This document shows, one piece after another, positions 1 to 60,353 of a stretch of DNA of 60,353 bases. The stretch spans positions 1-60,353 of the forward strand of contig DATIOK010000209.1 in assembly GCA_035473255.1 (NCBI GenBank), in the 5' to 3' direction. This DNA comes from Gaiellales bacterium (GTDB lineage Bacteria; Actinomycetota; Thermoleophilia; Gaiellales; JAICJC01). A model generated the notes under the pieces. The model was given only the letters and a program-made list of their open reading frames with translations, had not been told where the DNA came from and did no database searches. Positions within the stretch are counted from its first letter, which is position 1, and each line of letters starts with the position of its first letter. The translations under genes were made by a program, and so were the position numbers.

Positions 1-643
1 CCAGCGCCCGCACCCGGCGGCGGCGGATCTCGGCCAGGCGGTCGGCGTCGATGGTCAGTCCCACGATCTTCCAGGGATCCACGGTGAACAGCGCCGGGGG
101 CGGGTCGATGCCCTTCACGATCGGGATGTTCGCTGCCATCAACCCCATGTAGCCGAGGTGCATCGAGGTCGGCGTCTTGGACGTGCGCGACACCCCCACC
201 AGCACCACGTCGGCCTGCTGCAGGTCGTCCGCGCCGCGGCCGTCGTCGTGCTTGACGGCGAACTCGATGGCGGCGATGCGCCGGAAGTACTGCGCGTCCA
301 GCGGGGCCTGGCGGCCGGGCACCTGCATCGCCTGCATGCCGGAGGCGGTCGTGATCGCGTTCAGCGCGGGGCCCAGCACGTCCAGCGCCACCAGCCGGTG
401 CTGCCGCGAGATCTCCACCACGGCCTCGCGCAGACCGGGATCGACCAGCGTGTAGAACACGGCGGCGCGGCGGCCGGTGGCCGCCTCCAGCGCGCGCGCC
501 AGCTGTTCCCGCGACTTCACCCGCGCGTGGCGGTGCAGCTCGATCTCGGAGTCGCCGAACTGCGACTGGGCCGCCCGCGCCACCCGTGCCGCCGTGTCCC
601 CGGTGGAGTCGGAGATGATGTGGATCTCGAGCGTGTCCGCCAC
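1..643 (-). CDS. ppsR: Pyruvate,water dikinase / PPDK regulatory kinase-pyrophosphorylase (DUF299 family), 3' end runs off the window
   Basis: Not in the ORF track (no stop in window). Manual translation from GTG 643: MADTLEIHIISDSTGDTAARVARAA...YFRRIAAIEFAVKHDDG...ADVVLVGVSRTSKTPTSMHL. SDSTG(E/D)T, HDDG and GVSRTSKTP are family motifs. Confidence 0.92.
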   Translation of the reverse strand, partial: MADTLEIHIISDSTGDTAARVARAAQSQFGDSEIELHRHARVKSREQLARALEAATGRRAAVFYTLVDPGLREAVVEISRQHRLVALDVLGPALNAITTASGMQAMQVPGRQAPLDAQYFRRIAAIEFAVKHDDGRGADDLQQADVVLVGVSRTSKTPTSMHLGYMGLMAANIPIVKGIDPPPALFTVDPWKIVGLTIDADRLAEIRRRRVRAL

Positions 644-650
644 GGCCCGG

Positions 651-656
651 ACTCTA
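651..656 (-). promoter_or_regulatory. Putative -10 hexamer TAGAGT, 7 nt before the ppsR GTG (leaderless-type)
   Basis: Minus strand reads gcggTAGAGTccgggccGTG; no Shine-Dalgarno sequence. Confidence 0.5.
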
Positions 657-694
657 CCGCCCGTCACCGCCGCGGGTGCGGTATACAAGCGCCC

Positions 695-2122
695 GTGCGC
701 GACGTTGTCGTGATCGGCGGTGGGGTGGTCGGCTGCGCGGTGGCCTGGCGGCTGTCGGGCACTGCCGCCCGCGTGACGCTGATCGAGGCCGCTCACGACC
801 TCTGCGAGGGCGCCTCCAAGGGCAACACCGGCATCGCCACCAGCGGCGGCGACTGCCATCCGGGAACGCTCGAGCTCGAGCTGGTGCGCCGGTCCAGCCC
901 CGGCTGGGAGGCGCTGTGCGCGCGCCTGGACACGCCCTTCCACCGCATCGGCACGCTGGCCGTGGCGCTGACCGAGGAGGACGAGCACCGCCTGCCCGAG
1001 CTCCTGCGCGACGCGCAGGACACCGGTGCGGCCGCGGAGATCGTGACGGGCGACCAGGCGCGCGCGCTGGAGCCGCTGATCAGCGAGCAGGCCCGCGCCG
1101 CGCTGCACTTTCCCGACGACGGCATCATCGACTCGATCCGCCTGACCATCGGGTACGCGGAGCTGGCCGCCCGAAACGGCGTCGACGTGCTGCGCGGCGC
1201 GCCGGTGCAATCGATCGAGCGCGACGGGGACCGGATCGTCGCGGTCACGGCCGGCGACCGGCGGATCGCGACCGGGTCGGTCGTGAACGCGGCCGGCGTC
1301 GAGGCGGACACCATCTCGCGGCTGGCCGGCGGCGAGCAGTTCCGGACGTGGCCGCGCCAGGGGCAGTACTGGCTGCTCGACCGCGAGCTGGGAGGCCGCT
1401 TCCGCAAGGTGGTGGGCGGCGTGCCGACACCGGTCACACGCGGCATCTATTGCGTACCGACCACCAACCGGTCGCTGCTGCTGGGACCCACTGCGGTCGA
1501 CCACGAGGACCGCAGCGACCGGGCGGTGGACACCGGGACGCTCGACCACGTGTTCGACGCGGCACAGCGGCTGGTGCCGTCGATCGGCCGCGAGCACGCG
1601 ATCAAGACGTTCGCCTCCAACCGTCCGGCCTCCGATCCCAGCTACCGGATCGCCGTCGACGCCAAGATCGCGAACCTGGTGCACGCGGCCGGTATCCGCT
1701 CGACGGGGGTGTCGTCCTCACCGGCCGTCGCCGAGATGGTGCGCGGGCTGCTGGAAGGGCTGGGCCTGCCGGTCGGCGATGAGCGGCCGGACGCGGTCAC
1801 CGAGCTGGAGCCGCTGCCGCGGCTGCTCGGGCATCCCAGCCCCGAGCAGCTGTTCGCCCGCGACTCGCGCTACGGCCAGGTGATCTGCGCCTGCGAGCAG
1901 GTGACGGCGGCCGAGATCGCAGCCGTGCACGGGATGGCCGTGCCTCCCAGCTCGCTCGAGGGCGTCCGCAAGCGCACCCGGGCGACGGGCGGTCGCTGTC
2001 AGGGCGCGTTCTGCCTGTCCGGCGTCTCGTTCCTGCATTCGCTGCACGCCGGCCGCCGCCCGCAGCAGATCGCCGTCTCGGAGCCCGACGCGACGCTGGG
2101 CGTGGGTACGGACGATGCCTGA
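695..2122 (+). CDS. FAD-dependent oxidoreductase with C-terminal BFD-like [2Fe-2S] domain (GlpA-like / LhgO family)
   Basis: Start reassigned to GTG 695 (VRDVVVIGGGVVG Rossmann motif); the upstream part of the tracked ORF is antisense to ppsR. ASKGNTGI, GIRSTGVSSSPAVA, and C-terminal VICACEQVT...RATGGRCQGAFC. Confidence 0.85.
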   Translation: MRDVVVIGGGVVGCAVAWRLSGTAARVTLIEAAHDLCEGASKGNTGIATSGGDCHPGTLELELVRRSSPGWEALCARLDTPFHRIGTLAVALTEEDEHRLPELLRDAQDTGAAAEIVTGDQARALEPLISEQARAALHFPDDGIIDSIRLTIGYAELAARNGVDVLRGAPVQSIERDGDRIVAVTAGDRRIATGSVVNAAGVEADTISRLAGGEQFRTWPRQGQYWLLDRELGGRFRKVVGGVPTPVTRGIYCVPTTNRSLLLGPTAVDHEDRSDRAVDTGTLDHVFDAAQRLVPSIGREHAIKTFASNRPASDPSYRIAVDAKIANLVHAAGIRSTGVSSSPAVAEMVRGLLEGLGLPVGDERPDAVTELEPLPRLLGHPSPEQLFARDSRYGQVICACEQVTAAEIAAVHGMAVPPSSLEGVRKRTRATGGRCQGAFCLSGVSFLHSLHAGRRPQQIAVSEPDATLGVGTDDA

Positions 2123-2918
2123 CCGCCCACCGGTCGCGATCGTCGGCGCCGGCATCACCGCCCTGGCCTGCGCGCATGCGCTGCGCGACGCCGCCGAGGT
2201 CACGGTGGTCGACCGCATCCCGGTGCCGGGTGGCGTGCACGGCTGGGAGGCTGCCGAGACCCGCGAGCTGGCACAGGCCTGCGGCGCGCGGATGCGGCTG
2301 GGCGAGACGGCGATCCGCTGGGACGGCCTGACGCTGCTCACGATCGGGCAGGACGGCCCGCAGCGAATGGGTGCCGCCGCGCTCGTGATCGCGACCGGCA
2401 CGCGGCCGCTGGGGCGCGCCGAGCTGGGCATCGCCGGCGGCCGCCCGGCCGGCATCGTGGCCGCAACGGTCGCCTGCCACCTGGCCGAGAACGGCCTGCT
2501 GGTGGGGCGGCGCCCGCTGATCGTGGGCGGCGGAGACTGGGCGATGCGCGCCGCGAGCGAGCTGCGCGCGGCCGGTGCCGAGCGGGCCACCCTGGTCTGC
2601 CCCGACGGGCTGCTGCGCGAACGCCCGGCGGACGATGCGGTGCACGTGCGCGAGCACGACAGCGTCGCGTCGGTCGCCGGCACGCCGCGGGTGCGCACGG
2701 CCACGCTCGCCTCGGGCGAGACGCTGGGGTGCGACGCAGTGGTGCTGGCCCACGGGGTGGCTGCGCTGCGCAACGTGGACGGCGCCGTCTGGGCGGGCGA
2801 CCGCGCGGTCTACGCGCAGCCACTGGCGGACCCGGCCACGGTGGAGCAGGCGCGAGCCGCCGGCACCGAGGCTGCCGCGGCTGTACGGTCACTGATCGAT
2901 CACAAGGAGCGTCCATGA
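2115..2918 (+). CDS. NAD(P)/FAD-dependent oxidoreductase (pyridine nucleotide-disulfide family), short form
   Basis: VAIVGAGITA, LVIATGTRP..GIAGGRPAGIV, second IVGGGD motif; overlaps the upstream gene by 8 nt. Confidence 0.75.
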   Translation: MPDRPPVAIVGAGITALACAHALRDAAEVTVVDRIPVPGGVHGWEAAETRELAQACGARMRLGETAIRWDGLTLLTIGQDGPQRMGAAALVIATGTRPLGRAELGIAGGRPAGIVAATVACHLAENGLLVGRRPLIVGGGDWAMRAASELRAAGAERATLVCPDGLLRERPADDAVHVREHDSVASVAGTPRVRTATLASGETLGCDAVVLAHGVAALRNVDGAVWAGDRAVYAQPLADPATVEQARAAGTEAAAAVRSLIDHKERP

Positions 2919-3130
2919 AGGTGACATCGCCAATCGGTGAGCTGCCGTTCGTCGTGCGCGGCGTCTCGCTACATGACGGGCACGTGGTGGTGGAGGGCGA
3001 GCTCGGCACCTGGCGGTCGCGGATCGAGGTCGGCGCGGAGGACCTGCCGATGCTCGGTCGCGCACTCCGCGGCCCGCTGGTCGCGGCCGGGCTGGTCCTG
3101 GCCGGCATCGCCCTGCTGCGCCGACGATGA
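2915..3130 (+). CDS. 71-aa hypothetical protein with C-terminal hydrophobic anchor
   Basis: AAGGAG RBS, ATGA overlaps at both ends; MKVTSPIGELPF...PLVAAGLVLAGIALLRRR. Confidence 0.7.
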   Translation: MKVTSPIGELPFVVRGVSLHDGHVVVEGELGTWRSRIEVGAEDLPMLGRALRGPLVAAGLVLAGIALLRRR

Positions 3131-4563
3131 CGATCCTGATCGGCGTCGACCAGGGCACCAGCGGCACCCGCGCCGTGGCCTTCGACGATCGTCTGCGCCC
3201 GCTCGGCGAGAGCTACCAGCCGGCCCACGTCAGCCATCCCCAGCCCGGCTGGATCGAGAAGGACGCCGACGAGACGGTGGCCACGGTGGAGCGCGCGCTG
3301 GGCGACCTGACCGCGCAACTGGACGGCGAGGTCTCCGCGGTCGGCTTCGACAACGAGGGCGAGACGGTGGTGGCGTGGGACGCTGAGACGCTGCGGCCGC
3401 TGGCGCCCGCGATCGTGTGGGGATCCCGACGCAGCCAGTCGATCGTGGAGCGGCTGGAGGCGGCCGGCCACGGCCCGCGCATCCAGGAGCTGTCCGGCCT
3501 GCCGCTCGACCCCTACTTCTCGGCCACCAAGATCCGCTGGTTGGTCGAGAACGACGACGCGGTCGCTGCGGCCGCGCGGGAGGGCCGCCTGCGCGCCGGA
3601 ACGCTGGACGCCTACGTCTGCGCTCGGCTCGGCGACGGCGCCCGCACCGAGCCGTCCACGGCCGGGCGCACGCAGCTGCAGGCGCTGGCCGCGCCCGGCA
3701 GCTGGCACCCTGAGCTGCTCGAGCTGCACGGCATCGACCCCGCCTGGCTGCCGCCGATCGGGCCCTCGGCGGGGCCGTTCGGCCGGCTGGCGGGCCTGCC
3801 GCTGCGCGCACTGCTGGTCGACCAGACCGCCTCCCTGGCCGGCCACGGCTGCCTGCTGCCGGGAATGGCGAAGGCCACCTACGGCACCGGCATCTTCCTG
3901 CTCCAGCAGGTCGGCGCCGCTCCACCCACCCAGACCGGCGGCTTGCTATCGGTGGTCGCCTGGGAGCTGACCGAGGGCCGGCCCAGCTACGCGCTTGACG
4001 GCGGCGTGTTCTCGGCCGGAACGGTGCTGACCTGGCTGCGAGACGGCCTCGGTGCGTTCCAGGATCCGGCGGAGAGCGAGGCGATGGTCAACTCGGTGCC
4101 GGATACCGACGGCGTCATGTTCCTGCCCGCGCTGGCCGGGATGGGCGCTCCCTGGTGGCGTGCCGACGCGCGGGCGGTGGTCGCCGGGATCACCGCCTCC
4201 ACGACCCGCGCCCACATCGTCCGTGCCGCCCTCGACGCGCTCTGCTTCCGCGTGCGCGACCTCGTCGACGCGTTGCCGGTGCGGCCGGACGTGCTGCGCG
4301 TCGACGGCGGCCTGACCGCGAACGGCTACCTCGTACAGCGTCAGGCCGACGTGCTGGACATGCCGGTGGAGGTGGCCGCGATGGCCGAGACGACCGCGCT
4401 CGGCGCGGCCGCCGCCGCGGGAGTCGGAGCAGGCCTGTTCACGCTTGACGACCTGGCGGAGCTGGCGGCGGGGGGACGGCGGTTCCAGCCGGGTGACGTG
4501 CGCACGGCCGGCGCCGACTACCTGACCTGGCGGCGCTTCGCCGAGCGGGCCTCGCTGTTGTAG
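3127..4563 (+). CDS. glpK: FGGY-family carbohydrate kinase, glycerol-kinase-like (substrate uncertain)
   Basis: VDQGTSGTRA, PQPGWIEKD, PYFSATKIRW, DQTASL, KATYGTGIF, PALAGMGAPWW, RVDGG, ETTALGAA. Glycerol-binding NQRET appears as NEGET. Confidence 0.8.
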   Translation: MTILIGVDQGTSGTRAVAFDDRLRPLGESYQPAHVSHPQPGWIEKDADETVATVERALGDLTAQLDGEVSAVGFDNEGETVVAWDAETLRPLAPAIVWGSRRSQSIVERLEAAGHGPRIQELSGLPLDPYFSATKIRWLVENDDAVAAAAREGRLRAGTLDAYVCARLGDGARTEPSTAGRTQLQALAAPGSWHPELLELHGIDPAWLPPIGPSAGPFGRLAGLPLRALLVDQTASLAGHGCLLPGMAKATYGTGIFLLQQVGAAPPTQTGGLLSVVAWELTEGRPSYALDGGVFSAGTVLTWLRDGLGAFQDPAESEAMVNSVPDTDGVMFLPALAGMGAPWWRADARAVVAGITASTTRAHIVRAALDALCFRVRDLVDALPVRPDVLRVDGGLTANGYLVQRQADVLDMPVEVAAMAETTALGAAAAAGVGAGLFTLDDLAELAAGGRRFQPGDVRTAGADYLTWRRFAERASLL

Positions 4564-6571
4564 CTACCCCGGCAGCTGCTCGAAGTCGCCGACCAGGCGC
4601 AGCGTCGAGGCCACGTCGGCCAGCAGCTTGAGACGGTTCCCGCGCACGGCCGGATCCTCGGCCATCACCATCACCTGCTCGAAGTACGCGTTGATCGGCT
4701 CCACCATCAACGCGGCCGCGTCCAGCGCGGATGCGTAATCGCGGCGTGCGGCGGCGTCGGCGATCTCGATGTCTGCCGCCGTCAGCGCCGCGCACAGCGC
4801 CCGCTCCGCGTCCATCTCGAACAGCGACGTGCGCACCTCGGAGGCCGTCTGCTCGGCGGCCCTGGCCGTGATCCGTATGCAGCGTCCGTAAGCGTCGCGG
4901 AGCGCCGACAGCCAGTCGGCTCCGCGGGCGTCGCGCAGCGCCCGGCAGAGGGCGGCCAGGGGCAGCGGCCCGGTCACACCGGAGCCGCGCGCGGCACGGA
5001 TCTCTTCGACGGTCACGCCCTCCTCGGCCATCAGCGGCTCGACCCGGTCGAGCACGAAGTCGACGGCGTCGGGCACCGCCTCGAGCGGCTTTCGGCGCAG
5101 CTCGTGGCCCTGCGACACCAGCATGTGCACCGACTCGGCCATCAGATCGACCAGACCCAGCTCGTAGCCGCGCTCGAGCGCGATCGCGACGATGCCGGCC
5201 GCGGCCCGGCGCAACCCGTAGGGGTCGCGGCTGCCTGTCGGCTGTGCGCCCAGAGCGAACGCCACGGCCACCGTGTCGGCCTTGTCGGAAACCGACAGCA
5301 GCGCGGCGCCCTCGTCCGTGGGCAGCGCCCCGCCCGCCTCGATCGGGAGGTGGTGGTCGGCGATCGCCTCGCACACGTCGGGTGGCTCCCCCGCATCGCG
5401 CGCATACAGCGACCCGGCGTACCCCTGCAGGTCGGAGAACTCGGCCACCAGGCTCGACACCAGGTCGGCCTTGCACAGCGCCGCCGCCCGCGCCACCGCC
5501 TCGCGCAGCGGCGGCTCGACCTCGACCCGGTCGCACAGCTGCCGCGATATCCCGCGCACCCGCTCAGCCTTGTCGGCCAGCGACCCCGCCCCCTCCAGGA
5601 AGCTGACGCGGGGCAGCTCGGCCAGCATCGCGGCGATGCCGCGGGCCCGGTCCCTGTCGTGCGCGAAGACGGCATCCTCCAGCCGCCCCACCAGCACCTC
5701 CTCGTTCCCGGCCGCGACCACCGCCGCGTCGCCGCCGTTCGCGACGAACGCGAAGCGGGCGTCGACGCGCCCCTCGCGGACGATCGGGAAGTAGCGCTGG
5801 TGGGACTGCATGGCGGTGATCGGGACGCGCTCGGGCAGCTCCAGGTAGCGCTCGTCGAACCGGCCTTCGAGCACCACCGGCCACTCCACCAGGTGGACGA
5901 CCTCGTCCAGCTTGCCCATCGGGTCGATCCACTCCCCGGCCGTGTTGAGTCCCTCCACGATCAGCTCCCGGCGCTCGGCGGCGTCGGCCAGCACGTGCGC
6001 GCCGCGCAGATCCTCCAGGTAGCTCGCGGCCGAGCGCACCCGGACTGCGCCCAGCGACCGGTGGCCACGGGACTCCCCGCCGCTGGCGACACCCGCCACC
6101 TCCATCTCCACCAACTCGTCGTCGAGCTTGACCACCAGCCATCGGATCGGACGCGAGAACCGGCCGCCCGGCCAGCGCATCGTCTTTGCGAACTGCAGCC
6201 CCGCCACGATGCGGTGCACGGCGTCCGGCACCAGCTCCACGGCCGGCGCGGCCCGGCCGTCGCTGACGGCCCACACGAAGCCCTCGCGCTGCTCCAGCTC
6301 GTCCACCGCCAGCCCGTGCTTTCGCGCGAACCCGGCCCTGGCCGCCTCCGGCGCGTCGGCGCGCGGGCCGCGCTGCCGCCTCGCGACGGCATCTCGCTGC
6401 GGCGGCACGCTCGCGATCGCGACCAGCCGCCTCGGGCCGACGTGGATGCGGGGGTCGCGCGACTCCAGCCCAGCTCCCGCGAGCGAGCGGGTCAGCAGCT
6501 CTGGTAGCTGGCGCTCGGCCTCGCGGCAGGCCGCCGCCGGCAGCTCCTCGCAGCCGATCTCGATCAGCAGG

Positions 6572-6579
<8 letters not shown>
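4564..6579 (-). CDS. glyS: Glycine--tRNA ligase beta subunit
   Basis: [14 protein letters not shown]...[71 protein letters not shown]. Confidence 0.96.
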
Positions 6580-7429
<850 letters not shown>

Positions 7430-7487
7430 CGAGGGCGCAAGCTATCAGACGCTTGATCGCCGGCAGCAACCTGCCGATAACCGCTCC

Positions 7488-8057
7488 ATGCGACGTGGCG
7501 GATACGTGCTTCTCCCCCTGCTGGTGCTGGCGGTGGCAGCCTGCGGCGCCCCCAGCGGCAAGGCGCTGGACACGAAGGTTGAGGCCGCCGTGGTGGCCCA
7601 GCAGGGCGGCCGGCAGGTCGTGTCATCCGTCGATTGCAGCGACCAGGCGCCGCCGGCCGATACGGTCGCGGGCGGGCTGGGCACGGTGGCCGCCGACCAC
7701 ACCTGCACCGTGAAGTTCAGCAACGGGATGCCCACCCAGGTGTGGGCGGTGAACGTGCTCGACCTGGGCGCGAGCCACCCGGTGCAGCTGCTCTACCGGA
7801 CCGACCACAACGGCGACGGCCGGCCGACCGCGACCGTCGACGTGGCGAAGGCCTTCTCGGCCGAGATGGCGCTCCTGAACGGCGGCACGGCGGCCAAGGC
7901 GCACTGCAGGGCGGGCTCGCCCGCAGCACCGGCCGGCTCGACCGCGTCGGCGGCGCCCGACCACGTCTGCAGCATCCGCATCCCGGGCCACGGCCGCGAG
8001 CGCTGGGCCGTGCGGATCCTGGGCAGCAACGTGCAGCTGCTGTTTCAGCTCGGCTGA
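7488..8057 (+). CDS. Putative lipoprotein with two tandem Cys-pair domains
   Basis: ATG 7488: MRRGG + hydrophobic stretch + lipobox VAAC (Cys19); internal duplication C..DHxC..WAV..L..VQLL. Confidence 0.72.
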   Translation: MRRGGYVLLPLLVLAVAACGAPSGKALDTKVEAAVVAQQGGRQVVSSVDCSDQAPPADTVAGGLGTVAADHTCTVKFSNGMPTQVWAVNVLDLGASHPVQLLYRTDHNGDGRPTATVDVAKAFSAEMALLNGGTAAKAHCRAGSPAAPAGSTASAAPDHVCSIRIPGHGRERWAVRILGSNVQLLFQLG

Positions 8058-8782
8058 AGGGTGCGCAGGCGAAAGCCTCCGTGGTGCGCGTAGGTCTCCT
8101 CGACCACCCGCAGCGCGCCGGCCGCGGCCTCCGGCGACAGCGCCACCGGCGCCATCGGGCGCTCCAGCAGTCCCTCGATGGCGGCGATCGCCCCGTCCGC
8201 CATCCGGAAGCCACCGCTCGCCACCATGCAGCCCGTGCACACGGCCCCGCCGGCCGCGGCCGAGAAACCGGCCAGCGGGCCGGCCGACCCGCACGATGCA
8301 CACGAATCGAGATGCGGCAGGTAGCCCGAGAGCGCCAGCAGCTTCAGCTGGAAGGCCAGTCCCAGGCCGTCGTGCTGGGGGTCCGAGGCGCGCTCGAGCG
8401 GCTCCGCGAGCAGCTCCAGAAACCGACAGAGTCCCTCGTAGGCACGCGGATTCGGCTCGGGCTCGGCGAACAGCTTCAGCACCGCCTCCGCCCCGATCTG
8501 GCCGACCGCCAGCGCGTAGCCGTCGGCCCGCACCTGCTCCTGCGAGTTGATGATGTCGGCGCCCGAGACGGTGTGCAGCTCGCCGCGGCCCTCGTGCAGG
8601 ATCAGCGCCGATCGGGTCAGTGGTTCCAGCCGCGCGCCGAACCGCGATCCGGTCTTGCGCACGCCCTTGGCGATCGCGTTCACGCGCCCCCGCTCGAGTG
8701 TGTACAGGTGCAGCACGCGGTCGGCCTCCGAGAAGCGGATCGATCGCAGCACCACGGCGTCGGTCTTGTAGCTTCGGCCCAC
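8045..8782 (-). CDS. recO: DNA repair protein RecO
   Basis: YKTDAVVLRSIRFSEADRVLHLYT..GRVNAIAKGVRKTGSRFGARLEP; zinc finger CASC...CTGC. Confidence 0.95.
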   Translation of the reverse strand: MGRSYKTDAVVLRSIRFSEADRVLHLYTLERGRVNAIAKGVRKTGSRFGARLEPLTRSALILHEGRGELHTVSGADIINSQEQVRADGYALAVGQIGAEAVLKLFAEPEPNPRAYEGLCRFLELLAEPLERASDPQHDGLGLAFQLKLLALSGYLPHLDSCASCGSAGPLAGFSAAAGGAVCTGCMVASGGFRMADGAIAAIEGLLERPMAPVALSPEAAAGALRVVEETYAHHGGFRLRTLQPS

Positions 8783-8788
8783 GTGTTC

Positions 8789-8794
8789 AGTCTA
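8789..8794 (-). promoter_or_regulatory. Putative -10 hexamer TAGACT, 6 nt before the recO GTG; its TAG is the ybaK stop codon
   Basis: Minus strand reads gccTAGACTgaacacGTG. Confidence 0.5.
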
Positions 8795-9262
8795 GGCCTC
8801 GGCGATGTCGCGCACGTCCGCGTCCGGCATCGCCCCAAGCAGGTCGTCCAGCGCCACCTCGAACACGGCGTTGGGCGTCCCGGCCGCGCACCAGACCGTC
8901 TGGAACCGCCGCAGCGAGCTGTCGACGACCGTGTGCAGCGGCCGGTCGTGGCCGAGCGGCGGAATTCCGCCGATGGCGTAGCCGGTCTGCTCCTTGACGT
9001 CTCGGCCGCGGGCCATCGAAACGCCCTCGCCCACCCGCTCCAGGTCGATCCGCCGGTCGCCGGCGCAGAGGCACAGCAGCAGCTCGCCGCTCGCGTCCTG
9101 CAGCACCACTGACTTCACGATCTGGCCCAGCTCGCAGCCGACCGCGTCGGCCGCCTCCACCGCCGTGCGCGTGGACTCCGATAGCTCCTGCGGGCGCACG
9201 TCCAGGCCCGCCGCCTGCGCGCGCTCCTGGAACCTCAGGGCCGTGGGGTGCATCTCGGACAT
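8792..9262 (-). CDS. YbaK/EbsC family aminoacyl-tRNA deacylase-like protein
   Basis: Start reassigned to ATG 9262: TRTAVEAADAVGCELGQIVKSVV, VKEQTGYAIGGIPPLGH, VWCAAGTPNAVF. Confidence 0.88.
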   Translation of the reverse strand: MSEMHPTALRFQERAQAAGLDVRPQELSESTRTAVEAADAVGCELGQIVKSVVLQDASGELLLCLCAGDRRIDLERVGEGVSMARGRDVKEQTGYAIGGIPPLGHDRPLHTVVDSSLRRFQTVWCAAGTPNAVFEVALDDLLGAMPDADVRDIAEA

Positions 9263-10059
9263 AGGTAGGTGCCCCGCTGGGCAACGCGGGTCTTGACGAT
9301 AACGGATCCGCAGCGCGGACACGGCTCGCCTGCGCGGTCGAAGACGTGGAAGCGCTCCTGCATCGAGCCGGGCGTCCCATCCACCGACCGGTACGTGTCG
9401 ATGCTGGCCCCCTGCGCGTCGATCCCGCGCTCGAGCACGGCGATCACGGCGTCGTGCACGCGGGCCGCTCGCACGGCGCCCAGCCTGCCGCCGGGGGTCA
9501 GCGGGTGCACCCGCGCCTCCCACAGTGCCTCGTCCGCGTAGATGTTGCCGACGCCGGCCACCACTCGCTGGTCGAGCAGCAACGCCTTCACCGGCGCCGT
9601 GCGCCCCCGCAGCGCCGCGCGCAGCTGCGCCGCCGTCCAGTCGCCACCCAGCGGCTCCGGCCCGACCCGGCCGCGCCAGTAGTCCTCGAGCCCGCCCGGC
9701 TCGATCAGCCGCATCGTGCCGAACCGCCGCTGGTCGCTGTAGAGCAGCCAGGTGCCGTCGTCCAGCTCGAACACCGCTCGCAGGTGCGGACGCTCCGTCA
9801 ACTCCGTCACGTGATGAAACCACCCGGTCATGCGCAGGTGGCAGACCAGCGTGCGCCCGTCGTCGAGCCCGACGGCCAGGTACTTGCCACGCCGCCCGAC
9901 CCCGGTCACGACCGCGCCCAGCAGCTCGTGCGCGACCGCCGCCGGATCGGCCGGCGCCGTCAGGCGGCCATCGCGGATGTCGACGCCGACCAGCTCCCGC
10001 CCGACCAGCACCTTCACCAACCCCCGCCGCACGGTCTCCACCTCCGGCAGCTCAGGCAT
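9235..10059 (-). CDS. mutM: Formamidopyrimidine-DNA glycosylase (Fpg)
   Basis: Start ATG 10059 MPELPEVETV; RRGKYL, HLRMTG, DQRRFG, H2TH motif LLDQRVVAGVGNIYADE, zinc finger CPRC...CPRC. Confidence 0.96.
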   Translation of the reverse strand: MPELPEVETVRRGLVKVLVGRELVGVDIRDGRLTAPADPAAVAHELLGAVVTGVGRRGKYLAVGLDDGRTLVCHLRMTGWFHHVTELTERPHLRAVFELDDGTWLLYSDQRRFGTMRLIEPGGLEDYWRGRVGPEPLGGDWTAAQLRAALRGRTAPVKALLLDQRVVAGVGNIYADEALWEARVHPLTPGGRLGAVRAARVHDAVIAVLERGIDAQGASIDTYRSVDGTPGSMQERFHVFDRAGEPCPRCGSVIVKTRVAQRGTYLCPRCTPRP

Positions 10060-11287
10060 CGACGTCCCCCAGCAGCAGCGGCTCCCGGTCGGCCGGCGCG
10101 TCGCCGATCTCGAAGCACGCCGCCACCGCATCCAGGTCGGCCTCGCCGCGGGCGTGCACCGTCGCCAGCGGCTCGCCCGCCTCGACACGGTCGCCGCGCT
10201 TGCGGTACACGAGGACGCCGACGGCGTGGTCGACGACGTCCTCCTTCGTGGCGCGGCCGGCCCCGAGCCGCATCACCTGCTCGCCGATGCTGCGGGCGTG
10301 ACAGCGCTGGACGACACCGGAGCGTGGCGCCGGCACCTCGACCACGAGCGGCGCCCGCGGCAGCGGGGCTTCGGGGTCGCCACCCTGCGCGGCCACCCAG
10401 CGCTGATAGCGCTCGTACGCCGCACCCGAGTCGAGCGCGCGGCGAACCACGGCCTCGTCGCCCGCCAGCACCGTGGCCTGGTGGACGCAGAGCTCCGTGA
10501 TGTCGGCCGGGCCCTGGCCGCGCAGCGTGTCCACCGCCTCGGCCACCTCCAGCGCGTCGCCGACGGCGGCGCCCAGCGGCTCGGACATGTTCGAGAGCAG
10601 CGCGCGCGTGTCGATGTCGTGGTCGCGCCCCAACCCCACCATCAGGCCGGCCAGCCGACGGGCGGCGTCGGCATCCGGCAGCAGCGCGCCCTCCCCCACC
10701 TTGACGTCGAGCAGCAGCCGCGACGCGCCGGCCGCCACCTTCTTCGACATGATGCTGGCGGCGATCAGCGGCAGGCTGGAGACGGTGGCGGTGGCGTCGC
10801 GGAGCGCGTACAGGCGACCGTCGGCCGGGGCCAGCTCCGGCGTCTGTCCGCACACCGCCACGCCGACCTGCTCGACCTGCCGGCGCATTCCCGCCAGGGA
10901 CAGCGACACGCGCATGCCCGGGATCGCCTCGAGCTTGTCGAGCGTCCCGCCCGTGTGCCCCAGCCCGCGTCCGCTCATCTTGGCGACCAGCACTCCGCAG
11001 GCGGCCACCAGCGGCGCCAGCACGAGCGTCGTCGAGTCGCCGACCCCGCCCGTCGAGTGCTTGTCGGCCACCGGCCACGGCCACGACACGCGCTGCCCGG
11101 ACGCGACCATCGCGTCCAGCAGCCCGCGCGTCTCTTCGTCGCTGAGGCCGTTCAGCACGACCGCCATCAGGAAGGCCGACAGCTGGTAGTCGGGCACGCC
11201 CGGCGCGACCATGGCGGCGATCTCGGCGGCCGACAGCGCTCCGCCGTCGCGCTTGCGCGCGATCAGGTCGGTGATTCGCTGGGCCAC
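10052..11287 (-). CDS. pdp: Pyrimidine-nucleoside (thymidine) phosphorylase
   Basis: DKHSTGGVGD, KMSGRGLGHTGGTLDKLEAIPG, PADGRLYALRDATATV, SIMSKK, DVKVGEGA. Confidence 0.93.
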   Translation of the reverse strand: MAQRITDLIARKRDGGALSAAEIAAMVAPGVPDYQLSAFLMAVVLNGLSDEETRGLLDAMVASGQRVSWPWPVADKHSTGGVGDSTTLVLAPLVAACGVLVAKMSGRGLGHTGGTLDKLEAIPGMRVSLSLAGMRRQVEQVGVAVCGQTPELAPADGRLYALRDATATVSSLPLIAASIMSKKVAAGASRLLLDVKVGEGALLPDADAARRLAGLMVGLGRDHDIDTRALLSNMSEPLGAAVGDALEVAEAVDTLRGQGPADITELCVHQATVLAGDEAVVRRALDSGAAYERYQRWVAAQGGDPEAPLPRAPLVVEVPAPRSGVVQRCHARSIGEQVMRLGAGRATKEDVVDHAVGVLVYRKRGDRVEAGEPLATVHARGEADLDAVAACFEIGDAPADREPLLLGDVDA

Positions 11288-12448
11288 TCAGATCACCGGG
11301 GTGCCCGGCAGGTCGGGATCGTGGCCGCCCACCAGATGCCGCTGCACGGTGGCTCCGATGTCGGCGAACGTGTCGCCGTCGTGGCGCCGCCCGCTGGCCG
11401 GCCTGCCCACGATGTGGGCCAGCAGCAGCCCGTACTCGCGCGAATGGTCGGTGGAGGCCGTGGTGGGATCGCAGCCGTGATCCGAGGTCAGCACCAGCAG
11501 GTCTCCGTGCCGCAGCGCGGCCATCAGCCGCGGCAGCTCCTCGTCGAACTCGCGGAGGCAGTCGGCGAACCCGGCGGGGTCGTTGCGGTGGCCCCAGATC
11601 ATGTCGGTCTCGACCAGGTTGGTGAACACCAGGTCGCCGTCCTCCGAATCGCGGAGCCGGGCGATCGTGCGGGCGATGCCCTGGCCGTTCGACTCGGTCG
11701 GGCTGGAGGTGTCCACATCCTGCCCGGCGAAGATGTCCGAGATCTTGCCGACCCCGTGCACCGTCACGCCGCCCGCGCGCATGCGCTGCAGGTGGTTCGG
11801 CCGCGGCGGCAGCAGCGAGAAATCGTGGCGGCGGGGCGTGCGCACGAACGACCCCGGCTCGCCCTCGAACGGCCGCGCGATCACCCGCCCCACGGCGAGA
11901 TCTCCGGTCAGCATCTCGCGTGCGGTGCGGCAGGCCGCGTACAGCTCCTCCAGCGGCACCGTCTGCTCGTGCGCCGCCACCTGGAACACGCTGTCGGCGG
12001 ACGTGTACACGATCCAGTCGCCGCTGCGCTGGTGCTGCTCCCCCAGCCGCTCGATGATCTCGGTGCCGGAGGCGGCCACGTTGCCGATCACGCCGCGGCC
12101 GGTCGCCTCGCTGAAGCGGTCGAGCAGCTCCTTCGGAAAGCCGTCGGGGAAGGTCGGGAATGGCTCGGTGATGATGCCCATCATCTCCCAGTGCCCGGCG
12201 GTGGTGTCCATCCCGAGGCTGCGCTCGGCCAGCCGGCCCCACACGGCCGGGGCATCCGCGCGCGGCGGGCACCCGGCCAGCGGCAACACGTTGCCCAGCC
12301 CCAACTGTTGCAGCGCCGTCAGCTCGAGGCCGCCGACCGCCTCAGCCACGTGCCCGAGCGTGTTCGACCCGGCCGTGCCGAACCGGTCGGCGTCCGGCAG
12401 GTCGCCGACCCCGACGGCGTCCAGCACGATCACGCAGGCACGGGCCAT
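11288..12448 (-). CDS. deoB: Phosphopentomutase
   Basis: ATG 12448 chosen (TAGATT 7 nt upstream). VIVLDAVGVG, DTTAGHWE, YTSADSVFQVAAHE, GRVIARPF, NLVETD..WGHRND, SDHGCDP, DHSREY. Confidence 0.95.
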   Translation of the reverse strand: MARACVIVLDAVGVGDLPDADRFGTAGSNTLGHVAEAVGGLELTALQQLGLGNVLPLAGCPPRADAPAVWGRLAERSLGMDTTAGHWEMMGIITEPFPTFPDGFPKELLDRFSEATGRGVIGNVAASGTEIIERLGEQHQRSGDWIVYTSADSVFQVAAHEQTVPLEELYAACRTAREMLTGDLAVGRVIARPFEGEPGSFVRTPRRHDFSLLPPRPNHLQRMRAGGVTVHGVGKISDIFAGQDVDTSSPTESNGQGIARTIARLRDSEDGDLVFTNLVETDMIWGHRNDPAGFADCLREFDEELPRLMAALRHGDLLVLTSDHGCDPTTASTDHSREYGLLLAHIVGRPASGRRHDGDTFADIGATVQRHLVGGHDPDLPGTPVI

Positions 12449-12475
12449 CCCGGGCAATCTAGATGACCCTCAGCG

Positions 12476-13306
12476 CTAGCCGGATACAAGCGACCGCCGC
12501 ATCTCCCACTGCCAATGGCCTTCCGTCTCGGCCGCCAGCGAGCGCAGCAGCGCCCCCGCCTCCCACCACTCCTCCGGAATCAACGCGGGAATGCCGACCC
12601 ATGCGGCCGGGAGCAGCGAGACGGCGCGGGTCGCCAGCCCCTTGCGCCGGCGCTCGGGGTCGACCGCCAAGGCGTACAGCCAGAAGTGGTCGCCGCGCCG
12701 CTTGCCGAGCAGCATGGCACGTCCGTCCAGGTGCTGTGCCGGGATGTGCGCCAACGACTCCGTCTCCAGCTGCCAGGGCGGGTCGCGCCAGCCCCACCGC
12801 GACAGCCTGTCGATCGCGGTATCGGTGTCGCACTCCGCCAGCCCTCCCGAGAGGCGTGAGCGGAGGCCGCGGCCGGGGCGCGCCAGCCGGTAGCCGAGCA
12901 GCCGGCGGCGCTGCTCGAAGCCGCTGCGGCGGTAGAGGCCGACAGCCGCGTCGTTGCCGTTCAGCACCTCCAGCGTGACCGTCCGCGCGCCCGCCGCGGC
13001 CAGCGCCTCGAGCGTCTGCTCCAGCACCAGCCGGCCCAGCCCCGATCGCCGGAAACCCGGCGCCGTGCCCTCGCCGCGGATGCTGGCGCGGTCGCCGCGC
13101 AGGGCACCGAGACAGAAGCTGGCAGGCGCTCCGTCGACGAACGCCACACGCGATAGCGCCGGGTCGACGTCGGTCTCGGTCAGGTAGAAACCGAGCGACG
13201 AGGCGTCCAGCACGGCCGGCACCGGATAGTCGGCGAAGGCAGCGTTGTGGAGGTCGGCCAGCCAGGCGACATCCTGCGCCCGGAGCGTCCTGACCTCGGG
13301 GTTCAA
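12476..13306 (-). CDS. GNAT-family N-acetyltransferase (two GNAT-like halves)
   Basis: Acetyl-CoA motifs GTAPGFRRSGLG and VDPERRRKGLA; LEVLNGNDAAVGLYRRSGF. TTG start overlaps the xerD stop. Confidence 0.75.
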   Translation of the reverse strand: MNPEVRTLRAQDVAWLADLHNAAFADYPVPAVLDASSLGFYLTETDVDPALSRVAFVDGAPASFCLGALRGDRASIRGEGTAPGFRRSGLGRLVLEQTLEALAAAGARTVTLEVLNGNDAAVGLYRRSGFEQRRRLLGYRLARPGRGLRSRLSGGLAECDTDTAIDRLSRWGWRDPPWQLETESLAHIPAQHLDGRAMLLGKRRGDHFWLYALAVDPERRRKGLATRAVSLLPAAWVGIPALIPEEWWEAGALLRSLAAETEGHWQWEMRRSLVSG

Positions 13307-14184
13307 GCCCGGGGGTGCGCCTTCTGGTACGCCTCGCGGACGTGCTCGACCGAGACGTGGGTGTAGACCTGCGTGGTCTCGATCGACGCGTGCCCGAGCA
13401 TCTCCTGCACGCTTCGCAGGTCACAGCCGTTCTCGATCAGGTGCGTCGCGAACGAGTGGCGCAGCGTGTGCGGCGTCACGATCTTTTCGATACCGGCCTC
13501 GCGGGCGTGCTCGCGCACCAGCTGGAAGACCGCCTGGCGGGTGATGCCCTGGCCGCGATGGTTCAGGAACAGGATGTCGCCGCGCTGCATGCGGCCCAGG
13601 TAGGGCCGGCCGCGCTGCATGTAGATGCGGATCGCCTCGATGGCGCGGCCGCCCGTCGGCACGACGCGCTGCTTGGCGCCCTTGCCCATGCAGCGCACCA
13701 GCCCCTCCTCGAGGTCGATGTCGGACACCCGCAGGGACACCAGCTCGGACACCCGCAGCCCGGCCCCGTACATCAGCTCCAGCATGGCGCGGTCGCGGAG
13801 GCCGCGCGGAGACGCGTCCGGGCTGGTCACGATCGCCTCCGCCTCCTGCGGCGTCAGCGGCTCCGGCAGCCTGCGACCCAGCCGCGGCAGCGGCACCGTG
13901 CGACCGGCATCGGGGCGGCCGCCCTCGCGGGCCCGGTACTTGAGAAAGGCGCGAACGGCCGCGAGCCGGCGCCGCACCGTTGCTGGTGACAGGCCGCGGT
14001 CCTGCAGCGCCACGGCGTAATCGTCCAGGACGCTCACCTCGATCTGATCCGGGTCGACGTGCTCGACGAAGTCGCCGAGATCGATCAGGTCGCGCTTGTA
14101 GGCCTCGATCGTGTGGGGCGAGGCACCCCGCTCCAGCTGCAGGCTCGTCAGGAACTCCGCAAGTTTGGTGTCATAGGTGCGCAT
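13303..14184 (-). CDS. xerD: Site-specific tyrosine recombinase XerD
   Basis: LERGASPHTIEAYKRDL, RDRAMLELMYGAGLRVSEL, GKGAKQRVVP, TPHTLRHSFATHL, VQEMLGHASIETTQVYTH. Start 14184, alternative GTG 14205. Confidence 0.93.
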   Translation of the reverse strand: MRTYDTKLAEFLTSLQLERGASPHTIEAYKRDLIDLGDFVEHVDPDQIEVSVLDDYAVALQDRGLSPATVRRRLAAVRAFLKYRAREGGRPDAGRTVPLPRLGRRLPEPLTPQEAEAIVTSPDASPRGLRDRAMLELMYGAGLRVSELVSLRVSDIDLEEGLVRCMGKGAKQRVVPTGGRAIEAIRIYMQRGRPYLGRMQRGDILFLNHRGQGITRQAVFQLVREHAREAGIEKIVTPHTLRHSFATHLIENGCDLRSVQEMLGHASIETTQVYTHVSVEHVREAYQKAHPRA

Positions 14185-14278
14185 CACGTACGGGGCTTTC
14201 GTCACGGTGGCAACGATCCCTCTTCGTGCAGCATACGACTCCGCGCAAGCGGGCAACGGGCGCGCACACGCCGGCCGG

Positions 14279-15397
14279 TCAGGCCGGCAGCGCCACCTGA
14301 TCGAGCGCCGTGTACTCCATCCCCACCGCCTCGGCGACCGGCTCGTAGGTGAGCTTTCCGTCGATCACGTTGACGCCCTTGGCGAGGGCCGGATCCTCAA
14401 CGATCGCGCGACTGACGCCCTTGTCGGCGATCGCCTCGACGTAGGGCAGCGTGACGTTCGTGAGCGCTCCGGTCGACGTGATCGGCACCGCTCCCGGCAT
14501 GTTCGCAACGCAGTAGTGGAGCACGTCGTCGACCACGTAGGTGGGATCGGTGTGCGTTGTCGGCCGAGAGGTCTCGAAGCAGCCGCCCTGGTCGATCGCC
14601 ACGTCCACGAGCACCGAGGCCGCCTTCATCGTGCCCAGCATCCCGCGGGTGATCAGGCGCGGGGCCTTCGCGCCCGGGATCAGCACCCCGCCGATCACCA
14701 GGTCGGCCTCGGGCAGCGCCTCCTCGATGGCGTGCCGGCTGGACATCTGCAGGAGCACCGTGCGGCCCAGGCTGACGTCGAGCTCGCGCATGCGATCGAC
14801 GCTGCGCTCGAAAATGGTGACGTCGCACTGCATACCCTGGGCGATCAGCGCGGCGTTGTACCCGACGATGCCGCCGCCCAGCACCAGCACCTTGGCCGGC
14901 AGCACGCCCGGCACGCCGCCCATCAGCCGGCCACGGCCGCCGAACGGCTTCATCAGGTAGTAGGCGCCGACCTGGGCGGACAGCCGTCCCGCCACCTCGC
15001 TCATCGGTGCCAGCAGCGGCAGCCGGTGATCGGGCGTCTCCACCGTCTCGTAGGCGATCGCGGTGGCGCCACTCTCGACCAGGCCGCGCGTCAGCTCGGG
15101 GGCCGCCGCCAGGTGCAGGTAGGTGAACAGCACCTGGCCGGGCGAGAGCTTCTGGTACTCGCCGTCCAGCGGTTCCTTCACCTTGAGCACCATCTCCGAC
15201 TCGCCCCAGACCGTGTCGACGTCGGCGATCGAGGCGCCGGCGGCGACGTAGTCGTCGTCCGAGATGGCGCTGCCCTCGCCGGCCCCGGTCTCGATCACGA
15301 CCTCATGGCCGCGGTGGATCAGCTCACGCGCGCCGGCATTGGTCAGCGCAACGCGGTACTCGTCCTGCTTGATCTCCTTGGCTACGCCGATCTTCAT
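14279..15397 (-). CDS. ald: Alanine dehydrogenase
   Basis: [62 protein letters not shown]. Confidence 0.96.
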
Positions 15398-15472
15398 GTG
15401 GACATACCCTCTTTGGATGGCGGGGACTCGGCCGCCCGAGGATCCCGCGGGTACGGCCGGTCAAACCCGGAG

Positions 15473-15478
15473 ATTGTA
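15473..15478 (-). promoter_or_regulatory. Putative -10 hexamer TACAAT for ald (leadered transcript)
   Basis: TACAAT on the minus strand ~75 nt upstream of the ald ATG; RBS-like AGAGGGT 8 nt before the ATG. Confidence 0.4.
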
Positions 15479-15483
15479 CGGCC

Positions 15484-16605
15484 TCATCCGCCGTTATGGG
15501 CAAGATCGATCAGCGCAGCGGTGACCGCGGTCATCCCCTCGAGGTCGGCCACCGAGATGTGCTCGGTCGACGTGTGGATCTCAGCAGCGCCGTTGCAGAG
15601 GTTCAGACAGGGCATGCCGGCGGCGTTGAACACGTTGGCGTCGGCGCCGCCGCCCGACTCGATGAAGCCGGGCTCGTAGCCGCAGGCGGCCAGCGCGCGC
15701 ACCGCCAGCGCGACCGGGCGCTCGTCACCGGAGAAGCGGTAGGTCTCATACTCGCTGGAGACCGCCGCCTCGACCTCGCACCCCGTCTCGCTGGCAGCGG
15801 CGGTGCAGGCGTCGAGGATCGCCTGCACCGTCTCACTCAGCCGGACGGCGCTGCGGCTGCGGGCCTCCGCGCTGACCACGCACAGCGGCGGGACGATGTT
15901 GCCGGCCACGCCGCCCTCGATCAGGCCGACGTTGGTGGTGGTCTCCGGGTCGATGCGGCCGAGCGGCATCGCGGCGATCGCACGCGCGGCGGCCAGGATC
16001 GCACTTCGTCCCTGCTCGGGGACCATGCCCGAGTGCGACGGCCGTCCCCGGAAGGTGAGCCGCAGCGTGCGCTGGGACGGCGCGGCCAGCACGATCTGGC
16101 CGATCGGCGCGGCGTGGTCGTAGCAGTAGCCGAACTCGGCCTGCAGCCGCGAGACGTCGAACCGCTTGGCGCCCCTCAGTCCGATCTCCTCCATCGGTGT
16201 GAACACCAGCTCCAGCCCGGCGTGCTCGCCCCCGCACTGCACGAGATCCCGCACGGCAGCCAGCATTGCCGCCACCGCCGCCTTGTTGTCCGCGCCCAGG
16301 ATCGCGTCCCGGCTGTTGGTGACCACGCCGTCGTTCACGACCGGCTCGATCGCATCCGTGGGCGGGACGGTGTCCAGGTGCGCGTTCAGGAAGATGGGCG
16401 TGCCGGGAGCGGTGGCCGGCAGGCGGCACATGATGTTCCCGATCTCCGACCCGATCGCGGCGCCGGCCTCGTCCTCGTCGGTCACGAGGCCGAGCTGGTG
16501 CAGGAAGCCGTGGATGCGGTCGGCGACCACCCGCTCGTGGCCCGGCGGGCTGCTGATCGCGGCCAGCTCCAGGAACATGTCGAGGACGGAGTCGGTGGAG
16601 TTCAT
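15484..16605 (-). CDS. M20/M25/M40 metallopeptidase (peptidase T-like / YqjE)
   Basis: NAHLDTV, ILGADNKAAVA, EEIGLRGAK, GRPSHSG..PEQGRSAI, SGGGADANVFN, EIHTSTE. Confidence 0.9.
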   Translation of the reverse strand: MNSTDSVLDMFLELAAISSPPGHERVVADRIHGFLHQLGLVTDEDEAGAAIGSEIGNIMCRLPATAPGTPIFLNAHLDTVPPTDAIEPVVNDGVVTNSRDAILGADNKAAVAAMLAAVRDLVQCGGEHAGLELVFTPMEEIGLRGAKRFDVSRLQAEFGYCYDHAAPIGQIVLAAPSQRTLRLTFRGRPSHSGMVPEQGRSAILAAARAIAAMPLGRIDPETTTNVGLIEGGVAGNIVPPLCVVSAEARSRSAVRLSETVQAILDACTAAASETGCEVEAAVSSEYETYRFSGDERPVALAVRALAACGYEPGFIESGGGADANVFNAAGMPCLNLCNGAAEIHTSTEHISVADLEGMTAVTAALIDLAHNGG

Positions 16606-16614
16606 GGCGCTCCC

Positions 16615-18120
16615 CTACGCGAGGCTGTACAGCGTCCGGTACTTCGCCCACAGGTACCGCATGAACGGCGCGTGGTCGAGCCCGGAGCCGGTCACGCGCC
16701 GGATCAGATCCTCCCCCTGGTCGATGGCGCCCGCTCGGTGGACGTGCTCGCGCATCCAGCCCAGGACGTGCTGGAACTCACCGGCGCCGATGTGCTCCTC
16801 AGCCGCGGGATCGTCCTTGCAGTACGCATCCCAGAGCAGGGCCGAGTAGAGGTTGCCCAGCGTGTAGGTCGGGAAGTAGCCGAACGACCCGTGCGACCAG
16901 TGGATGTCCTGCATCACGCCCAGCACGTCGTTCTCGGGCCGCAGCCCAAGCGTGCGCTCGTAGGCATCGCCCCACGCTCCCGGCAGCTCCGCCACCTCGA
17001 GCTGGTCGCGCATCAGCGCCAGCTCCAGCTCGAAGCGGATCAGGATGTGCAGGTTGTAGGTGACCTCGTCGGCCTCGACGCGAATCAGCGACGGCTGCAC
17101 GCGGTTGCAGGCCACGTACAGCTGCTCGGCGGTGATGTCGGCCGCCACGTCCGGGAAGATCTCGCGCATCACCGGGGCGTAGTGATCCCAGAACGGCCGG
17201 CTGCGCCCCACGATGTTCTCCCACAGCCGCGACTGTGACTCGTGCAGCCCCAGCGACGGCGCCGCCGCCAGCGGCGTGTCCTCGTAGCGGGGCTCGAATC
17301 CCTGCTCGTACAGGCCGTGCCCGGCCTCGTGCACGGTCGAGTAGATCCCGCTCAGCGGGTGGCGCTCGTCGATGCGCGTCGTCACGCGGATGTCGCCCAG
17401 CGCCATGGTCTGGGTGAACGGGTGCGCGGAGCGGTCCTGGCGCCCGGCGGTGAGGTCGAACCCGAGGTCGCCCAGCAGCCGCATGGTCAGATCCCACTGC
17501 TGTGCGTCCGGGAACAGCCGCTGCTCGAACGGGGCCGGCTCCAGCTGCGGCGCCGCCACGATCGCGGCCAGCAGCTCGCCCAGCTCCGCGCGCAACGGGG
17601 CCAGCAGCGGCTCCAGACGCGCGACCCGCATGCCCGGCTCGAACTGGTCAAGCAGCGCGTCGTAGCGCTCACCGTCGAAGCCGACCAGGTCGGCTTCGTC
17701 CCGCTTGGCGGCGATGATCTCCTCGAGCGCCGGCTCGTAGAGGGCGAAGTCACCCTCCTCGCGCGCCACACGCCAGGCCACCGCGCCCCGCCCTTCGGCC
17801 AGCGCCAGCCGCCGCACGAACTCCGGCGGCAGCTTCACCGCGCGGTCGCGGTCGCGGCGCAGCAGCCGCACCATCTCCCGCCGCGGGCGGTCGAGCGGCT
17901 CATCGCCGGCCTGGTCGAGCAGCTCGCCCAGCCGCGGGTTCACCAGCATCTCGTGCCGGATCACCCGCATCGTCGCCATCTGGCGGGCGCGGGCATCGCT
18001 GCCGCGCAGCGGCATGTAGGTCTCCTGGTCCCAGCCCAGCAGCGCGTTGACGTTGCTGAGGTCGGCGAACCCGCGCATGCGCGCGGTCAGCTGCGACCAG
18101 GTGTCGTCGACCGTCGTCAT
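16615..18120 (-). CDS. Carboxypeptidase, family M32 (Taq-like)
   Basis: Start ATG 18120. LLGWDQETYMP, YDALLDQFEPG, DRSAHPF, HEAGH (HExxH), LHESQS, IRVEADEVTYNLH, QDIHW, YFPTYTLGN. Confidence 0.94.
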   Translation of the reverse strand: MTTVDDTWSQLTARMRGFADLSNVNALLGWDQETYMPLRGSDARARQMATMRVIRHEMLVNPRLGELLDQAGDEPLDRPRREMVRLLRRDRDRAVKLPPEFVRRLALAEGRGAVAWRVAREEGDFALYEPALEEIIAAKRDEADLVGFDGERYDALLDQFEPGMRVARLEPLLAPLRAELGELLAAIVAAPQLEPAPFEQRLFPDAQQWDLTMRLLGDLGFDLTAGRQDRSAHPFTQTMALGDIRVTTRIDERHPLSGIYSTVHEAGHGLYEQGFEPRYEDTPLAAAPSLGLHESQSRLWENIVGRSRPFWDHYAPVMREIFPDVAADITAEQLYVACNRVQPSLIRVEADEVTYNLHILIRFELELALMRDQLEVAELPGAWGDAYERTLGLRPENDVLGVMQDIHWSHGSFGYFPTYTLGNLYSALLWDAYCKDDPAAEEHIGAGEFQHVLGWMREHVHRAGAIDQGEDLIRRVTGSGLDHAPFMRYLWAKYRTLYSLA

Positions 18121-18146
18121 CCCCGGCTCGTCCGCTCGCGATCCGC

Positions 18147-19790
<1,644 letters not shown>

Positions 19791-19831
19791 CTGGTGTCCA
19801 CCTTTCCGAGAGTGACCGGCCCCGGGAAGGC

Positions 19832-19837
19832 ATCATA
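19832..19837 (-). promoter_or_regulatory. Putative -10 hexamer TATGAT for pyrG with a ~35-nt leader
   Basis: Minus strand: TATGATgccttcccggggccggtcactctcggaaaggtggacaccagGTG. Confidence 0.5.
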
Positions 19838-19869
19838 CGCGAGCACCACGACGGCGGCCCGGGCGGCGG

Positions 19870-21531
19870 TCAGCCCAGCATCGCGGCGGCGTGCCGGAGG
19901 GCGGTCTCGTCGCCCTCGAGTCCGCCCAGCATGCGCGCGACCTCCTCGACGATCGCCTCGCCCTCGAGCCGGGCGACCGCCGTCACGGCCGGATCGCCCT
20001 GAGCCTTCTCGACCCGGAAGTGCACGTCGGCCGATCCGGCGATCTGGGGCAGGTGGGTGATGCACAGCAGCTGCGTGCCGGCCGACAGGCGCTTCAGATT
20101 CTCGGCCACCGCGTGCGCCGTGCGCCCGCCCACGCCGGCGTCGACCTCGTCCAGCAGCAGCGTGGCCGCGCCGCCCGCGGACCGCGCCACCACCCGCACC
20201 GCCAGCGCGATCCTCGATAGCTCGCCTCCCGAGGCAACGCTCGCGATCGGGCCCGGCGGCAGGCCGGCGTTGGCGGCCAGGAGCAGCGTCACCCGGTCGG
20301 CCCCGCGCACGCCCAGCTCGGCCGGCTCGATCTGCACCTGCAGCCGCGCGCCGTCCATGCCGAGGTCGGCCAGCTCCGCCTCGACCGCCTGCGAGAACGG
20401 CTCTGCCGCCTTGCTGCGGGCCGCATGCAGGCGGGCGGCCGCGCGCTCCGCCGCGGTCGTGGCCTCGGCCAGGGCGGCCTCCAGCTCGGCCAGCCGGCGT
20501 CCTCCGGTATCGATCAGATCGAGCGCCGCCTGCGCCTCCGCGCAGCGCGCGGGCAGGTCGGCGGCGGGCGTGCCGAAGCGGTGCTCGAGCTCCGAGAACA
20601 GGAGCAGCCGCTGCTCGACGTGCTCGAGCCGGCCTGGCTCCGGCTCGAGGCCGTCCAGCTGGGCGCGCAGCTCGATCGCCGCCTCCTGCATGCGCAGCGA
20701 CGAGTCGCGCAGCTCGGCCGCCACCGCTCCCAGCTCCGGCTGGTAGCGCTCGGCGTCCGTCAGCAGCTCGGCTGCGCCGCCGGCCAGGCTGAGAGCGCCG
20801 TCACCCTCCTCCGGATTGATCAGGGCCGCCGCGCCGGCGATCGCCGCCACCAGCTCGTCCAGATGCCGCAGCCGTTCGCGCTCCTGGGCCAGGGCAACCG
20901 GCTCGCCGGGATCGATGGCGGCCTCGCCGACACGTCCCACCAGCTCCTCGAGCTCGCCGCGGCGGCGCTCGGCGTCGGCGGCGGCCTCACGGGCCTCTGA
21001 AAGCTGCTCGCGGGCCGCGCGCAGCGCGCGCCAGGCGGCGGCCATCGCGGAGCGCAGCTTGTCGTTGCCGGCGGCCGAGTCGAGCAGGTCGAGCTGCGTG
21101 GCGGGGCGGGCCAGGCGCCGCGCCTCGTGCTGCGAGGACACCTCGAGCAGCAGCTCGCCGAGCTGTTCGAGATCGTCGCGGGCGCAGCTCCGCCCCCACA
21201 CCAGCGCCCGGCTGCGGCCGCTGGCGGCGATCCGCCGCGCCACCACGAGCGTCGTCTCGCCCTCCGGGCGCAGCGCCGCCACCGCCTCCGGAGCCAGCTG
21301 CTCGAAGAACCCGTCCGGGACCGCGAACTCCGCCTCGACGTACGTCTCCGCTCCGTGCGGGCCGACCATGCCGGCGACCGGTGCGGCACCGGCCAGCAAC
21401 CCAATCGCCTGCGCCAGCATCGTCTTGCCGGCGCCGGTCTCACCGGTGAAGACGTTCAGGCCCGCTCCCAGCTCCAGCTCGGCGTGGTCGATCAGGGCCA
21501 GGTTGTCGATCTGCAGGCGCAGCAGCGTCAC
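19870..21531 (-). CDS. recN: DNA repair protein RecN
   Basis: Walker A TGETGAGKT, coiled coil, signature ASGGELSRIAL, Walker B LLLDEVDAGVGG, CITHLPQIA. Confidence 0.95.
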   Translation of the reverse strand: MTLLRLQIDNLALIDHAELELGAGLNVFTGETGAGKTMLAQAIGLLAGAAPVAGMVGPHGAETYVEAEFAVPDGFFEQLAPEAVAALRPEGETTLVVARRIAASGRSRALVWGRSCARDDLEQLGELLLEVSSQHEARRLARPATQLDLLDSAAGNDKLRSAMAAAWRALRAAREQLSEAREAAADAERRRGELEELVGRVGEAAIDPGEPVALAQERERLRHLDELVAAIAGAAALINPEEGDGALSLAGGAAELLTDAERYQPELGAVAAELRDSSLRMQEAAIELRAQLDGLEPEPGRLEHVEQRLLLFSELEHRFGTPAADLPARCAEAQAALDLIDTGGRRLAELEAALAEATTAAERAAARLHAARSKAAEPFSQAVEAELADLGMDGARLQVQIEPAELGVRGADRVTLLLAANAGLPPGPIASVASGGELSRIALAVRVVARSAGGAATLLLDEVDAGVGGRTAHAVAENLKRLSAGTQLLCITHLPQIAGSADVHFRVEKAQGDPAVTAVARLEGEAIVEEVARMLGGLEGDETALRHAAAMLG

Positions 21532-22301
21532 GCCGTGAACGTCTCCCGGTAGCGGCTGAAGAACGAGGTGCCGGCCAGCCGCGCCAGCCGTGCGCGCTGC
21601 TCCCCCATGCCAACCGTCATACGCCCGCCGGGTGGCACGTCGCCCATCGTGTGGCCGTCCTGCACCACCTGCAGGGGGACGTCGTCGGAGCGGTTGTGCA
21701 CCTCGACCCGGTGCTCCTCACCCAGCACCATCGAGCGGGCGTGCAGCGAGTGCGGCGAGGCGAACGAGAGCACGAAGGCGTCGGCCCCCCAGGCCAGCAC
21801 CGGGCCGCCGGCCGAGAGGTTGTATGCGGTCGAGCCGGTGGGCGTGGCCAGGATCGCGCCGTCGCAGCCGACCTCGCCCAGCGACGTGCCGTCGACGCAC
21901 CACTCGAGGATCACCATCCGGCCCAGGATGCCGCTGGTGAGCACGATGTCGTTGATCGCGACCAGGTCATGCAGGCCGTCATGGCCGCGCAGCGTGGGCA
22001 GGTCGATCACCTCGTAGCCGCCGCTGAAGGCCTGCTCGATGCCGGCCTCCAGCTGGCCGGCGTCGACGCTCGTCAGGAAGCCGACCCGGCCGAAGTTGAC
22101 GCCCAGGCAGGGCACCTCGGTGCCGAGGTAGCGGTGCAGCGCCCGCAGGGTGGTGCCGTCGCCGCCCAGCACGACCGCGAGGTCGGCGCTTGTGTCCTCG
22201 ACCAGCTCCACGCCGCAGCGCGCGGCGACGGCGCGCAGGCGGTCGGCGGCGTCGCCGATCCGCTCGATGCGGCCGTGGGTGACCACGGCCGCCCGTGTCA
22301 C
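21528..22301 (-). CDS. nadK: NAD+ kinase
   Basis: Start reassigned to GTG 22301. LGGDGT, GVNFGRVGFL, AINDIV, DGAILATPTGSTAYNLSAGGP. Confidence 0.94.
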   Translation of the reverse strand: MTRAAVVTHGRIERIGDAADRLRAVAARCGVELVEDTSADLAVVLGGDGTTLRALHRYLGTEVPCLGVNFGRVGFLTSVDAGQLEAGIEQAFSGGYEVIDLPTLRGHDGLHDLVAINDIVLTSGILGRMVILEWCVDGTSLGEVGCDGAILATPTGSTAYNLSAGGPVLAWGADAFVLSFASPHSLHARSMVLGEEHRVEVHNRSDDVPLQVVQDGHTMGDVPPGGRMTVGMGEQRARLARLAGTSFFSRYRETFTA

Positions 22302-22308
22302 GGGCCCG

Positions 22309-23106
22309 CTAGCCGGGGTTGTGGACAGCATCTCGGATCTCCGCGTCGACATCGACCTCGCGCTCCTGGCTCACCGGATGGCCGGGCGAGGCGAGGTACA
22401 GGAGGTACTCGCGGTTGCCCGCCGGCCCCGGGTGAGAAGAATCGCACACGCCCAGGATGGCGGAGCCCGATCCGGTCACGAACGCGCAAAGATCGTGCAA
22501 CACCTGCCCGCGCACCGCCGGGTCGCGCACCACGCCGTCCCTGACCAGCTCCCGCCCGGCTTCGAACTGCGGCTTCACCAGCACGATCGCGCGCCACTGC
22601 GGGGCGGCGGCCGCCACCACCGGCGGCAGCACCAGCCGCAGCGAGATGAACGACACGTCGGCCGTCACGAAGCCGGGCCGGTAGGGCAGGTCGGCCGCGG
22701 TCAGCGCGCGCGCGTTCATGCGCTCGATCGCGTGCACGGACGGGTTCGACCGCAGCCGTTCGTGCAGCTGGCCGCGGCCCACGTCGAGGGCGATCACCTC
22801 GGCCGCGCCGTGCTGCAGCAGGCAATCGGTGAAGCCGCCGGTGGAGGCGCCCACGTCCAGGCAGCGCTCGCCGATGACGTCCACCTGCCATCGGCGCAGG
22901 CCGGTCTCGAGCTTGTCGCCGCCGCGGGACACGTAGCGCGGCCGTTCCGTGACGGCGATGTCGGCGTCGACTGCGACGGCGGCGCCGGCCTTGTCCACCA
23001 TCCGCCCGCCGACGGTCACGCGCCCCGCCATCACCAGCGCCTGGGCGCGGCTGCGGTTCTCGGCCAGCCCGCGCTCGACCAGCTCGGCGTCCAGGCGGCG
23101 CTTCAT
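22309..23106 (-). CDS. tlyA: TlyA-family rRNA 2'-O-methyltransferase
   Basis: S4 domain RLDAELVERGL..RSRA, YVSRGGDKL, LDVGASTGGFTD, DVSFISL, LVKPQFE, GPAGNREY. Confidence 0.95.
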   Translation of the reverse strand: MKRRLDAELVERGLAENRSRAQALVMAGRVTVGGRMVDKAGAAVAVDADIAVTERPRYVSRGGDKLETGLRRWQVDVIGERCLDVGASTGGFTDCLLQHGAAEVIALDVGRGQLHERLRSNPSVHAIERMNARALTAADLPYRPGFVTADVSFISLRLVLPPVVAAAAPQWRAIVLVKPQFEAGRELVRDGVVRDPAVRGQVLHDLCAFVTGSGSAILGVCDSSHPGPAGNREYLLYLASPGHPVSQEREVDVDAEIRDAVHNPG

Positions 23107-23127
23107 CAGATCAGCCTACTGAAGCGG

Positions 23128-23913
23128 TCACGCGCTGCGACGGGCGATCAGCTCTGTCAGCTCCGCCAGCTGCGTGCGGTCACCGTCGATCGCGGCCAGC
23201 AGCTCGAGCACGCGCTCGTGCGACTCGTGGGCCATCTCGCGGGCCCGGTCTCGGCCCAGCAGCGTGACGTAGCTGGGCTCGCCGTCGCTGCCGTCGTCGA
23301 GCACGTCGTCGACGATCTGGAACAGCAGGCCCAGCTCCGCGGCGAACCTTCGGTACGGGCGCTGATCGTCTCGCGGCAGCCCGGCCACCCACAGGCCGCA
23401 GGCCACCGACGCCTCGATCAGCGCGCCGGTCTTGAGCCGGTGCAGCCGCGCCAGTTCGTCCTGGGTCGGCGCGGCCGCGGTCACGTCCAGGTACTGCCCG
23501 TCGATCATCGCAGCCACGCCGCCGGAGAGCTCCGCCAGCACCGCCAGCTTCACGTCGGCCGGCTCGGCCAGATGCCGGATGACATGGCTGTAGGCGGCAT
23601 TCAGCAGCGCGTCGCCGGCCAGCACCGCCACCGCCTCGCCGTAGCGAACGTGGCTGGCGGGGCGGCCCCGCCGCAGGTCGTCGTCGTCGAGCGCCGGCAG
23701 GTCGTCGTGGACGAGCGAGAAGGCGTGGATCATCTCCAGGGCGGCGGCGGCCGGCAGCGCCCGCTCCGGATCGCCGCCCGCGGCCGTGGTCGCGGCCAGG
23801 CACAGCCGCGGGCGCACGCGCTTGCCGGGCGACAGCAGCGAGTAGCGGACAGCGTCGTCCATGCCGTCGAACTCGGACTGGGCGGCCAGGCCTTCCAGGT
23901 ACGGCTCGATCAG
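23128..23913 (-). CDS. ispA: Polyprenyl (farnesyl/geranylgeranyl) diphosphate synthase
   Basis: YSLLSPGKRVRP, HAFSLVHDDLPALDDDDLRRGRP, LAGDALL, KTGALI, FQIVDDVLD. The frame is open upstream of ATG 23862 to a CTG at 23913 that overlaps the upstream TGA. Confidence 0.9.
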   Translation of the reverse strand: MIEPYLEGLAAQSEFDGMDDAVRYSLLSPGKRVRPRLCLAATTAAGGDPERALPAAAALEMIHAFSLVHDDLPALDDDDLRRGRPASHVRYGEAVAVLAGDALLNAAYSHVIRHLAEPADVKLAVLAELSGGVAAMIDGQYLDVTAAAPTQDELARLHRLKTGALIEASVACGLWVAGLPRDDQRPYRRFAAELGLLFQIVDDVLDDGSDGEPSYVTLLGRDRAREMAHESHERVLELLAAIDGDRTQLAELTELIARRSA

Positions 23914-24098
23914 GGCGAGGGCTCCGTCGTCTCGAGCCCCTCGGCACGGCGCTCGATCTCGTCCAGCGCCTGCTGAGCGAGCTGCGTGATCTGCTCGAGC
24001 AGGTCGGCCGTCTCAGCAGGGTCCAGCTGCTCGCCGTCCAGCCGCCCGCGCAGCTGCTCGATCTGGGTCGCCAACTCTGCAAGCACGTCGTCGCTCAG
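23910..24098 (-). CDS. Small helical protein resembling exodeoxyribonuclease VII small subunit (XseB-like)
   Basis: LAELATQIEQLRGRLDGEQLDPAETADLLEQITQLAQQALDEIERR; occupies the nusB-ispA slot. Start is CTG 24098 or GTG 24086. Confidence 0.6.
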   Translation of the reverse strand: MSDDVLAELATQIEQLRGRLDGEQLDPAETADLLEQITQLAQQALDEIERRAEGLETTEPSP

Positions 24099-24496
24099 GT
24101 TCCCACCCCCTCGGTGCGCGCGATCCGGCCCAGGATACCGTTCACGAGCGTGGCCGCCTCGGGCGAGGCGTAGCGCTTGGCCAGCGTCACGGCCTCGTCG
24201 ATCGCCACCGCGGCCGGCACATCGCCCTCGCTCATCTCCCACACCGCCAGCCGCAGGATGTTCCGCTCCAGCACGGCCATCCGCTCGCTCGTCCAGCCCT
24301 GCGCAGCCTCGTCGATGGCATGGTCGAGCCGCTCGCGGGATGCCCAGACACCCTCCGCACGCGTACGGGTGAACTCGCTGACGGGCTCGCCGGTGTCGCG
24401 CTGGTAGGACTCGTAGAGTGCCTCGAACGGCTCGTCCATGAGATCGTGCTGGTAGAGCAGGAAGGCCGCCGCCTTGCGCTCGCCGCGTCGGCTCAT
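24095..24496 (-). CDS. nusB: Transcription antitermination factor NusB
   Basis: ATG 24496: RRGERKAAAFLLYQ, WTSERMAVLERNILRLAVWE, VAIDEAVTLAKRY, VNGILGRI. Confidence 0.95.
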   Translation of the reverse strand: MSRRGERKAAAFLLYQHDLMDEPFEALYESYQRDTGEPVSEFTRTRAEGVWASRERLDHAIDEAAQGWTSERMAVLERNILRLAVWEMSEGDVPAAVAIDEAVTLAKRYASPEAATLVNGILGRIARTEGVGT

Positions 24497-24813
24497 CGCT
24501 CCACGCCCGTCACGGTGACGTCCACCGAGCGCACCGGCAGCCCGGTCATGCCGATCACGGCGGCAGCCACCTGCTCGCGCACGTCGGCGGCGGCCCGCCG
24601 CAACGGCACGCCGTAGGAGGCGGCCACGTCCACGTCGAAGGCGACACCCCGGGTGTCCAGCTCCCAGCTGACGGCACCCCGCCGGCCCGGCAGCACGCGC
24701 GACACGCGGCCGGGCTGATCGAGGCGCACGCCCTCCACCCGCCCCACGGCGCCACGCACGATCGAGACGAGCGCCTCGTCGGAGATGGTCGCGTTCGCAA
24801 GCTGCACGCTCAT
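24493..24813 (-). CDS. Asp23/Gls24 family envelope stress response protein
   Basis: ATG 24813; ISDEALVSIVRGAV, YGVPL...VREQVAAAVIGMTGLPVRSVDVTVTGV; accC-asp23-nusB context. Confidence 0.85.
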   Translation of the reverse strand: MSVQLANATISDEALVSIVRGAVGRVEGVRLDQPGRVSRVLPGRRGAVSWELDTRGVAFDVDVAASYGVPLRRAAADVREQVAAAVIGMTGLPVRSVDVTVTGVER

Positions 24814-26177
24814 GCCACCTGCTCCGCCAGCGACGGCAGCGCGCCCCGGGCATCGTCGAGGTAGGCGGTCGTGTAGCGACCGGAGCCGAAGCGGGGCTCG
24901 TCCAGGATCTCCAGGAACAGCTCGCGGGTGGTGGCGACGCCCTCGATCTCGAGCTCGCCCAGCGCTCGGCGGGCTCTCGCCATGGCCTGCTCGCGATCGC
25001 CGCCGTGGACGATCACCTTGGCCAGCAACGAGTCGTAGAACGGCGGCACCCGGTAGCCCTCGTAGGCATGGGTGTCGACGCGCACGCCGGCGCCGAGCGG
25101 CGGCCGGAAGCGGCTGACGGTGCCGGCCGCCGGCATGAACCCGCGGCGGGGATCCTCGCAGTTGATGCGAAACTCGATGGCGTGGCCGGCGAGCGGCGCC
25201 AGGCCGGTGGCCGGCAGGCGCTCCCCGCCCGCGATCCGCAGCTGCCAGACGGCGATGTCGATGCCGGTGAGCAGTTCCGACACGGGGTGCTCGACCTGCA
25301 GGCGGGTGTTCATCTCGATGAACGAGAACGCACCGTCGCGGTCGACCAGGAACTCGACGGTGCCGGCGTTGACGTAGTCGCAGGCGCTGCAGGCGCGGCC
25401 TGCGGCGTCTGCCATCGCGGCACGAGTGGCCTCGTCCAGCGCCGGGCTGGGGCCCTCCTCGATCAGCTTTTGGTGCCTGCGCTGCACCGAGCAGTCCCGC
25501 TCGCCCAGCACCAGCACGCCGCCCTCGCCGTCGGCCAGCACCTGCATCTCGACGTGGCGGGGCTCGACGATCGCCTTCTCGAGGTACATGCTGCCGTCGC
25601 CGAAGGCGCTCTCGGCCTCGGCCGACGCCATCCGGTAGGCCTCCTCGACCTGATCCGGCCCGGCGACCATTCGCATTCCGCGGCCACCGCCGCCGGCGGA
25701 CGCCTTCAGCAGCACCGGGTAGCCGACCTGGCCGGCCAGCTGCGCCGCCTCGTCGGCACCCGACAGCCGCTCCTGGCTGCCCGGCACCAGCGGCACGCCG
25801 GCGCCGGCCATGGTCTGCTTGGCGCGGCTCTTGTCGCCCATCAGCTCGATCGCCTCGGCCGGCGGGCCCACGAACACCAGGTCGTTGTCCTCGCAGGCGC
25901 GCACGAAGCCGGCGTTCTCGGCCAGGAACCCCCAGCCGGGATGGACGGCATCGCAGCCGGTGGTCTCGGCGGCCGCGATCAGGTTCGGCACCCGCAGGTA
26001 GCTGTCGGCGGGCGCGTGCGGCCCGATGCACACCGCGCGGTCGGCCAGGCCCACCCACAGCCCGTCGCTGTCGGCGGTCGAGTACACGGCCACCGCCTCC
26101 GCGCCGAGGTCGTGACAGGCCCGCACCAGACGCACCGCCGCCTCCCCGCGGTTCGCGATCAGGACGCGGCGGAGCAT
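24810..26177 (-). CDS. accC: Acetyl-CoA carboxylase, biotin carboxylase subunit
   Basis: VLIANRGEAA, HPGWGFLAEN, LKASAGGGGRGMR, ERDCSVQRRHQKLIEE, EMNTRLQVEHPVSE, FYDSLLAKVI. Confidence 0.96.
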   Translation of the reverse strand: MLRRVLIANRGEAAVRLVRACHDLGAEAVAVYSTADSDGLWVGLADRAVCIGPHAPADSYLRVPNLIAAAETTGCDAVHPGWGFLAENAGFVRACEDNDLVFVGPPAEAIELMGDKSRAKQTMAGAGVPLVPGSQERLSGADEAAQLAGQVGYPVLLKASAGGGGRGMRMVAGPDQVEEAYRMASAEAESAFGDGSMYLEKAIVEPRHVEMQVLADGEGGVLVLGERDCSVQRRHQKLIEEGPSPALDEATRAAMADAAGRACSACDYVNAGTVEFLVDRDGAFSFIEMNTRLQVEHPVSELLTGIDIAVWQLRIAGGERLPATGLAPLAGHAIEFRINCEDPRRGFMPAAGTVSRFRPPLGAGVRVDTHAYEGYRVPPFYDSLLAKVIVHGGDREQAMARARRALGELEIEGVATTRELFLEILDEPRFGSGRYTTAYLDDARGALPSLAEQVA

Positions 26178-26179
26178 GG

Positions 26180-26347
26180 GATGGTTGATTCCATGGGGTG
26201 CGTGGATGCTGGGCGCAGGATGGGGCGCGCTGGGCGTCGGGAGCGTCCGCAGGGCAGGCTGGATGATGCCCTGGCCAAGGACGATCGTGGCGTCCAGCGT
26301 GTCCCAGACCAGTCCGGCGCCGCGCAGTTCATGGAATCAACCATCTA
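26180..26347. repeat. MITE/REP-like element with 16-bp perfect terminal inverted repeats
   Basis: GATGGTTGATTCCATG (26180-26195) and its exact reverse complement CATGGAATCAACCATC (26330-26345), enclosing 134 nt; fills the accB-accC gap. Confidence 0.75.
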
Positions 26348-26348
26348 A

Positions 26349-28121
26349 CTAGACCAGTTCCAGCTCGAACAACGGCTGGCCGTACTCGACCGGCTCGGCA
26401 TTGCCGACCAGCACCGCACGGATCACGCCGGCGTGCTCGGACTTGAGCTCGTTGAACAGCTTCATGGCCTCCAGCACGCACAGCACCTGATCGACGGCGA
26501 CGGTGTCGCCCTCGCTGACGAACGGCTCGGCGGTCGGCGAGGGCGCGCGGTAGAACGTGCCCACCATCGGCGACGGCACCGTGACCGTCTGCGACACGCT
26601 CGGTGCGGCGGACTCCGCGGCGCCGTTGTCGGCTGGGGTGACGGCGGGGGCCGCCGCGACGGGAGCGAGCGGCCGTTCGTCCTGGCGGCGGACCGTGATC
26701 CGCACGCCCGCGTCCTCGACGGTGAGCTCGCCCACGTCAGAGCCCTCCACCATCTCGATCAGCTCGCGGATGCGCTCGGACTGGCTGCGCTCGAGGCCGT
26801 CGCGCTGAGCATCCTCGCGATCACCGCGGCCGCGCAGCGTGGCCAGCAGCCGGCTGGCGTCGTCGCCGAACAGCGCGATCAGCAGCAGATCCTCCTCGCT
26901 GGCGGCCAGCCCCTCGGCCCGCATCTGGTCGAGATCGGGTGAGGGATCGACGGCCGCGTTGGGGTCGGCGTGGGCGGCCGCCGCCGGCGCGATGGCCTGG
27001 GGTGGATTGCCGTAGATGCCCGACAGGTACTCGCGCATGTCGGGCGACACCTCGTCCCAGCGCCGGGCCGACAGCACGTGCCGCACGGCCTGGCCGGCCA
27101 GGATGCCGCCCACCGGCTGCGCCAGCGGCGGCACCCCGCAATCGAGGCGCACCTGCTTGAACTCCTCCAGCACCTCGTCCAGGCGGTCTGCGGCGCCCAG
27201 CATCCGCAGCCGCGCGTCCAGCTCGGAGACCAGCCCCACCGGCAGCCGGTTGAAGGCGGTGCGCAGCGTGATGCGGGGCGGGATCGGCAGCGCCGGCATC
27301 TGTGACGTGACGTGCTCGTCGATGAATCGCGACGCCTCCCAGACGCGGTCGGCATCGACCCCGTGTTCGAGCCCGAGCCCGGTCAGCGAGTCGCACAGCA
27401 CCTCCCCGGCCACCCGGTGCAGCGTGTAGGCGACCGGCAGCACGGCCGTGGCGATCGGCTCGGCGCCGTGACGGGCGGCCTCGATCGCCATCGCCAGCGC
27501 GTTTCCGCCGGTGCCCTGGCAGTAGAGGCCGACCGGCAGGCCGGACGCCTCCGCCAGCTCGTTGATGACGCGGTCGCACGTGCCCGGATCGAGCGCGCCG
27601 GCCGGGTCGTGCACCAGCACGTGGTCGGCACCCAGCTCCGCCAGCCGCCGCGCCTTGTCGACCACCCGCGGCAGGTTCGGCATGAAGCCGGAGAAGGCCA
27701 GGCCGGCGTACAGGCGGCCGCCCGCCTCGCGCACGGCCGCGGCGGCCGACTCGAGGTTCTCCACGTCGTTCAGGGGGTCGTGCAGCCGGAAGATCTCGAT
27801 GCCGCTCTCGGCCGCGCAGAGGATGAAGCGGCGCACAAGATCGTCGGACAGCGGCCGCGAGCCGACCAGGAACCGCCCGCGCAGTGCCATCTGCAGGGGC
27901 GTCGTGCGGCAGCGCGCCTTGACGCCGCGGATCCGCTCCCACGGGCTCTCGGTCCCCTTCTGGACGGCGGCGTCGAAGCAGCCGCCGCCGCTCACCTCGA
28001 GCGCGGCGAAGCCGGCCTGGTCGAGGATCTCGGCCACCTCCAGGACGCGCGCGGTGGAGATGGTGCCGACCAGCGGTTGCTGCGAGAGCAGGCGGATCGT
28101 GGTGTCGACGATGCGGGTCAC
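26349..28121 (-). CDS. accB: Fusion of a degenerate pyruvate-carboxylase/OadA carboxyltransferase domain and a biotin carboxyl carrier protein
   Basis: N-terminus DTTIR..LEVSGGGCFD..ESPWERIR..QMALRG..IFRLHDPLND follows PycB; C-terminus IRELIEMVEGSDVGEL, Ala/Pro linker, SPMVGTFYRAPSP, EAMKLFN (biotinyl-Lys). Confidence 0.9.
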   Translation of the reverse strand: MTRIVDTTIRLLSQQPLVGTISTARVLEVAEILDQAGFAALEVSGGGCFDAAVQKGTESPWERIRGVKARCRTTPLQMALRGRFLVGSRPLSDDLVRRFILCAAESGIEIFRLHDPLNDVENLESAAAAVREAGGRLYAGLAFSGFMPNLPRVVDKARRLAELGADHVLVHDPAGALDPGTCDRVINELAEASGLPVGLYCQGTGGNALAMAIEAARHGAEPIATAVLPVAYTLHRVAGEVLCDSLTGLGLEHGVDADRVWEASRFIDEHVTSQMPALPIPPRITLRTAFNRLPVGLVSELDARLRMLGAADRLDEVLEEFKQVRLDCGVPPLAQPVGGILAGQAVRHVLSARRWDEVSPDMREYLSGIYGNPPQAIAPAAAAHADPNAAVDPSPDLDQMRAEGLAASEEDLLLIALFGDDASRLLATLRGRGDREDAQRDGLERSQSERIRELIEMVEGSDVGELTVEDAGVRITVRRQDERPLAPVAAAPAVTPADNGAAESAAPSVSQTVTVPSPMVGTFYRAPSPTAEPFVSEGDTVAVDQVLCVLEAMKLFNELKSEHAGVIRAVLVGNAEPVEYGQPLFELELV

Positions 28122-28684
28122 GCGCGTGAGATGTACCGCGCCTCGCGGGTGTCCACCCGGATCACGTCACCGACGTTGACGAACAGGGGTACCGCGACGA
28201 CGGCGCCGGTCTCGAGCGTGGCCGGCTTGGTCACGTTGGAGACGGTGTCGCCCTTGACGCCCGGCTCGGTGTCGACCACCTTCAGCTCCACCGCCGCCGG
28301 CAGCTGGAGCGAGGTCGGCTTGCCGTCGACCGTGAGCAGCTGCACGGTGTCGTTCTCGCGCATGTACTGCAGTTCCTCGCGCATGGTGTCGGCCGGGAAC
28401 GCGAGCTGGTCGAAGGTCTCGGAGTTCATCAGGTGCACGTCGCTGCCGTCGTTGTAGAGGTAGGTGACGTTGACGACCTCGGTGTGGATGCGCGGCATCT
28501 TCTCGCCGGCCCGGAAGGTCTTGTCGACGACGCCGCCCGACTCCAGCGCCTTCAGCTTGGTGCGGACGAACGCGCCGCCCTTGCCGGGCTTGACGTGCTG
28601 GAAGTCGACGATCCGGTAGATGGTGCCGTCGACCTCGACGTGCATGCCGTTCTTGAACTGGTTCGTGGAGATGGTTTCAGCCAT
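28118..28684 (-). CDS. efp: Translation elongation factor P
   Basis: FQHVKPGKGGAFVRTKLK, KTFRAGEK, TEPGVKGDTVSNVTKPATLETG, VPLFVNVGD. Confidence 0.98.
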   Translation of the reverse strand: MAETISTNQFKNGMHVEVDGTIYRIVDFQHVKPGKGGAFVRTKLKALESGGVVDKTFRAGEKMPRIHTEVVNVTYLYNDGSDVHLMNSETFDQLAFPADTMREELQYMRENDTVQLLTVDGKPTSLQLPAAVELKVVDTEPGVKGDTVSNVTKPATLETGAVVAVPLFVNVGDVIRVDTREARYISRA

Positions 28685-28697
28685 GATGGTGAGGCCG

Positions 28698-29780
28698 TCA
28701 GCCGGCCGTGATCAACTCCTTAGGGTAGCCGGTGAGGCGCTCGCAGCCGTCCCCGGTGACCACCACGAGATCCTCGATGCGCACCCCGCCGACGCCCGGC
28801 AGGTAGACGCCCGGCTCCACTGTGACGACCATCCCCTGCTCGAGGGTTGCGGGGTAGGTGACGGAGAGGCGCGGATCCTCGTGAATCTGGAGGCCGACGC
28901 CGTGACCGGTGCCGTGCTGGAAGTGCTCGCCGTGGCCGGCCTCGGTGATGATGTCGCGCACGACCGCGTCGGCGTCCTTGCCGGTGACGCCGGGTCGCAC
29001 CGCGTCGAGTCCGGCCAGCTGGGCCCTGCGCACCAGCTCGTAGACCTCGCCCAGCGGGTCGGGGACGGGGCCCGTGGCGAGGGTGCGCGTGCAGTCGGAG
29101 TGGTACCCGTCGAGCACGGCGCCGATGTCGATCGTGACCAGGCTGCCGGGGGCGATCGGCTCGCGCCGTGGCTCGGCGTGCGGCAGCGCGCCGGCCGCGC
29201 CGGAGGCCACGATCGAGTCGAAGGCGATGCCGTCGCCGCCATGCTCGCGCACCAGCTGCTGGACACGCCAGGCCACGTCGAACTCCGTGCGGCCGGCAAG
29301 GCCCTCGCCCACCAGCTGCGCGTAGACCGGCTCGAGGATGGCCGCGGCGCCGCGGATGGCCTCGATCTCGTCATCGTCCTTGACGATCCGAAGGCCCTCG
29401 ACGGCGCCGGACACGCCCACCAGCTCGACGTCCCCGGACGCCTCCGCCAGCAGCGCGTGAGCGGCGTAGGACAGATGCACCGACTCGAAGCCGACCCTGG
29501 CTGCGCCGGGTGCGAGCTCGGACCAGCGGGTGGAGACGAAGCGGATCAGGTCCTGGTTCGCCTGCTGCACGTCGATGAACTCGCGCAGCGGCGAAACGCG
29601 CTCCAGATAGCGGAAGTCGGTCAGAAAGACGGAGCCGGACGGCGTTGCCACCACGGCGCCGTTGCTGCCGGTGTACCCGGTCAGGTAGCGGACGTTCGTG
29701 AGATCCGTGATCAGGAGGGCGTCGATCTCGTGGCCGGCCAGGCCGGCCGCCAGCCGTTCGACGCGCGCGCGATAGTTCAT
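28698..29780 (-). CDS. pepQ: Xaa-Pro peptidase, M24 family
   Basis: ATG 29780; NVRYLTGYTGS, TDFRY, FDSIVASG, GALPHA, DIGAVLDGYHSDCTRT, HGTGHGVGLQIHEDP, VEPGVY, VRIED. Confidence 0.92.
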   Translation of the reverse strand: MNYRARVERLAAGLAGHEIDALLITDLTNVRYLTGYTGSNGAVVATPSGSVFLTDFRYLERVSPLREFIDVQQANQDLIRFVSTRWSELAPGAARVGFESVHLSYAAHALLAEASGDVELVGVSGAVEGLRIVKDDDEIEAIRGAAAILEPVYAQLVGEGLAGRTEFDVAWRVQQLVREHGGDGIAFDSIVASGAAGALPHAEPRREPIAPGSLVTIDIGAVLDGYHSDCTRTLATGPVPDPLGEVYELVRRAQLAGLDAVRPGVTGKDADAVVRDIITEAGHGEHFQHGTGHGVGLQIHEDPRLSVTYPATLEQGMVVTVEPGVYLPGVGGVRIEDLVVVTGDGCERLTGYPKELITAG

Positions 29781-30208
29781 GAGGCGTTCTCCGCGAGGTA
29801 GGTGAAGGCGTCCCGGTAGCCCTCGGCGCCGCGCCCGCTGATGCGGTGCGAGACCACCTCCGCGATCACCGTGTGGCGCCGCCACAGCTCGCGGCGCTCG
29901 ATGTCGGACAGGTGCACCTCGACGATCGGGCCCGTGAAGATCTCGAGCGCATCGCGGATGGCGTAGCTGTAGTGGCTCCATGCGCCGGGGTTGACGACGA
30001 GCGCGTCGGTGCCGGAGCAGGCCTCGTGGATCATGTCCACGTACGCGCCCTCGTGGTTGGTCTGGGAGCAGCGGGCGGACATGTTCAGCTCCTGCGCCCA
30101 CTCGTAGATGCGGGTCTCCAGCTGCTGCAGCGTCATGTCGCCGTACTGCTCGGGGTCACGACGACCGAGCATGTTCAGGTTGACGCCGTTCAGGACCGTG
30201 ACCTGCAT
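29777..30208 (-). CDS. aroQ: Type II 3-dehydroquinate dehydratase
   Basis: ATG 30208; LNGVNLNMLGRRDPEQYG, QTNHEG, NPGAWSHYSYAIRDAL, EVHLSDI..RELWRRH. Confidence 0.95.
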   Translation of the reverse strand: MQVTVLNGVNLNMLGRRDPEQYGDMTLQQLETRIYEWAQELNMSARCSQTNHEGAYVDMIHEACSGTDALVVNPGAWSHYSYAIRDALEIFTGPIVEVHLSDIERRELWRRHTVIAEVVSHRISGRGAEGYRDAFTYLAENAS

Positions 30209-30359
30209 GGCCGCGAAGGGTACTGGAAGGCCCCGGCACCGTGTCTCGCGCGCACCGCACCCGTCGGAGGTGGTCTGTGACAGGTCCGGCACGGCTCGTG
30301 ACTGACAGCTGACGGGGACCGCATGCAGTCTGGGCGCCAACCCGACGAAAGGACTTCGA

Positions 30360-31151
30360 ATGCGATTCCGCACCCTGCTGGCCGTGATGGCCGCAGCCAT
30401 CGCCGTGGCGGCCGGCTCCGCCCACGCTAGGGCCGCCGAGATCAGCGTCTACAAGGTCTGGTTCCAGCGCAGCGGCAAGCTGTGGCTGGTGAAGCGGCAG
30501 CAGCCGCTGACGTCCGCCCCGGCCCGCGCCGCCATGCAGGCGCTGCTGGCCGGGCCGAACCTGTCCGAGTCGGACGCCGGCGTCGGCTCGCAGGTGCCGG
30601 CATCGGCCGACCTGCTCGGCCTCTCGGTCGCGAACGGCACGGCCACCGTCGATCTCAGCAGCGAGTTCGCGGCCTCGGGCACGACCGCCCAGGTGCGCAT
30701 GCGCCTCGCCCAGGTGACCTGGACGCTGGCGCAGTTCCCGACCATCGACCGGGTCGCCCTGCTGGTGAACGGACGGGCTGTGTCCAGCCTGGCCGGGGTG
30801 AAGTTGCCGAGGCCGATGACGCAGGACACCTTCGCGAGCCTGCTGCCATCGATCACCGTCTGGAACCCGGCCATCGGGACGGCGCTCTCCGGCAGCGTGC
30901 GGGTCAGCGGCAACGCCACCGTGTTCGAGGGCAGCCTGCACATCCGCATGCTCAACCACAACGGCACCACCATCGCGCACGCAAACACCATCGCCAGCTG
31001 CGGCACCGGCTGCCGCGGCGGATACACGATCCTGGTGCCGTTCTCGGTCGGCAGCGACCAGCTGGGAACGATCGTCGTGGCGGATGACGACACCGACGGC
31101 AACGGCAAGCCCCAGCATCAGGTGCGGGTGCCGGTGGTGCTGCTCTCGTAG
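30360..31151 (+). CDS. Secreted protein with GerMN and Gmad2 (Ig-like) domains
   Basis: Signal peptide (AHA-RAA), AAGGA RBS; LLAGP...TATVDLS.EF...RLAQVTWTLAQFPTIDRV (GerMN); VSGNATVFEG...SCGTGCRG (Gmad2-like). Confidence 0.82.
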   Translation: MRFRTLLAVMAAAIAVAAGSAHARAAEISVYKVWFQRSGKLWLVKRQQPLTSAPARAAMQALLAGPNLSESDAGVGSQVPASADLLGLSVANGTATVDLSSEFAASGTTAQVRMRLAQVTWTLAQFPTIDRVALLVNGRAVSSLAGVKLPRPMTQDTFASLLPSITVWNPAIGTALSGSVRVSGNATVFEGSLHIRMLNHNGTTIAHANTIASCGTGCRGGYTILVPFSVGSDQLGTIVVADDDTDGNGKPQHQVRVPVVLLS

Positions 31152-31170
31152 AAGCGACGAGATGCACGGA

Positions 31171-31199
31171 GGCACTGGCGGGCTCAGCCCGCCAGTGCC
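31171..31199. terminator. Perfect inverted repeat; candidate bidirectional terminator between convergent genes
   Basis: GGCACTGGCGGGCT-c-AGCCCGCCAGTGCC; the right arm is the last codons and part of the stop of aroKB. Confidence 0.55.
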
Positions 31200-32680
31200 C
31201 GCCCGATCGCGAGGTCGATCAGCTCGTCATCGACGTCCACGCCCCACACGGGCTTGCCGACCTGCTCCAGCAGCACGAACCGGACGCGGCCCTCGACCGC
31301 CTTCTTGTCCCGGCGAAGCGCCTCTCGGACGGCCGCAGCGTCGACGCCGGCAAAGCCGGTGGGCAGCTCGTGCATCCGCAGCAGCTCTCGGACGTCGCCC
31401 TCCACCGCGGGATCGAGTCCGGCAACCTTCCCCGACAACCACAGCGCGGGCAGCAACCCCACGGCCACCGCCTCACCGTGAGCGATGCCGGTGAACCCGG
31501 CCGCCGCCTCGATCGCGTGGCCGATCGAGTGTCCCAGGTTGAGCACGGCGCGCATGCCCTGCTCGCGCGGATCGGTCGCCACCACGTGCGCCTTGTACGC
31601 GGCGCAGCGGCGGATCAGCTCCAGCCGCTGCTCGGTCGATCCCCGCCCTGGCTCCCACGCCTGCACCATCTCCCATAGCCGCCCGCCCGCCAGCAGGCCG
31701 GTCTTGATCACCTCGGCGAAGCCGCAGGCCCACTCCCGCACCGGCAGCGTCTCCAGCAGACCCGGGTCGGCCACCACCCACTCGGCCGGGTGGAACGCTC
31801 CGACGTAGTTCTTGGCCCCGGGCAGGTCGATCCCGGTCTTGCCGCCGATGGCCGCGTCCACCATCCCCACCAGCGAGGTCGGCGCCGCGATCCACGGCAC
31901 GCCGCGCTGGTAGGTGGCGGCCACGAACCCGGCCGCGTCGGTCGCGGCACCGCCGCCCAGGCCCACCACCACGTCACCGCGCTCCAGGCCCAGGTCGGCC
32001 AGCCGCGTCCACGCCTGGCGCGCCACCGCCACCGTCTTGGCCGCCTCGCCGACGGGCAGCCGCACCGTCACCAGCGGCTCCACCGGCGCGCCCACCAGCC
32101 GCAGCACCGCCCGGTCTGCGATCAGGGCGGCGCGCCGCGCGCCCACCAGCCGTGGCAGCTCGGCCAGCGCTGCGGGCCGGCTGAGCGGCACCAGCAGCGG
32201 CTCGCCGCCCTCCAGCTGCTCGGCGTCGACCAGCGCGTCGGCGGCCGCGTGGTAGAGCGGCCGGCGCTGCTCATACAGGTCGGCGAACCCGCGCGCCTCC
32301 ACGGCCAGCGGCCGGTCTTCGGCCTCTGCCTCGATCCGCCGCCAGGCCGTCTGCACCGAGACGTCGAGCAGCACGGTGAAGCTGCCGTCGTGCAGCCGCT
32401 CGCGCGTGACGGGCGAGGTGATGGCGCCGCCGCCGAGCGCGATCACAGCGTCCATCCGCTCGGACAGGCGCGCCACGGCCCGCTCCTCGAGCTCGCGGAA
32501 GGCCGCCTCGCCGTCCTCCAGGAAGATGCGCGGGATCGGCTTGCCCGCCTCGCGCTCGACCTCGGCATCGCTGTCGGCCACATCCCACCCCAACCGCTCC
32601 GCCAGCTGGCCGGCCAGCGTCGACTTCCCGGAGCCCATGAACCCGATCAGGGCGATGTTCCGGTAGGGGCCGGGGATCAT
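31184..32680 (-). CDS. aroKB: Bifunctional shikimate kinase / 3-dehydroquinate synthase
   Basis: N-terminal GFMGSGKST, GEAAFRELE, ALGGGA (AroK); C-terminal GGGAATDAAGF, PTSLVGMVDAAIGGKTG, EVIKTG, LNLGHSIGHAIE, HGEAVA, RDKK (AroB); a single ORF. Confidence 0.93.
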   Translation of the reverse strand: MIPGPYRNIALIGFMGSGKSTLAGQLAERLGWDVADSDAEVEREAGKPIPRIFLEDGEAAFRELEERAVARLSERMDAVIALGGGAITSPVTRERLHDGSFTVLLDVSVQTAWRRIEAEAEDRPLAVEARGFADLYEQRRPLYHAAADALVDAEQLEGGEPLLVPLSRPAALAELPRLVGARRAALIADRAVLRLVGAPVEPLVTVRLPVGEAAKTVAVARQAWTRLADLGLERGDVVVGLGGGAATDAAGFVAATYQRGVPWIAAPTSLVGMVDAAIGGKTGIDLPGAKNYVGAFHPAEWVVADPGLLETLPVREWACGFAEVIKTGLLAGGRLWEMVQAWEPGRGSTEQRLELIRRCAAYKAHVVATDPREQGMRAVLNLGHSIGHAIEAAAGFTGIAHGEAVAVGLLPALWLSGKVAGLDPAVEGDVRELLRMHELPTGFAGVDAAAVREALRRDKKAVEGRVRFVLLEQVGKPVWGVDVDDELIDLAIGRALAG

Positions 32681-33861
32681 GCCTGCGCGACGCGGGCCAT
32701 GTAGGCGGCATGAGCGGCCACGAAATCCCCGATCGAGTCGCCGCCGAACTTCTCCAGCGCGGCCCGGGCGAGCTCGAATGCCACTCCCGCCTCGGCCACG
32801 ACCGCAGCCGCCGGCAGCACCGTGACGTCGCTGCGCTCGACGTGCGCGGCCTGCTGCTCGTGACTGCCTAGCTCGACGCTTGCAAGCGGTCGCATCAGGG
32901 TCGGCAGTGGCTTCCAGATCACGCGCACGATCAGGTCGGCACCGTTCGTGATCCCACCCTCCAGCCCGCCGGCCCGGTCGGTCTCGCGATAGAACCCGCG
33001 ACCGTCATCGTGGTGGATCTCATCGTGGACGCTCGATCCGCGGCGGCCGCTGGAGGCGATCGCGTCGCCGATCTCGACGCCCTTGGCCGACTGGATCGAG
33101 AGCATCGCGCCGGCCAGGCGGCCGTCCAGGCGCTGGCCGGCCGAGACGTGCGAGCCGAGCCCGGGCGGCAGGCCGAACGCACGCACCTCGGTGACGCCTC
33201 CCAGCGTGTCGCGGTCGTTCTTCGCAGCCTCGATCTCGGCGATCATGGCCTGCTCGGCGCTGGGGTCGAGGCACCGCACCTCGCTGGCCTCTGCGCGGTC
33301 GAAGTCGGCGGCCGTCAGCCAGGCCGGCGGCGTCGCCCGCTTCGATCCGATCTGCAGCACGTGGGAGCGCACCTCGATCCCGATCGAGCGGCAGACGGCC
33401 TTGGCCACGGCGCCCGCCGCGACGCGTGCGGCCGTCTCGCGGGCGCTGGCACGCTCCAGCACGCTGCGCACGTCGGTGTGCCCGTACTTGAGGACGCCCG
33501 ACAGGTCGGCGTGGCCGGGGCGGGGCAGCCGGATCGGCTTGCCGCGCCAGCCGTACGCCTCCAGCGCCTGCTCCGGCACCGGCCACGGGTTCATCGGATC
33601 GGTCCAGTTCTTGTGGTCGCGGTTCTCGATGAAGAAGGCGATCGGGCTGCCCAGCGTGCGCCCGTGGCGGAGGCCGCCGGTGGGCACGACGTCGTCGGTT
33701 TCCAGCTTCTGGCGTGGGCTGCGGCCATAGCCGGCCTGGCGCCGGGCGAGGTCACGGCGGATCAGCTCGTGGTCGAGCTCGAGGCCGGCCGGCACGCCGC
33801 TGACCACGACGGTCAGTCCCGGGCCGTGGGATTCGCCGGCTGTGACGTAGGAGAGCTCCAT
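32677..33861 (-). CDS. aroC: Chorismate synthase
   Basis: TAGESHGPGL, RRQAGYGR, PRPGHADL, LERASARETAARVA, IQSAKGVEIG, GGLEGGITNG, KPLPTL, ERSD. Confidence 0.97.
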   Translation of the reverse strand: MELSYVTAGESHGPGLTVVVSGVPAGLELDHELIRRDLARRQAGYGRSPRQKLETDDVVPTGGLRHGRTLGSPIAFFIENRDHKNWTDPMNPWPVPEQALEAYGWRGKPIRLPRPGHADLSGVLKYGHTDVRSVLERASARETAARVAAGAVAKAVCRSIGIEVRSHVLQIGSKRATPPAWLTAADFDRAEASEVRCLDPSAEQAMIAEIEAAKNDRDTLGGVTEVRAFGLPPGLGSHVSAGQRLDGRLAGAMLSIQSAKGVEIGDAIASSGRRGSSVHDEIHHDDGRGFYRETDRAGGLEGGITNGADLIVRVIWKPLPTLMRPLASVELGSHEQQAAHVERSDVTVLPAAAVVAEAGVAFELARAALEKFGGDSIGDFVAAHAAYMARVAQA

Positions 33862-33872
33862 GGGCCGAGAGC

Positions 33873-34334
33873 CTACCCGCCCGGCGCCAGTGACTTGCGG
33901 AAGAACACGCGGTCGAAGCCGTCCTCGCGCCGGCGATCGATGAGGTCGTATCCGAGCGACGGATACAGCAGCAGGTTCTCGGTCATGTGCGCGTTCGTGT
34001 AGAGGTCGACGGCGCCCAGCCCGGCATCGCGGGCGACCTGCTCGGCGTGATCGATCAGCGATCGGCCGATCCCCCGCCGCTGGTGTGCCGGGTCGACGGC
34101 GACGCTCTCGAGCAGCAGCGCCGTGTCCTGCAACCGCAGCACGAGCACACCCACCACGCGGCCCTGGTCGGTCGCCACCCAGACGTCGCCGGCCGCGATC
34201 AGGGCATCGAAGTCGGCGCCCATCGGGGCCGGCTCGCGGCCGATCCGCTCGATGTACGGACGGTAGGCCGCGCTGGTGACCGCGGCGGCCGCCGCCGCGT
34301 CGCCGGCGGCCGCCGTCCTAATCGCCGTCGGCAT
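33873..34334 (-). CDS. GNAT-family N-acetyltransferase
   Basis: ATG 34334; YRPYIERIGREPAPM, LESVAVDPAHQRRGIGR, LYTNAHMTENLLLYPSLGY. Confidence 0.85.
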   Translation of the reverse strand: MPTAIRTAAAGDAAAAAAVTSAAYRPYIERIGREPAPMGADFDALIAAGDVWVATDQGRVVGVLVLRLQDTALLLESVAVDPAHQRRGIGRSLIDHAEQVARDAGLGAVDLYTNAHMTENLLLYPSLGYDLIDRRREDGFDRVFFRKSLAPGG

Positions 34335-35475
34335 GCGACCGGCTGGGCGAGAACGGCGCGGGGTCGGTGAACGGCTCCGTGCCGAGCACCATCTCCGCCA
34401 CCAGACGCCCGGAGCCGGCACCGGCCAGGATGCCGTCGCTCGAGTGCCCCGCGCACACGGCCAGCCCGTCCTCGAGGTGGCCGATGTAGGGCAGCTCGTC
34501 GGGCGTGAACGGCCGCAGTCCGCTCCAGGTGGTCTCCACCTCGATCGACGCCATCGCCGGCAACAGCTGGCAGACGCGGGCGGCAGTGTCGCGCAGCGCG
34601 CCGGCGCTCTCGTCGCCCTCGCGAAGCGCCGGTGCGCGTGTGGCACCGACCATGATCGAGCCGTCGGCGTTCTGGTGCGCCGTCATGGCGGTGGCCGAGC
34701 GCGTGCCGAAGACCGCCACGTCGCCGTCGGCGAGGTCGCTCAGCAGCACCGGGTCGCCCGGCTGCGGCCCGCGGGCAAGGGCGTAGCCGGCCTCGTAGAC
34801 GATGTGGCGGAGCAGCGGCGGCACGGGTGCGGTCACCGCCAGCCAGCCCCGCACCGGCCGGATCAGCAGTTCGTGGCCGGCCGTGTGTGCAAGCCGCCGC
34901 GACCACGCTCCCGCGGCGAGCACGACCGTTCCGGCGCGCTCGAACCCGCCGTCCGTGACGGCGGCGCCCGGCGAGACGCGCTTGACGTCGACGTGGCAGC
35001 GGATCTCGGCGCCCGAGCGCCGCGCCATCTCCGCGGCCGCCGCCGTCAGCGCGGCCGGGTCGGTGCGGCGGCCGCCGGGCAGCAGTAGCCCGCCCGACAC
35101 GGTCGGAGCCAGGCCCGGCTCGGCCTCGAGCACCGCGTCCCGGTCGAGCAGCCGGCCGTCGGCGGGCACGTTCTCGGCCAGGCGCTCCAGCTGGGCCTCG
35201 CTGGTGGCCAGAAACAGCGTTCCGATCGGCTCCCGGTCGAGCGCCAGGTCGAGGCCCGCGCGTTCGGCGAGGTGGTCGTAGAGCCGGTTGGATTCCGCGA
35301 ACAGCGGCTGCATCGGATCGACCTCGGGCTCGAGCAGCAGCCCCTGGCTGCGGCGAGTGGCGCCCGACGCCAGGTGGCCGCGCTCGAGCAGCAGCACCTC
35401 GGCCCCGCGTTCGGCCAGCTGCCACGCGGTTGTGGCGCCGATGATCCCGCCGCCGATCACGATCACGTCTGGCAC
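34318..35475 (-). CDS. FAD-dependent oxidoreductase, DAO/glycine oxidase/DadA family
   Basis: DVIVIGGGIIGAT, LASGATRRSQG, VLAAGAWS, PVRGW, WSGLRPFTPDELPYIG, AGHSSDGIL. Confidence 0.88.
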   Translation of the reverse strand: MPDVIVIGGGIIGATTAWQLAERGAEVLLLERGHLASGATRRSQGLLLEPEVDPMQPLFAESNRLYDHLAERAGLDLALDREPIGTLFLATSEAQLERLAENVPADGRLLDRDAVLEAEPGLAPTVSGGLLLPGGRRTDPAALTAAAAEMARRSGAEIRCHVDVKRVSPGAAVTDGGFERAGTVVLAAGAWSRRLAHTAGHELLIRPVRGWLAVTAPVPPLLRHIVYEAGYALARGPQPGDPVLLSDLADGDVAVFGTRSATAMTAHQNADGSIMVGATRAPALREGDESAGALRDTAARVCQLLPAMASIEVETTWSGLRPFTPDELPYIGHLEDGLAVCAGHSSDGILAGAGSGRLVAEMVLGTEPFTDPAPFSPSRSHADGD

Positions 35476-35520
35476 TGCGCCAGCCTACAGTCCGCGCCCG
35501 GCGTGGCCGATAGCTACCGC

Positions 35521-36150
35521 ATGGAGTTCGCAGTTCCGATGGTGGGTTTCGCGCTTGGGTGGCCGATCGAGTGGCTGATCCAGCGGTTTCCCCTGGGCGA
35601 GGGCACGCCGCCCTCGGTGCGTCGCCGCTGGCTGGTGGCGGGGCTCATGGCCGGCCTGTTCGCGGCGCTGACGTGGCAGATCGGGATCGAGCCGCAGCTG
35701 GCGCCGGCGCTGCTTCTGACCGCGCTGATCGTGCCCGCGTCGGTGATCGACATCAACCACCGCATCATCCCCAACCTGATCAACTACCCGGGCGCCGTCC
35801 TGGTGTTCGCGGTGGCATGCATCGCGCAGCCCGACCGCATGGCGGAGTTCGCGATCAGCGGCATCCTCTGTTTCCTGTTCCTGGGCACGGCCTGGCTGAT
35901 CTCGCCACGTGGCATGGGCCTGGGCGACGTCAAGATGGCGCTGATGATCGGCCTCGGCACCGGACGCTACGCGTACGTGGCGCTGCTGTTCGGCTTCATC
36001 GCATCGACCGCGCTGTCGGCGTACCTGCTGCTGCGGCTCGGCGCCAAGGCACGCAAGACCACGTTCCCCTTTGGGCCGTTCCTGGCGTTCGGCACCGAGG
36101 TCGCGCTGCTCTGGGGGCCGCCTCTCTCGACGCACCTGATCGGGTTCTAG
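35521..36150 (+). CDS. A24-family (prepilin-type) aspartic peptidase without the N-terminal Zn domain
   Basis: ATG 35521; polytopic hydrophobic protein; DINHRIIPN, GMGLGDVKM (GxGD), PFGPFL. Confidence 0.85.
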   Translation: MEFAVPMVGFALGWPIEWLIQRFPLGEGTPPSVRRRWLVAGLMAGLFAALTWQIGIEPQLAPALLLTALIVPASVIDINHRIIPNLINYPGAVLVFAVACIAQPDRMAEFAISGILCFLFLGTAWLISPRGMGLGDVKMALMIGLGTGRYAYVALLFGFIASTALSAYLLLRLGAKARKTTFPFGPFLAFGTEVALLWGPPLSTHLIGF

Positions 36151-36195
36151 CTCGCACGTGTGGCCGGCCGCATCGGGCTGACCTACAGTGGATGC

Positions 36196-36444
36196 GTGAG
36201 CACGGTTGGTCGCCGGTGGATGCTGCGAGCGGGACTGCTCCTCACCATCCTGCTCTTCGCCGCCTGCCTGTTCACCGTCTCGGTCACCGGCTCGACTCCG
36301 ACGTGCCAGCCGCACAGCTCATGCGACCCGCCGGGTACGGGGCCGACCCACCCAGAGCTCGCGTTCGTGCTCCTGCTGGGAGCCGTCGCTGCGCTGATCG
36401 GAACGCTCGCGGCCACCATTTGGTGGGGAGCTGACAACGACTGA
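36196..36444 (+). CDS. Small 2-TM hypothetical protein with a CxxxxxC loop
   Basis: GTG 36196 preceded by TACAGT at 6 nt; two hydrophobic helices flanking TPTCQPHSSCDPP. Confidence 0.6.
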   Translation: MSTVGRRWMLRAGLLLTILLFAACLFTVSVTGSTPTCQPHSSCDPPGTGPTHPELAFVLLLGAVAALIGTLAATIWWGADND

Positions 36445-36483
36445 ACCCGCCGGCCACGGATCAGCTGAGGGACCGCCGAGCTA

Positions 36484-37251
36484 TCAGCTCGGCTCGTCGG
36501 CCTCATGGATGCGTCGGGCGATGCCAGCCGCCAGCGATCTCGGCGCCAGCCGCGCCCCCGCCGCGCCCAGGCGGTTGACCTTGCCCGGGATCACCACCGA
36601 CCGGCCGGCCATCATGCCGGCGTAGCCCTCGCGGGCAACCTCGAACGGCTCCATCACGCGCGAGCTCGTGAACCGGTTGCGTGACACCTCGGCCCGGTCG
36701 ACGAAGGCGGTGCGTGTCGGCCCCGGGCACAGCGTTGTCACTGACACGCCGGTCTCGTCCAGCTCCGCCCTGATCGCCTCGGAGAACGACAGGACGTAGG
36801 CCTTGCTGGCGTAGTAGACGGCCATCAGCGGGCCGGGCTGGAACGCGGCTGTGGACGCGACGTTCAGGATCCGGCCCGAGCCGCGGTCGACCATCGCCGG
36901 CAGGAACATCCGCGTCAGCTGTGTCAACGCCGCCACGTTCACCTGCAGCATCTCGCTGAGGATGGCGGGATCCTCGTCGGCGAACGACCCGCGGTGCCCG
37001 AAGCCGGCGTTGTTGACCAGGAAGTCAACCTCGCCGCACTCGTCGAACAGCGACAGCGGCGCGATCGGGTTTGACAGGTCGCGCGGGATCGGCCGCACCT
37101 CAACCCGGAAGCGTTCCTCCAGCTCGCGGGCGACCACGGCCAGCCGCTCGCCACCTCGGGCCACCAGCACGAGGTCATGGCCATCGCCGGCGAACAGCCG
37201 AGCCAGCTCCAGTCCGATCCCCCCTGAAGCACCGGTCACGAGCGCGATCAC
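36484..37251 (-). CDS. Short-chain dehydrogenase/reductase (DltE-like)
   Basis: ALVTGASGGIG, LVNNAGFG, NVASTAAF, YYASK, LCPGPTRT. Confidence 0.9.
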   Translation of the reverse strand: MIALVTGASGGIGLELARLFAGDGHDLVLVARGGERLAVVARELEERFRVEVRPIPRDLSNPIAPLSLFDECGEVDFLVNNAGFGHRGSFADEDPAILSEMLQVNVAALTQLTRMFLPAMVDRGSGRILNVASTAAFQPGPLMAVYYASKAYVLSFSEAIRAELDETGVSVTTLCPGPTRTAFVDRAEVSRNRFTSSRVMEPFEVAREGYAGMMAGRSVVIPGKVNRLGAAGARLAPRSLAAGIARRIHEADEPS

Positions 37252-37260
37252 GCGCCAAGC

Positions 37261-38085
37261 TTATGCGATTGTGGCGTTCCGCACGGCGGCGTGCATGATC
37301 TCGATCGGCGGCTCCGCGCCCGTGAACAGCCGGAAAGCCAGCGCCCCCTGCCCCACCAGCACCTCGAGGCCGTCCACCGCACGCGCGCCGCGCTCCCGCG
37401 CGGCCGCGATCAGGCCCGTCTCGGCGCCGTCTCCGCGATAGGCCAGATCGCACACCACGCGGCCCTCCAGCAGCCCCGCGTCGAGCGGCAGCCTGGCCGC
37501 CTCACCGGCCTGCCCGAGCGGGGTCGCGTTCACGATCAGCTCCGGCGCTTCACCGGCCGGCCAGTCGGTCGCACTCGCCCCCAGCTCCCGTGCCAGCTGT
37601 TCGGCCGCCTCTCGCCGCCGGGCCGATACCGTCACCGCCACGCCGGCACCGGCCAGCGCCGCCACCGCCGCCCGCGCCGCGCCGCCCGCGCCCAGCACCA
37701 GCGCACCCGGCCCCGGCAGATCCCCGATCGCGTCCAGCATGCCCTGGCCGTCGGTGGTCTCACCGCGCAGCCGCCCGCCGTCCAGCATCAGCACCGTGTT
37801 GGCCGAGTCCGCCCGGCACGCCTGCGGCGACAGCTCGTCGCAGATCGCCGCGGCCGCCGGCTTGTGGGGGATGGTGACGTTCAGGCCGGCGAACCCGAGA
37901 GCCGCCGCCCCGCGCAGCGCCTGTTCCAGCCGCGCCGGCTCGACCGGCATCGCCACGTAGGCCCAGTCCATGCCCAGCGCCGCGTAGGCCGCGTTGTGCA
38001 TCTGCGGCGAGCGGGAGTGCTCGACCGGCCACCCGATCACGCCCGCCAGCCGCGTGCCGCCTCCGATCGGTCGCTCACCCGCCAT
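37261..38085 (-). CDS. aroE: Shikimate dehydrogenase
   Basis: GWPVEHSRSPQMHN, GLNVTIPHK, SANT, TTDGQG, LGAGGAARA, VNATPLG, DGLEVLVGQG. Confidence 0.95.
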   Translation of the reverse strand: MAGERPIGGGTRLAGVIGWPVEHSRSPQMHNAAYAALGMDWAYVAMPVEPARLEQALRGAAALGFAGLNVTIPHKPAAAAICDELSPQACRADSANTVLMLDGGRLRGETTDGQGMLDAIGDLPGPGALVLGAGGAARAAVAALAGAGVAVTVSARRREAAEQLARELGASATDWPAGEAPELIVNATPLGQAGEAARLPLDAGLLEGRVVCDLAYRGDGAETGLIAAARERGARAVDGLEVLVGQGALAFRLFTGAEPPIEIMHAAVRNATIA

Positions 38086-39049
38086 GGTTCAGGAAGTCCT
38101 GGTAGTTGTTGGTGAAGTAGTGGCTGCCGTCGGGCTTCGCGACGTAGTAGAGGTAGTCGACGTGCGCGGGGTGCGCGGCCGCCTCCAGCGACTTCAGCCC
38201 CGGGTTGCAGATCGGCGTCGGCGGCAGCCCGTGCCGCACGCGCGTGTTATAGGGCGTGTTGGCCACCAGCTCGCTGTCGGTCAGCTGGTGCGTCCACGAC
38301 CCGTACTCGTAGAGCAGCGTGGCGTCGATGCCAAGCGTCATCCCCAGGTGCAGCCGGTTGTAGATGACGGCCGCGATCAGCGCCCGGTCCTTGTCCACCC
38401 GCGCCTCACGCTCGATCATCGAGGCGATCGTGAGCACGTCGTAGTTGGTCAGGTTCTTCGATCGCGCGTAGCTCATGTTCACCTGTGAGAACTCCTGCTG
38501 GAAGGCCCCCTCCTGTTGCGCGATCAGTGTGGCCGCGCGCTCGTGCCGCCGCACCGGGTAGGTGGCCGGGAACAGGAACCCCTCCATGCTGCGGGGGTGG
38601 CCGAACCCGGCGGGCGGCCTCGCGCGCGCAAGCGCCTGATTGTAGGCGGCCGTCGAGATGCCGACCGTCGGCACCCGCGCAGCGATCTCGCTGTTTCGGA
38701 ACCCCTCCGGCACCACCAGCTTGGTCAGCCGCACCTGGACGGCGCCGTTGTCCAGGGCGTGGATGATCACGTCGTAGTCGGTGCCCGCCCGGAACTGGTA
38801 GCGGCCAGCCTTGAACGACGACCCCTGACCCTGCTCCTTCGCGTAGTTCCGGAAGCGGCCGCCGTCGCTGACGACGCCGTCCTGCTGCAGGATGCTGCCG
38901 ATGCCCCCGGCGTCGGTGCCGCTCGGGATCACGACCGTGATCGTGGGACCATGCGGGTCCGCCGCCGGCTTCGAGGAGTCGGGCAGGACGCGGCGCACGC
39001 CCTCGTAGGCGAGCAGGATGGCCGCCACCAGGACGGCCAGTGCGATCAG
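38075..39049 (-). CDS. mltG: Endolytic transglycosylase MltG
   Basis: N-terminal TM, VVPEGFR, EGFLFPATY, IASMIEREA, VIYNRL, DATLLY, PYNTRVRHGLPPTPICNPG, YLYYV. Start is CTG 39049 (CTGA overlap) or GTG 39028. Confidence 0.92.
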   Translation of the reverse strand: MIALAVLVAAILLAYEGVRRVLPDSSKPAADPHGPTITVVIPSGTDAGGIGSILQQDGVVSDGGRFRNYAKEQGQGSSFKAGRYQFRAGTDYDVIIHALDNGAVQVRLTKLVVPEGFRNSEIAARVPTVGISTAAYNQALARARPPAGFGHPRSMEGFLFPATYPVRRHERAATLIAQQEGAFQQEFSQVNMSYARSKNLTNYDVLTIASMIEREARVDKDRALIAAVIYNRLHLGMTLGIDATLLYEYGSWTHQLTDSELVANTPYNTRVRHGLPPTPICNPGLKSLEAAAHPAHVDYLYYVAKPDGSHYFTNNYQDFLNHGG

Positions 39050-39435
39050 CCGGCGAGCCGTGTCAGGTACCCCTCGAGCAGGTGCGCGGCGGCCAGCGCA
39101 TCGTCACCGTGCTTCGAGCCGCTGGTGCGCCCCGCCAGCGTCGTGGTGAAGCGCTCGTCGTATGTCTCGACGGGAACCGGGCAGCGACCTCGCAAGCGCT
39201 CGACGAACGCCAGCGTCTCGCGCGCCTGCTCGCCCTGCTCCCCGCGCAGGGTCAGCGGCAGGCCCACCACCACCAGCTCCGGCCCTTGCTCGGCGATCCG
39301 GTCCAGCAGCACACGCATGCCGGCCGCGGTGCCGGCCTTCTGCACCACCGTCAGCGGCCGCGCCAGCGTGCCGGTGGAGTCACTCACCGCCACGCCGGTG
39401 CGGGCTCGGCCGTAGTCGAGCGCGAGCACCTTCAT
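39046..39435 (-). CDS. ruvX: Holliday junction resolvase-like / pre-16S rRNA nuclease RuvX (YqgF)
   Basis: LALDYGRARTGVAVSD, VVVGLP, DERFTT, DALAAAHLLEGYL. Confidence 0.94.
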   Translation of the reverse strand: MKVLALDYGRARTGVAVSDSTGTLARPLTVVQKAGTAAGMRVLLDRIAEQGPELVVVGLPLTLRGEQGEQARETLAFVERLRGRCPVPVETYDERFTTTLAGRTSGSKHGDDALAAAHLLEGYLTRLAG

Positions 39436-42008
39436 CCGGGTGAGCGGAGCCGCTCTCGGATCGCGGTCTCGGCGGCCGCGATCGCGGTCGCCAGCTGGGC
39501 CGGATCCTTGCCGCCGGCCCGTGCCATGGTGGGACGGCCGCCGCCGCCACCGCCCACGATCGGCGCGATCTCGCGGATCAGGTCGACCGCCGACAGACCG
39601 CGGTCGACCACCGGCTGGTCGAGCGCCACGACCAGATGCACCTTGCCGTCGGTCGAGCTGCCCAGCACCACCGCCGCCGGGGCGAGACGCGCCTTCACGC
39701 GGTCCGAGATGGCCAGCAGCGTGTCGGCGTCGATGTCATCGACCACCGCCGCGACGAACCGGACGCCATCCTGCTCGGACGCCGACTCGACCAGGCCGGC
39801 CTCGCGGCCGTTCCCCCCGCCGGAGGCCGGCGGGCCGCCGTCACGGGCCGACTTCCTGAGCTCCGCGCGCAGCCCGGCGGCCTCGTGCTCAGCCTCGTCC
39901 AGCTGGTCGGCACGATCGCGCAGGTACTCGAACGCGGCCTGCGACGTGATCGCCTCGATCCGCCGCACGCCCTGCGACGAGCTGGCCTCACGCAGGATCA
40001 CAAAGGGGCCGATCTCGGCCGTCGATCGGACGTGGGTGCCCCCGCACAGCTCGCGTGACATGTCCGGCACCTCGACCACGCGCACCTGGTCGCCGTACTT
40101 CTCGCCGAACAGCATCATGGCGCCGAGCTGCTGGGCGTGCTGCTTCTCGGTCACGAAGGTGTGCACGGGCCGGTTCTCGAAGACGTGGCGGTTCACGATC
40201 GCCTCCACCTGCCGCACCTGCGCCGGCGTGAGCGGGGCGTCGTGGCGGAAGTCGAAGCGCAGCTTGTCGGGCCCCACGTAGGAGCCGGCCTGGGTGACAT
40301 GGTCGCCCAGCACCTCGCGCAGCGCCGCGTGCAGCAGGTGCGTCGCCGTGTGGTTGGCCATCGTCGGGCGCCGCGCCTCGCCCAGCACGTGCGCGCGCAC
40401 GCGCTCGCCGGGAGCGATCGTGCCGTGCTCGAGGCGGGCCACGATCTGCTGGTCCGAGTCCTGCCTGATCACCTGCTCGACCACAGCTCGCCCGTTGTCT
40501 GACTCGATAACGCCCTGGTCTGAGACCTGGCCGCCCCCGGCCGCGTAGAACGGCGACTCGCGCAGCTTCAGCCGCAGCAGGCCGTCGCCCTCGTCGACCA
40601 GCCCGCCCACCTGCGTGCGAACGTCCAGCTGCTCGTAGCCGACGAACTCGGTCGTGAAGCCGGCGTCCAGCTCGGACGCGCCGTAGCCGACGGCGGCGGT
40701 GCTGGCGCGCGCCCGCTCACGCTGCTCCTCCATCAGCCGCGCGAATCCGGGCTCGTCGACCGTCACGCCGTGCTCGGCCGCGATCTCGGCGGTCAGCTCG
40801 AACGGGAAGCCGTAGGTGTCGTGCAGCTTGAAGGCGTCAGCCGCCTCGATCTGGGCGCCCGAGCGCTCCAGCACCTCGAGCAGCAGCTGCTGGCCGTTCT
40901 GGAGGGTCTGGGCGAACCGCCGCTCCTCGGCGGCGAGCAGCGCCGCAACCGAGCTGCGGTACTCGCCCAGCTCGGGATAGACGTCGCCGAGCAGGCCCAC
41001 CACGACGCCGTGCAGGCGCTCCGTGACCGGGCCCTCGATGCCGATCCGCTGGGCGTGCAGGAGCGCGCGGCGGATGACCCGGCGCAGCACGTAGCCGCGG
41101 CCCTCGTTGGAGGGCTCGATGCCGTCGCTGGCCAGGAACGACATCGCGCGGGCGTGGTCGGCCAGCACCCGCAGCGACTTGGTCTGGGCCTCGTTCGCGC
41201 CGTAGCGCGCACCCGGCCACCGCTCGATCTCGCGGATCACGTCGCCGAAGGCGTCGGTCTCGTACACGGAGTGCACGCCCGCGATCAGCGCGGCCACGCG
41301 CTCGAGGCCGCATCCGGTGTCGACGCTGGGCGCGGGCAGCGGCTCCAGGGCCCCGCCCTCGAGCATGTTGTACTGCAGGAACACCAGGTTCCAGTATTCG
41401 AGAAAGCGGTCGCACTCGCAGCCGGGCGCACACTCGGGGCGGCCGCATCCGTGCTCCGGCCCACGGTCGAAGTAGAGCTCGGAACAGGGGCCGCACGGTC
41501 CGGTCGGCCCCGCCTGCCAGAAGTTATCGCCGCCCAGGCGTACGATCCGTTCGCCGGGCACGCCGGTGTGGGCCATCCACAGCGCGATCGCCTCCTCGTC
41601 GGGTTCGACCCGCTCGTCGCCCTCGTAGACGCTGGCCCAGATCCGGCTGGGGTCGAGCGCGAAGCCGTCCTCGCGGATGGACAGGTCCCAGGCGCACTCG
41701 ATCGCGTACTGCTTGAAGTACTCGCCGAACGAGAAGTTGCCCATCATCTCGAAGAAGGTGAGGTGCCGGGCGGTGTTCCCGACCTCGTCGATGTCGCCCG
41801 TGCGGAAGCATTTCTGGACGGACGTCGCGCGCGGCGCCGGCGGCTGCTCGATGCCCAGGAAGTAGCGCTTCAGCGGCTGCATGCCGGCGGTCGTGATCAG
41901 CACCGACGTATCCCAGTCCGGTGGGACGAGGGAGCCGCTGGGCAGCTGGACGTGGCCGCGGGCCGTGAAGTAGTCCAGGTACCGCCGTCTGATCTCATGC
42001 GTGCGCAT
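39432..42008 (-). CDS. alaS: Alanine--tRNA ligase
   Basis: TTAGMQPLK, QKCFRTGDIDEVGNTARHLTFFEMMGNFSFG, CGPCSE, DTGCGLER, NEGRGYVLRRVIRRA, LHDTYGFP, NHTATHLLH, ELCGGTHV, GGGGR. Confidence 0.98.
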   Translation of the reverse strand: MRTHEIRRRYLDYFTARGHVQLPSGSLVPPDWDTSVLITTAGMQPLKRYFLGIEQPPAPRATSVQKCFRTGDIDEVGNTARHLTFFEMMGNFSFGEYFKQYAIECAWDLSIREDGFALDPSRIWASVYEGDERVEPDEEAIALWMAHTGVPGERIVRLGGDNFWQAGPTGPCGPCSELYFDRGPEHGCGRPECAPGCECDRFLEYWNLVFLQYNMLEGGALEPLPAPSVDTGCGLERVAALIAGVHSVYETDAFGDVIREIERWPGARYGANEAQTKSLRVLADHARAMSFLASDGIEPSNEGRGYVLRRVIRRALLHAQRIGIEGPVTERLHGVVVGLLGDVYPELGEYRSSVAALLAAEERRFAQTLQNGQQLLLEVLERSGAQIEAADAFKLHDTYGFPFELTAEIAAEHGVTVDEPGFARLMEEQRERARASTAAVGYGASELDAGFTTEFVGYEQLDVRTQVGGLVDEGDGLLRLKLRESPFYAAGGGQVSDQGVIESDNGRAVVEQVIRQDSDQQIVARLEHGTIAPGERVRAHVLGEARRPTMANHTATHLLHAALREVLGDHVTQAGSYVGPDKLRFDFRHDAPLTPAQVRQVEAIVNRHVFENRPVHTFVTEKQHAQQLGAMMLFGEKYGDQVRVVEVPDMSRELCGGTHVRSTAEIGPFVILREASSSQGVRRIEAITSQAAFEYLRDRADQLDEAEHEAAGLRAELRKSARDGGPPASGGGNGREAGLVESASEQDGVRFVAAVVDDIDADTLLAISDRVKARLAPAAVVLGSSTDGKVHLVVALDQPVVDRGLSAVDLIREIAPIVGGGGGGRPTMARAGGKDPAQLATAIAAAETAIRERLRSPG

Positions 42009-42096
42009 CGGGGCATTCTACCGGCGGGGCGGCCGGCGACCTGTACCACAAAGCGGTGATGGCGGCGGCTTGTGCGCTGGCGGACAATCCCATCTC

Positions 42097-42504
42097 GTGG
42101 ACACGTCGCTCCCCGCGCCCGGCTCCGATCGACCCCTCCGTGTGCTGATCGCAGACGATCACGTCGGGCTGCGCGCCATGATCGCCGAGGCGCTGCGATC
42201 CAACGGCTACGACGTTGACGAGGTTGGCAACGGCGGCCTGGCACTCGAGGCCATCCGGCGCGGCGACCACAGGGTGGCGATCGTCGATGTGCGGATGCCC
42301 GTGCTGGACGGGCTCGCCGTGGCGGCCCGTGTGCGCGAGGAGGGGCTGGCCTGCCGAGTGATCGTGATCTCGGTGGTGGATGACCCGGAGACGCGCCGGA
42401 GGGTGGCCGAGCTGGGCGCCGCGTTCCACCGCAAGCCGTTCCGGCTGGCCGACCTGCTGGCCGATGTGCGGGACGCCGGCACTGTCCCGCAGACGCTACC
42501 CTGA
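42097..42504 (+). CDS. Single-domain response regulator (receiver only)
   Basis: GTG 42097; VLIADDH, IVDVRMPVLDG (phospho-Asp), VISV, RKPF; no output domain. Confidence 0.85.
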   Translation: MDTSLPAPGSDRPLRVLIADDHVGLRAMIAEALRSNGYDVDEVGNGGLALEAIRRGDHRVAIVDVRMPVLDGLAVAARVREEGLACRVIVISVVDDPETRRRVAELGAAFHRKPFRLADLLADVRDAGTVPQTLP

Positions 42505-42508
42505 GAGC

Positions 42509-42823
42509 ATGCACGAGGACGACACCCTCAGCCGGTTCGAGCACTCCGAGCCCTTCACCGGCCGCATCGAGCCGCTGGACGGCTACGTGCTGGTGGAGCC
42601 GGTGGACGACGAGACCGAGACCAACGCCGGCCTGATCATCCCCGCGTCGGCCGAGTCTGCCTGCATCGCCGGAATCGTGGTGGCGGCCGGAGACGACGCG
42701 TCGGGCGTCGCTCCCGGCGACAAGGTGCTCTACCCTCGCGGCGCCGGGTTCGAGATCCGCATCGGCGGCCAGCCGAAGCGGCTGCTCGACCGGCAAGAGC
42801 TGATCGCGCGTCTGTACGACTAG
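42509..42823 (+). CDS. groES: Co-chaperonin GroES (Cpn10) family paralog
   Basis: ATG 42509; IEPLDGYVLVEP, mobile loop ETETNAGLIIP, GIVVAAG, VAPGDKVLY, ELIARL. Confidence 0.8.
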   Translation: MHEDDTLSRFEHSEPFTGRIEPLDGYVLVEPVDDETETNAGLIIPASAESACIAGIVVAAGDDASGVAPGDKVLYPRGAGFEIRIGGQPKRLLDRQELIARLYD

Positions 42824-42824
42824 A

Positions 42825-42845
42825 GGTCCAGGCCGAAGCCGGACC
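42825..42845. terminator. Hairpin between convergent groES-like and ytxH-like genes
   Basis: GGTCC-A-GGC-cgaa-GCC-GGACC; no U-tract. Confidence 0.4.
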
Positions 42846-42849
42846 GCGA

Positions 42850-43107
42850 CTACGCGCCCGTGTGCAGGTCGCTGATCTGGTCGTCGATCTCCTGGGACCG
42901 CCGCTCGGCCGCGCTCCTGCCCTCCTCGGCAGCCTCGCGCAGGTCGTCGGGGATCGTGCGCAGATCGGCGAACAGCTTGCCCGGCATCTCCGCCAGCACC
43001 TCGCCGATCGGCCGGTTCTCGTCCTCGGCGATACGCTTGGCGCGGTCGTATGCGAGCACGGCCGCCGCGGCGGCGGCCAGCCCCAGCATGCCCGCCAGCT
43101 TGCTCAC
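42850..43107 (-). CDS. YtxH-like small membrane-anchored protein
   Basis: GTG 43107 (GTGA overlap); N-terminal hydrophobic stretch followed by a charged helical tail; follows a DUF948 gene, as in ytxG-ytxH pairs. Confidence 0.65.
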   Translation of the reverse strand: MSKLAGMLGLAAAAAAVLAYDRAKRIAEDENRPIGEVLAEMPGKLFADLRTIPDDLREAAEEGRSAAERRSQEIDDQISDLHTGA

Positions 43108-43481
43108 ACGACCCCGCCGCGCTGGCCGCGCTTGCCGCGGAAGCTCTGGAAGGCCTGGGAGATCCCGGCCGAGACGCCCGACACCGCCCTCGCCGGCGTG
43201 CCCAGCACCGAGTTGATGGTGCGCACGCTCGAGTCGAGCGAGTCGGCCGCATCCACCGCGCTGTCGGTGATGTGCCCGACCTTCTCCAGCTCGTCGTTGA
43301 CGTGGTCGATCGTGGTCGATGCCTTGCCCAGCATCGGCACGACCTCGCCCATCGTCTGCTTGAGGCTGGTGTCGGCGGTGCTGAACAGGCCGCCCAGACG
43401 CACGAGCGCGTACGTGATCCCGACCCCGGTCAGGATCAGGAAGATCGCGAGCGCGATGCGCCATGCATCAGAAGCGTCCAT
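43104..43481 (-). CDS. DUF948 (YtxG/YoxC-like) membrane protein
   Basis: N-terminal TM followed by a coiled coil (VVPMLGKASTTIDHVNDELEKVGHIT). Confidence 0.75.
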   Translation of the reverse strand: MDASDAWRIALAIFLILTGVGITYALVRLGGLFSTADTSLKQTMGEVVPMLGKASTTIDHVNDELEKVGHITDSAVDAADSLDSSVRTINSVLGTPARAVSGVSAGISQAFQSFRGKRGQRGGVV

Positions 43482-43492
43482 CGTCGCCCATA

Positions 43493-44911
43493 TTACCCGG
43501 CTATCACTCCGCCGCCCACGATCACGTCTCCGTCGTAGAGGACGGCGGCCTGACCGGGCGCGACGCCGTACGCCGGCTCGTCCAGCTCGAGCTCCAGCCC
43601 GCCCTCCACCTCACGCACCGTGGCCGGCAACGCCGGTGACCGGTAGCGCAGCTTGGCCTGCACCCTGGCCATGGGCAGCACCATCGTCCCCGGCCGCACC
43701 GTGACGGTGCTCCGAGCCAGCGCCCGCCTTGGCCCCGCCACCACACGACCGCGGGCCGGGTCGACCTCCAGCACGAACAGCGCCTCGCCGCCGCCGACGC
43801 CAAGCCCCTTGCGCTGGCCGGGCGTGAACCGGTGCACCCCGTCGTGGCGCCCGATCACGCGGCCCTCGGCCGTGACCACCGCTCCCGCGCGGCCGGCCCC
43901 GCCGTGGCGCTCGAGGAAGCCGCGGTGGTCGCCCCCGCCCACGAAGCAGACCTCCTGGCTCTCGCGCCGGCCGGCCGCGGCCAGCCCGGCGGCATGCGCC
44001 TGCTGGCGCGTGTCGGTCTTGCGCTGGTCGCCCAGCGGGAACCAGGTGCGCGACAGGATCCGCTCGGGCACGCGGGCCAGCATGTAGGACTGGTCCTTGT
44101 CCGGGTCGGCGCCGCGCGCCAGCACCGTGTGCCCGCCCCGCTTCACGATCCGGGCGTAGTGGCCGGTTGCCAGCCGGGGTGCGCCCACCCGGTCGGCGAA
44201 GGCGGCCAGGGCGTCGAACCGGAAGCTGCCGTTGCAGCGCATGCACGGGTTGGGCGTGGTGCCCGCAGCGTGGCCGCGCACGAAGTCGTCCACCACCCGT
44301 GAACGGAAGCGGTCGCGCAGGTCAAGCGTGACGTGAGGCACGCCGGTTGCGTGGCAGGCGCTGCGGGCCGCTCGCACCGACTGCGGCGAGCAGCAGGCCC
44401 GGTCCGAGTCGGGAGCGTCGGGGTCGATCCAGAGCCGCAGCGTCACGCCCACGGGCTGCAGTCCGGCCTCGAGCGCCTTCAGCAAGGCGACGGCGCTGTC
44501 CACCCCGCCGGACATGGCGACGGCGACGCGGTCGGCGCGCACCGGCATCTGCTCGCGGTCCAGCGCCCGCGCGATCGCCGCGTGCAGGGCGTCGGCGGCC
44601 AGGGCCACGCACTCGCGGTTGTGCGGCTCCGGCCGCAGCTCGCTCTCGAGCTCGCCGGCGCCGATCATGGCGGCGGCCAGCAGGTCGCGACCCTCGGACA
44701 GCCGGCAGGCAAGCGACGCCGCAGCGGTCGCGTGCGGGCAGGCGAAGCTGCGGTGCCGGGCCTGCACCACCAGCCCGTCGGTCACGGCCAGCTCGATCCG
44801 CACGGCGTCGCCGCAGCTGGGGTCGCCCGCCTCGCCCCAGGCGGCACCGGGGCCGGCCGATCCAGCCCTGGTCAGGTCAAGCGATGCAGCGATCACGGAC
44901 GGGTGGTACAT
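43493..44911 (-). CDS. mnmA: tRNA 2-thiouridylase MnmA with an N-terminal IscU/NifU-like domain
   Basis: aa 1-117: MYHPSV..GDPSCGDAV..FACPHATAAAS..NRECVALAADALHAAI. From aa ~128: AMSGGVDS, ACCS, TPNPCMRCN, ATGHYA, KDQSY, ESQEVCF, TPGQRKGLG, GVAPGQAAVLY. Confidence 0.95.
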   Translation of the reverse strand: MYHPSVIAASLDLTRAGSAGPGAAWGEAGDPSCGDAVRIELAVTDGLVVQARHRSFACPHATAAASLACRLSEGRDLLAAAMIGAGELESELRPEPHNRECVALAADALHAAIARALDREQMPVRADRVAVAMSGGVDSAVALLKALEAGLQPVGVTLRLWIDPDAPDSDRACCSPQSVRAARSACHATGVPHVTLDLRDRFRSRVVDDFVRGHAAGTTPNPCMRCNGSFRFDALAAFADRVGAPRLATGHYARIVKRGGHTVLARGADPDKDQSYMLARVPERILSRTWFPLGDQRKTDTRQQAHAAGLAAAGRRESQEVCFVGGGDHRGFLERHGGAGRAGAVVTAEGRVIGRHDGVHRFTPGQRKGLGVGGGEALFVLEVDPARGRVVAGPRRALARSTVTVRPGTMVLPMARVQAKLRYRSPALPATVREVEGGLELELDEPAYGVAPGQAAVLYDGDVIVGGGVIAG

Positions 44912-44917
44912 GACGGC

Positions 44918-44923
44918 AGCCTA
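44918..44923 (-). promoter_or_regulatory. Putative -10 hexamer TAGGCT, 6 nt before the iscU-mnmA ATG
   Basis: Minus strand aaccatcTAGGCTgccgtcATG; overlaps the end of the repeat element. Confidence 0.5.
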
Positions 44924-44990
44924 GATGGTTCGGGCCGACGGTTGATTCCACGAGCTCCAGAGCCATACAGCTCGTGGAATCAATCATCTA
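44922..44990. repeat. Hairpin element related to the 26180-26347 element
   Basis: GACGGTTGATTCCACGAGCT (44937-44956) pairs with AGCTCGTGGAATCAATCATC (44969-44988): 15-bp perfect core, 12-nt loop; an extra TAGATGGTT at 44922-44930. Confidence 0.75.
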
Positions 44991-46103
44991 TAGCAGCGCG
45001 CCGGCGCGGAGCCTCTCGACGCACTCGCCCACGGCGGCCGCGAACGCGTCCACCTCCGCCTCGGTGGTGTCGATGCCGATCGAGACGCGGATCACGCTGC
45101 GCGCCTGATCCGGCGTCAAGCCCTGCGCCAGCAGCACGTGGCTGGGCTCGCTGTCACCGCTCGCGCAGGCGCTGCCCGCGGCGACGGCGAAGCCCGCCTG
45201 GTCGAGCGACAGCACCAGCAGGTCGGAACGGATGCCGTCGGCCAGCAGCAACGAGTGGCCGGGCAGGCGGTCGACCTCCGCAGAGACCGGGGTAAGACCC
45301 CCGCCGACCCGCTGTTCGAGCCGGTCGCGGAGCGCGCGTCGGTGATCGCTGCGGCCGCGCGCGGCCGCCAACGCGGCCGCGAACCCGACCACGCCGGCCA
45401 CGTTCTCGGTGCCACTGCGTGAGCCCCCCTCCTGGCCGCCGCCCCAGATCAGCGGCCGCAGGCGCGTGGGGTCGCGTGCGATCAGCGCGCCCACGCCCTT
45501 TGGGCCGTGCATCTTGTGCGCCGCCAGCGCCATCGTCTCGGCGCCGGAGGCCGCGAAGTCCACCGGCAGCGACGCCGCCGCCTGCACCGCATCGGTGTGC
45601 AGCGGCACGCCCCGCTGGGCGCAGATCGCGACCAGCTCCGCGACCGGCTGCACGACGCCGGTGACGTTGTTCGCCCACATCACCGCCGCCATCCGGTCAC
45701 CCGGCCGCACCGCCCGGTCGAACGCGTCTACGTCGATCACACCCGACGGATCGACCCCCACCCAGGCCACCTCGAAGCCCTGTCGTTCCAGCTCCCGGAC
45801 AGGCTCCCTGACGGCGGGATGCTCGATCGCGCTCACGACGATCCGCCCCAGCGGGCGGCCGGTGAGGCCGAACACGGCCTGGTTGTCGGCCTCGCTGCCG
45901 CCGGAGGTGAACACCACCTGCGCCGGCGCGCAGCCCAGCAGCGAGGCGATGGTGGTGCGGGCAGCCTGCAGCCCCTCGCGGGCGGCGCGACCGGCCGCGT
46001 GCGGCTCGGAGGCGTTGCCGAACCGCTCGGTCAGGTACGGCTCCATCGCGGCGCGCGCCTCGTCGCAGAGCGGAGAGGTGGCCGCGTGGTCGAGATAGAT
46101 CAT
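44988..46103 (-). CDS. iscS: Cysteine desulfurase, group I (IscS/NifS)
   Basis: ATG 46103 chosen (TAAGGT 7 nt upstream). IYLDHAATSP, FTSGGSEADN, IEHPAV, HTDAVQA, AHKMHGPKGVG (PLP Lys), RSGTENV, AAGSACASG (catalytic Cys). Confidence 0.95.
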   Translation of the reverse strand: MIYLDHAATSPLCDEARAAMEPYLTERFGNASEPHAAGRAAREGLQAARTTIASLLGCAPAQVVFTSGGSEADNQAVFGLTGRPLGRIVVSAIEHPAVREPVRELERQGFEVAWVGVDPSGVIDVDAFDRAVRPGDRMAAVMWANNVTGVVQPVAELVAICAQRGVPLHTDAVQAAASLPVDFAASGAETMALAAHKMHGPKGVGALIARDPTRLRPLIWGGGQEGGSRSGTENVAGVVGFAAALAAARGRSDHRRALRDRLEQRVGGGLTPVSAEVDRLPGHSLLLADGIRSDLLVLSLDQAGFAVAAGSACASGDSEPSHVLLAQGLTPDQARSVIRVSIGIDTTEAEVDAFAAAVGECVERLRAGALL

Positions 46104-46292
46104 GGCGGACACCTTATCGGCGCGTGCCGACGCCTGAGGCTTCGCGGGCGGCCACTTTCTGGATGCTTCGACCGCTCCGACCTCTGCCCCTGCGCTTGAA
46201 GAGTCGCACGACGGTTATGGAACTGAAGTGCGCGTGACGAAATGACGCCGGCACTCACACGGTAGCGAAGCTGGCAGAATCCGCAAATCGGG

Positions 46293-46658
46293 ATGCGTTG
46301 GCTGATCGGATGCGTGGCCGCGGTGGCACTGCTGTCGGTGCTGCAGCTGGCGCCCGGCAGCCGTCCGCCGCCGCAGCACCTGGCCGAGCTGGTGCCGTGG
46401 CGGCCGACGCTGGCGATGCGCTTCTCGGGTCAGATGGCGGCGATGCACGAGCCGCTGAACAGCGCCAGCGACTGGAACGGCTACGTCACCATGACCCTGG
46501 CCGGGCTCGGCGTCAGCGACCCAGCGCGGCTGCACGCGGTCACCCGTCGCGCAGCCCGGCGGGTCGCAAACCACTGCCGCTGTCGCGTGCGCGGCTACGA
46601 GGTGCGCGCCCGCATCCCCGGACGGGGGCTGATGGTGGTCGTGTCCAGCTCGGACTGA
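46293..46658 (+). CDS. Hypothetical protein with an N-terminal signal/anchor
   Basis: ATG start, MRWLIGCVAAVALLSVLQL hydrophobic leader; fills the gap convergent to the MMPL gene; no recognised domain. Confidence 0.5.
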   Translation: MRWLIGCVAAVALLSVLQLAPGSRPPPQHLAELVPWRPTLAMRFSGQMAAMHEPLNSASDWNGYVTMTLAGLGVSDPARLHAVTRRAARRVANHCRCRVRGYEVRARIPGRGLMVVVSSSD

Positions 46659-46666
46659 CCGGCCGG

Positions 46667-48955
46667 CTAACCCGCCCCGACCTCGACCGGCTCCCGCTCG
46701 ATGACCGGAACCTCCCGCTCGCCCGGAGACTCGATCGTGACGTTCGGCAGGATCCGGTCCAACCAGCCCGGCATCGCCCAGGAGCGCTCTCCCAGCACCG
46801 TCAGCAGCGCCGGCACCAGCGTCATCCGCATCAGCAGCGCGTCGGTGAGGATGGCGATGCCAAGCAGCAGGCCGAACTCCTTCGAGACCCTGTCGGGGCT
46901 GAGCAGGAACGAGAAGAACACGCTGGACATGATCAGCGCGGCGGCCACGATCACGCGGCCGACGCCGGATATGCCGTCCTTTACGGCGGCGACCGTATCG
47001 CTGCCGTGCACGTGCTCCTCGCGGATCCGGCTCATCAGGAACACCTCGTAGTCCATCGACAGGCCGAACAGGATGGCGAAGGCGATCGGCGGCACGAAGC
47101 TCTCGATCGGGCCGGTGCGGTCAAGCCCGATGATGCCCATGCCGTGGCCGAGTTGCACGACCAGCGTCAGGATGCCGAACCCGACCAGCGCCGACATCAG
47201 CGTCGTCAGCGCCGCCTTGATCGCGATCACCACCGACCGGAAGGCCATCGCCAGCACCAGGAAGGTGACGCCGATGATGTAGAGCAGGAACCACGGCGTG
47301 CGGCTGAGGATCTGGTTGCCGATGTCGGTGAAGGCGGCATTCTCGCCGGACACGTAGGCACGTGCCTGCGATCCAGCCAGCGCCGCGGGGATGGTGGTGC
47401 CGCGGAAGGTCGAGACGATGTCGTCGGTCTTCGCGTCCTGCGGCTTGTACTTCGAGTAGGTGTTGATGATCGCGACCGATGCCTGCTCCGGCGTCTTGGC
47501 GTTGTAGATCGGCTTGTTGACCTGCGCGACGCCGGGCACCTTCTCCAGCGCCGCTGCGATCTTCTCGGGCGACTGGTGGTCACCACGCATGTCCACCACC
47601 ACCGGGATCGGCGACGTGAAGCCGGGGCCGAAGCCCTCGGACAGCAGGTCATAGGCCTTGCGGGTGGTCTGGTCCTTGGGCGCCGTGCCGGCGTCGGCCA
47701 GGCCCAGGCGCACGGCCAGCACCGGCGAGGCGAGCAGGCACAGCACCACGATCACGACCGGCAGCACGATCTTCGCATTCCGTGAGACGAACCGGCCCCA
47801 GGCGGCCACCCACGTGCGCGACTGGCCCTCACGGGACTCGTCGATCGGCTTCATGCCCAGGCGCCCGCGATCGATCTTGTGGCCGAGCAGCGACAGCACC
47901 GCCGGCAGCAGCGAGTTGGCGAGCAGCACCGCGGTCAGCACGCCCAGCGCGCTGCCGATGCCGAGCTTGGTGATGAAGTCGATGCCGATCACGGCCAGGC
48001 CGGTGATCGAGATGGCGACGGTCACGCCGGCGAAGATCACGGCCCGCGCGGCGGTGGCGCCCGCAGCGGCGGCAGCCTCGTGCGGCGTCAGCCCGTCGTG
48101 CAGCAGCTGCCGGAATCTGGTCACGATGAACAGCGTGTAGTCGATCCCGACACCGAGGCCGATCATCGGCACCAGGATCTCGGTGATCGTGTTGAAGTGC
48201 CAGACGGCGGCGGCCAGGTACAGCAGCAGGAAGGCCGTGATCACGGCCGTGATCGCAAACAGCAGCGGGATCACCGTCGGCACCAGCGCCCGGAACAGGA
48301 CGATCAGGATGATGAACGCGGCGACCAGGCCGATGATGTCGCTCAGACCCTGGGTCGGCGGCGCGCTCTCGGCATCGCCGGTGAACTCGACCTGCAGGCC
48401 GGCCGGCGCGCCGATGGCACGCAGCTGGTTCTCGAGATCGACGACTCCCGAGCGCGGCAGCTCGAACCCGGTGCGATCGAACTGCACGTCGAAGTACGCG
48501 ATCCGCCCGTCCTTGGCCAGCTGGTGCGCGCCCGCCGGCACGAGCGGGCTGGTGATGGCGCTGACGTCGGACTTGACGGTGTCCAGCGAGGTCTCGGACC
48601 GCTTGCTGGCGGCCAGCATCCTGGCGATTGCCGCCTGGGCCTCGGCCGAGTTCAGGTTCTGGCCCTGCGGGGCGGCCACCACCACCCGCAGCGCCGATCC
48701 CTTCTGGCCGCCGAACTTGGCGTTGATCAGGTCGGTGGCCTTCTGAACGTCCGATCCGGGGATGTTGAAGTCGTTGACGAGCGTGCCGTGGAACGCGACG
48801 TTCAGCACGATCAGCGAGACGAAGATGACCAGCCAGCTGCCGATCACGCGCCACGGGTGCCGGGCACAGCGCCCGGCCCAGCGCGCGAGCGCGCCCGAGT
48901 ACGCGATCCGCTGCTCCTCGCTGATCCGTGTCCCGTTCGCTGACTCGTCTGTCAT
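46667..48955 (-). CDS. MMPL-family (RND superfamily) transporter
   Basis: GGAGG RBS; two repeats of TM + loop + 5 TM; IGLGVGIDYTLFIVTRFR, AVIFAGVTV, AYDLLSEGFGPG, ILFGLSMDYEVFLMSRIREE, RMTLVPALL. Confidence 0.95.
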   Translation of the reverse strand: MTDESANGTRISEEQRIAYSGALARWAGRCARHPWRVIGSWLVIFVSLIVLNVAFHGTLVNDFNIPGSDVQKATDLINAKFGGQKGSALRVVVAAPQGQNLNSAEAQAAIARMLAASKRSETSLDTVKSDVSAITSPLVPAGAHQLAKDGRIAYFDVQFDRTGFELPRSGVVDLENQLRAIGAPAGLQVEFTGDAESAPPTQGLSDIIGLVAAFIILIVLFRALVPTVIPLLFAITAVITAFLLLYLAAAVWHFNTITEILVPMIGLGVGIDYTLFIVTRFRQLLHDGLTPHEAAAAAGATAARAVIFAGVTVAISITGLAVIGIDFITKLGIGSALGVLTAVLLANSLLPAVLSLLGHKIDRGRLGMKPIDESREGQSRTWVAAWGRFVSRNAKIVLPVVIVVLCLLASPVLAVRLGLADAGTAPKDQTTRKAYDLLSEGFGPGFTSPIPVVVDMRGDHQSPEKIAAALEKVPGVAQVNKPIYNAKTPEQASVAIINTYSKYKPQDAKTDDIVSTFRGTTIPAALAGSQARAYVSGENAAFTDIGNQILSRTPWFLLYIIGVTFLVLAMAFRSVVIAIKAALTTLMSALVGFGILTLVVQLGHGMGIIGLDRTGPIESFVPPIAFAILFGLSMDYEVFLMSRIREEHVHGSDTVAAVKDGISGVGRVIVAAALIMSSVFFSFLLSPDRVSKEFGLLLGIAILTDALLMRMTLVPALLTVLGERSWAMPGWLDRILPNVTIESPGEREVPVIEREPVEVGAG

Positions 48956-48966
48956 CCCGCGGCCTC

Positions 48967-48984
48967 CATCAACATCGGTTGGTG
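48967..48984. promoter_or_regulatory. Candidate repressor operator over the MMPL transcription start
   Basis: CATCAAC-ATCG-GTTGGTG (1 mismatch) between a TACGGT -10 (48989-48994, minus strand) and the RBS. Confidence 0.4.
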
Positions 48985-49037
48985 TCGCACCGTAGCAGAG
49001 GTTCCGGGGCGTGCCTTCTCCAAATCTGCTCAGTCGT

Positions 49038-50798
49038 TCAGGCGGGTGGATTTGCCAGCCGCAGACCCATTTCGGCCAGCGCGGCCGGGCTCGCGGGGCT
49101 CGGCGAACCGGTCAGCGGATCGACCCCGCCCTGAGCCTTCGGGAACGCGATCACCTCGCGCAGCGAGTCGACCCCGGCCACCAGCATCGCCAGGCGGTCG
49201 AGCCCAAACGCGATGCCTCCATGGGGCGGGGCCCCCATCGCCAGTGCCCGCAGCAGGAACGAGAAGTTCTGCTCCGCCCGCTCGGCCGAGATGCCGAGCA
49301 ACTCGAACACCTTGCTCTGCGTCTCCGGGCGGTGGTTGCGGATCGAGCCGCCGCCGATCTCGTTGCCGTTCAGCACCAGGTCGTATTGGTGGGAACGGGC
49401 CGCGGCGGGATCCTCCCAGAAACGCTCCGAGCCCGGCGCCGGCGCCGAGAAGGGGTTGTGGGAGGCCTTCCAGCGGCCCTCGTCGGGCAGCCACTCGAAC
49501 ATCGGGAACCCGGTCACCCACACGAACTGCCAGCCGTCGGAGATCAGGCCCAGGCGTTCGCCCAGGTGCAGGCGCAGCGGCCCCAGCACCCGCACCGCCG
49601 CCTCCTCCGCGTCGGCCACCAGGAAGATGGTGTCGCCTTCGGCGGCGCCGCAGCGCTCGACGATCGCTGCCAGCTCGTCCGGCGAGAGGAACTTCGCGAT
49701 CGGGGAGCGAATCTCACCACCGGCCTGCAGCTGCAACCAGGCGACGCCCTTGCCGCCCCAGCCCTTGGCGAACTCGACCAGGTCGTCAAAGTCCTTGCGC
49801 GAGAACTCCATGGCGCCGGGCACGGCCAGGCCGCGGACGACCCCGCCGCCGTCCACCACGCCCCGGAAGGCCTTGAACTCGGTGCCGGCCAGCAGGTCGG
49901 TCACATCCGAGATCTCGGCACCGAACCGCAGGTCGGGCTTGTCGGAGCCGTAGCGGAGGGTGGCCTCGTCCCAGGTCATGCGGCGAAACGGCGCGTCCAC
50001 CTCCGCGCCCAGCAGCTCGCCCCAGACGCGCACGAACAGGGTCTCCATCAGGCCGAACAGCTCCTCAGGGTCGAGGAACGCCATCTCGACGTCGAGCTGC
50101 GTGAACTCCTGGGTGCGATCGGAGCGCGTGGCCTCGTCCCTGAAGCAGCGTGCGATCTGGTAGTAGCGCTCGTAGCCGGCGATGGCGTACAGCTGCTTGA
50201 ACGTCTGGGGCGACTGCGGCAGCGCGTAGAACTGCCCGGGGCGGCTCGAGGTCGGCACCAGGAACTCCTTGGCTCCCTCTGGCGTGGACTTGTAGAGGAT
50301 CGGCGTCTCCAGCTCCCAGAACTCGTTGTCCTCCATGTGCCGGCGGATGATCTGGGTGAGCCGGAAGCGCGTCCACAGGTTGTGGCGCATCGCGTCGCGG
50401 CGCAGGTCGAGGTAGCGATGGTGCAGCCGCAGCGTCTCGTCCACGTTCTCCTCGTCGAGCTGAAACGGCAGCACCGACGCCGCCGACAGCACCTCCAGCC
50501 GGTCGACGCGGATCTCGACCTCGCCGGTGGGCAGCTTCGGGTTGACGGTCTCGGCCGACCGCGGGGTGACCACGCCCTCGGCCTGCACGACGTACTCGTT
50601 GCGGAGATCGTGCGCGGCGGCATGGGCCTGGCCCTGGTCGGGGTCGAGCACCAGCTGCACGATGCCGGCGCGGTCGCGCAGGTCGACGAACACCAGGCCG
50701 CCATGGTCGCGGCGGCGGGCCACCCAGCCGGCCACCGTCACCCGCGTGCCGGCATCGCCGGCACGCAGCTCGCCGCCCAGTCGCGTTCTAAAACCCAC
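49038..50798 (-). CDS. aspS: Aspartate--tRNA ligase (probably non-discriminating Asp/Asn)
   Basis: GTG 50798 after AAGGAG; GWVARRRDHGGLVFVDLRD, LRLHHRYLDLRR, YALPQSPQTFKQL, YYQIARCFRDE, EFTQLDVE, PPHGGIAFGLDR. Confidence 0.97.
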   Translation of the reverse strand: MGFRTRLGGELRAGDAGTRVTVAGWVARRRDHGGLVFVDLRDRAGIVQLVLDPDQGQAHAAAHDLRNEYVVQAEGVVTPRSAETVNPKLPTGEVEIRVDRLEVLSAASVLPFQLDEENVDETLRLHHRYLDLRRDAMRHNLWTRFRLTQIIRRHMEDNEFWELETPILYKSTPEGAKEFLVPTSSRPGQFYALPQSPQTFKQLYAIAGYERYYQIARCFRDEATRSDRTQEFTQLDVEMAFLDPEELFGLMETLFVRVWGELLGAEVDAPFRRMTWDEATLRYGSDKPDLRFGAEISDVTDLLAGTEFKAFRGVVDGGGVVRGLAVPGAMEFSRKDFDDLVEFAKGWGGKGVAWLQLQAGGEIRSPIAKFLSPDELAAIVERCGAAEGDTIFLVADAEEAAVRVLGPLRLHLGERLGLISDGWQFVWVTGFPMFEWLPDEGRWKASHNPFSAPAPGSERFWEDPAAARSHQYDLVLNGNEIGGGSIRNHRPETQSKVFELLGISAERAEQNFSFLLRALAMGAPPHGGIAFGLDRLAMLVAGVDSLREVIAFPKAQGGVDPLTGSPSPASPAALAEMGLRLANPPA

Positions 50799-52032
50799 CC
50801 GCAAGCTCCTTCACGAGCTCGTCCAGCGCCACGCTTCGCTGCTCGCCCGAGGTCATATCACGCACCGTCGCCTGCTCATGCTCCCACTCGTCGTCGCCGA
50901 CGATCACGACCCGCGTGTCGCCTCGCTTGGCGGCCAGCTCCAGCATCCGCTTCAGCCGGCGGGAGCCGTAGGCGGCGTCCGCCGTCACACCCGCGGCACG
51001 GGCCTCGTCCATCAGCGCGAACAGACGCGGGCGCGCCTGCTCGGCGATCACCGCGAACAGCACGCTGCCGCCGGCCACGGGGGGCTGGGGTCGCACCACC
51101 TCGAGCAACCGCTCGAGCCCGGCGCCGAACCCGACCCCGGGCGTGGGCGGCCCGCCGATCTGCTCGGCCAGGCCGTCGTAGCGGCCGCCGCCCGAGATCG
51201 ACGTGGCCAGGCCGGCGGCGCTCCACTCCCAGGCGGTACGCGTGTAGTAGTCGAGGCCACGCACCAGCGTCGGCACCAGCTCGTAGTCCACCCCGCGGGC
51301 GTCGAGGTGGCGGCGCACCTCGGCGAAGTGGGCGGCGCAGTCATCGCAGAGGTGGTCGGTGATGCGCGGGGCGGCCGCCAGCACGGCCTGGCAGGAGGGG
51401 TTCTTGCAGTCCAGCACGCGCAGCGGGTTGGTCTTGCGCCGCTCCAGGCACTCGTCGTCGAGCTCGTCGATGTGGGCGTCGATGAACTCCTCGAGCAGCG
51501 CCACGTAGACGGGGCGGCAGGTGGCGTCGCCGATCGAGTTCAGCTCCAGGCGCAGCTCCGGTACGCCGCACAGCCGGTACCAGCGGTGCTGCAGCGCGAT
51601 CACCTCCGCGTCGACCGCCGCGTCGGGCGAGCCGACCACCTCGACGCCGAACTGGTAGTGCTCGCGGGCGCGGCCACGCTGCACGGCGTTGTAGCGGAAG
51701 TGGCTCTGGCAGTACCAGACCTTGACCGGCTGCGGCAGGCGGGACATGCCGTCGAGGTAGGCGCGCATCACCGGCGCGGTGCTCTCCGGACGAAGCGTCA
51801 GCGAGCGGCCGCTGCGGTCCTCGAACGTGTACATCTCCTTGCTGACGACGTCGGAGGTCTCGCCGGAGGAGCGGGCGAATAGCTCGGTGTCCTCGAACCC
51901 GGGCGTCACCACCTCGCCGTAGCCGGCAGGCTCGAACACCGAGCGCGCCAGGTCGATCACGTGCCGCCGAACGGCGGCGTCGTCACCGAACCAGTCGCGG
52001 GTGCCGCGTGGCGGCTGGAAGCGCTCGCTCAC
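50788..52032 (-). CDS. hisS: Histidine--tRNA ligase
   Basis: PPRGTRD, SDVVSKEMYTFED, TLRPEST, HFRY..VQRGRAREHYQFGVE, LVRGLDYYT, GGGRYDGL, GFGAGLER. Confidence 0.97.
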   Translation of the reverse strand: MSERFQPPRGTRDWFGDDAAVRRHVIDLARSVFEPAGYGEVVTPGFEDTELFARSSGETSDVVSKEMYTFEDRSGRSLTLRPESTAPVMRAYLDGMSRLPQPVKVWYCQSHFRYNAVQRGRAREHYQFGVEVVGSPDAAVDAEVIALQHRWYRLCGVPELRLELNSIGDATCRPVYVALLEEFIDAHIDELDDECLERRKTNPLRVLDCKNPSCQAVLAAAPRITDHLCDDCAAHFAEVRRHLDARGVDYELVPTLVRGLDYYTRTAWEWSAAGLATSISGGGRYDGLAEQIGGPPTPGVGFGAGLERLLEVVRPQPPVAGGSVLFAVIAEQARPRLFALMDEARAAGVTADAAYGSRRLKRMLELAAKRGDTRVVIVGDDEWEHEQATVRDMTSGEQRSVALDELVKELAGGF

Positions 52033-52634
52033 CGCAGCGGCTCGAGGAACGGGTTCGACGCGAGCTCTCGCTCGAGGGTTGTTGCCGGGCCGTGCCCGGG
52101 GGCGACGACGGTCTCCGGCGGCAGCTCCCGCATCAGCAGCGCGATGCTCTCGATCAGCGTGTCGAGGTCGCCGCCGGCCAGGTCGGTGCGGCCGATCGAG
52201 CCGGCGAACAGCACGTCGCCTACAAAGGCGACGCCGTCGGTAGCAAACGCTACAGAGCCGGCCGTGTGGCCGGGCACATCGAACGTGCGAAAGTCGATGC
52301 CGGCGACGCTGACGGTGTCGCCGCCGCCCACCAGGTGCTCCGGGTCATACGGGGCCGGCTGGAAGCTGCGCAGGTCGTCCGCCTCGCCGCGCGCCATCCA
52401 CACCTCGACGCCGGTGGCGGCCGCCAGGTCACGGACGGCTCCGATGTGGTCGAGGTGCCCATGCGTGACCAGGATCGCGACCAGGGTGAGGCCGCGCTGC
52501 GCCAGCACGTCGATGATGCGACCGGCCTCGTCGCCGGGGTCGATGACCACGGCATCGGTCGAGCCCTGGGCGGTCACCACGAAGCAGTTGGTTTGGTAGG
52601 CGCCGAGGGGGAGGCTGACGACCTCGAGCGTCAC
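52029..52634 (-). CDS. MBL-fold metallo-hydrolase (glyoxalase II-like)
   Basis: GTG 52634 (GTGA overlap); QTNCF, IDPG, THGHLDHIG, PGHTAGS, GDVLF.GSIGRTDL, PGHGPATT. Confidence 0.92.
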   Translation of the reverse strand: MTLEVVSLPLGAYQTNCFVVTAQGSTDAVVIDPGDEAGRIIDVLAQRGLTLVAILVTHGHLDHIGAVRDLAAATGVEVWMARGEADDLRSFQPAPYDPEHLVGGGDTVSVAGIDFRTFDVPGHTAGSVAFATDGVAFVGDVLFAGSIGRTDLAGGDLDTLIESIALLMRELPPETVVAPGHGPATTLERELASNPFLEPLR

Positions 52635-52990
52635 CCCTGTTGCCGCTTCAACCAGCGGTTGTACATGAACGCGTCCATCAGGTAGCCGAACGGCACCAGG
52701 AACACGAAGAAGGATGCGGCCTGCACCGCCGAGGCGGCGAGGGTGTTCTTGGTGCCTCCCAGCGGCACGACCTGGGTGACCAGGAACAGGCCGCCGGCGA
52801 ACAGCGCACCCCGCTTGAGGGAGCGCATCCAGGTGGGCCTGGCGGGGACGCGGGCTCCGCGCGGAAGGCTCCGCTCCTGCTTGCGCTTGGGCGAATCGTC
52901 GCTGCCGGGCTGTGGCTCGTACCCCTCGTAGAGCCGGCCTCGACCCTGCGCTCGCTGGTACTTGCGTCGCTGCTGTTTCTTGGTCGCCAT
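52631..52990 (-). CDS. Hypothetical 2-TM protein with a basic N-terminus
   Basis: MATKKQQRRK..., two hydrophobic helices; TAGACT 8 nt upstream; stop coupled to the MBL gene. Confidence 0.75.
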   Translation of the reverse strand: MATKKQQRRKYQRAQGRGRLYEGYEPQPGSDDSPKRKQERSLPRGARVPARPTWMRSLKRGALFAGGLFLVTQVVPLGGTKNTLAASAVQAASFFVFLVPFGYLMDAFMYNRWLKRQQG

Positions 52991-53031
52991 GGTGGAGAAG
53001 TCTAGAGGGTCGCGGGCGATGGCCGGCGCCG

Positions 53032-53910
53032 CTACATGACGTCGAGCTGGGCGGCCAGGGCCGCCGCGTCGTCCTCGCGGCCCTCGCGCTCCGCGCGGGC
53101 GATCTCATCCAGCAGCCGGCGCGCCTCGTCACGCTTGGGGGAGTAGGCCAGCCGCTCCTGGAACACTCGCTGCGCGGTCGCGGACGTGGTCGCCGGTTTC
53201 GGATCGGCCGGGGGCTGCGGCGTCACCGGGACGGCGCGCGGCACCGGCGGCTGCGCGGGCTCCGGGTCGATCTCGGGCGCGGGTTGGTTCCGGTGCAGCG
53301 GCACCGGAGCAGGCGGTGTGGGCGGAGCGTTGGACAGCTCGACCAGGTCGGGGACGACTTCGCGGTCATGGTCGGACGGGCGATCGTCGGCGGCCTCCAT
53401 GGCCGCGGTGAGCGGTGCCCGCTCGCCCAGCCGGGTGCCGGCCAGCAACCAGGTCACGATCAGCGCCGCGGCAGTCGAGGCCTGCAGCAGCCACGTGAAG
53501 ATGCGCTGGTCGCGGGTGTACACCACCTCCAGCACGCCGCTGCCGATCGAGCCGCTGATCGCGACGATCGTGGATCCGATCACGACGGCGGCGGCCAGCA
53601 GCACGAATCCGACGGCCACGCCGCCGACCAACCGCGCCAGCTCCGGCGCGCGGCCCGCCAAGGTGGCGCCCCATGCCAGCGCCAGCCACAGCAGCACCAG
53701 GCCGAGCGTGAACCAGAGCGTGTGCTCGAGCCGGAAGCTCCAGAGGCCCAGCAGCAGCCGGTCGTTCCAGTGCATCGCCGACGACCCCGGGGTCTGCTTG
53801 GCCGCGGACACCAGCCCGTCGCCGGTCACGACCAGCCCGGCCGCCACCAGGCCCAGCGCGGCGGCGGCCAGCGCGTCGGCGAACGGTGCTGTGCGGGCGC
53901 GCTCGATCAC
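53032..53910 (-). CDS. Hypothetical ~4-TM membrane protein with a Pro-rich linker and C-terminal helical domain
   Basis: GTG 53910 overlaps the hutI TGA; four hydrophobic segments, then PPTPPAPVP..PAQPPVP, ending DEARRLLDEIARAEREGREDDAAALAAQLDVM. Confidence 0.72.
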   Translation of the reverse strand: MIERARTAPFADALAAAALGLVAAGLVVTGDGLVSAAKQTPGSSAMHWNDRLLLGLWSFRLEHTLWFTLGLVLLWLALAWGATLAGRAPELARLVGGVAVGFVLLAAAVVIGSTIVAISGSIGSGVLEVVYTRDQRIFTWLLQASTAAALIVTWLLAGTRLGERAPLTAAMEAADDRPSDHDREVVPDLVELSNAPPTPPAPVPLHRNQPAPEIDPEPAQPPVPRAVPVTPQPPADPKPATTSATAQRVFQERLAYSPKRDEARRLLDEIARAEREGREDDAAALAAQLDVM

Positions 53911-55124
53911 AGCCTGCGGCCGGCCTTGATCACGGCGGCGACGGCCGGTCCGCCCAGGTGGTAAGCGGCGTGCCGCCAGTCGTCGGAGTCGAGCAGCACC
54001 ACGTCGCCATCGTATCCCGCTGCGATCCGGCCGAGCCGGCCGCCGCGTCCCAGCACCCAGGCCGCGTTCACGGTGCACGCCACCAGCGCCTCGGCCGGGG
54101 ACATGCCCAGCTGCATGCAGGCCAGGGACATCACGAGCGGCAGGGAGTTGCAGAATGCGCTGCCCGGGTTGAAGTCGGTGGCCAGCGCCACGATCGCCCC
54201 GGCGTCGGCGAGCTGGCGGGCGGGCGGGCGCGGCAGGTCGAGCATGATCACGCACGCGGGCAGCATCACGGCCGCCACGTCGCTGGCCGCCAGCGCCGCG
54301 ACGCCCTCGGGGCCGGTCGCCTCGAGGTGGTCGACCGAACGGGCCCCCAGCTCGACGGCGAGGGCGACGCCGCCCGCCTCGCTGAACTGGTCGGCGTGCA
54401 GCCGCAGGGCCAGTCCGAGGCCCGCTGCAGCGCGCAGGTAGCGCTCGGCCTGATCGCGGTCGAAGGCGCCGCGCTCGAGGAACACGTCGGCGGCCTCGGC
54501 GCGGATGGCCGCCTGCGGCATCACCCGCCTGATCACGAATGTGAGGTAGTCGTCCGCGTCGTCCCACTCGGGGCCCACGGCATGGGCGCCGAGGAAGGTG
54601 GGCGCGACCTCGATCGGATGGCCGGCGGCGGCGGCGTCGAGCATGGCCAGCTCGGTGTCGCGGTCGAGGCCGTAGCCGGACTTGACCTCGGCGGTGGTCG
54701 TCCCCGCGGCGGCCATCCAGGCCAGATGGCGGTCGAGCAGCGGGCCCAGCGTGCCGTCGGCGGCGGCGGCACGGGTGTCGCGGACGCTGGCGGCGATGCC
54801 CCCGCCGGTGGCGTGGATCTGCTCGTAGCCGGCGCCCTGCGAGCGCAGGTCGAACTCGCCGGCACGGTCGCCGCCGAAGGCGGCATGCGTGTGGCAGTCG
54901 ACCAGCCCAGGGATGGCGGCGCGGCCGCCGGCGTCGTGCACGGGCAGGTTGCCGTGATCGCGCAGCACCTGGTCGCGCGGGCCGCAGGCGGCGATGCGGC
55001 CGTCCACGATCGCGATCGCGGCGCCGGTGACGACCTCCACCTCGCGCAGGGCGGATCCGCGGGCGGGGGCCGGAGCGACGGGGCTCGCATACTGCGCGAG
55101 GTTGTCGATCAGCAGCGAGGTCAC
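53907..55124 (-). CDS. hutI: Imidazolonepropionase
   Basis: PGLVDCHTHAAFGGDRAGEF, GGGIAASV, GTTTAEVKSGYGL, TFLGAH, DVFLE, HADQ, SVDHLE, ALATDFNPGS. Confidence 0.96.
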   Translation of the reverse strand: MTSLLIDNLAQYASPVAPAPARGSALREVEVVTGAAIAIVDGRIAACGPRDQVLRDHGNLPVHDAGGRAAIPGLVDCHTHAAFGGDRAGEFDLRSQGAGYEQIHATGGGIAASVRDTRAAAADGTLGPLLDRHLAWMAAAGTTTAEVKSGYGLDRDTELAMLDAAAAGHPIEVAPTFLGAHAVGPEWDDADDYLTFVIRRVMPQAAIRAEAADVFLERGAFDRDQAERYLRAAAGLGLALRLHADQFSEAGGVALAVELGARSVDHLEATGPEGVAALAASDVAAVMLPACVIMLDLPRPPARQLADAGAIVALATDFNPGSAFCNSLPLVMSLACMQLGMSPAEALVACTVNAAWVLGRGGRLGRIAAGYDGDVVLLDSDDWRHAAYHLGGPAVAAVIKAGRRL

Positions 55125-55137
55125 GGCCGTTGCCAGA

Positions 55138-55818
55138 TCAGGCTCGCCCGTAGGCGGGGATCGCGCCGCCGGAGAGCGGCGCCGAGTCCTCGTCGCAGAG
55201 CCATTCGATCACGCGCGCCATCTGCTCGCCGGTCGTCCAGCGGGAGACGTCGGCATCGGGGTTCTCGCGGCGGTTCTGGGGAGTGTCGACGAGGCTGGCC
55301 ATGACCGTGTTGACGCGCACGCCCTTGGAGCGCACCTCGGCGTCGACGGCGCCCATCAGCGCCAGCACGGCGCCCTTGGCGACGATATAGGGAGCGGCAC
55401 CGGGGAACGGCCGCACGGCGGCGCGGGAGCCGATGTAGACGATCGAGCCGGAGCCGGCGGCCAGCATCGGGGTGAGCGCGGCGCGGGTCATGGTGTAGGC
55501 GGTGTCGAGGTTGGCCGACAGCATCGCCCGCCAGTCGTCGGGCGACGACTCCTGCAGCGGCCCGCAGGCGCGAAAGCCTCCGGCCACGCAGCCGAGGGCG
55601 TCGACCGAGCCGAACCGCTCGATGGCGGCGGCGACCACGCGCTCGGCTGCTGCCGTGTCGGTCAGGTCTGCCTCGACGACGAGCACCTCGGAGGGGACGT
55701 CGACGCCGCCGCTGTGGGTGGTGGCGCAGACGTCCCAGCCCTGAGCCAGGAATCGGTCGAGCACGGCCCGGCCCCAGCCGCCCGTGACACCGGTGAGGAC
55801 GGCGGTGCGTCCGGCCAC
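55138..55818 (-). CDS. Short-chain dehydrogenase/reductase embedded in the hut operon
   Basis: AVLTGVTGGWG, VAGGF, NLDTA, GS..A, YIVAK (YxxxK), VRVNTV. Confidence 0.85.
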   Translation of the reverse strand: MAGRTAVLTGVTGGWGRAVLDRFLAQGWDVCATTHSGGVDVPSEVLVVEADLTDTAAAERVVAAAIERFGSVDALGCVAGGFRACGPLQESSPDDWRAMLSANLDTAYTMTRAALTPMLAAGSGSIVYIGSRAAVRPFPGAAPYIVAKGAVLALMGAVDAEVRSKGVRVNTVMASLVDTPQNRRENPDADVSRWTTGEQMARVIEWLCDEDSAPLSGGAIPAYGRA

Positions 55819-55822
55819 GCGG

Positions 55823-57520
55823 TCAGCCCTCCATGGGCAGGTGCAGGCCCTTGGCGTGGGCGGTCTCGATGGCCTCCTCGTAGCCGGCGTCGGCGTGGCG
55901 GGCGACCCCGATGCCGGGATCGTTGGTGAGCACGCGGGACAGGCGCTCGTCCATCTCCTCGCTGCCGTCGGCGACGATCACGAGGCCGGCGTGGATCGAG
56001 TTGCCGATGCCGACGCCGCCGCCGTGGTGGACGGATACCCAGGAGGCGCCGGACGCGGTCGAGAGCAGCGCGTTCAGGATCGGCCAGTCGGCGATGGCGT
56101 CGGAGCCGTCCTTCATGGCCTCCGTCTCCCGGAAGGGCGAGGCGACCGATCCGGTGTCAAGGTGGTCGCGCCCGATCGCGACCGGGGCGGACACCTCGCC
56201 GCGGCGGACGAGGTTGTTGAAGATCAGGCCGGCCTTGGCGCGGTCGCCCTGGCCCAGCCAGCAAATGCGGGCGGGCAGTCCTTGGAAGGCGATCCGGTCG
56301 GGGCCGATCGCCAGCCAGCGCTGTAGCAGGGCGTCGTCAGGGAAGGCGCCGATCAGGGCGCGGTCGATGCGGTGGATGTCGGCGGGGTCGCCGGAGAGCG
56401 CGGCCCAGCGGAAGGGGCCGGCGCCGACGGCGAACAGTGGGCGGATGTAGGCGGGGACAAAGCCGGGGAAGGCGAAAGCCTGCTCGTAGCCGGCATCGCG
56501 GGCCTCGGTGCGGAGGTTGTTGCCGTAGTCGAAGACGTGGCTGCCTGCGTCCTGGAAGGCGACCATCGCCCTGACGTGCTCGACGGCGGTCTCGCGGGCG
56601 CGTCGCTGGTAGAGGTCGGGATCGGACTCGCGCAAGGCGATCGCCTGCTCCAGCGGCATCCCCGCAGGGACGTAGCCGTTCAGCATGTCGTGCGCGGACG
56701 TCTGGTCGGTGACGAGGTCGAAGTGAACGCCGCGGCGGGCCAGCTCGGGGAACACCTCGCCGGCGTTTCCGAGCAGCCCGATCGACAGGCCGACGCCCTC
56801 GTCGGCGGCCTTGCGGACGCGGGCGACGCCGTCGTCGATGTCGGCGGCCACCTCGTCCAGGTAGCGGGTCTCGAGCCGGCGGGCGACGCGGTGCGGGTCG
56901 ACCTCGACGTTGAGGCTGGCGGCGCCGGCGAGCGACGCGGCCAGCGGCTGCGCGCCGCCCATGCCGCCCAGGCCGGCGGTGAGGATGGTGCGGCCGGCCA
57001 GATCGGCCGAGCCCCAGTGACGCTGACCGGCGGCGGCGAAGGTCTGGAAGGTGCCCTGCAGGATGCCCTGGGTGCCGATGTAGATCCACGAGCCGGCCGT
57101 CATCTGCCCGAACATGGTCAGGCCCTCGGCCTCCAGCCGGCGAAACTCGTCCCAGGTGGCGAAGCGCGGCACCAGCAGCGAGTTGGCGATCAGCACGCGC
57201 GGGGCACCCGGGTGGGTCTTGAAAACTGCGACCGGCTTGCCGCTCTGGACGAGCATCGTCTCGTCGTTCTCGAGCTCGAGCAGCGTGCGCACTATGGCCC
57301 GGAGGGCGTCGTGGCTGCGGGCGGCGCGGCCGGAGCCGCCGTAGACGATCAGGCGGGTGGGATCCTCGGCCACCTCCGGGTCGAGGTTGTTGCAGAGCAT
57401 GCGCAGGGCGGCCTCCTGGTGCCAGCCCTTGCAGCGCCGCTCGGTGCCACGCGGCGCGTGCACGCTGGAGAGGTCGCCGACGAGCGCCTCGACTTCGCCG
57501 GTCAGTTCCTTCGTCGCCAC
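55823..57520 (-). CDS. hutU: Urocanate hydratase
   Basis: [100 protein letters not shown]. Confidence 0.98.
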
Positions 57521-57526
57521 AGGCGC

Positions 57527-57532
57527 AGGCTA
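57527..57532 (-). promoter_or_regulatory. Putative -10 hexamer TAGCCT, 6 nt before the hutU GTG
   Basis: Minus strand gtcgtaTAGCCTgcgcctGTG. Confidence 0.45.
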
Positions 57533-57577
57533 TACGACCGGCGAGCGCGCTCGCCACGGCCCGTCCGGGCGCGAGCG

Positions 57578-57869
57578 GGGCTCAGAGCCCGACTCGGCCC
57601 TCGACACAGGTTCAAGCGAGCCGCGTGACCGTCTGGCACGAAATCGACACAGCCTCCGAGCGCCCTTCTACCGGCACGAGAAGGGCCGGGAGGTGTCAAA
57701 CACCGACTCGGCCGCCGTTTGCCGTCCGCGACACGATCGGCACAAGTGTCACGGCCGGCGTGACTACCGAATCGCGTGGTTGAGCGAAAACGCCCGATTC
57801 CGGTGTCAAACACCGCATACGGCCACGACACGGGTTCGTGCGGTCGGCGTGACCGGCCGGCACGGAATC
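57578..57869. repeat. Degenerate tandem array of three ~110-nt units, each headed by a 13-bp palindrome (REP/BIME-like)
   Basis: GGGCTCAGAGCCC at 57578, GGTGTCAAACACC at 57692 and 57802; 57591-57645 vs 57815-57869 align without gaps at 40/55 identity. Confidence 0.75.
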
Positions 57870-59400
57870 ATTGCAGCGGCGCGAGCGCGCCTTCGACCGC
57901 CGCCACCAGCGCGCCGTTGCGCACCTGGCCGGCCACCGTCTCGATGTCAGCCGAGAGCGAGCGGTCGTCACCGAGGTGCGGCGACGTCGCCCGCAGCGCT
58001 GCGTGCAGCGCCGCGATCCCCGGCCCCGGTCGCAGCGGCGCCAGGAAGTCGAGGCCCTGCGCGCCGCACAGCAGCTCCACAGCCAGCACTCGCTCCACGT
58101 TCGCGCACACCTGCCACGCGTGCACCGCCGCGGTCGCCCCCATCGACACGTGGTCCTCCTGGCCGGCGCTGGTCGGGATCGAGTCGACCGACGCCGGGTG
58201 GCACAGCACCTTGTTCTCGGCCACCAGGCTGGCCGCCACGTAGTGCGGGATCATGAACCCCGAGTTGAGGCCGCCCTGCTCGGCCAGAAACGGTGGCAGC
58301 CCTTCGCTCATGGTCGGGTTCACCATCCGCTCGATCCGCCGCTCGCTGATCCCTGCCAGCTCGGCCAGGGCGATCTTGAGCGTGTCCAGCGCGATCGCCA
58401 CCGGCTCACCGTGGAAGTTCCCGTTCGATAGCACCTCGTCGCGGTCCGCGAACACCAGCGGGTTGTCCGTGGCTGCGTTCAGCTCGATTGCCACCACCGA
58501 CCGCGCGTAGGCGATTGCGTCGCGGCAGGCACCGTGCACCTGCGGCGAGCACCGCAGCGAGTACGCATCCTGCACGCGTCCGCACCAGCGGTGCGACTCG
58601 TTGATCTCGGAGCTGTCCAGCAGGGCGTACAGGTTCGCGGCTGACGCCAGCTGCCCGGGGTGCGGTCGCAGCGCCTGGATCTCGGGTGCGAACGGCGTGC
58701 GCGAGGCGCGCACCGCTTCCACCGACTGCGCGGCCGCGATGTCGGCGATACGCACCAGCCGCGCCGCCCGTGACAGCACCAGCGCCCCGATCGCCGCCAT
58801 GAACTGGGTGCCGTTGATCAGCGCCAGCCCTTCCTTGGCCGACAGCTGCACCGGCACCAGGCCGGCACGCCCAAGCGCCTCGCCGCCGCCCAGCCGCTCG
58901 CCACCGAACTCGGCCTGGCCCTCACCCACCAGCGGCAGCGCCAGGTGCGCCAGCGGTGCCAGGTCTCCGCTCGCCCCCAGCGACCCCCGCGACGGCACCA
59001 CCGGGTGCACGCCCGCATTCACCATCGCCAGCAGCAGTTCCACGGTCTCCCGCCGCACGCCTGACGCGCCCGTCGCGAGCGCGTTGGCCCGCAGCAGCAT
59101 CGCGCCCCGCACGACCTCGGTCGGAAACGGCTCGCCGACGGCGCAGGCGTGGCTTCGCAGCAGGTTCAGCTGCAGCCGGCCCGCGTCCTCCCGCGAGATG
59201 GCCACGTCGACGAACCTGCCAAAGCCCGTGTTCACCCCGTAGGTCGGCGTGCCCGACTCCACAGCCCGCTCGATCAGCGCTCGCGACGCCTCGATCTGGT
59301 CGGCCGCCGACGCGCCAAGCACGACCCGCACATCGCCCAGCGCGACGCGCTCGACGTCCTCCACCGCCAGAGAGCGGCCTGTCAGCTCGAGGGTGTCCAC
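57868..59400 (-). CDS. hutH: Histidine ammonia-lyase
   Basis: GTG 59400 (TAGACT 8 nt upstream); YGVNTGFG, NLLRSHA, SLGASGDLAPLAH (MIO triad ASG), KEGLALINGT, QDAYSLRC, DNPL, GNFHG, SAGQEDHVSMG. Confidence 0.97.
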   Translation of the reverse strand: MDTLELTGRSLAVEDVERVALGDVRVVLGASAADQIEASRALIERAVESGTPTYGVNTGFGRFVDVAISREDAGRLQLNLLRSHACAVGEPFPTEVVRGAMLLRANALATGASGVRRETVELLLAMVNAGVHPVVPSRGSLGASGDLAPLAHLALPLVGEGQAEFGGERLGGGEALGRAGLVPVQLSAKEGLALINGTQFMAAIGALVLSRAARLVRIADIAAAQSVEAVRASRTPFAPEIQALRPHPGQLASAANLYALLDSSEINESHRWCGRVQDAYSLRCSPQVHGACRDAIAYARSVVAIELNAATDNPLVFADRDEVLSNGNFHGEPVAIALDTLKIALAELAGISERRIERMVNPTMSEGLPPFLAEQGGLNSGFMIPHYVAASLVAENKVLCHPASVDSIPTSAGQEDHVSMGATAAVHAWQVCANVERVLAVELLCGAQGLDFLAPLRPGPGIAALHAALRATSPHLGDDRSLSADIETVAGQVRNGALVAAVEGALAPLQ

Positions 59401-59435
59401 GGCTGCGCAGTCTAGGCCCGCGGCCCGGGCACCGC

Positions 59436-60323
59436 TCACTCCTGGCCGAACTCGCCCCCGGACGACACCTCCAGCAACCGGTCGGCACCGAAACCGGACA
59501 ACCGTAGCGCCGTTCCCGCCGCGGCTGCCGCCACCCGCGCCGGCATCAGCCCGACCAACTCCGAGCCCTTCACGCCCACGCCGCGCGCGGCCGCCAGCCG
59601 CTCGATCTCATTGACGACCGCCGCCAGCGGCGTCGCGTCGATGTCGATCAGGTTCGTGGACACCTGCGCACCGCCGCGCGCCGCCAGGCCCAGCGCCTGC
59701 ACCCCCGCCAGCCCGCCGTCTCGCTCACGCAGCGCCGCGGCGATCTCGCGCGCGACGCCGACGTCCTGGCTATCCAGATCGACGTTGAACGCGACCAGCG
59801 GCGCCCGCACGCCCAGCAGCACCACGCCCGCCGTCGGATGCGGCCGGTTGGGCCCGGCCAGCGCCACCACCTCGCCCGCCGCCATCCGCTCGGCCAGCCG
59901 CTCCGGGCCGCCGCTGCGGAACGCCGCCGGCCGCAGCCCGCCGCCCAGCTCGCCGTAGCCGATCGCCGGCACGCCCAGCATCGCGATCCGGCGCGCCAGC
60001 GCCCGCGCCGCCATCTCCGGCCGTGCGTCGTCCGGCCGGAAGCGCACGAACGGCACCACGTCGGCCGACCCCACCCGCGGGTGCACGCCCTCGTGCCGTG
60101 TCAGGTCGATCCGCGACGCCGCCACCGCGATCGCGGATGCCAGCCCCTCCACCAGCGTGTCCGGGTCGGCCACCACCGTGAACACCGACCGGTTGTGGTC
60201 GGAATCGGCATGCACGTCCAGCACGCGCACCCCGGCAGCGCCGAACGCCTCGCCCAGCGCGTCCAGCACCGCCTGGTCGCGGCCGACCGAGAAGTTCGGC
60301 ACCGATTCCAGCAGATCGCTCAC
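59436..60323 (-). CDS. ftcD: Glutamate formimidoyltransferase (FTCD N-terminal domain only)
   Basis: LESVPNFSVGRD, DSDHNRSVFT, IDLTRHEGVHPRVGSADVVPF, GVRAPLVAFNVDL, AQVSTNL, SELVGLMP; no cyclodeaminase domain. Confidence 0.9.
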   Translation of the reverse strand: MSDLLESVPNFSVGRDQAVLDALGEAFGAAGVRVLDVHADSDHNRSVFTVVADPDTLVEGLASAIAVAASRIDLTRHEGVHPRVGSADVVPFVRFRPDDARPEMAARALARRIAMLGVPAIGYGELGGGLRPAAFRSGGPERLAERMAAGEVVALAGPNRPHPTAGVVLLGVRAPLVAFNVDLDSQDVGVAREIAAALRERDGGLAGVQALGLAARGGAQVSTNLIDIDATPLAAVVNEIERLAAARGVGVKGSELVGLMPARVAAAAAGTALRLSGFGADRLLEVSSGGEFGQE

Positions 60324-60353
60324 GGCACACTCATATACCGGATCCGGACGAGG

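Follow-up and report, generated by a model that had tools for sequence, protein, structure and literature searches.

A candidate accessory catabolic operon of Gaiellales combining a GlpK-derived kinase with an FngAB-type dehydrogenase

Within the stretch of DNA analysed here, from a Gaiellales soil actinobacterium (60,353 nucleotides in full; hereafter the window), four adjacent genes appear to form an accessory catabolic operon, in which a GlpK-derived kinase is combined with a three-subunit, non-bifurcating and probably membrane-tethered dehydrogenase of the FngA/GlpTk family; we assign this reading a probability of about 0.55. The cassette is a stripped-down relative of archaeal and clostridial FngABC, of the 'FngAB' type, and its physiological substrate is probably a compound other than glycerol or glycerol-3-phosphate (G3P). 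New here are: (i) a conserved orphan subunit, the product of the third gene, (ii) the recurrence of the first three genes as a trio, (iii) the loss of the catalytic His in the trio enzymes, and (iv) a clade of GlpK-like kinases with Gly83. At least one FngAB lineage would comprise three subunits, among them a minimal second flavoprotein and a conserved, tail-anchored protein that had gone unrecognised, and its active site is altered.

Layout and conservation of the cassette

The cassette consists of four plus-strand genes, g1–g4 (695-4563), read from the sequence with overlaps of 8, 4 and 4 bases; the tight overlap described in the first-pass annotation was confirmed at these coordinates, as were the oxidoreductase and kinase types that it had assigned.

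2-643, minus strand: ppsR-like gene, divergent, flanking the cassette
644-694, no strand: 51 bp separating g1 from the divergent ppsR-like gene, presumed promoter region
695-2122, plus strand: g1, FngA/GlpTk-type FAD dehydrogenase with C-terminal BFD [2Fe-2S] domain (DAO and Fer2_BFD)
2115-2918, plus strand: g2, minimal flavoprotein with two dinucleotide-binding domains, a short FngB relative of 267 aa (Pyr_redox_2)
2915-3130, plus strand: g3, 71-aa Cys-free orphan subunit, proposed membrane tether (conserved motif, AF2 model)
3127-4563, plus strand: g4, FGGY kinase in the Gly83 sub-clade of the GlpK clade, 478 aa (FGGY_N and FGGY_C)
4564-7429, minus strand: glyS/glyQ, convergent, flanking the cassette

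We infer a promoter in 644-694, where no sigma-70 consensus was found upstream of g1. All four cassette genes are real and conserved. Third-position GC of at least 0.9 tracks the g1–g4 frames, and a neighbourhood search for the four-gene cassette, suggested by the first-pass annotation, recovered at least 13 further members of this Gaiellales family whose genomes carry the genes in the same order, at 53–94% identity. The 'atypical composition' claimed earlier holds for the gene set but not for the bases, as GC is 73–76% both inside and outside the cassette, which is ordinary for the window.

The dehydrogenase subunits and their relatives

Clusters of a GlpA-like protein, an oxidoreductase, a DUF1667 protein and glpK, to which the cassette had been likened, are indeed known: they are the FngABC or GlpTk–NOX–MOX glycerol-3-phosphate systems, carried by Pyrococcus furiosus (PF2005-2007), T. 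kodakarensis and T. maritima (PMC13689815; PMC11962113). In Schut et al. 2026, FngABC is defined as a new electron-bifurcating family, and an 'FngAB' group, mainly from actinomycetes, comprises FngA with adjacent FngB homologues and no FngC (PMC13689815); in its accessible text, we found no third small subunit of FngAB described. The cassette has this arrangement, with an FngA homologue adjoining an FngB homologue and FngC absent. Like FngABC, it combines a DAO dehydrogenase bearing a four-Cys BFD domain, a Pyr_redox_2 flavoprotein encoded by the next gene, and a GlpK-clade kinase in the operon. Unlike FngABC, it has a 267-aa g2 in place of an FngB of about 420 aa, Thr for the catalytic His in g1, Gly83 in g4, and the unrelated g3 instead of the DUF1667 four-Cys [4Fe-4S] subunit, hence no ferredoxin arm. 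DUF1667 (PF07892) was not found in the host genome at 90% completeness. With neither FngC/DUF1667 nor a cysteine in g3, ferredoxin-linked bifurcation as in FngABC is impossible.

The g1 protein (475 aa, GTG start) matches DAO (1.9e-67) and Fer2_BFD (5.2e-07) in Pfam, lacks a Pfam DAO_C domain, and qualifies as neither GlpD nor type-1 or type-2 GlpO; its top NCBIfam match is type-2 GlpO (NF033460), at 191.7 bits against a cut-off of 460. The nearest solved structure to its catalytic domain is the type-2 glycerol-3-phosphate oxidase of Mycoplasma pneumoniae, MpGlpO (4X9M, E 9e-33), which, unlike g1, has no BFD domain or partner subunits. In the 4X9M alignment, the catalytic His51 of MpGlpO (hHtG motif), the proposed base, is replaced by Thr49, and the substrate-adjacent Lys258 by Arg. 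Both changes are characteristic of the trio enzymes: the His is present in 51/51 conventional relatives and 0/19 trio dehydrogenases (Thr, Asn or Cys in 18, a gap in the 19th), and the Lys258 equivalent is Lys in 50/51 conventional enzymes and Arg or His in 18/19 of the trio group. Arg310 is kept, as are the equivalents of Arg320 and Ser348 and 35 of 47 conserved columns. The BFD cysteines (Cys398, Cys400, Cys435 and Cys440) are invariant and match the C-x-C...C-x4-C pattern given for FngA (PMC13689815). ThiO profile scores of 119–137 bits were obtained for trio enzymes, compared to 85 for a conventional one; g1 itself scored 137, under the ThiO cut-off.

The g2 protein (Pyr_redox_2, 5.5e-11) aligns to the 420-aa FngB over positions 4–219 only, and its homologues form 284 representative clusters among 1.84 billion proteins, mostly of 255–300 aa; on this evidence, g2 appears to represent a short family of its own and not a truncated FngB. 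Its AF2 model (pLDDT 95.5) has a TrxR/ferredoxin-reductase fold, and a second dinucleotide-binding motif is present. The electron acceptor could be NAD(P) instead of quinone. In a sister lineage, a g2-type protein is fused to the dehydrogenase: loci of the closest kinase relatives of g4 carry natural g1–g2 fusions of 745–801 aa, after which come CoxG and the Gly83 kinase. Some g2 homologues carry the JGI label 'D-hydroxyproline dehydrogenase subunit alpha'.

No match to g3 was found in Pfam or NCBIfam, including the DUF1667 and CoxG profiles, yet its homologues form 251 clusters of about 71 aa with the conserved motif SPIG...LGAWRS...D-P. The AF2 model (pLDDT 88.9) shows a beta domain of four strands, then a short helix, and at the C-terminus a hydrophobic helix; a fold search with this model returned no match. 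We propose that g3 is the membrane tether of g1–g2; because the helix is short (~15–17 hydrophobic residues) and flanked by Arg on either side, it could alternatively mediate protein–protein contact. The g3 gene occupies the slot of CoxG in the sister loci, an equivalence of position only. CoxG is an experimentally demonstrated G3P dehydrogenase (G3PDH) membrane anchor, and in Sulfolobus acidocaldarius, which keeps two glycerol kinase (GK)/G3PDH sets, kinase, GlpA-like FAD dehydrogenase and the small anchor gene CoxG are arranged as in the cassette, itself a second paralogous set next to another glycerol route (PMC11962113). Unlike the Sulfolobus anchor, g3 is not CoxG/SRPBCC (no Pfam match, about half the size), and CoxG (PF06240) was not found beside g1, which places the cassette outside the GlpA–CoxG type; the Sulfolobus enzyme also has neither an Fe–S domain nor a second flavoprotein, and the kinase found with it is termed a classical GK (PMC11962113). 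If confirmed, g3 would add a further membrane-anchoring mode for G3PDH-type enzymes to the diversity of anchors already documented (PMC11962113).

In Mycobacteriales, the g1–g2–g3 trio is found again, accompanied there by different kinases and an EutH transporter. Its kinase partners are XylB-like in G033, APH-type in Mycolicibacterium, and a GlpK-like NQGES kinase in G694. EutH adjoins both Mycobacteriales trios, one of which has the APH/choline-type kinase, and genes for transporters and catabolic regulators accompany related trios; the Gaiellales cassette itself contains no transporter or regulator gene. The trio is a module combined with differing kinases and EutH transporters in distant actinobacteria.

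A GlpK-like kinase with Gly83

The two-domain FGGY_N/FGGY_C protein g4 is about 40% identical over its full length to the GlpK enzymes of E. coli and T. thermophilus (1GLA, 2DPN), but both GlpK profiles fall short of their cut-offs (TIGR01311, 424.4 versus 590.35; NF000756, 393.7 versus 498). Relative to E. coli GlpK, NQRET is changed to NEGET (Gln82Glu, Arg83Gly) and GDQQAALFG to VDQTASLAG, and, unlike GlpK, g4 has no glpF neighbour. Arg83, Glu84, Tyr135, Asp245 and Phe270 are the GlpK signature residues, identical across GlpK clusters (PMC3245297); g4 retains four of the five, together with Trp103, and lacks Arg83, which is Gly in g4 and all orthologues. Gly83 kinases, including g4, form a monophyletic clade (SH-aLRT 99), a large group that current annotation merges with GlpK; if this distinction is confirmed, the 'glycerol kinase' label that many soil-metagenome proteins receive automatically would be corrected.

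Kinases of this clade adjoin FAD dehydrogenases throughout, and for one sub-clade the surroundings also hold genes of amine metabolism. Among the neighbours are AA_permease, EutH, APH/choline kinase, aminotransferases, PALP enzymes, a DMGDH-like protein, and Gln-synthetase with a C26 peptidase, in lists drawn from a few related lineages with crude gene calls, and MIP/GlpF lies beside none of 80 related loci. This genomic company suggests a substrate other than glycerol. As Gly83 is clade-wide and most of these kinases are paired with His-bearing dehydrogenases, Gly83 alone says little on substrate. An FGGY kinase/GlpD-like pair acting on a non-glycerol polyol has a precedent in Brucella, in the erythritol kinase EryA and the FAD-dependent erythritol-phosphate dehydrogenase EryB; by their descriptions, EryA lies outside the GlpK clade, unlike g4, and EryB is of the GlpD type without the BFD domain or partners of g1. 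EryA is among the kinases listed in PMC3245297.

Proposed mechanism and competing readings

From the observed domains, we infer an electron flow as follows. A small glycerol-like alcohol would be phosphorylated by g4, and the phosphate ester oxidised by the FAD of g1. The [2Fe-2S] cluster of g1 would relay the electrons to the FAD of g2, the mini-flavoprotein, from which they would presumably leave for the respiratory quinone pool. The beta domain of g3 may dock on the enzyme, with its C-terminal helix holding the complex at the membrane, as CoxG does for the nearest relatives and for the Sulfolobus enzyme. A substrate other than glycerol or G3P is favoured because the kinase pocket is changed, because g1 has lost the catalytic His and its substrate-adjacent Lys is altered, and because a canonical GlpK (NQRET; NF000756, 561 versus cut-off 498) and a true GlpD (contig C109) already exist in the host genome. 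Nonetheless, the residues retained in g4 (Glu84, Trp103, Tyr135, Asp245 and Phe270), and Arg310 and the 35/47 columns kept in g1, mean that G3P may still be oxidised. The first-pass annotation had proposed a pathway for another polyol on the basis of three deviating parts. The deviations are real, correlated, and more numerous than claimed (failed GlpK cut-offs, Gly83, a short g2, a non-DUF1667 g3 and loss of the His), and, with canonical GlpK and GlpD elsewhere, the idea of another substrate gains from them; a polyol is not particularly favoured, as the EutH, amino-acid permease, APH/choline-type kinase and aminotransferase neighbours that recur beside related modules suit amino alcohols equally or more.

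The alternative that survives best is an ordinary second glycerol pathway, in which g4 is an isoenzyme and g1–g3 a membrane-bound G3P dehydrogenase used under conditions differing from those of GlpK/GlpD. No family matches g4 nearly as well as GlpK (424 bits), most of whose signature is intact; g1 best matches a type-2 G3P oxidase, retains Arg310, and has the conservative substitution Arg at Lys258. Moreover, paralogous GK/G3PDH pairs with varied anchors are documented (PMC11962113), and the order dehydrogenase–CoxG–kinase occurs in sister loci. Against these points stand the wide margins by which the GlpK and GlpO/GlpA cut-offs are missed, the conserved loss of both Arg83 and the catalytic His, the lack of an adjacent MIP/GlpF in all 80 related loci, and Gly83-clade neighbourhoods that are amine-related and not glycerol-related. 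Overall, we regard this alternative as possible but doubtful.

More speculatively, g4 might phosphorylate a glycerol-sized amino alcohol, such as serinol, 3-amino-1,2-propanediol or a compound resembling ethanolamine, and the His-less g1 oxidise the C–N bond of the resulting phosphate ester, with ammonium and a triose phosphate (or phosphoaldehyde) as products. C–N bonds are oxidised by the glycine, D-amino-acid, opine and proline dehydrogenases, whose architecture is like that of g1, and in HcnABC, opine oxidase, D-hydroxyproline dehydrogenase and archaeal proline dehydrogenase, all heteromeric amine dehydrogenases, DAO, Pyr_redox_2 and small [2Fe-2S] parts are combined. Judged from their general descriptions, these enzymes share the subunit logic of the cassette and the absence of a hydroxy-acid-type catalytic His, but g1 is probably closer in sequence to GlpO/FngA; we know of no kinase partner or tail-anchored subunit among them. 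The amine-oxidising members of the DAAO family likewise lack the His (glycine oxidase alignment), the ThiO scores of the trio enzymes exceed that of a conventional enzyme, and Gln82Glu with Arg83Gly leaves the kinase pocket motif with one positive charge fewer and one negative charge more. EutH and the APH/choline-type kinase beside the Mycobacteriales trios, and the amine-type genes near Gly83 kinases, also agree with this proposal. However, these arguments are all indirect: no amine-related gene adjoins the Gaiellales cassette itself, the majority of Gly83 kinases are partnered by His-bearing dehydrogenases, the neighbour lists have the narrow sampling described above, and no comparable amino-alcohol pathway was found in the literature searched. 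It is conceivable, if unlikely, that the trio represents a new flavoprotein dehydrogenase, tethered to the membrane, which deaminates phosphorylated amino alcohols, and that the Gly83 kinases are amino-alcohol kinases, for which serinol, aminopropanediol and ethanolamine-type compounds are candidates. If true, this would constitute an undescribed 'phosphorylate, then oxidatively deaminate' route by which soil actinobacteria channel amino alcohols into their triose-phosphate metabolism; confirmation could bring to light a new amino-alcohol or polyol pathway.

A reductive FngAB, in which NAD(P)H enters via g2 and g1 reduces a keto-sugar phosphate, appears quite improbable. Reverse operation was suggested for the FngC-less actinomycete enzymes by Schut et al. 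(PMC13689815), and is compatible with the absence of FngC and with the second dinucleotide-binding motif and ferredoxin-reductase/TrxR-like fold of g2; yet the kinase in the operon and the transporters and catabolic regulators of related trios fit catabolism, and a soluble reductase needs no membrane tether. A decaying, functionless remnant is the least credible reading, since erosion of the cassette between intact ppsR and glyS in the close relative G012, and frameshifts of the g4 orthologue in three assemblies (G011, G019 and G024), which may be assembly errors, are set against four intact frames with strong codon bias in the window, motifs invariant across 53–94% identity and, weakly, matching contigs in soil metatranscriptomes. 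The same erosion and frameshifts indicate that the cassette is dispensable. The trio is also carried by the culturable Mycolicibacterium austroafricanum DSM 44191, which makes the question of its function directly testable.

Layout and conservation of the four-gene cassette

The window opens contig C209 of a metagenome-assembled genome (3.2 Mb, 90% complete) whose close homologues in databases bear Gaiellales names. The genes and long reading frames near its start are arranged as follows.

Features at the start of contig C209
2-643, minus strand: ppsR-like gene (pyruvate phosphate dikinase / PEP synthase regulatory protein type), assigned by sequence motif only and truncated by the contig start
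695-2122, plus strand: g1, FAD-dependent dehydrogenase, GTG start
2115-2918, plus strand: g2, short flavoprotein
2915-3130, plus strand: g3, small protein
3127-4563, plus strand: g4, FGGY kinase
4564-7429, minus strand: glyS and glyQ, two-subunit (alpha/beta) glycyl-tRNA synthetase, convergent with the cassette
7634-9112, plus strand: open reading frame of 492 aa, no Pfam match
9830-12466, plus strand: open reading frame of 878 aa, no Pfam match

Consecutive genes of the cassette g1-g4 overlap by 8, 4 and 4 bases and their frames are tracked exactly by third-position GC above 0.9, in agreement with the coordinates of the four tightly overlapping genes described in the first-pass annotation. 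That annotation also called the operon atypical in composition, which holds for its deviating gene set and not for its bases, as GC content is 73–76% in the cassette and in the surrounding DNA alike. The ppsR-like gene diverges from g1 across a gap of 51 bp; no transporter or regulator gene lies within the cassette, and a scan of positions 400-4900 found no consensus promoter or terminator. The alpha/beta glycyl-tRNA synthetase, here in an actinobacterium, is syntenic with the cassette family-wide. The two long reading frames further downstream may be spurious high-GC frames or unknown genes.

A g2 search across a sample of 24 further genomes of the family detected orthologues in 19. Among 14 loci drawn from the genomes that matched g2 best, 10 show the order ppsR, g1-g2-g3-g4, glyS, and a further three loci keep the complete cassette, with identities of 53% to 94%; the cassette genes are real and conserved. 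One close relative, G012, retains only fragments of the cassette (L032:4800-7200) between intact flanks (ppsR 100%, glyS 96% identity), and a frameshift interrupts the kinase gene of three other assemblies (L021, L025, L026), so the cassette appears dispensable; the erosion and frameshifts may be real decay or long-read indel errors of assembly. Soil metatranscriptome contigs of 95–99% identity span the cassette at a flat depth equal to that of the flanks and, because DNA carry-over is possible, are no proof of its expression.

The dehydrogenase, its flavoprotein partner and the small protein

The cassette probably (at odds of roughly 55%) encodes a kinase and a tethered, non-bifurcating FngA-type dehydrogenase, the preferred substrate being something other than glycerol or glycerol-3-phosphate (G3P). 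The dehydrogenase g1 joins a DAO domain to a BFD-like [2Fe-2S] domain (Pfam), the four cysteines of which are all invariant and follow the FngA-type spacing pattern. Its top curated match is the type-2 G3P oxidase (192 bits, cut-off 460), GlpA scores 119 bits (cut-off 553), and the closest solved structure is M. pneumoniae GlpO (MpGlpO; 4X9M), in which the histidine of the hHtG motif, His51, is the proposed base (PMC10726252). All 51 conventional FngA-like enzymes have the equivalent histidine, whereas 18 of the 19 dehydrogenases encoded in a g1-g2-g3 trio have Thr, Asn or Cys at this position; the nineteenth, from G033 of another Gaiellales family, has Val in one alignment and a gap in another. 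Further changes are correlated with this one. Specifically, 18 of the 19 trio enzymes carry Arg or His where MpGlpO has Lys258, five more columns differ consistently from the conventional enzymes (P242G, L252Y, G259R, G308A/S and L309N), and Arg310 is retained. We infer a substrate other than G3P. Two actinobacterial FngA paralogues encoded beside full-length FngB (L041 in G199 and L051 in G071) also lack the catalytic histidine (Cys and Asn, respectively) and share the insertion DTLEFRPEYH; they may represent another specificity switch within the conventional family.

The 267-aa flavoprotein g2 (Pyr_redox_2, Pfam) is modelled by AlphaFold with very high confidence (pLDDT 95.5) as a two-dinucleotide-domain fold resembling thioredoxin reductases and the ferredoxin reductases BphA4 and TodA. 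Searching 1.84 billion representatives in a complete HMMER pass yielded just 284 relatives, mostly of 255–300 aa, with FngB-length proteins (~420 aa) surfacing at weak E-values only; in a survey of 400 genomes from the phylum, FngB proteins of 420 aa align solely to positions 4-219 of the g2 model. The size of the relatives and the weak, partial FngB matches indicate that g2 is not a truncated FngB. In a search of the longer homologues for g2-g3 fusions, the 325-aa P0127 proved to look like frameshift read-through and was rejected as a fusion. Natural fusions of 745–801 aa do occur (L059:5040-7445, L063:5270-7507, L100:4654-6999), composed of a g1-like N-terminal part (35% identity, with the histidine and the BFD cysteines present) and a g2-like short flavoprotein in the last ~280 aa. 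At L059 and L063, the fusion gene is directly followed by a CoxG protein gene and then by a gene for a kinase with Gly at position 83 (Gly83).

CoxG has been shown experimentally to recruit the G3P dehydrogenase of Sulfolobus to the membrane (PMC11962113). The small protein g3 occupies the same gene slot as CoxG in Sulfolobus and the sister loci, a positional analogy without homology, by which g3 would tether the dehydrogenase to the membrane. It has no cysteine and matches no Pfam or NCBIfam family; its AlphaFold model (pLDDT 88.9) places residues 2-39 in a four-strand beta sheet and residues 52-70 in a hydrophobic helix, with a short helix between them, and no solved fold matched it above noise (Foldseek E at least 0.16; VIA best Z 4.3, COMM domains). 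An Atlas search returned unnamed actinobacterial clusters only. Relatives of g3 form 251 clusters at 90% identity, the best 120 of which are nearly all 70–75 aa long, the few named ones being Gaiellales, and Ser5-Pro6, Gly8, Gly31, Trp33, Asp43, Pro45 and Pro54 are invariant in the alignment. Because the hydrophobic stretch spans ~15–17 residues with Arg on both sides, topology and membrane insertion are putative. In the proposed mechanism, electrons would pass from FAD via [2Fe-2S] and a second FAD to quinone.

The first-pass annotation had compared the cassette with known clusters of a DAO/BFD protein, a flavoprotein, DUF1667 and glycerol kinase, which we recognize as the GlpTk-NOX-MOX system (PMC11962113). 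A paper that names this system FngABC (PMC13689815) showed, in Pyrococcus furiosus, that oxidation of G3P and reduced ferredoxin is coupled to NAD+ reduction. It also reports an 'FngAB' group, found chiefly in actinomycetes and lacking FngC, which it considers non-bifurcating and of uncertain function. 'FngAB' and the cassette are of the same kind, the latter having a distinct short g2 family and FngA-like four-Cys spacing in g1. PF07892 (DUF1667) was not found in the source genome at its 90% completeness.

The Gly83 kinase and the canonical glycerol genes of the genome

The kinase g4 carries both FGGY domains (Pfam), with GlpK as its best family at scores below both curated cut-offs (424 versus 590 and 394 versus 498). 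In alignment with E. coli GlpK, it retains Glu84, Trp103, Tyr135, Asp245 and Phe270, with Arg83 replaced by Gly and Gln82 by Glu (motif NEGET); Arg83 belongs to a set of five signature residues that are reported to be the same in all GlpK clusters (PMC3245297). Every cassette kinase combines NEGET with VDQTASLAG in place of GDQQAALFG. In a quick maximum-likelihood tree, the Gly83 forms NQGET, NEGET, HQGES and NQGES constitute one clade (SH-aLRT 99), separate from NQRET. Arg83Gly alone was rejected as proof of a new substrate, as it defines the clade and also occurs beside His-bearing dehydrogenases. An FngA/GlpA-like dehydrogenase lies within 2.5 kb at 36 of 54 Gly83 loci versus 2 of 15 Arg83 loci, in a biased sample of related loci. 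The nearest relatives of g4 outside Gaiellales (50–53% identity) are NQGET forms, with the locus order 745–801-aa fusion protein, CoxG, kinase.

An ordinary second glycerol route would suit the retained GlpK residues and the G3P oxidase match of g1; the altered dehydrogenase active site and the separate canonical glycerol genes of the same genome speak against it. It is a possible though rather unlikely alternative. The separate genes are a canonical GlpK on contig C130 (NQRET, passing NF000756; MFS genes around it and no glp operon) and a GlpD with DAO_C adjoining a phosphoesterase on contig C109; the genome also encodes three MIP channels. No glycerol facilitator (MIP/GlpF) was found by tblastn in 80 related loci, an absence that does not discriminate because the canonical-kinase loci among them also gave no match.

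The Gly83 clade is large and monophyletic across metagenome contigs L058-L137 (e.g. L059:7995-9491, L079:7944-9464); its kinases are mostly annotated at source as glycerol kinase, and a DAO-type dehydrogenase usually adjoins. Neighbours in the HQGES branch include choline/ethanolamine-type kinase, aminotransferase, PALP and dimethylglycine-dehydrogenase-like genes.

Neighbours of Gly83 kinases (crude gene calls, few lineages)
NQGET, 84 ORFs at 13 loci: DAO, BFD, Pyr_redox_2, COXG (5), DeoR (3), AA_permease (3), DUF1667 (2), EutH (1)
HQGES, 92 ORFs at 15 loci: DAO (15), PALP (6), class I/II aminotransferase (6), APH/choline kinase (6), GCV_T and FAO_M (5), AA_permease (5), aldehyde dehydrogenase (3), Gln-synthetase and C26 peptidase (2)

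Reuse of the g1-g2-g3 trio and the nature of the substrate

The trio g1-g2-g3 is a module that is reused with other partners. In G033 it precedes a xylulokinase-like FGGY kinase, in the vicinity of a pyruvate kinase, a DeoR/GlpR-type regulator and a divergent sugar-type ABC transporter. In Mycolicibacterium vanbaalenii (L055:4158-14434; see also L056 and L057), a cluster with a LysR regulator has a His-less trio followed by a class-II aldolase, a HAD hydrolase, an EutH transporter, an APH/choline-type kinase and a transaldolase-like gene, with an rve integrase close by; this cluster may encode a horizontally acquired pathway for amino alcohols. M. austroafricanum and a Nocardiaceae MAG likewise carry the trio, and the small protein of these Mycobacteriales trios shows SP-G...LGAWRS...D-P and a hydrophobic tail, as in g3. 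In G694, also of Mycobacteriales, L146:5623-11820 encodes DeoR, a GlpK-like NQGES kinase, a dehydrogenase with Cys replacing His, a short flavoprotein, a small protein with a predicted tail anchor, and EutH (529 bits, slightly under the EutH equivalog cut-off). Few Mycobacteriales encode the short flavoprotein (2 of 301 genomes sampled).

One particular version of the main reading, advanced with considerable doubt, is a deaminating, amino-alcohol pathway; the literature searched held nothing specific on a serinol or EutH-linked pathway. The first-pass annotation had suggested another polyol, which is partly supported: the deviation it saw is real, and the substrate may or may not be a polyol. 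A candidate for a separate polyol route in the same genome is a gene group at C55:14543-18130 (L019:4543-8130), where a XylB-like FGGY kinase that scores 328 bits, short of the XylB cut-off, lies beside a Zn-dependent alcohol dehydrogenase and is accompanied by an amidotransferase-like gene.

What the first reader, a model, noticed from the sequence alone, without database searches (positions are those of the whole stretch)
26349..28121. AccB fused to a catalytically dead pyruvate-carboxylase CT domain: candidate metabolite-sensing subunit of acetyl-CoA carboxylase
Seen versus PycB/OadA consensus: RDAHQ becomes RLLSQ, KDMAG becomes HDPAG, HxH becomes YCQ, VTP(T/S)S becomes AQPVG, while the first Arg, the +4 Gln and the LRG Arg are kept. 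Established (R. etli PC numbering): Asp549, Lys718, His747 and His749 bind the metal, Thr882 transfers the proton, and Arg548, Gln552 and Arg621 bind pyruvate. So all metal and catalytic positions are lost and the substrate-binding ones retained. The C-terminal ~145 aa is a full AccB (with its own N-terminal IRELIE.VE.SD segment and EAMK), in the efp-accB-accC-asp23-nusB slot. Inference: a pseudoenzyme domain binding pyruvate, oxaloacetate or 2-oxoglutarate to regulate or scaffold ACC, with PII-like logic built into BCCP. The architecture may already exist in databases as long AccB or PycB annotations; I could not check.
Basis: partly seen in the sequence, partly recalled or inferred. Interest (0 to 1): 0.85.

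Follow-up and report, generated by a model that had tools for sequence, protein, structure and literature searches.

The report
AccB carrying a dead carboxyltransferase domain
In this soil actinobacterium (order Gaiellales) the only biotin-carrier protein of acetyl-CoA carboxylase carries a 440-residue, well-folded and strongly conserved copy of the pyruvate-carboxylase transferase domain that has lost every metal-binding and catalytic residue; it descends from a fusion with intact catalytic motifs that sister lineages keep in the same gene slot.

Summary
Window 26349-28121 (-) encodes a 590-aa protein made of a PycB/OadA/5S-type carboxyltransferase (CT) barrel (res 1-433) and a complete AccB (res 446-590, above the TIGR00531 cut-off). 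It lies in aroQ-pepP-efp-[X]-accC-asp23-nusB-ispA.

All four metal ligands and the catalytic Thr are replaced: D->L11, K->H171, H->Y200, H->Q202, T->Q335. R10, Q14 and R81 are kept.

It is the genome's only AccB-type carrier and only PC-type CT. accD-accA lie on another contig and no OadB is found.

The CT part is present in 35/35 sampled genomes of the order. It models confidently as a CT fold and is under purifying selection (barrel omega 0.17, against accC 0.23).

New context:
- Sister families of the same class hold a CT-AccB fusion with intact motifs in the same slot.
- All degraded forms fall in one clade nested among the intact ones.
- A sister dead lineage has lost Q14 and R81, so two of the three pyruvate-binding residues are kept only in Gaiellales.

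In Gaiellales the former active site is remodelled and then frozen.

Verdict: a real pseudoenzyme domain on the housekeeping BCCP. It is not described in the literature I could search, and databases name it either OadA or AccB. The role is most likely structural. A ligand-sensing role stays plausible but untested.

The parts
26349..28121 (-). Whole gene: pseudo-CT::AccB fusion, 590 aa, GTG start
27312..28121 (-). Res 1-270: HMGL-like TIM barrel with the metal site abolished (L11, H171, Y200, Q202) and R10, Q14, R81 kept
   Evidence: omega 0.17
26823..27311 (-). Res 271-433: PYC_OADA helical subdomain. The catalytic Thr position is Q335 and the biotin-contact Ser position is G338
26787..26822 (-). 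Res 434-445: variable junction between the CT-like part and AccB, low pLDDT
26682..26786 (-). Res 446-480: AccB N-terminal segment (helix plus hairpin, IRELIEMVE...). It aligns to the N-terminal part of E. coli BCCP in the BC-BCCP complex 4HR7
26589..26681 (-). Res 481-511: Ala/Pro-rich flexible linker
   Evidence: pLDDT below 50; entropy 2.4
26352..26588 (-). Res 512-590: biotinyl domain. The EAMK biotin Lys554 codon is at 26460-26462
28118..28684 (-). efp. Its stop overlaps the fusion's start (translational coupling is likely)
24810..26177 (-). accC (biotin carboxylase), 455 aa, without the Ala-rich C-terminal helix of two-subunit-PC alpha subunits
   Evidence: PMC5059739
24493..24813 (-). 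Asp23-family gene (YqhY/RfaA-like)
   Evidence: (abstract on B. subtilis RfaA)
24095..24496 (-). nusB
26178..26348 (.). 171-nt repeated element with terminal inverted repeats, inserted between the fusion gene and accC. It is not part of the protein but splits the operon here
   Evidence: relatives have gaps of 3-10 nt

Best explanation
[quoted passage not shown] Its partners are AccC next door and AccD/AccA on contig C196. Its C-terminal 145 residues are a complete, ordinary AccB: a BC-binding N-segment, a flexible linker and a biotinyl domain with EAMK.

Its N-terminal 433 residues are a pseudoenzyme. They form a correctly folded pyruvate-carboxylase-type carboxyltransferase domain that has lost the metal site (Asp, carbamyl-Lys, His, His) and the proton-shuttling Thr, so it cannot transfer CO2 between biotin and pyruvate.

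The domain was inherited from an ancestral CT-AccB fusion with intact catalytic residues, which still sits in the same efp-X-accC slot in sister families. In those families it is the only AccB and the only PC-type CT, so one BC/BCCP pair may serve both ACC and pyruvate carboxylation (inferred).

After catalysis was lost, the domain was kept under purifying selection for a non-catalytic job. The most likely job is structural: a dimerising CT core that pairs two carriers and organises the AccC-BCCP half of ACC, as CT dimers do in two-subunit PC.

Shown: architecture, loss of catalytic residues, sole-AccB status, selection, descent from intact forms. Inferred: the structural mechanism.
For: Architecture and residue losses:
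-.
- The fold is retained: AF2 pLDDT 85.7, TM 0.85 and rmsd 3.2 A to OadA CT 2NX9, top hit 5KS8 beta.

Genome inventory:
- The fusion is the only TIGR00531-passing AccB and the only PF02436 domain in the 90%-complete genome.
- accD-accA are present.
- No OadB.

Conservation:
- The CT part is in 35/35 genomes of the order and 168/201 of the class.
- dN/dS: barrel 0.17, whole CT 0.26, AccB part 0.29, accC 0.23, efp 0.21.

Descent from intact forms:
- Intact-motif fusions occupy the same slot in families f5, f6 and f8 and in Eggerthellales UBA948.
- In those genomes the fusion is the only AccB and the only PC-type CT, and there is no PEPC.
- All dead forms make one clade (SH-aLRT 96) nested in the intact ones.
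- Types A and B share the derived states P16, R83, P116, Q202, A334 and G338.
- Constraint on CT relative to AccB relaxes stepwise, intact < type A < type B, but omega stays below 1.
- Type B has lost Q14 and R81 yet keeps the domain, so the common function does not need the full pyruvate-binding triad.

Literature:
- CT dimers are the structural arms of two-subunit PC, and only the distal CT may be catalytically active (PMC5059739).
- A CT-PT-BCCP construct of R. etli PC is dimeric, and T882A alone abolishes activity (PMC5895798).
Against: No direct evidence for dimerisation or for contact with AccC. I could not model complexes or inspect coordinates.

In the Gaiellales type the former active site is the most conserved part of the domain. 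Site entropy is 0.34 against 1.05 for the CT background, and 0 of 20,000 random sets were as low. R10, Q14, R81, D172 and the replacement residues L12, F84 and Q202 are invariant. That pattern is expected for a functional pocket rather than a mere scaffold.

This AccC lacks the C-terminal helix that tethers BC to PycB in 5KS8, so the assembly mode cannot be the same as in two-subunit PC.

The NG86 dN/dS values come from a 72% GC genome with partly saturated dS, so only the relative values are trustworthy.
Confidence: 0.5

Rival explanations
1. Ligand sensor. The remodelled barrel still binds a small carboxylate (pyruvate, oxaloacetate, 2-oxoglutarate or another anion) through R10, Q14, R81 and the newly fixed R83. 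Ligand binding changes carrier mobility or ACC assembly, giving BCCP a built-in metabolic input.
For: R10, Q14 and R81 are invariant and R83 is in 35/37 of the non-redundant Gaiellales-type sequences. Former active-site positions are far more conserved than the rest of the CT part. 16 of the 17 lineage-fixed changes lie on the catalytic face, while 52 other conserved positions are unchanged from the intact enzymes, so the pocket was selectively re-engineered rather than left to decay. Arg548 and Gln552 bind pyruvate in R. etli PC (PMC10653868 citing Duangpan 2010 and Lietzan 2013).
Against: The sister dead lineage (type B) has lost Q14 and R81 but keeps the domain in the same slot. The replacements L11, L12, F84, P173 and Y200 are bulky and hydrophobic and may simply fill and stabilise a metal-free barrel. 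In PC the pyruvate carbonyl also coordinates the metal (my own knowledge), and the metal is absent here. There are no binding data.
Confidence: 0.28
2. Docking or parking site. The dead CT domain still receives the biotinyl domain in cis or in trans, as in the ancestral enzyme. It acts as a non-productive resting site that sequesters (carboxy)biotin-BCCP and so tunes flux to AccA/AccD.
For: In PC-type enzymes BCCP docks on CT, including in cis in CT-BCCP dimers (PMC5895798; PMC5059739). The fold and much of the catalytic-face surface are conserved.
Against: The positions homologous to the biotin-contacting Thr882, Ser885 and Lys886 are changed. Two of them vary within the order: 335 is Q/A/S and 339 is G/Q/R/T. 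Position 338 is fixed as Gly. That argues against a conserved biotin pocket.
Confidence: 0.1
3. New or residual catalysis. The barrel has acquired a different active site (for example around H114, H171, Y200, C48) and catalyses another reaction.
For: H114 (35/37) and Y200 (36/37) are newly fixed polar or aromatic residues on the catalytic face.
Against: The known metal ligands and the catalytic Thr are all gone. H171 (H/N/L) and C48 (C/V/A) vary, which is unlike catalytic or metal ligands. CT constraint is relaxed relative to the intact forms.
Confidence: 0.05
4. Functionless relic that has simply not yet been deleted.
For: It derives from an active ancestor. Constraint is relaxed relative to the intact forms.
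Against: It is full-length in 35/35 genomes of the order at 50-77% identity. Barrel omega of 0.17 is lower than for accC and efp. 70 CT positions are invariant across 37 non-redundant sequences. The only truncations or frameshifts are five copies from MFD MAGs, which I take to be nanopore assemblies.
Confidence: 0.04

Closest known systems
AccB / BCCP of heteromeric bacterial acetyl-CoA carboxylase (E. coli type; TIGR00531; PDB 4HR7 chain B, 1BDO)
   Same: Res 446-590 match the full model above cut-off, with an N-terminal BC-binding segment, a flexible linker and a biotinyl domain with EAMK. The gene sits directly upstream of accC in the conserved efp-accB-accC-asp23-nusB order. It is the only such protein in the genome.
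   Different: It carries 440 extra N-terminal residues forming a PC-type CT fold. No characterised AccB has this.
PycB, beta subunit of two-subunit pyruvate carboxylase (Methylobacillus flagellatus, PDB 5KS8; PMC5059739)
   Same: Best sequence and structure match. The domain order is the same (CT then carrier), and it pairs with a separate BC subunit encoded next door.
   Different: - All metal ligands and the catalytic Thr are lost.
- The score is below the PRK09282 cut-off.
- There is no BT-like beta-sheet between CT and carrier, and AccC has no Ala-rich C-terminal helix.
- The carrier is a full AccB rather than a bare biotinyl domain.
OadA (Vibrio cholerae, 2NX9) and transcarboxylase 5S (1RQB)
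   Same: Same CT fold (TM 0.80-0.85). JGI annotates the family as OadA.
   Different: Far below the model cut-offs. No OadB in the genome or in the order. The active site is abolished.
Uncharacterised CT-AccB fusions with intact motifs (families f5, f6, f8 of the same class; Eggerthellales UBA948; Syntrophomonadaceae; Bacteroidales and Fibrobacteres, where they lie next to accA)
   Same: Same architecture and AccB-type carrier (EAMKL[FM]NE). In the class they occupy the same gene slot. They are the phylogenetic parents of the dead clade.
   Different: They keep RDxHQS, LRGQN, KDMAG, HxH and VTP, so they are presumably active. None has been studied experimentally as far as I could find.
Non-catalytic parts and regulators of ACC: plant BADC pseudo-BCCPs and PII binding to BCCP (PMC12706156, PMC5080355)
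   Same: They are precedents for catalytically dead paralogues, and for metabolite-responsive proteins, acting on the BCCP/BC half of ACC.
   Different: Those are separate proteins from other families. Here the dead module is a CT-fold domain fused covalently to the functional carrier.

Membership tests
AccB / BCCP (TIGR00531) | Score above the curated equivalog cut-off over the full model | tested here: met
   135 bits against 115.2, model positions 5-155 of 156 on res 450-588; 137.5 bits in the genome scan
AccB / BCCP (TIGR00531) | Biotinyl-lysine motif (E)AMK in a biotinyl domain | tested here: met
   EAMK 551-554; PF00364 at 74.9 bits
AccB / BCCP (TIGR00531) | N-terminal segment that binds biotin carboxylase | tested here: inconclusive
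   Res 449-587 align to 4HR7_B 24-175, and the model shows a helix plus hairpin at 445-478. Binding itself cannot be tested here.
AccB / BCCP (TIGR00531) | Encoded with accC, and the ACC carboxyltransferase genes accA/accD are present | tested here: met
   accC is directly downstream. accD and accA are on C196, with accA at 343 bits against a cut-off of 319.
AccB / BCCP (TIGR00531) | Actually biotinylated and carries CO2 from AccC to AccAD | not testable with these tools
   Needs biochemistry
PycB / PC carboxyltransferase domain | CT fold (TIM barrel plus helical PYC_OADA subdomain) | tested here: met
   Foldseek: 5KS8 E 5e-40; 2NX9 TM 0.85, rmsd 3.2 A; Pfam PF00682 and PF02436
PycB / PC carboxyltransferase domain | Metal ligands Asp, carbamylated Lys, His-x-His | tested here: not met
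   L11, H171, Y200 and Q202 in alignments to 5KS8, 2NX9 and 1RQB. The state is stable across 37 orthologues.
PycB / PC carboxyltransferase domain | Catalytic Thr of the VTP motif (Thr882 in R. etli PC, essential: PMC5895798) | tested here: not met
   Q335; Q/A/S across orthologues
PycB / PC carboxyltransferase domain | Pyruvate-binding Arg, Gln, Arg | tested here: met
   R10, Q14 and R81 are invariant in type A. Q14 and R81 are lost in sister type B.
PycB / PC carboxyltransferase domain | NCBIfam PRK09282 cut-off | tested here: not met
   354.6 against 402 bits
OadA (oxaloacetate decarboxylase Na+ pump alpha) | TIGR01108 cut-off | tested here: not met
   307 against 756.5 bits
OadA (oxaloacetate decarboxylase Na+ pump alpha) | Membrane partner OadB in the genome | tested here: not met
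   PF03977 is absent from G000 and from 5 other genomes of the order. The positive controls rang.
Transcarboxylase 5S subunit | NF008984 cut-off and an intact metal site | tested here: not met
   195.5 against 827 bits; metal ligands lost

The most novel reading that the evidence does not exclude
CT-AccB fusions are an undescribed class of hub carriers for biotin-dependent carboxylation. In the form with intact motifs, one BC/BCCP pair would feed both acetyl-CoA carboxylase and a cis pyruvate carboxyltransferase. Where the gene lies next to accA, it might even allow ATP-free oxaloacetate:acetyl-CoA transcarboxylation. In Gaiellales the barrel would have been rebuilt into a metal-free ligand-binding site (R10, Q14, R81, R83, D172 with L12, F84, H114, Y200, Q202) that makes the housekeeping BCCP itself a metabolite-responsive regulator of fatty-acid synthesis.
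Probability: 0.22. Interest if true: 0.85.

Novelty: new variant of a known kind. Interest (0 to 1): 0.62.

Why it matters
Heteromeric ACC is textbook biochemistry, and its carrier is thought of as a small stand-alone protein. Here, and across a whole order of abundant soil actinobacteria, the only carrier is welded to a large pseudoenzyme that is conserved as tightly as essential neighbours.

That has several consequences:
- It implies an ACC architecture or regulation that has not been described.
- It gives a clean natural series for studying how a catalytic domain becomes a non-catalytic one: intact, then remodelled and dead, then degenerate and dead, all in the same slot.
- It points to intact CT-AccB fusions that may couple pyruvate and acetyl-CoA carboxylation through one carrier.
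- It exposes a systematic mis-annotation. 'Oxaloacetate decarboxylase alpha' or 'PycB' calls would wrongly credit these genomes with anaplerotic or Na+-pump functions in metabolic reconstructions.

Tried and rejected
- **Assembly or frameshift artefact.** Rejected. More than 100 independent 583-596-aa variants exist, and the start is conserved.
- **Genuine PycB or OadA.** Rejected by the model cut-offs, the lost catalytic residues, the absence of OadB, and the fusion being the only PC-type CT in the genome.
- **A second standalone AccB that would make the fusion redundant.** Not found in G000 or in most relatives. G003 and G005 are exceptions.
- **Independent inactivation in types A and B.** The tree and six shared derived residues favour one event. 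Long-branch attraction cannot be excluded for types C and D.
- **Loss of CT activity explained by gain of PEPC or single-chain PC.** The correlation is only partial: PEPC in 2 of 9 dead-lineage genomes and single-chain PC in some f4 genomes. The window's own family has neither.
- **Literature.** Five full-text searches found no paper on this architecture. The Thermoleophilia marker paper mentions only an AccC indel. PMC2864305 could not be read.
- **Pocket geometry.** I could not obtain model coordinates, so pocket volume, electrostatics and dimer-interface conservation were not analysed.
- A first Pfam call on the small ORFs used a wrong frame (protein 4), and one search failed on coordinates. 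Both were redone.
Full report
**1. What is there**

Window 26349-28121 (-) is a single ORF of 590 codons with a GTG start. The start overlaps the stop of efp (28118-28684) by 4 nt.

Pfam finds three domains:
- HMGL-like, res 3-267
- PYC_OADA, res 292-434
- Biotin_lipoyl, res 514-587

NCBIfam splits the protein cleanly. The C-terminal 140 residues pass the AccB equivalog TIGR00531 (135 bits against a cut-off of 115.2, model positions 5-155 of 156). Every PycB, OadA, 5S or PC model falls below its cut-off (PRK09282 354.6 against 402; oadA 307 against 756.5).

| Canonical motif | In this protein | Change |
|---|---|---|
| RDxHQS | R10-L11-L12-S13-Q14 | metal-binding Asp lost |
| LRGQN | L80-R81-G82-R83-F84 | Arg kept |
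| KDMAG | H171-D172-P173-A-G | carbamyl-Lys lost |
| HxH | Y200-C-Q202 | both His lost |
| VTPTS | A334-Q335-P336-V-G338 | catalytic Thr and biotin-contact Ser lost |

Thr882 is catalytically essential in R. etli PC (PMC5895798). Arg548 and Gln552 bind pyruvate (PMC10653868 citing Duangpan 2010 and Lietzan 2013). The assignment of the four metal ligands and of Arg621 rests on my own knowledge of the PC structures.

**2. Context in the window and genome**

Pfam confirms the gene order aroQ - pepP(M24) - efp - [fusion] - accC - asp23 - nusB - 62-aa ORF - ispA.

The genome (3.23 Mb, 90% complete; the window is contig C209) holds these carboxylase parts:
- Seven biotinyl/lipoyl domains in all. Only three carry an AMK biotin motif: this protein and two BC-BCCP fusions (C110, beside a PccB-type CT, and C15). 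The rest are lipoyl E2-type.
- Only this protein passes TIGR00531.
- An accD (with Zn ribbon) and accA pair lies on C196.
- PF02436 occurs nowhere else in the genome.
- There is no OadB and no PF00311 PEP carboxylase.

The long protein is therefore the only candidate carrier for AccC/AccAD. It cannot be part of an OAD pump or of a second PC.

**3. Is the CT-like part real and constrained?**

- AlphaFold2 on a 31-sequence alignment gives mean pLDDT 85.7, mostly above 90 for res 1-430. The low-confidence parts are the 434-445 junction and the 481-509 linker.
- Foldseek puts 5KS8 beta first. The CT part superposes on OadA and 5S with TM 0.80-0.85 and rmsd of about 3 A.
- The CT part is present in 35/35 sampled genomes of the window's order (50-77% identity) and in 168/201 of its class.
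- More than 100 full-length variants at 70% identity or more occur in metagenomes. JGI names them 'oxaloacetate decarboxylase alpha' and NCBI names them 'acetyl-CoA carboxylase BCCP'.

Pairwise NG86 dN/dS over seven orthologues:

| Region or gene | Median omega |
|---|---|
| Barrel, res 1-270 | 0.17 |
| Whole CT part | 0.26 |
| AccB part | 0.29 |
| accC | 0.23 |
| efp | 0.21 |

**4. Where it came from**

Aligning full-length relatives from species genomes and from a 1.84-billion-protein representative library shows that CT::AccB fusions with an AccB-type EAMKL[FM]NE carrier are widespread. They come in several states:

- **Intact.** These keep RDxHQS, LRGQN, KDMAG, HxH and VTP. They occur in families f5, f6 and f8 of the window's own class and in 'Eggerthellales UBA948', in the same aroQ-efp-X-accC slot. 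They also occur in a Syntrophomonadaceae MAG, and in Bacteroidales and Fibrobacteres, where the gene lies directly next to accA.
- **Type A.** The window's order, with RLLSQ, LRGRF, HDP, YxQ and [QAS]P.
- **Type B.** Family f4, Miltoncostaeaceae-like, with RDLA, no LRG, SDG and QVQ. It is in the same slot, and PF02436 is barely detectable.
- **Types C and D.** Two further degraded forms of unknown taxonomy.

In the intact-lineage genomes the fusion is again the only AccB and the only PC-type CT, and PEPC is absent. One BC/BCCP pair may therefore serve both ACC and pyruvate carboxylation there. That is an inference.

A quick IQ-TREE (LG+C20) puts all degraded forms in one clade (SH-aLRT 96) nested among the intact class members, with A+B at 97. 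One inactivation event suffices, although the dead clades sit on long stems. Independently of the tree, types A and B share six derived residues: P16, R83, P116, Q202, A334 and G338.

Relative constraint relaxes stepwise, while omega stays below 1 everywhere:

| Lineage | dN(CT) / dN(AccB) |
|---|---|
| Intact | 0.19-0.76 |
| Type A | 0.65-1.0 |
| Type B | 0.83-1.54 |

**5. What the dead domain does**

The domain is kept by selection, and the known chemistry is impossible for it. Two observations pull in different directions.

(a) The shared property of all dead lineages is retention of a full-size CT fold on the sole AccB. Type B has lost Q14 and R81, two of the three pyruvate-binding residues. 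The function inherited from the common dead ancestor therefore cannot depend on the full triad. CT domains are obligate dimers that form the structural arms of two-subunit PC, and in that enzyme only the distal CT may be catalytically active (PMC5059739). A CT-PT-BCCP construct of R. etli PC is dimeric (PMC5895798). This favours a structural, assembly role that became entrenched.

(b) Within type A the former active site is not decaying.
- The 17 active-site-homologous positions have mean entropy 0.34 against 1.05 for the CT background. None of 20,000 random sets was as low.
- R10, L12, Q14, R81, F84, D172, Q202 and P336 are invariant. Position 335 (the Thr equivalent) and position 339 vary.
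- 16 of the 17 residues that are fixed differently in type A and in intact forms lie at the C-terminal ends of the barrel strands or in the VTPxS loop.
- 52 other conserved positions are unchanged.

This is a re-engineered, frozen pocket.

My odds are about 0.5 for a structural role, 0.28 for ligand sensing, 0.1 for a non-productive docking site for the biotinyl domain, and 0.05 or less each for new catalysis and for a functionless relic.

AccC here lacks the Ala-rich C-terminal helix, and the fusion lacks the BT-like sheet used in 5KS8. BC is therefore presumably held through the AccB N-segment, as in E. coli 4HR7 (inference).

**6. Comparison with what is known**

It works like an AccB, and it meets every AccB criterion that can be tested here. 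It is not a member of PycB, OadA or 5S in the functional sense: the fold is met, but the metal site, the catalytic Thr, the model cut-offs and the OadB partner are not.

Five full-text searches found no paper on a CT::AccB fusion, dead or intact. Precedents for non-catalytic modulators of the BC/BCCP half of ACC are plant BADC proteins and PII (listed). A precedent for regulation by the neighbouring Asp23 protein exists in B. subtilis (RfaA/YqhY).

Earlier AI notes of this scan on orthologues in other genomes reach the same reading. I treat them as agreement, not as independent evidence.

**7. Verdict**

The pseudoenzyme-on-AccB reading is well supported. The metabolite-sensor mechanism is possible but unproven, and it is weakened by the sister lineage.

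Novelty: a new variant of a known kind, namely BCCP with a fused, selected pseudo-carboxyltransferase and with intact parents that are themselves uncharacterised.

Interest: 0.62.

Noticed in passing
window 26178-26348: The 171-nt spacer between the fusion gene and accC is a repeated element with about 16-bp terminal inverted repeats (GATGGTTGATTCCATG...CATGGAATCAACCATC). It folds at -82 kcal/mol. About 20 copies at 76-92% identity lie on other contigs of the genome. Most orthologous loci have only 3-10 nt here (L096 has 123 nt), so it looks like a recent MITE-like insertion inside the accB-accC operon.
   Followed up: partly
L104, L105 (f8), L102, L103 (f5), L106, L107 (f6), L025; L027, L028, L031: CT-AccB fusions with intact motifs are the only AccB and the only PC-type CT in their genomes. 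In Bacteroidales and Fibrobacteres MAGs they lie directly next to accA. They are candidates for one carrier serving both ACC and pyruvate carboxylation, or for ATP-free oxaloacetate:acetyl-CoA transcarboxylation. I found no publication on them.
   Followed up: partly
L114 (accB-accC-CT), L115, L116 (accB-CT), L113: A third kind of PC-type CT occurs as a separate 447-494-aa gene, with motifs TTRDGNQSL, ITTGMRF, YLKDPG, ELHSHCT and VTPVS. The metal ligands and Thr are intact, but the LRG Arg and the RDxH His are replaced. It lies in operons with its own small AccB (and accC). This suggests a three-subunit carboxylase for a substrate other than pyruvate. Some Gaiellales genomes carry it as a second system.
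   Followed up: no
P0155, P0158, P0160, P0172, P0188; P0203, P0205, P0212, P0214: Two further degraded CT-AccB types of unknown taxonomy. Type C has RS.., LKTA and DxD. Type D has RDIFQ, GARNL and IKDxE. Both cluster with the Thermoleophilia dead clade in the tree.
   Followed up: partly
window 23128-30400: The gene order aroQ-pepP-efp-accB-accC-asp23-nusB-(62 aa)-ispA matches, from my memory, the yqhS-yqhT-efp...accB-accC-yqhY-nusB...ispA region of Bacillus subtilis. The Asp23 homologue YqhY/RfaA is reported there to control AccC (bioRxiv 10.1101/2024.02.19.580884, abstract seen).
   Followed up: partly
whole genome G000 (also G172, G079): No PF00311 PEP carboxylase and no functional PC-type CT were found in the window's family. 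The anaplerotic route of these organisms is unclear.
   Followed up: no
L022, L023, L029, L034, L036: The fusion gene (and accC in L029 and L036) appears frameshifted in several 'MFD' MAGs. These are most likely long-read homopolymer errors in 70% GC DNA rather than pseudogenes.
   Followed up: no

Follow-up and report, generated by a model that had tools for sequence, protein, structure and literature searches.

What does an IscU-type domain do when it is fused in one reading frame to MnmA, the enzyme that thiolates U34 of tRNA, and encoded directly downstream of a cysteine desulfurase? This is the question raised by a locus on the 60,353-nt Gaiellales contig analyzed here (the window), and it touches on a wider matter, for the sulfur supply of MnmA, and whether and how the enzyme acquires an Fe-S cluster, are still debated (PMC8053098, PMC11784392). 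A sequence-only reading of the locus had envisaged a self-contained assembly line in which a private, chaperone-independent scaffold builds or repairs the catalytic cluster of MnmA in cis, or relays sulfur to it. The locus comprises the following features:

43493..44911 (-): iscU::mnmA fusion gene, a single uninterrupted ORF of 472 aa plus stop
44555..44911 (-): IscU-type domain, residues 1-119 (Pfam NifU_N), with key residues Y2, C33, D35, C58, H60, C69 and C101
44531..44554 (-): linker of 8 residues (120-127), the least conserved part (mean column conservation 0.41)
43937..44530 (-): MnmA PP-loop (HUP) domain, residues 128-325 (PF03054, E 8.3e-61)
43502..43921 (-): MnmA PRC-barrel and C-terminal beta-barrel (tRNA-binding), residues 331-470 (PF20259, PF20258)
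44912..44987 (-): spacer of 76 nt between iscS and the fusion, holding an inserted hairpin element at about 44922-44990
44988..46112 (-): iscS/nifS-like group-I cysteine desulfurase of 374 aa, directly upstream of the fusion (Pfam Aminotran_5 PF00266, 221.8 bits)

The fusion is genuine, is conserved and evolves under purifying selection. Its N-terminus is fixed by an in-frame TAG three codons 5' of the ATG, which argues against a wrong start, and neither indel nor stop was found inside the ORF in DNA and RNA contigs from four soil runs. A 3135-nt DNA contig from one of these (X1) shows 0 differences over 43400-44863, and a 1229-nt metatranscriptome contig from another (X5) is gapless over 43486-44714, a stretch that includes the IscU-MnmA junction; the stop or frameshift between the domains that the sequence-only reading had contemplated is absent from both kinds of contig. 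The same in-frame fusion occurs in more than 100 independent metagenome proteins, and its architecture recurs unchanged in 29 named MAG species of Gaiellales and in complete Rubrobacter genomes obtained from cultures. The idea that separate iscU and mnmA genes were joined here through a mistake in sequencing or assembly, or through a misplaced start, can appeal to families f36 and f63, where the two are indeed separate genes, and above all to f36, where they share a frame with one stop between them; against the contigs, the fixed start and the repeated architecture its probability is negligible, and an artefact or frameshift origin is thus ruled out. The f36 arrangement does indicate how readily a fusion might arise, since with the two genes in frame and a single stop between them one point mutation could create it.

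The N-terminal domain is IscU-like in family, ligand set and fold, much as had been proposed. Pfam NifU_N matches residues 15-116 (E 3e-15, 56.9 bits against a gathering cut-off of 22), and phmmer alignment to PDB IscU/Isu1 places C33, C58 and C101 on the three ligand cysteines of IscU and D35 on the ligand aspartate, with E100 at the position of the IscU histidine (His105) and LRPEPHN at that of LPPVK; the presence of the former residues and the absence of the latter two motifs had both been read correctly. Position 100 varies (E, A, D, G) among 104 metagenome proteins, in which C33, D35, C58, H60 and C101 are invariant (104/104) and C69 nearly so (103/104), and all six residues are kept in 29 of 29 named MAG species, so that the conservation of the three scaffold cysteines, on which the earlier proposal depended, is complete in both sets. 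H60 and C69 are further potential ligands specific to this clade. Y2 is likewise invariant in the Gaiellales clade and is the counterpart of IscU Tyr3, a residue that touches IscS in the 3LVL complex. In Foldseek comparisons the domain aligns with IscU/ISCU structures at a TMt of 0.84-0.89 and about 30% identity (e.g. 3lvl_A, TMt 0.86, rmsd 1.4 A), against 0.63-0.69 and 18-19% identity for SufU structures, and its dN/dS against close relatives (0.09-0.26) is similar to that of the MnmA part. The AF2 model of the fusion (pLDDT 93.7, pTM 0.91) sets the linker between a helix (96-119) and a strand (128-132). The domain stays below the equivalog cut-offs for IscU/NifU (TIGR01999, 45.6 vs 192.4; the clostridial NifU model TIGR03419, 46.5 vs 187.9) and for SufU (TIGR01994, 18.3 vs 92.5). 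A SufU identity was rejected on this low score, the IscU-like fold, the lack of the SufU insertion between Cys2 and Cys3 and the lack of a Lys before Cys3. HscB was not found in the genome, a result with which the missing LPPVK is consistent and which agrees with the proposed independence from chaperones.

The remainder of the protein passes the MnmA equivalog cut-offs of NCBIfam (NF001138, 351.4 vs 284 bits; TIGR00420, 280 vs 236.95), contains all three MnmA Pfam domains and the PP-loop motif S134GGVDS139, and superposes on 2hma and 2det with a TMt of 0.86-0.87 (2det_A, 0.87). It is the sole full-length MnmA found in the genome. Its cysteines C173-C174, C223xxC226 and C322 form the CC-CxxC-C set that defines C-type MnmA (Shigi 2020, PMC7025502), and this set is invariant in 104/104 metagenome proteins and 80/80 related loci. 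Judged by these residues, the MnmA part belongs to the Fe-S (C) type with a putative [4Fe-4S] cluster, as the sequence-only reading had held; what it took for an extra ACCS is simply the CC motif that this type normally has (PMC7025502). The same source lists Actinobacteria among the carriers of C-type MnmA and reports that IscS or SufS can pass sulfur straight to the enzyme of T. thermophilus in vitro (PMC7025502).

The gene directly upstream encodes a group-I desulfurase, as had been noted, and both its PLP-lysine motif AHKMHGPKG and its catalytic Cys loop GSACAS align to solved IscS/NFS1. Its best NCBIfam model is NifS (TIGR03402, 337.7 bits vs an equivalog cut-off of 530.75) and it scores 239 against a cut-off of 304 for the IscS subfamily (NF002806); falling below both, it is a divergent member named by resemblance only. 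Its nearest solved relatives include A. fulgidus IscS, crystallized with IscU (4eb5). Each of the 25 related species whose flank is long enough has an ortholog immediately 5' of the fusion, at a spacing of 9-26 nt or, in more distant relatives, overlapping it through TGATG, an operon-like arrangement. In the window the spacer is longer and folds into a hairpin (-36.3 kcal/mol, z -4.98, no T-run). This hairpin was considered as a conserved regulatory element and rejected, for it is missing in relatives 92-95% identical and skipped by contig variants in X1 and X4. The ORFs in the 555 nt that precede iscS matched no Pfam family, in agreement with the reported lack of an adjacent Rrf2 regulator. 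The search for suf genes found SufB, SufD, SufS and SufU in the genome, a full SUF system, with a separate true SufU bearing IRLKC on contig C258. Furthermore, the iscS next to the fusion is the only group-I desulfurase found in this 90%-complete genome and may hence serve other pathways as well, which leaves little ground for calling the assembly line either self-contained or private.

Far from being rare, the fusion is common among deep-branching actinobacteria. It occurs across the Thermoleophilia, in cultured Rubrobacter xylanophilus and R. radiotolerans and in two more actinobacterial families, and public databases already hold it under the sole annotation of MnmA (e.g. R. xylanophilus WP_143526913.1 / UniRef100_A0A510HJL1); no paper on an IscU-MnmA fusion was found in the literature searched. 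Families f5, f36 and f63 carry unfused iscS-iscU-mnmA operons in the same order and fall among fused lineages in the MnmA-domain tree, in poorly resolved parts of it. The term Rosetta-stone fusion is apt insofar as the protein joins partners encoded as separate neighbors in related lineages; the private cluster assembly attached to it was overstated.

The lineages differ markedly in what they have kept of the domain, and a survey of 41 genomes from 17 families relates this variation to the desulfurase. The third cysteine (Cys3) is kept only in families with a group-I desulfurase (f1, f3, part of f6, f62 and, in its unfused IscU, f36); f82 also keeps it, its sole desulfurase match being at 33% identity. 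All six families without a group-I desulfurase (f2 Gaiellaceae, f7, f9, f10, f11 and f12) have lost Cys3, and the N-terminal Tyr shows the same trend. A strict rule equating an adjacent IscS with three cysteines was rejected: IscS adjoins the fusion in Rubrobacteraceae, where Cys3 is missing and His and a new GCxxC are found instead, and part of f6 and f62 retain Cys3 with IscS elsewhere in the genome. What held among the surveyed genomes is that those with Cys3 also encode a group-I desulfurase somewhere. The link is necessary rather than sufficient, because Rubrobacteraceae, f4, f25 and f33 have an IscS-like gene and no Cys3. Cys1 is the most widely retained residue of the domain, f82 alone among fused forms lacking it. 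At the far end stand the Gaiellaceae, which have no IscS and a domain reduced to a Cys-less remnant of about 75 aa, and which group with the studied Gaiellales clade in a 99%-supported MnmA clade. Many fusion lineages have lost the scaffold ligands partly or wholly while CC-CxxC-C is retained throughout, and an unchanged C-type MnmA stands next to a vestigial domain, or to one short of two or three ligands, in Gaiellaceae, f8, f25 and part of f6. Hence, the loading of the MnmA cluster does not generally depend on the domain.

Building on the anatomy of the fusion, its conservation, its linkage to iscS and the dependence of Cys3 on a group-I desulfurase across lineages, we give about even chances to the IscU domain being an IscS-docking module that hands sulfur, perhaps as a transient cluster, in cis to MnmA. 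The domain would dock on the co-transcribed IscS-like desulfurase as free IscU does on IscS and receive persulfide sulfur at its Cys/Asp site, probably by way of C101; the sulfur may be held there transiently as a small Fe-S cluster before moving in cis to the active site of MnmA, where adenylated U34 would be thiolated. SUF would act as the general Fe-S supply of the organism, and the fusion would be the cell's only tRNA s2U34 synthase, of the C type, with the IscU domain as built-in adaptor. From sequence comparison we infer that the domain docks, which way the transfer runs and in what chemical form it occurs, and on these terms the sulfur relay, which the sequence-only reading had offered as an alternative to the scaffold, agrees with the comparative data no less well than the scaffold does. 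A persulfide relay and a transient cluster look alike in sequence. SufU-type and Tus-type relays operate from one Cys, and a full site of three cysteines and an aspartate exceeds the needs of a simple relay.

A rival reading is the scaffold originally proposed, in which IscS and the IscU domain build [2Fe-2S]/[4Fe-4S] clusters for insertion or repair in cis at C223/C226/C322 and SUF serves the rest of the cell. The three cysteines and the aspartate required for cluster building are invariant in the clade, together with H60 and C69; the fold is that of IscU and not of SufU; the client is an MnmA of the Fe-S-dependent type; the desulfurase is akin to an IscS solved with IscU; and a chaperone is neither needed nor present. 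We nevertheless regard this reading as rather unlikely. The persistence of C-type MnmA beside decayed domains implies that another system can load its cluster, SUF is complete in the genome, and His105 is missing. Formation of [4Fe-4S] on IscU requires an electron donor besides a second copy of the scaffold, and the operon contains no ferredoxin gene. It appears unlikely that the fused domain and IscS make up a complete two-component Fe-S machine building or repairing the catalytic [4Fe-4S] on the tethered MnmA; were it so, never before would a scaffold have been seen in nature tethered to the enzyme that it matures, and the lineages with progressive ligand decay would record the takeover of this task by SUF. 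A domain devoid of sulfur or cluster chemistry, either Zn-bound or structural, that tethers a partner, stabilizes MnmA or senses redox or iron, would accord with the repeated decay of ligands elsewhere, which indicates that the fusion protein can work without them, and with such a Cys-Asp-Cys-Cys site being also a typical Zn site of IscU and SufU proteins. This seems improbable to us, given that the putative ligands are strictly invariant in the clade, that the domain evolves as slowly as MnmA and that Cys3 disappears together with IscS, a sign of chemistry with the desulfurase and not just of a structural part.

That an IscU domain and a C-type MnmA are covalently joined in nature says that both work together, and the lineages provide a natural series of mutants, from the full site through the loss of Cys3 with His kept and the retention of Cys1 only to the Cys-less remnant. 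Because the fusion is found in Rubrobacter, which can be cultured, and not only in uncultured Gaiellales from soil, these ideas are testable at the bench. More generally, a plain annotation as MnmA can conceal an additional functional domain.

Among known arrangements, the separate iscS-iscU-mnmA operons of f5, f36 and f63 encode the same three functions in the same order, but in the Gaiellales fusion iscU and mnmA form one reading frame. Clostridia also encode iscS, iscU and mnmA as separate genes. With IscU/ISCU and IscS/NFS1 (3LVL, 4EB5, 8PK8) the fusion shares the fold, the three cysteines and aspartate, the N-terminal Tyr and a group-I desulfurase next door, but its domain is tied to a client enzyme, has Glu for His105, lacks LPPVK, in a genome where HscB was not found, and adds the clade-specific H60 and C69. 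SufS-SufU (5XT5, 6JZV) likewise pairs an IscU-fold protein with a desulfurase without chaperones, the first Cys of SufU being the sulfur acceptor, just as Cys1 is the residue most widely retained in the fused domains; unlike SufU, the fused domain has neither the SufU insertion nor a Lys before the third Cys, and the genome has a separate SufU. The MIS system (MisS-MisU) of Garcia et al. is similar in gene content, with a desulfurase and a scaffold and no chaperones or carriers. The MnmA of Thermus thermophilus (PMC7025502) has the full MnmA architecture, the PP-loop and CC-CxxC-C, but is a stand-alone enzyme of MnmA length that takes sulfur from free IscS or SufS, whereas the fusion adds a 119-residue N-terminal IscU domain. 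In Bacillus subtilis, YrvO-MnmA is a dedicated desulfurase-MnmA pair (cited in PMC13066941); as proposed for the fusion, a desulfurase delivers sulfur specifically to MnmA, and iscS and mnmA are neighbors, although Bacillus MnmA is of the D type and uses no carrier. The IscS-TusA-TusBCD-TusE-MnmA relay of E. coli follows a comparable desulfurase-to-MnmA route with Tus proteins as carriers. Set against both, the Gaiellales fusion stands out in that its presumed carrier is an IscU domain covalently joined to a C-type MnmA.

The fusion lies in a window of about 72% G+C, in the following setting.

Genes and spacer of the fusion locus in the window.
Minus strand: aspS
Minus strand: MMPL transporter gene
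44988-46112, minus strand: class-V aminotransferase gene, 374 aa
Spacer of 76 nt between the 374-aa and 472-aa genes
43493-44911, minus strand: 472-aa ORF
Minus strand: small ORFs and alaS

Residues 15-116 of the 472-aa protein match NifU_N (E 3e-15), and the three MnmA domains come after them. The protein exceeds the NCBIfam equivalog cut-off for MnmA (351.4 bits vs 284); an in-frame TAG three codons 5' of the ATG fixes its N-terminus as M-Y-H-P. Alignment by phmmer to solved IscU/Isu1 structures agrees with the sequence-only reading in placing C33GD at the first ligand Cys and Asp (Asp35), C58 at the second ligand and C101 at the third (Cys1, Cys2 and Cys3), and in finding LPPVK and the His before Cys3 replaced by LRPEPHN and E100. 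In an AlphaFold2 model (70-sequence alignment; pLDDT 93.7, pTM 0.91) a long helix (96-119) is joined by an 8-residue linker to the PP-loop domain's first strand. By Foldseek, the N-domain matches IscU/ISCU folds (3lvl_A, TMt 0.86, rmsd 1.4 A), with the persulfide-transfer structure 8pk8 among the best matches, and the C-terminal part matches MnmA (2hma, 2det; TMt 0.86-0.87). The MnmA motifs are S134GGVDS, C173-C174, C223xxC226 and C322; CC-CxxC-C is the signature defining Fe-S-dependent 'C-type' MnmA, listed for Actinobacteria by Shigi et al. (PMC7025502). The region downstream of the fusion holds a DUF948-like ORF (43104-43481, minus strand) and two plus-strand ORFs, one of the response-regulator receiver type (42001-42504) and one that is Cpn10-like and has a long N-terminal extension (42380-42823).

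Contigs from four public soil runs, aligned to 43400-46200, contain no stop or frameshift between the domains, and no indels were reported among them within the fusion ORF. A 3135-nt DNA contig shows no differences from the window over 43400-44863, and a 1229-nt metatranscriptome contig (43486-44714) crosses the junction (about 44531-44554) without gaps. Among 5.8 billion proteins searched, at least 120 clusters matched at 63-95% identity; most are of 472 aa with PF01592 and MnmA domains, and the named ones are 'MnmA [Gaiellales bacterium]'. Among 104 full-length metagenome proteins, C33, D35, C58, C101, all five MnmA cysteines, Y2 and H60 are invariant, C69 is present in 103 and position 100 varies; 29 species-level MAGs, which bear the names Gaiellales, Thermoleophilia or 'uncultured Actinomycetes', show the same conservation. 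Against close relatives, dN/dS is 0.09-0.26 for the IscU part and 0.13-0.22 for the MnmA part.

The gene directly upstream was rightly taken for a group-I desulfurase: its PLP-lysine motif and GSAC loop align to solved IscS and NFS1. It scores under every NCBIfam equivalog cut-off. Within the 555 nt preceding iscS, no ORF gave a match to Rrf2, already noted as not adjacent, or to any other Pfam family. An iscS ortholog directly precedes the fusion in all 25 own-clade MAGs with enough flank; its stop lies 9-26 nt from the fusion start in close relatives and overlaps it (TGATG) in more distant ones, a spacing that makes the arrangement appear operon-like. The window's spacer holds a perfect hairpin (44922-44990; 15-17 bp stem, -36.3 kcal/mol, z -4.98, without a T-run), which was rejected as part of the IscS-fusion system because relatives 92-95% identical lack it and have the 9-26-nt spacer, and because contig variants in soil runs X1 and X4 skip it (54-60 nt). 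The hairpin resembles a small mobile insertion of the REP or MITE kind; near 26330 (about 26327-26342) there is a related end motif. In one subclade (loci L066, L072, L074, L078-L084) an insert of 0.9-1.25 kb separates iscS from the fusion gene; the sole insert read (L083:1655-2488) has ORFs in two frames, with a start resembling a membrane anchor and two CxxCH motifs (GCDQCH, GCVNCH), and may represent a gene for a dihaem c-type cytochrome, perhaps frameshifted in assembly. At locus L006 of a same-family genome (G069:C6:212797-213911) the iscS match is split (residues 4-289 and 306-373), reflecting either a frameshift/pseudogene or an assembly error; the fusion beside it retains all three Cys.

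The window's genome is a 3.23-Mb MAG, 90% complete, with no full MnmA besides the fusion. A check for suf genes found SufB, SufD, SufS and a SufU-type protein (IRLKC) on contig C258, the last being the sole NifU_N match besides the fusion. The other two full-length desulfurase-like genes of the MAG, out of three, are SufS and a VC1184-type 'desulfurase-like' protein, which leaves the window's IscS as the one group-I enzyme found there; no HscB was found in this 90% complete MAG. In the SUF operon (L001, G000:C258:9040-12390), the ORF after sufS and sufU has Rieske-like CxH...CxxH motifs and the next one is DtxR/IdeR-like, both as judged by eye.

As to taxonomic range, a search of 301 same-class genomes with the N-domain gave matches within long frames in most families. 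At 30 loci in seven families, and likewise in three further families, a single tblastn segment runs from the IscU part through the MnmA end. Outside the class, cultured Rubrobacter xylanophilus (WP_143526913.1, WP_219974989.1, UniRef100_A0A510HJL1) and R. radiotolerans (WP_051589482.1, AHY46641.1), of the Rubrobacteraceae (f23), carry the fusion annotated simply as MnmA, and two more actinobacterial families (f25, f62) have it. The window's family (f1) belongs to Gaiellales and is distinct from Gaiellaceae, which is f2; a Miltoncostaeaceae MAG groups with f4 in the MnmA-domain tree. Families f5, f36 and f63 have iscS, iscU and mnmA separate in the same order, and in f36 (L157-L159; G511/G333/G413) iscU (127 aa, canonical LPPQKMHC) lies in the frame of mnmA with one stop between. 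A single point mutation would fuse the two, which makes repeated origin of the fusion plausible; the MnmA-domain tree is compatible with one or several origins, its branching not separating them. Public metagenome proteins include other NifU_N fusions (P0153, P0231, P0203, P0244, P0266, P0178, P0134, P0136), whose partners are a pyridine-nucleotide disulfide oxidoreductase, TrmO (tRNA-modifying, as MnmA), a MobA-like nucleotidyl transferase, trehalose phosphatase, a TPP-enzyme domain and an IscA-type domain, and also proteins with three NifU_N repeats.

The scaffold ligands decay across families, and CC-CxxC-C of MnmA is kept throughout.

Ligand positions retained in the fused domain.
Cys-Asp-Cys-Cys complete: f1 (window), f3, part of f6, f62
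Cys-Asp-Cys, Cys3 replaced by Ala/Gly, preceding His kept: f4, f7, f9, f10, f12, Rubrobacteraceae (the latter add GCxxC)
Cys1 and Cys2 only: part of f6, f25
Cys1 only: f8
Cys-less remnant of ~75 aa: Gaiellaceae

Gaiellaceae, f1 and f3 form an MnmA clade with 99% support, which makes a complete fusion the most likely ancestor of the Gaiellaceae remnant. With the window's IscS as query against 41 genomes, full-length group-I relatives were obtained in f1, f3, f4, f5, f6, f8, f23, f25, f33, f36, f62 and f63, and SufS-level partial matches only in f2, f7, f9, f10, f11 and f12. Nearly every Cys3-keeping lineage in this set has a clear group-I desulfurase (f82 giving a weak match only), and Cys3 is gone in every family without one; the converse fails, f4, f23, f25 and f33 having IscS and no Cys3. 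An N-terminal aromatic residue, the counterpart of IscU Tyr3, occurs in f1, f4 and f6 and not in f7, f9, f10 or f12.

As a Rosetta stone the fusion holds good, indicating that the IscU-type domain and C-type MnmA work together. The sequence-only reading had gone further, proposing a self-contained Fe-S assembly line for tRNA U34 thiolation. Fusion, ligands and IscS are real, but a general need of the cluster for this line does not stand: MnmA remains C-type beside decayed or vestigial domains and SUF is present in the genome, which argues that MnmA's cluster supply cannot in general require the IscU domain. We regard a private [4Fe-4S] assembly line as unlikely, if far from negligible. Cys3, by which ISCU receives persulfide from group-I desulfurases, occurs only alongside such an enzyme, and this, with the match to 8pk8, points to chemistry between IscS and the IscU domain. 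Joined to the lack of a general cluster need, the link between Cys3 and desulfurase leads us to favour the domain as a docking and hand-off module, at which IscS would dock and pass to the domain's cysteines what these would hand on to the MnmA site. In the window's clade, whose site is complete and strictly conserved, what is handed on could be either persulfide or a transient cluster, the sequence being compatible with both. A purely structural role is less likely than either the hand-off module or the private assembly line.

Our full-text literature search returned no description of an IscU-MnmA fusion, and a 2026 review of Fe-S biogenesis covers MisU, SufU and C-type MnmA and does not discuss it; the fusion proteins themselves are entered as MnmA in both NCBI and UniRef. 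Set against known systems, the N-domain matches SufU (TMt 0.63-0.69) clearly more poorly than IscU/ISCU, and the MnmA cysteine pattern is exactly the C-type signature of Shigi et al. (PMC7025502), so that the ACCS earlier singled out as extra is a normal feature, belonging to CC-CxxC-C. What we found is two well-known families in an arrangement that is, as far as our search extended, undescribed but widespread.
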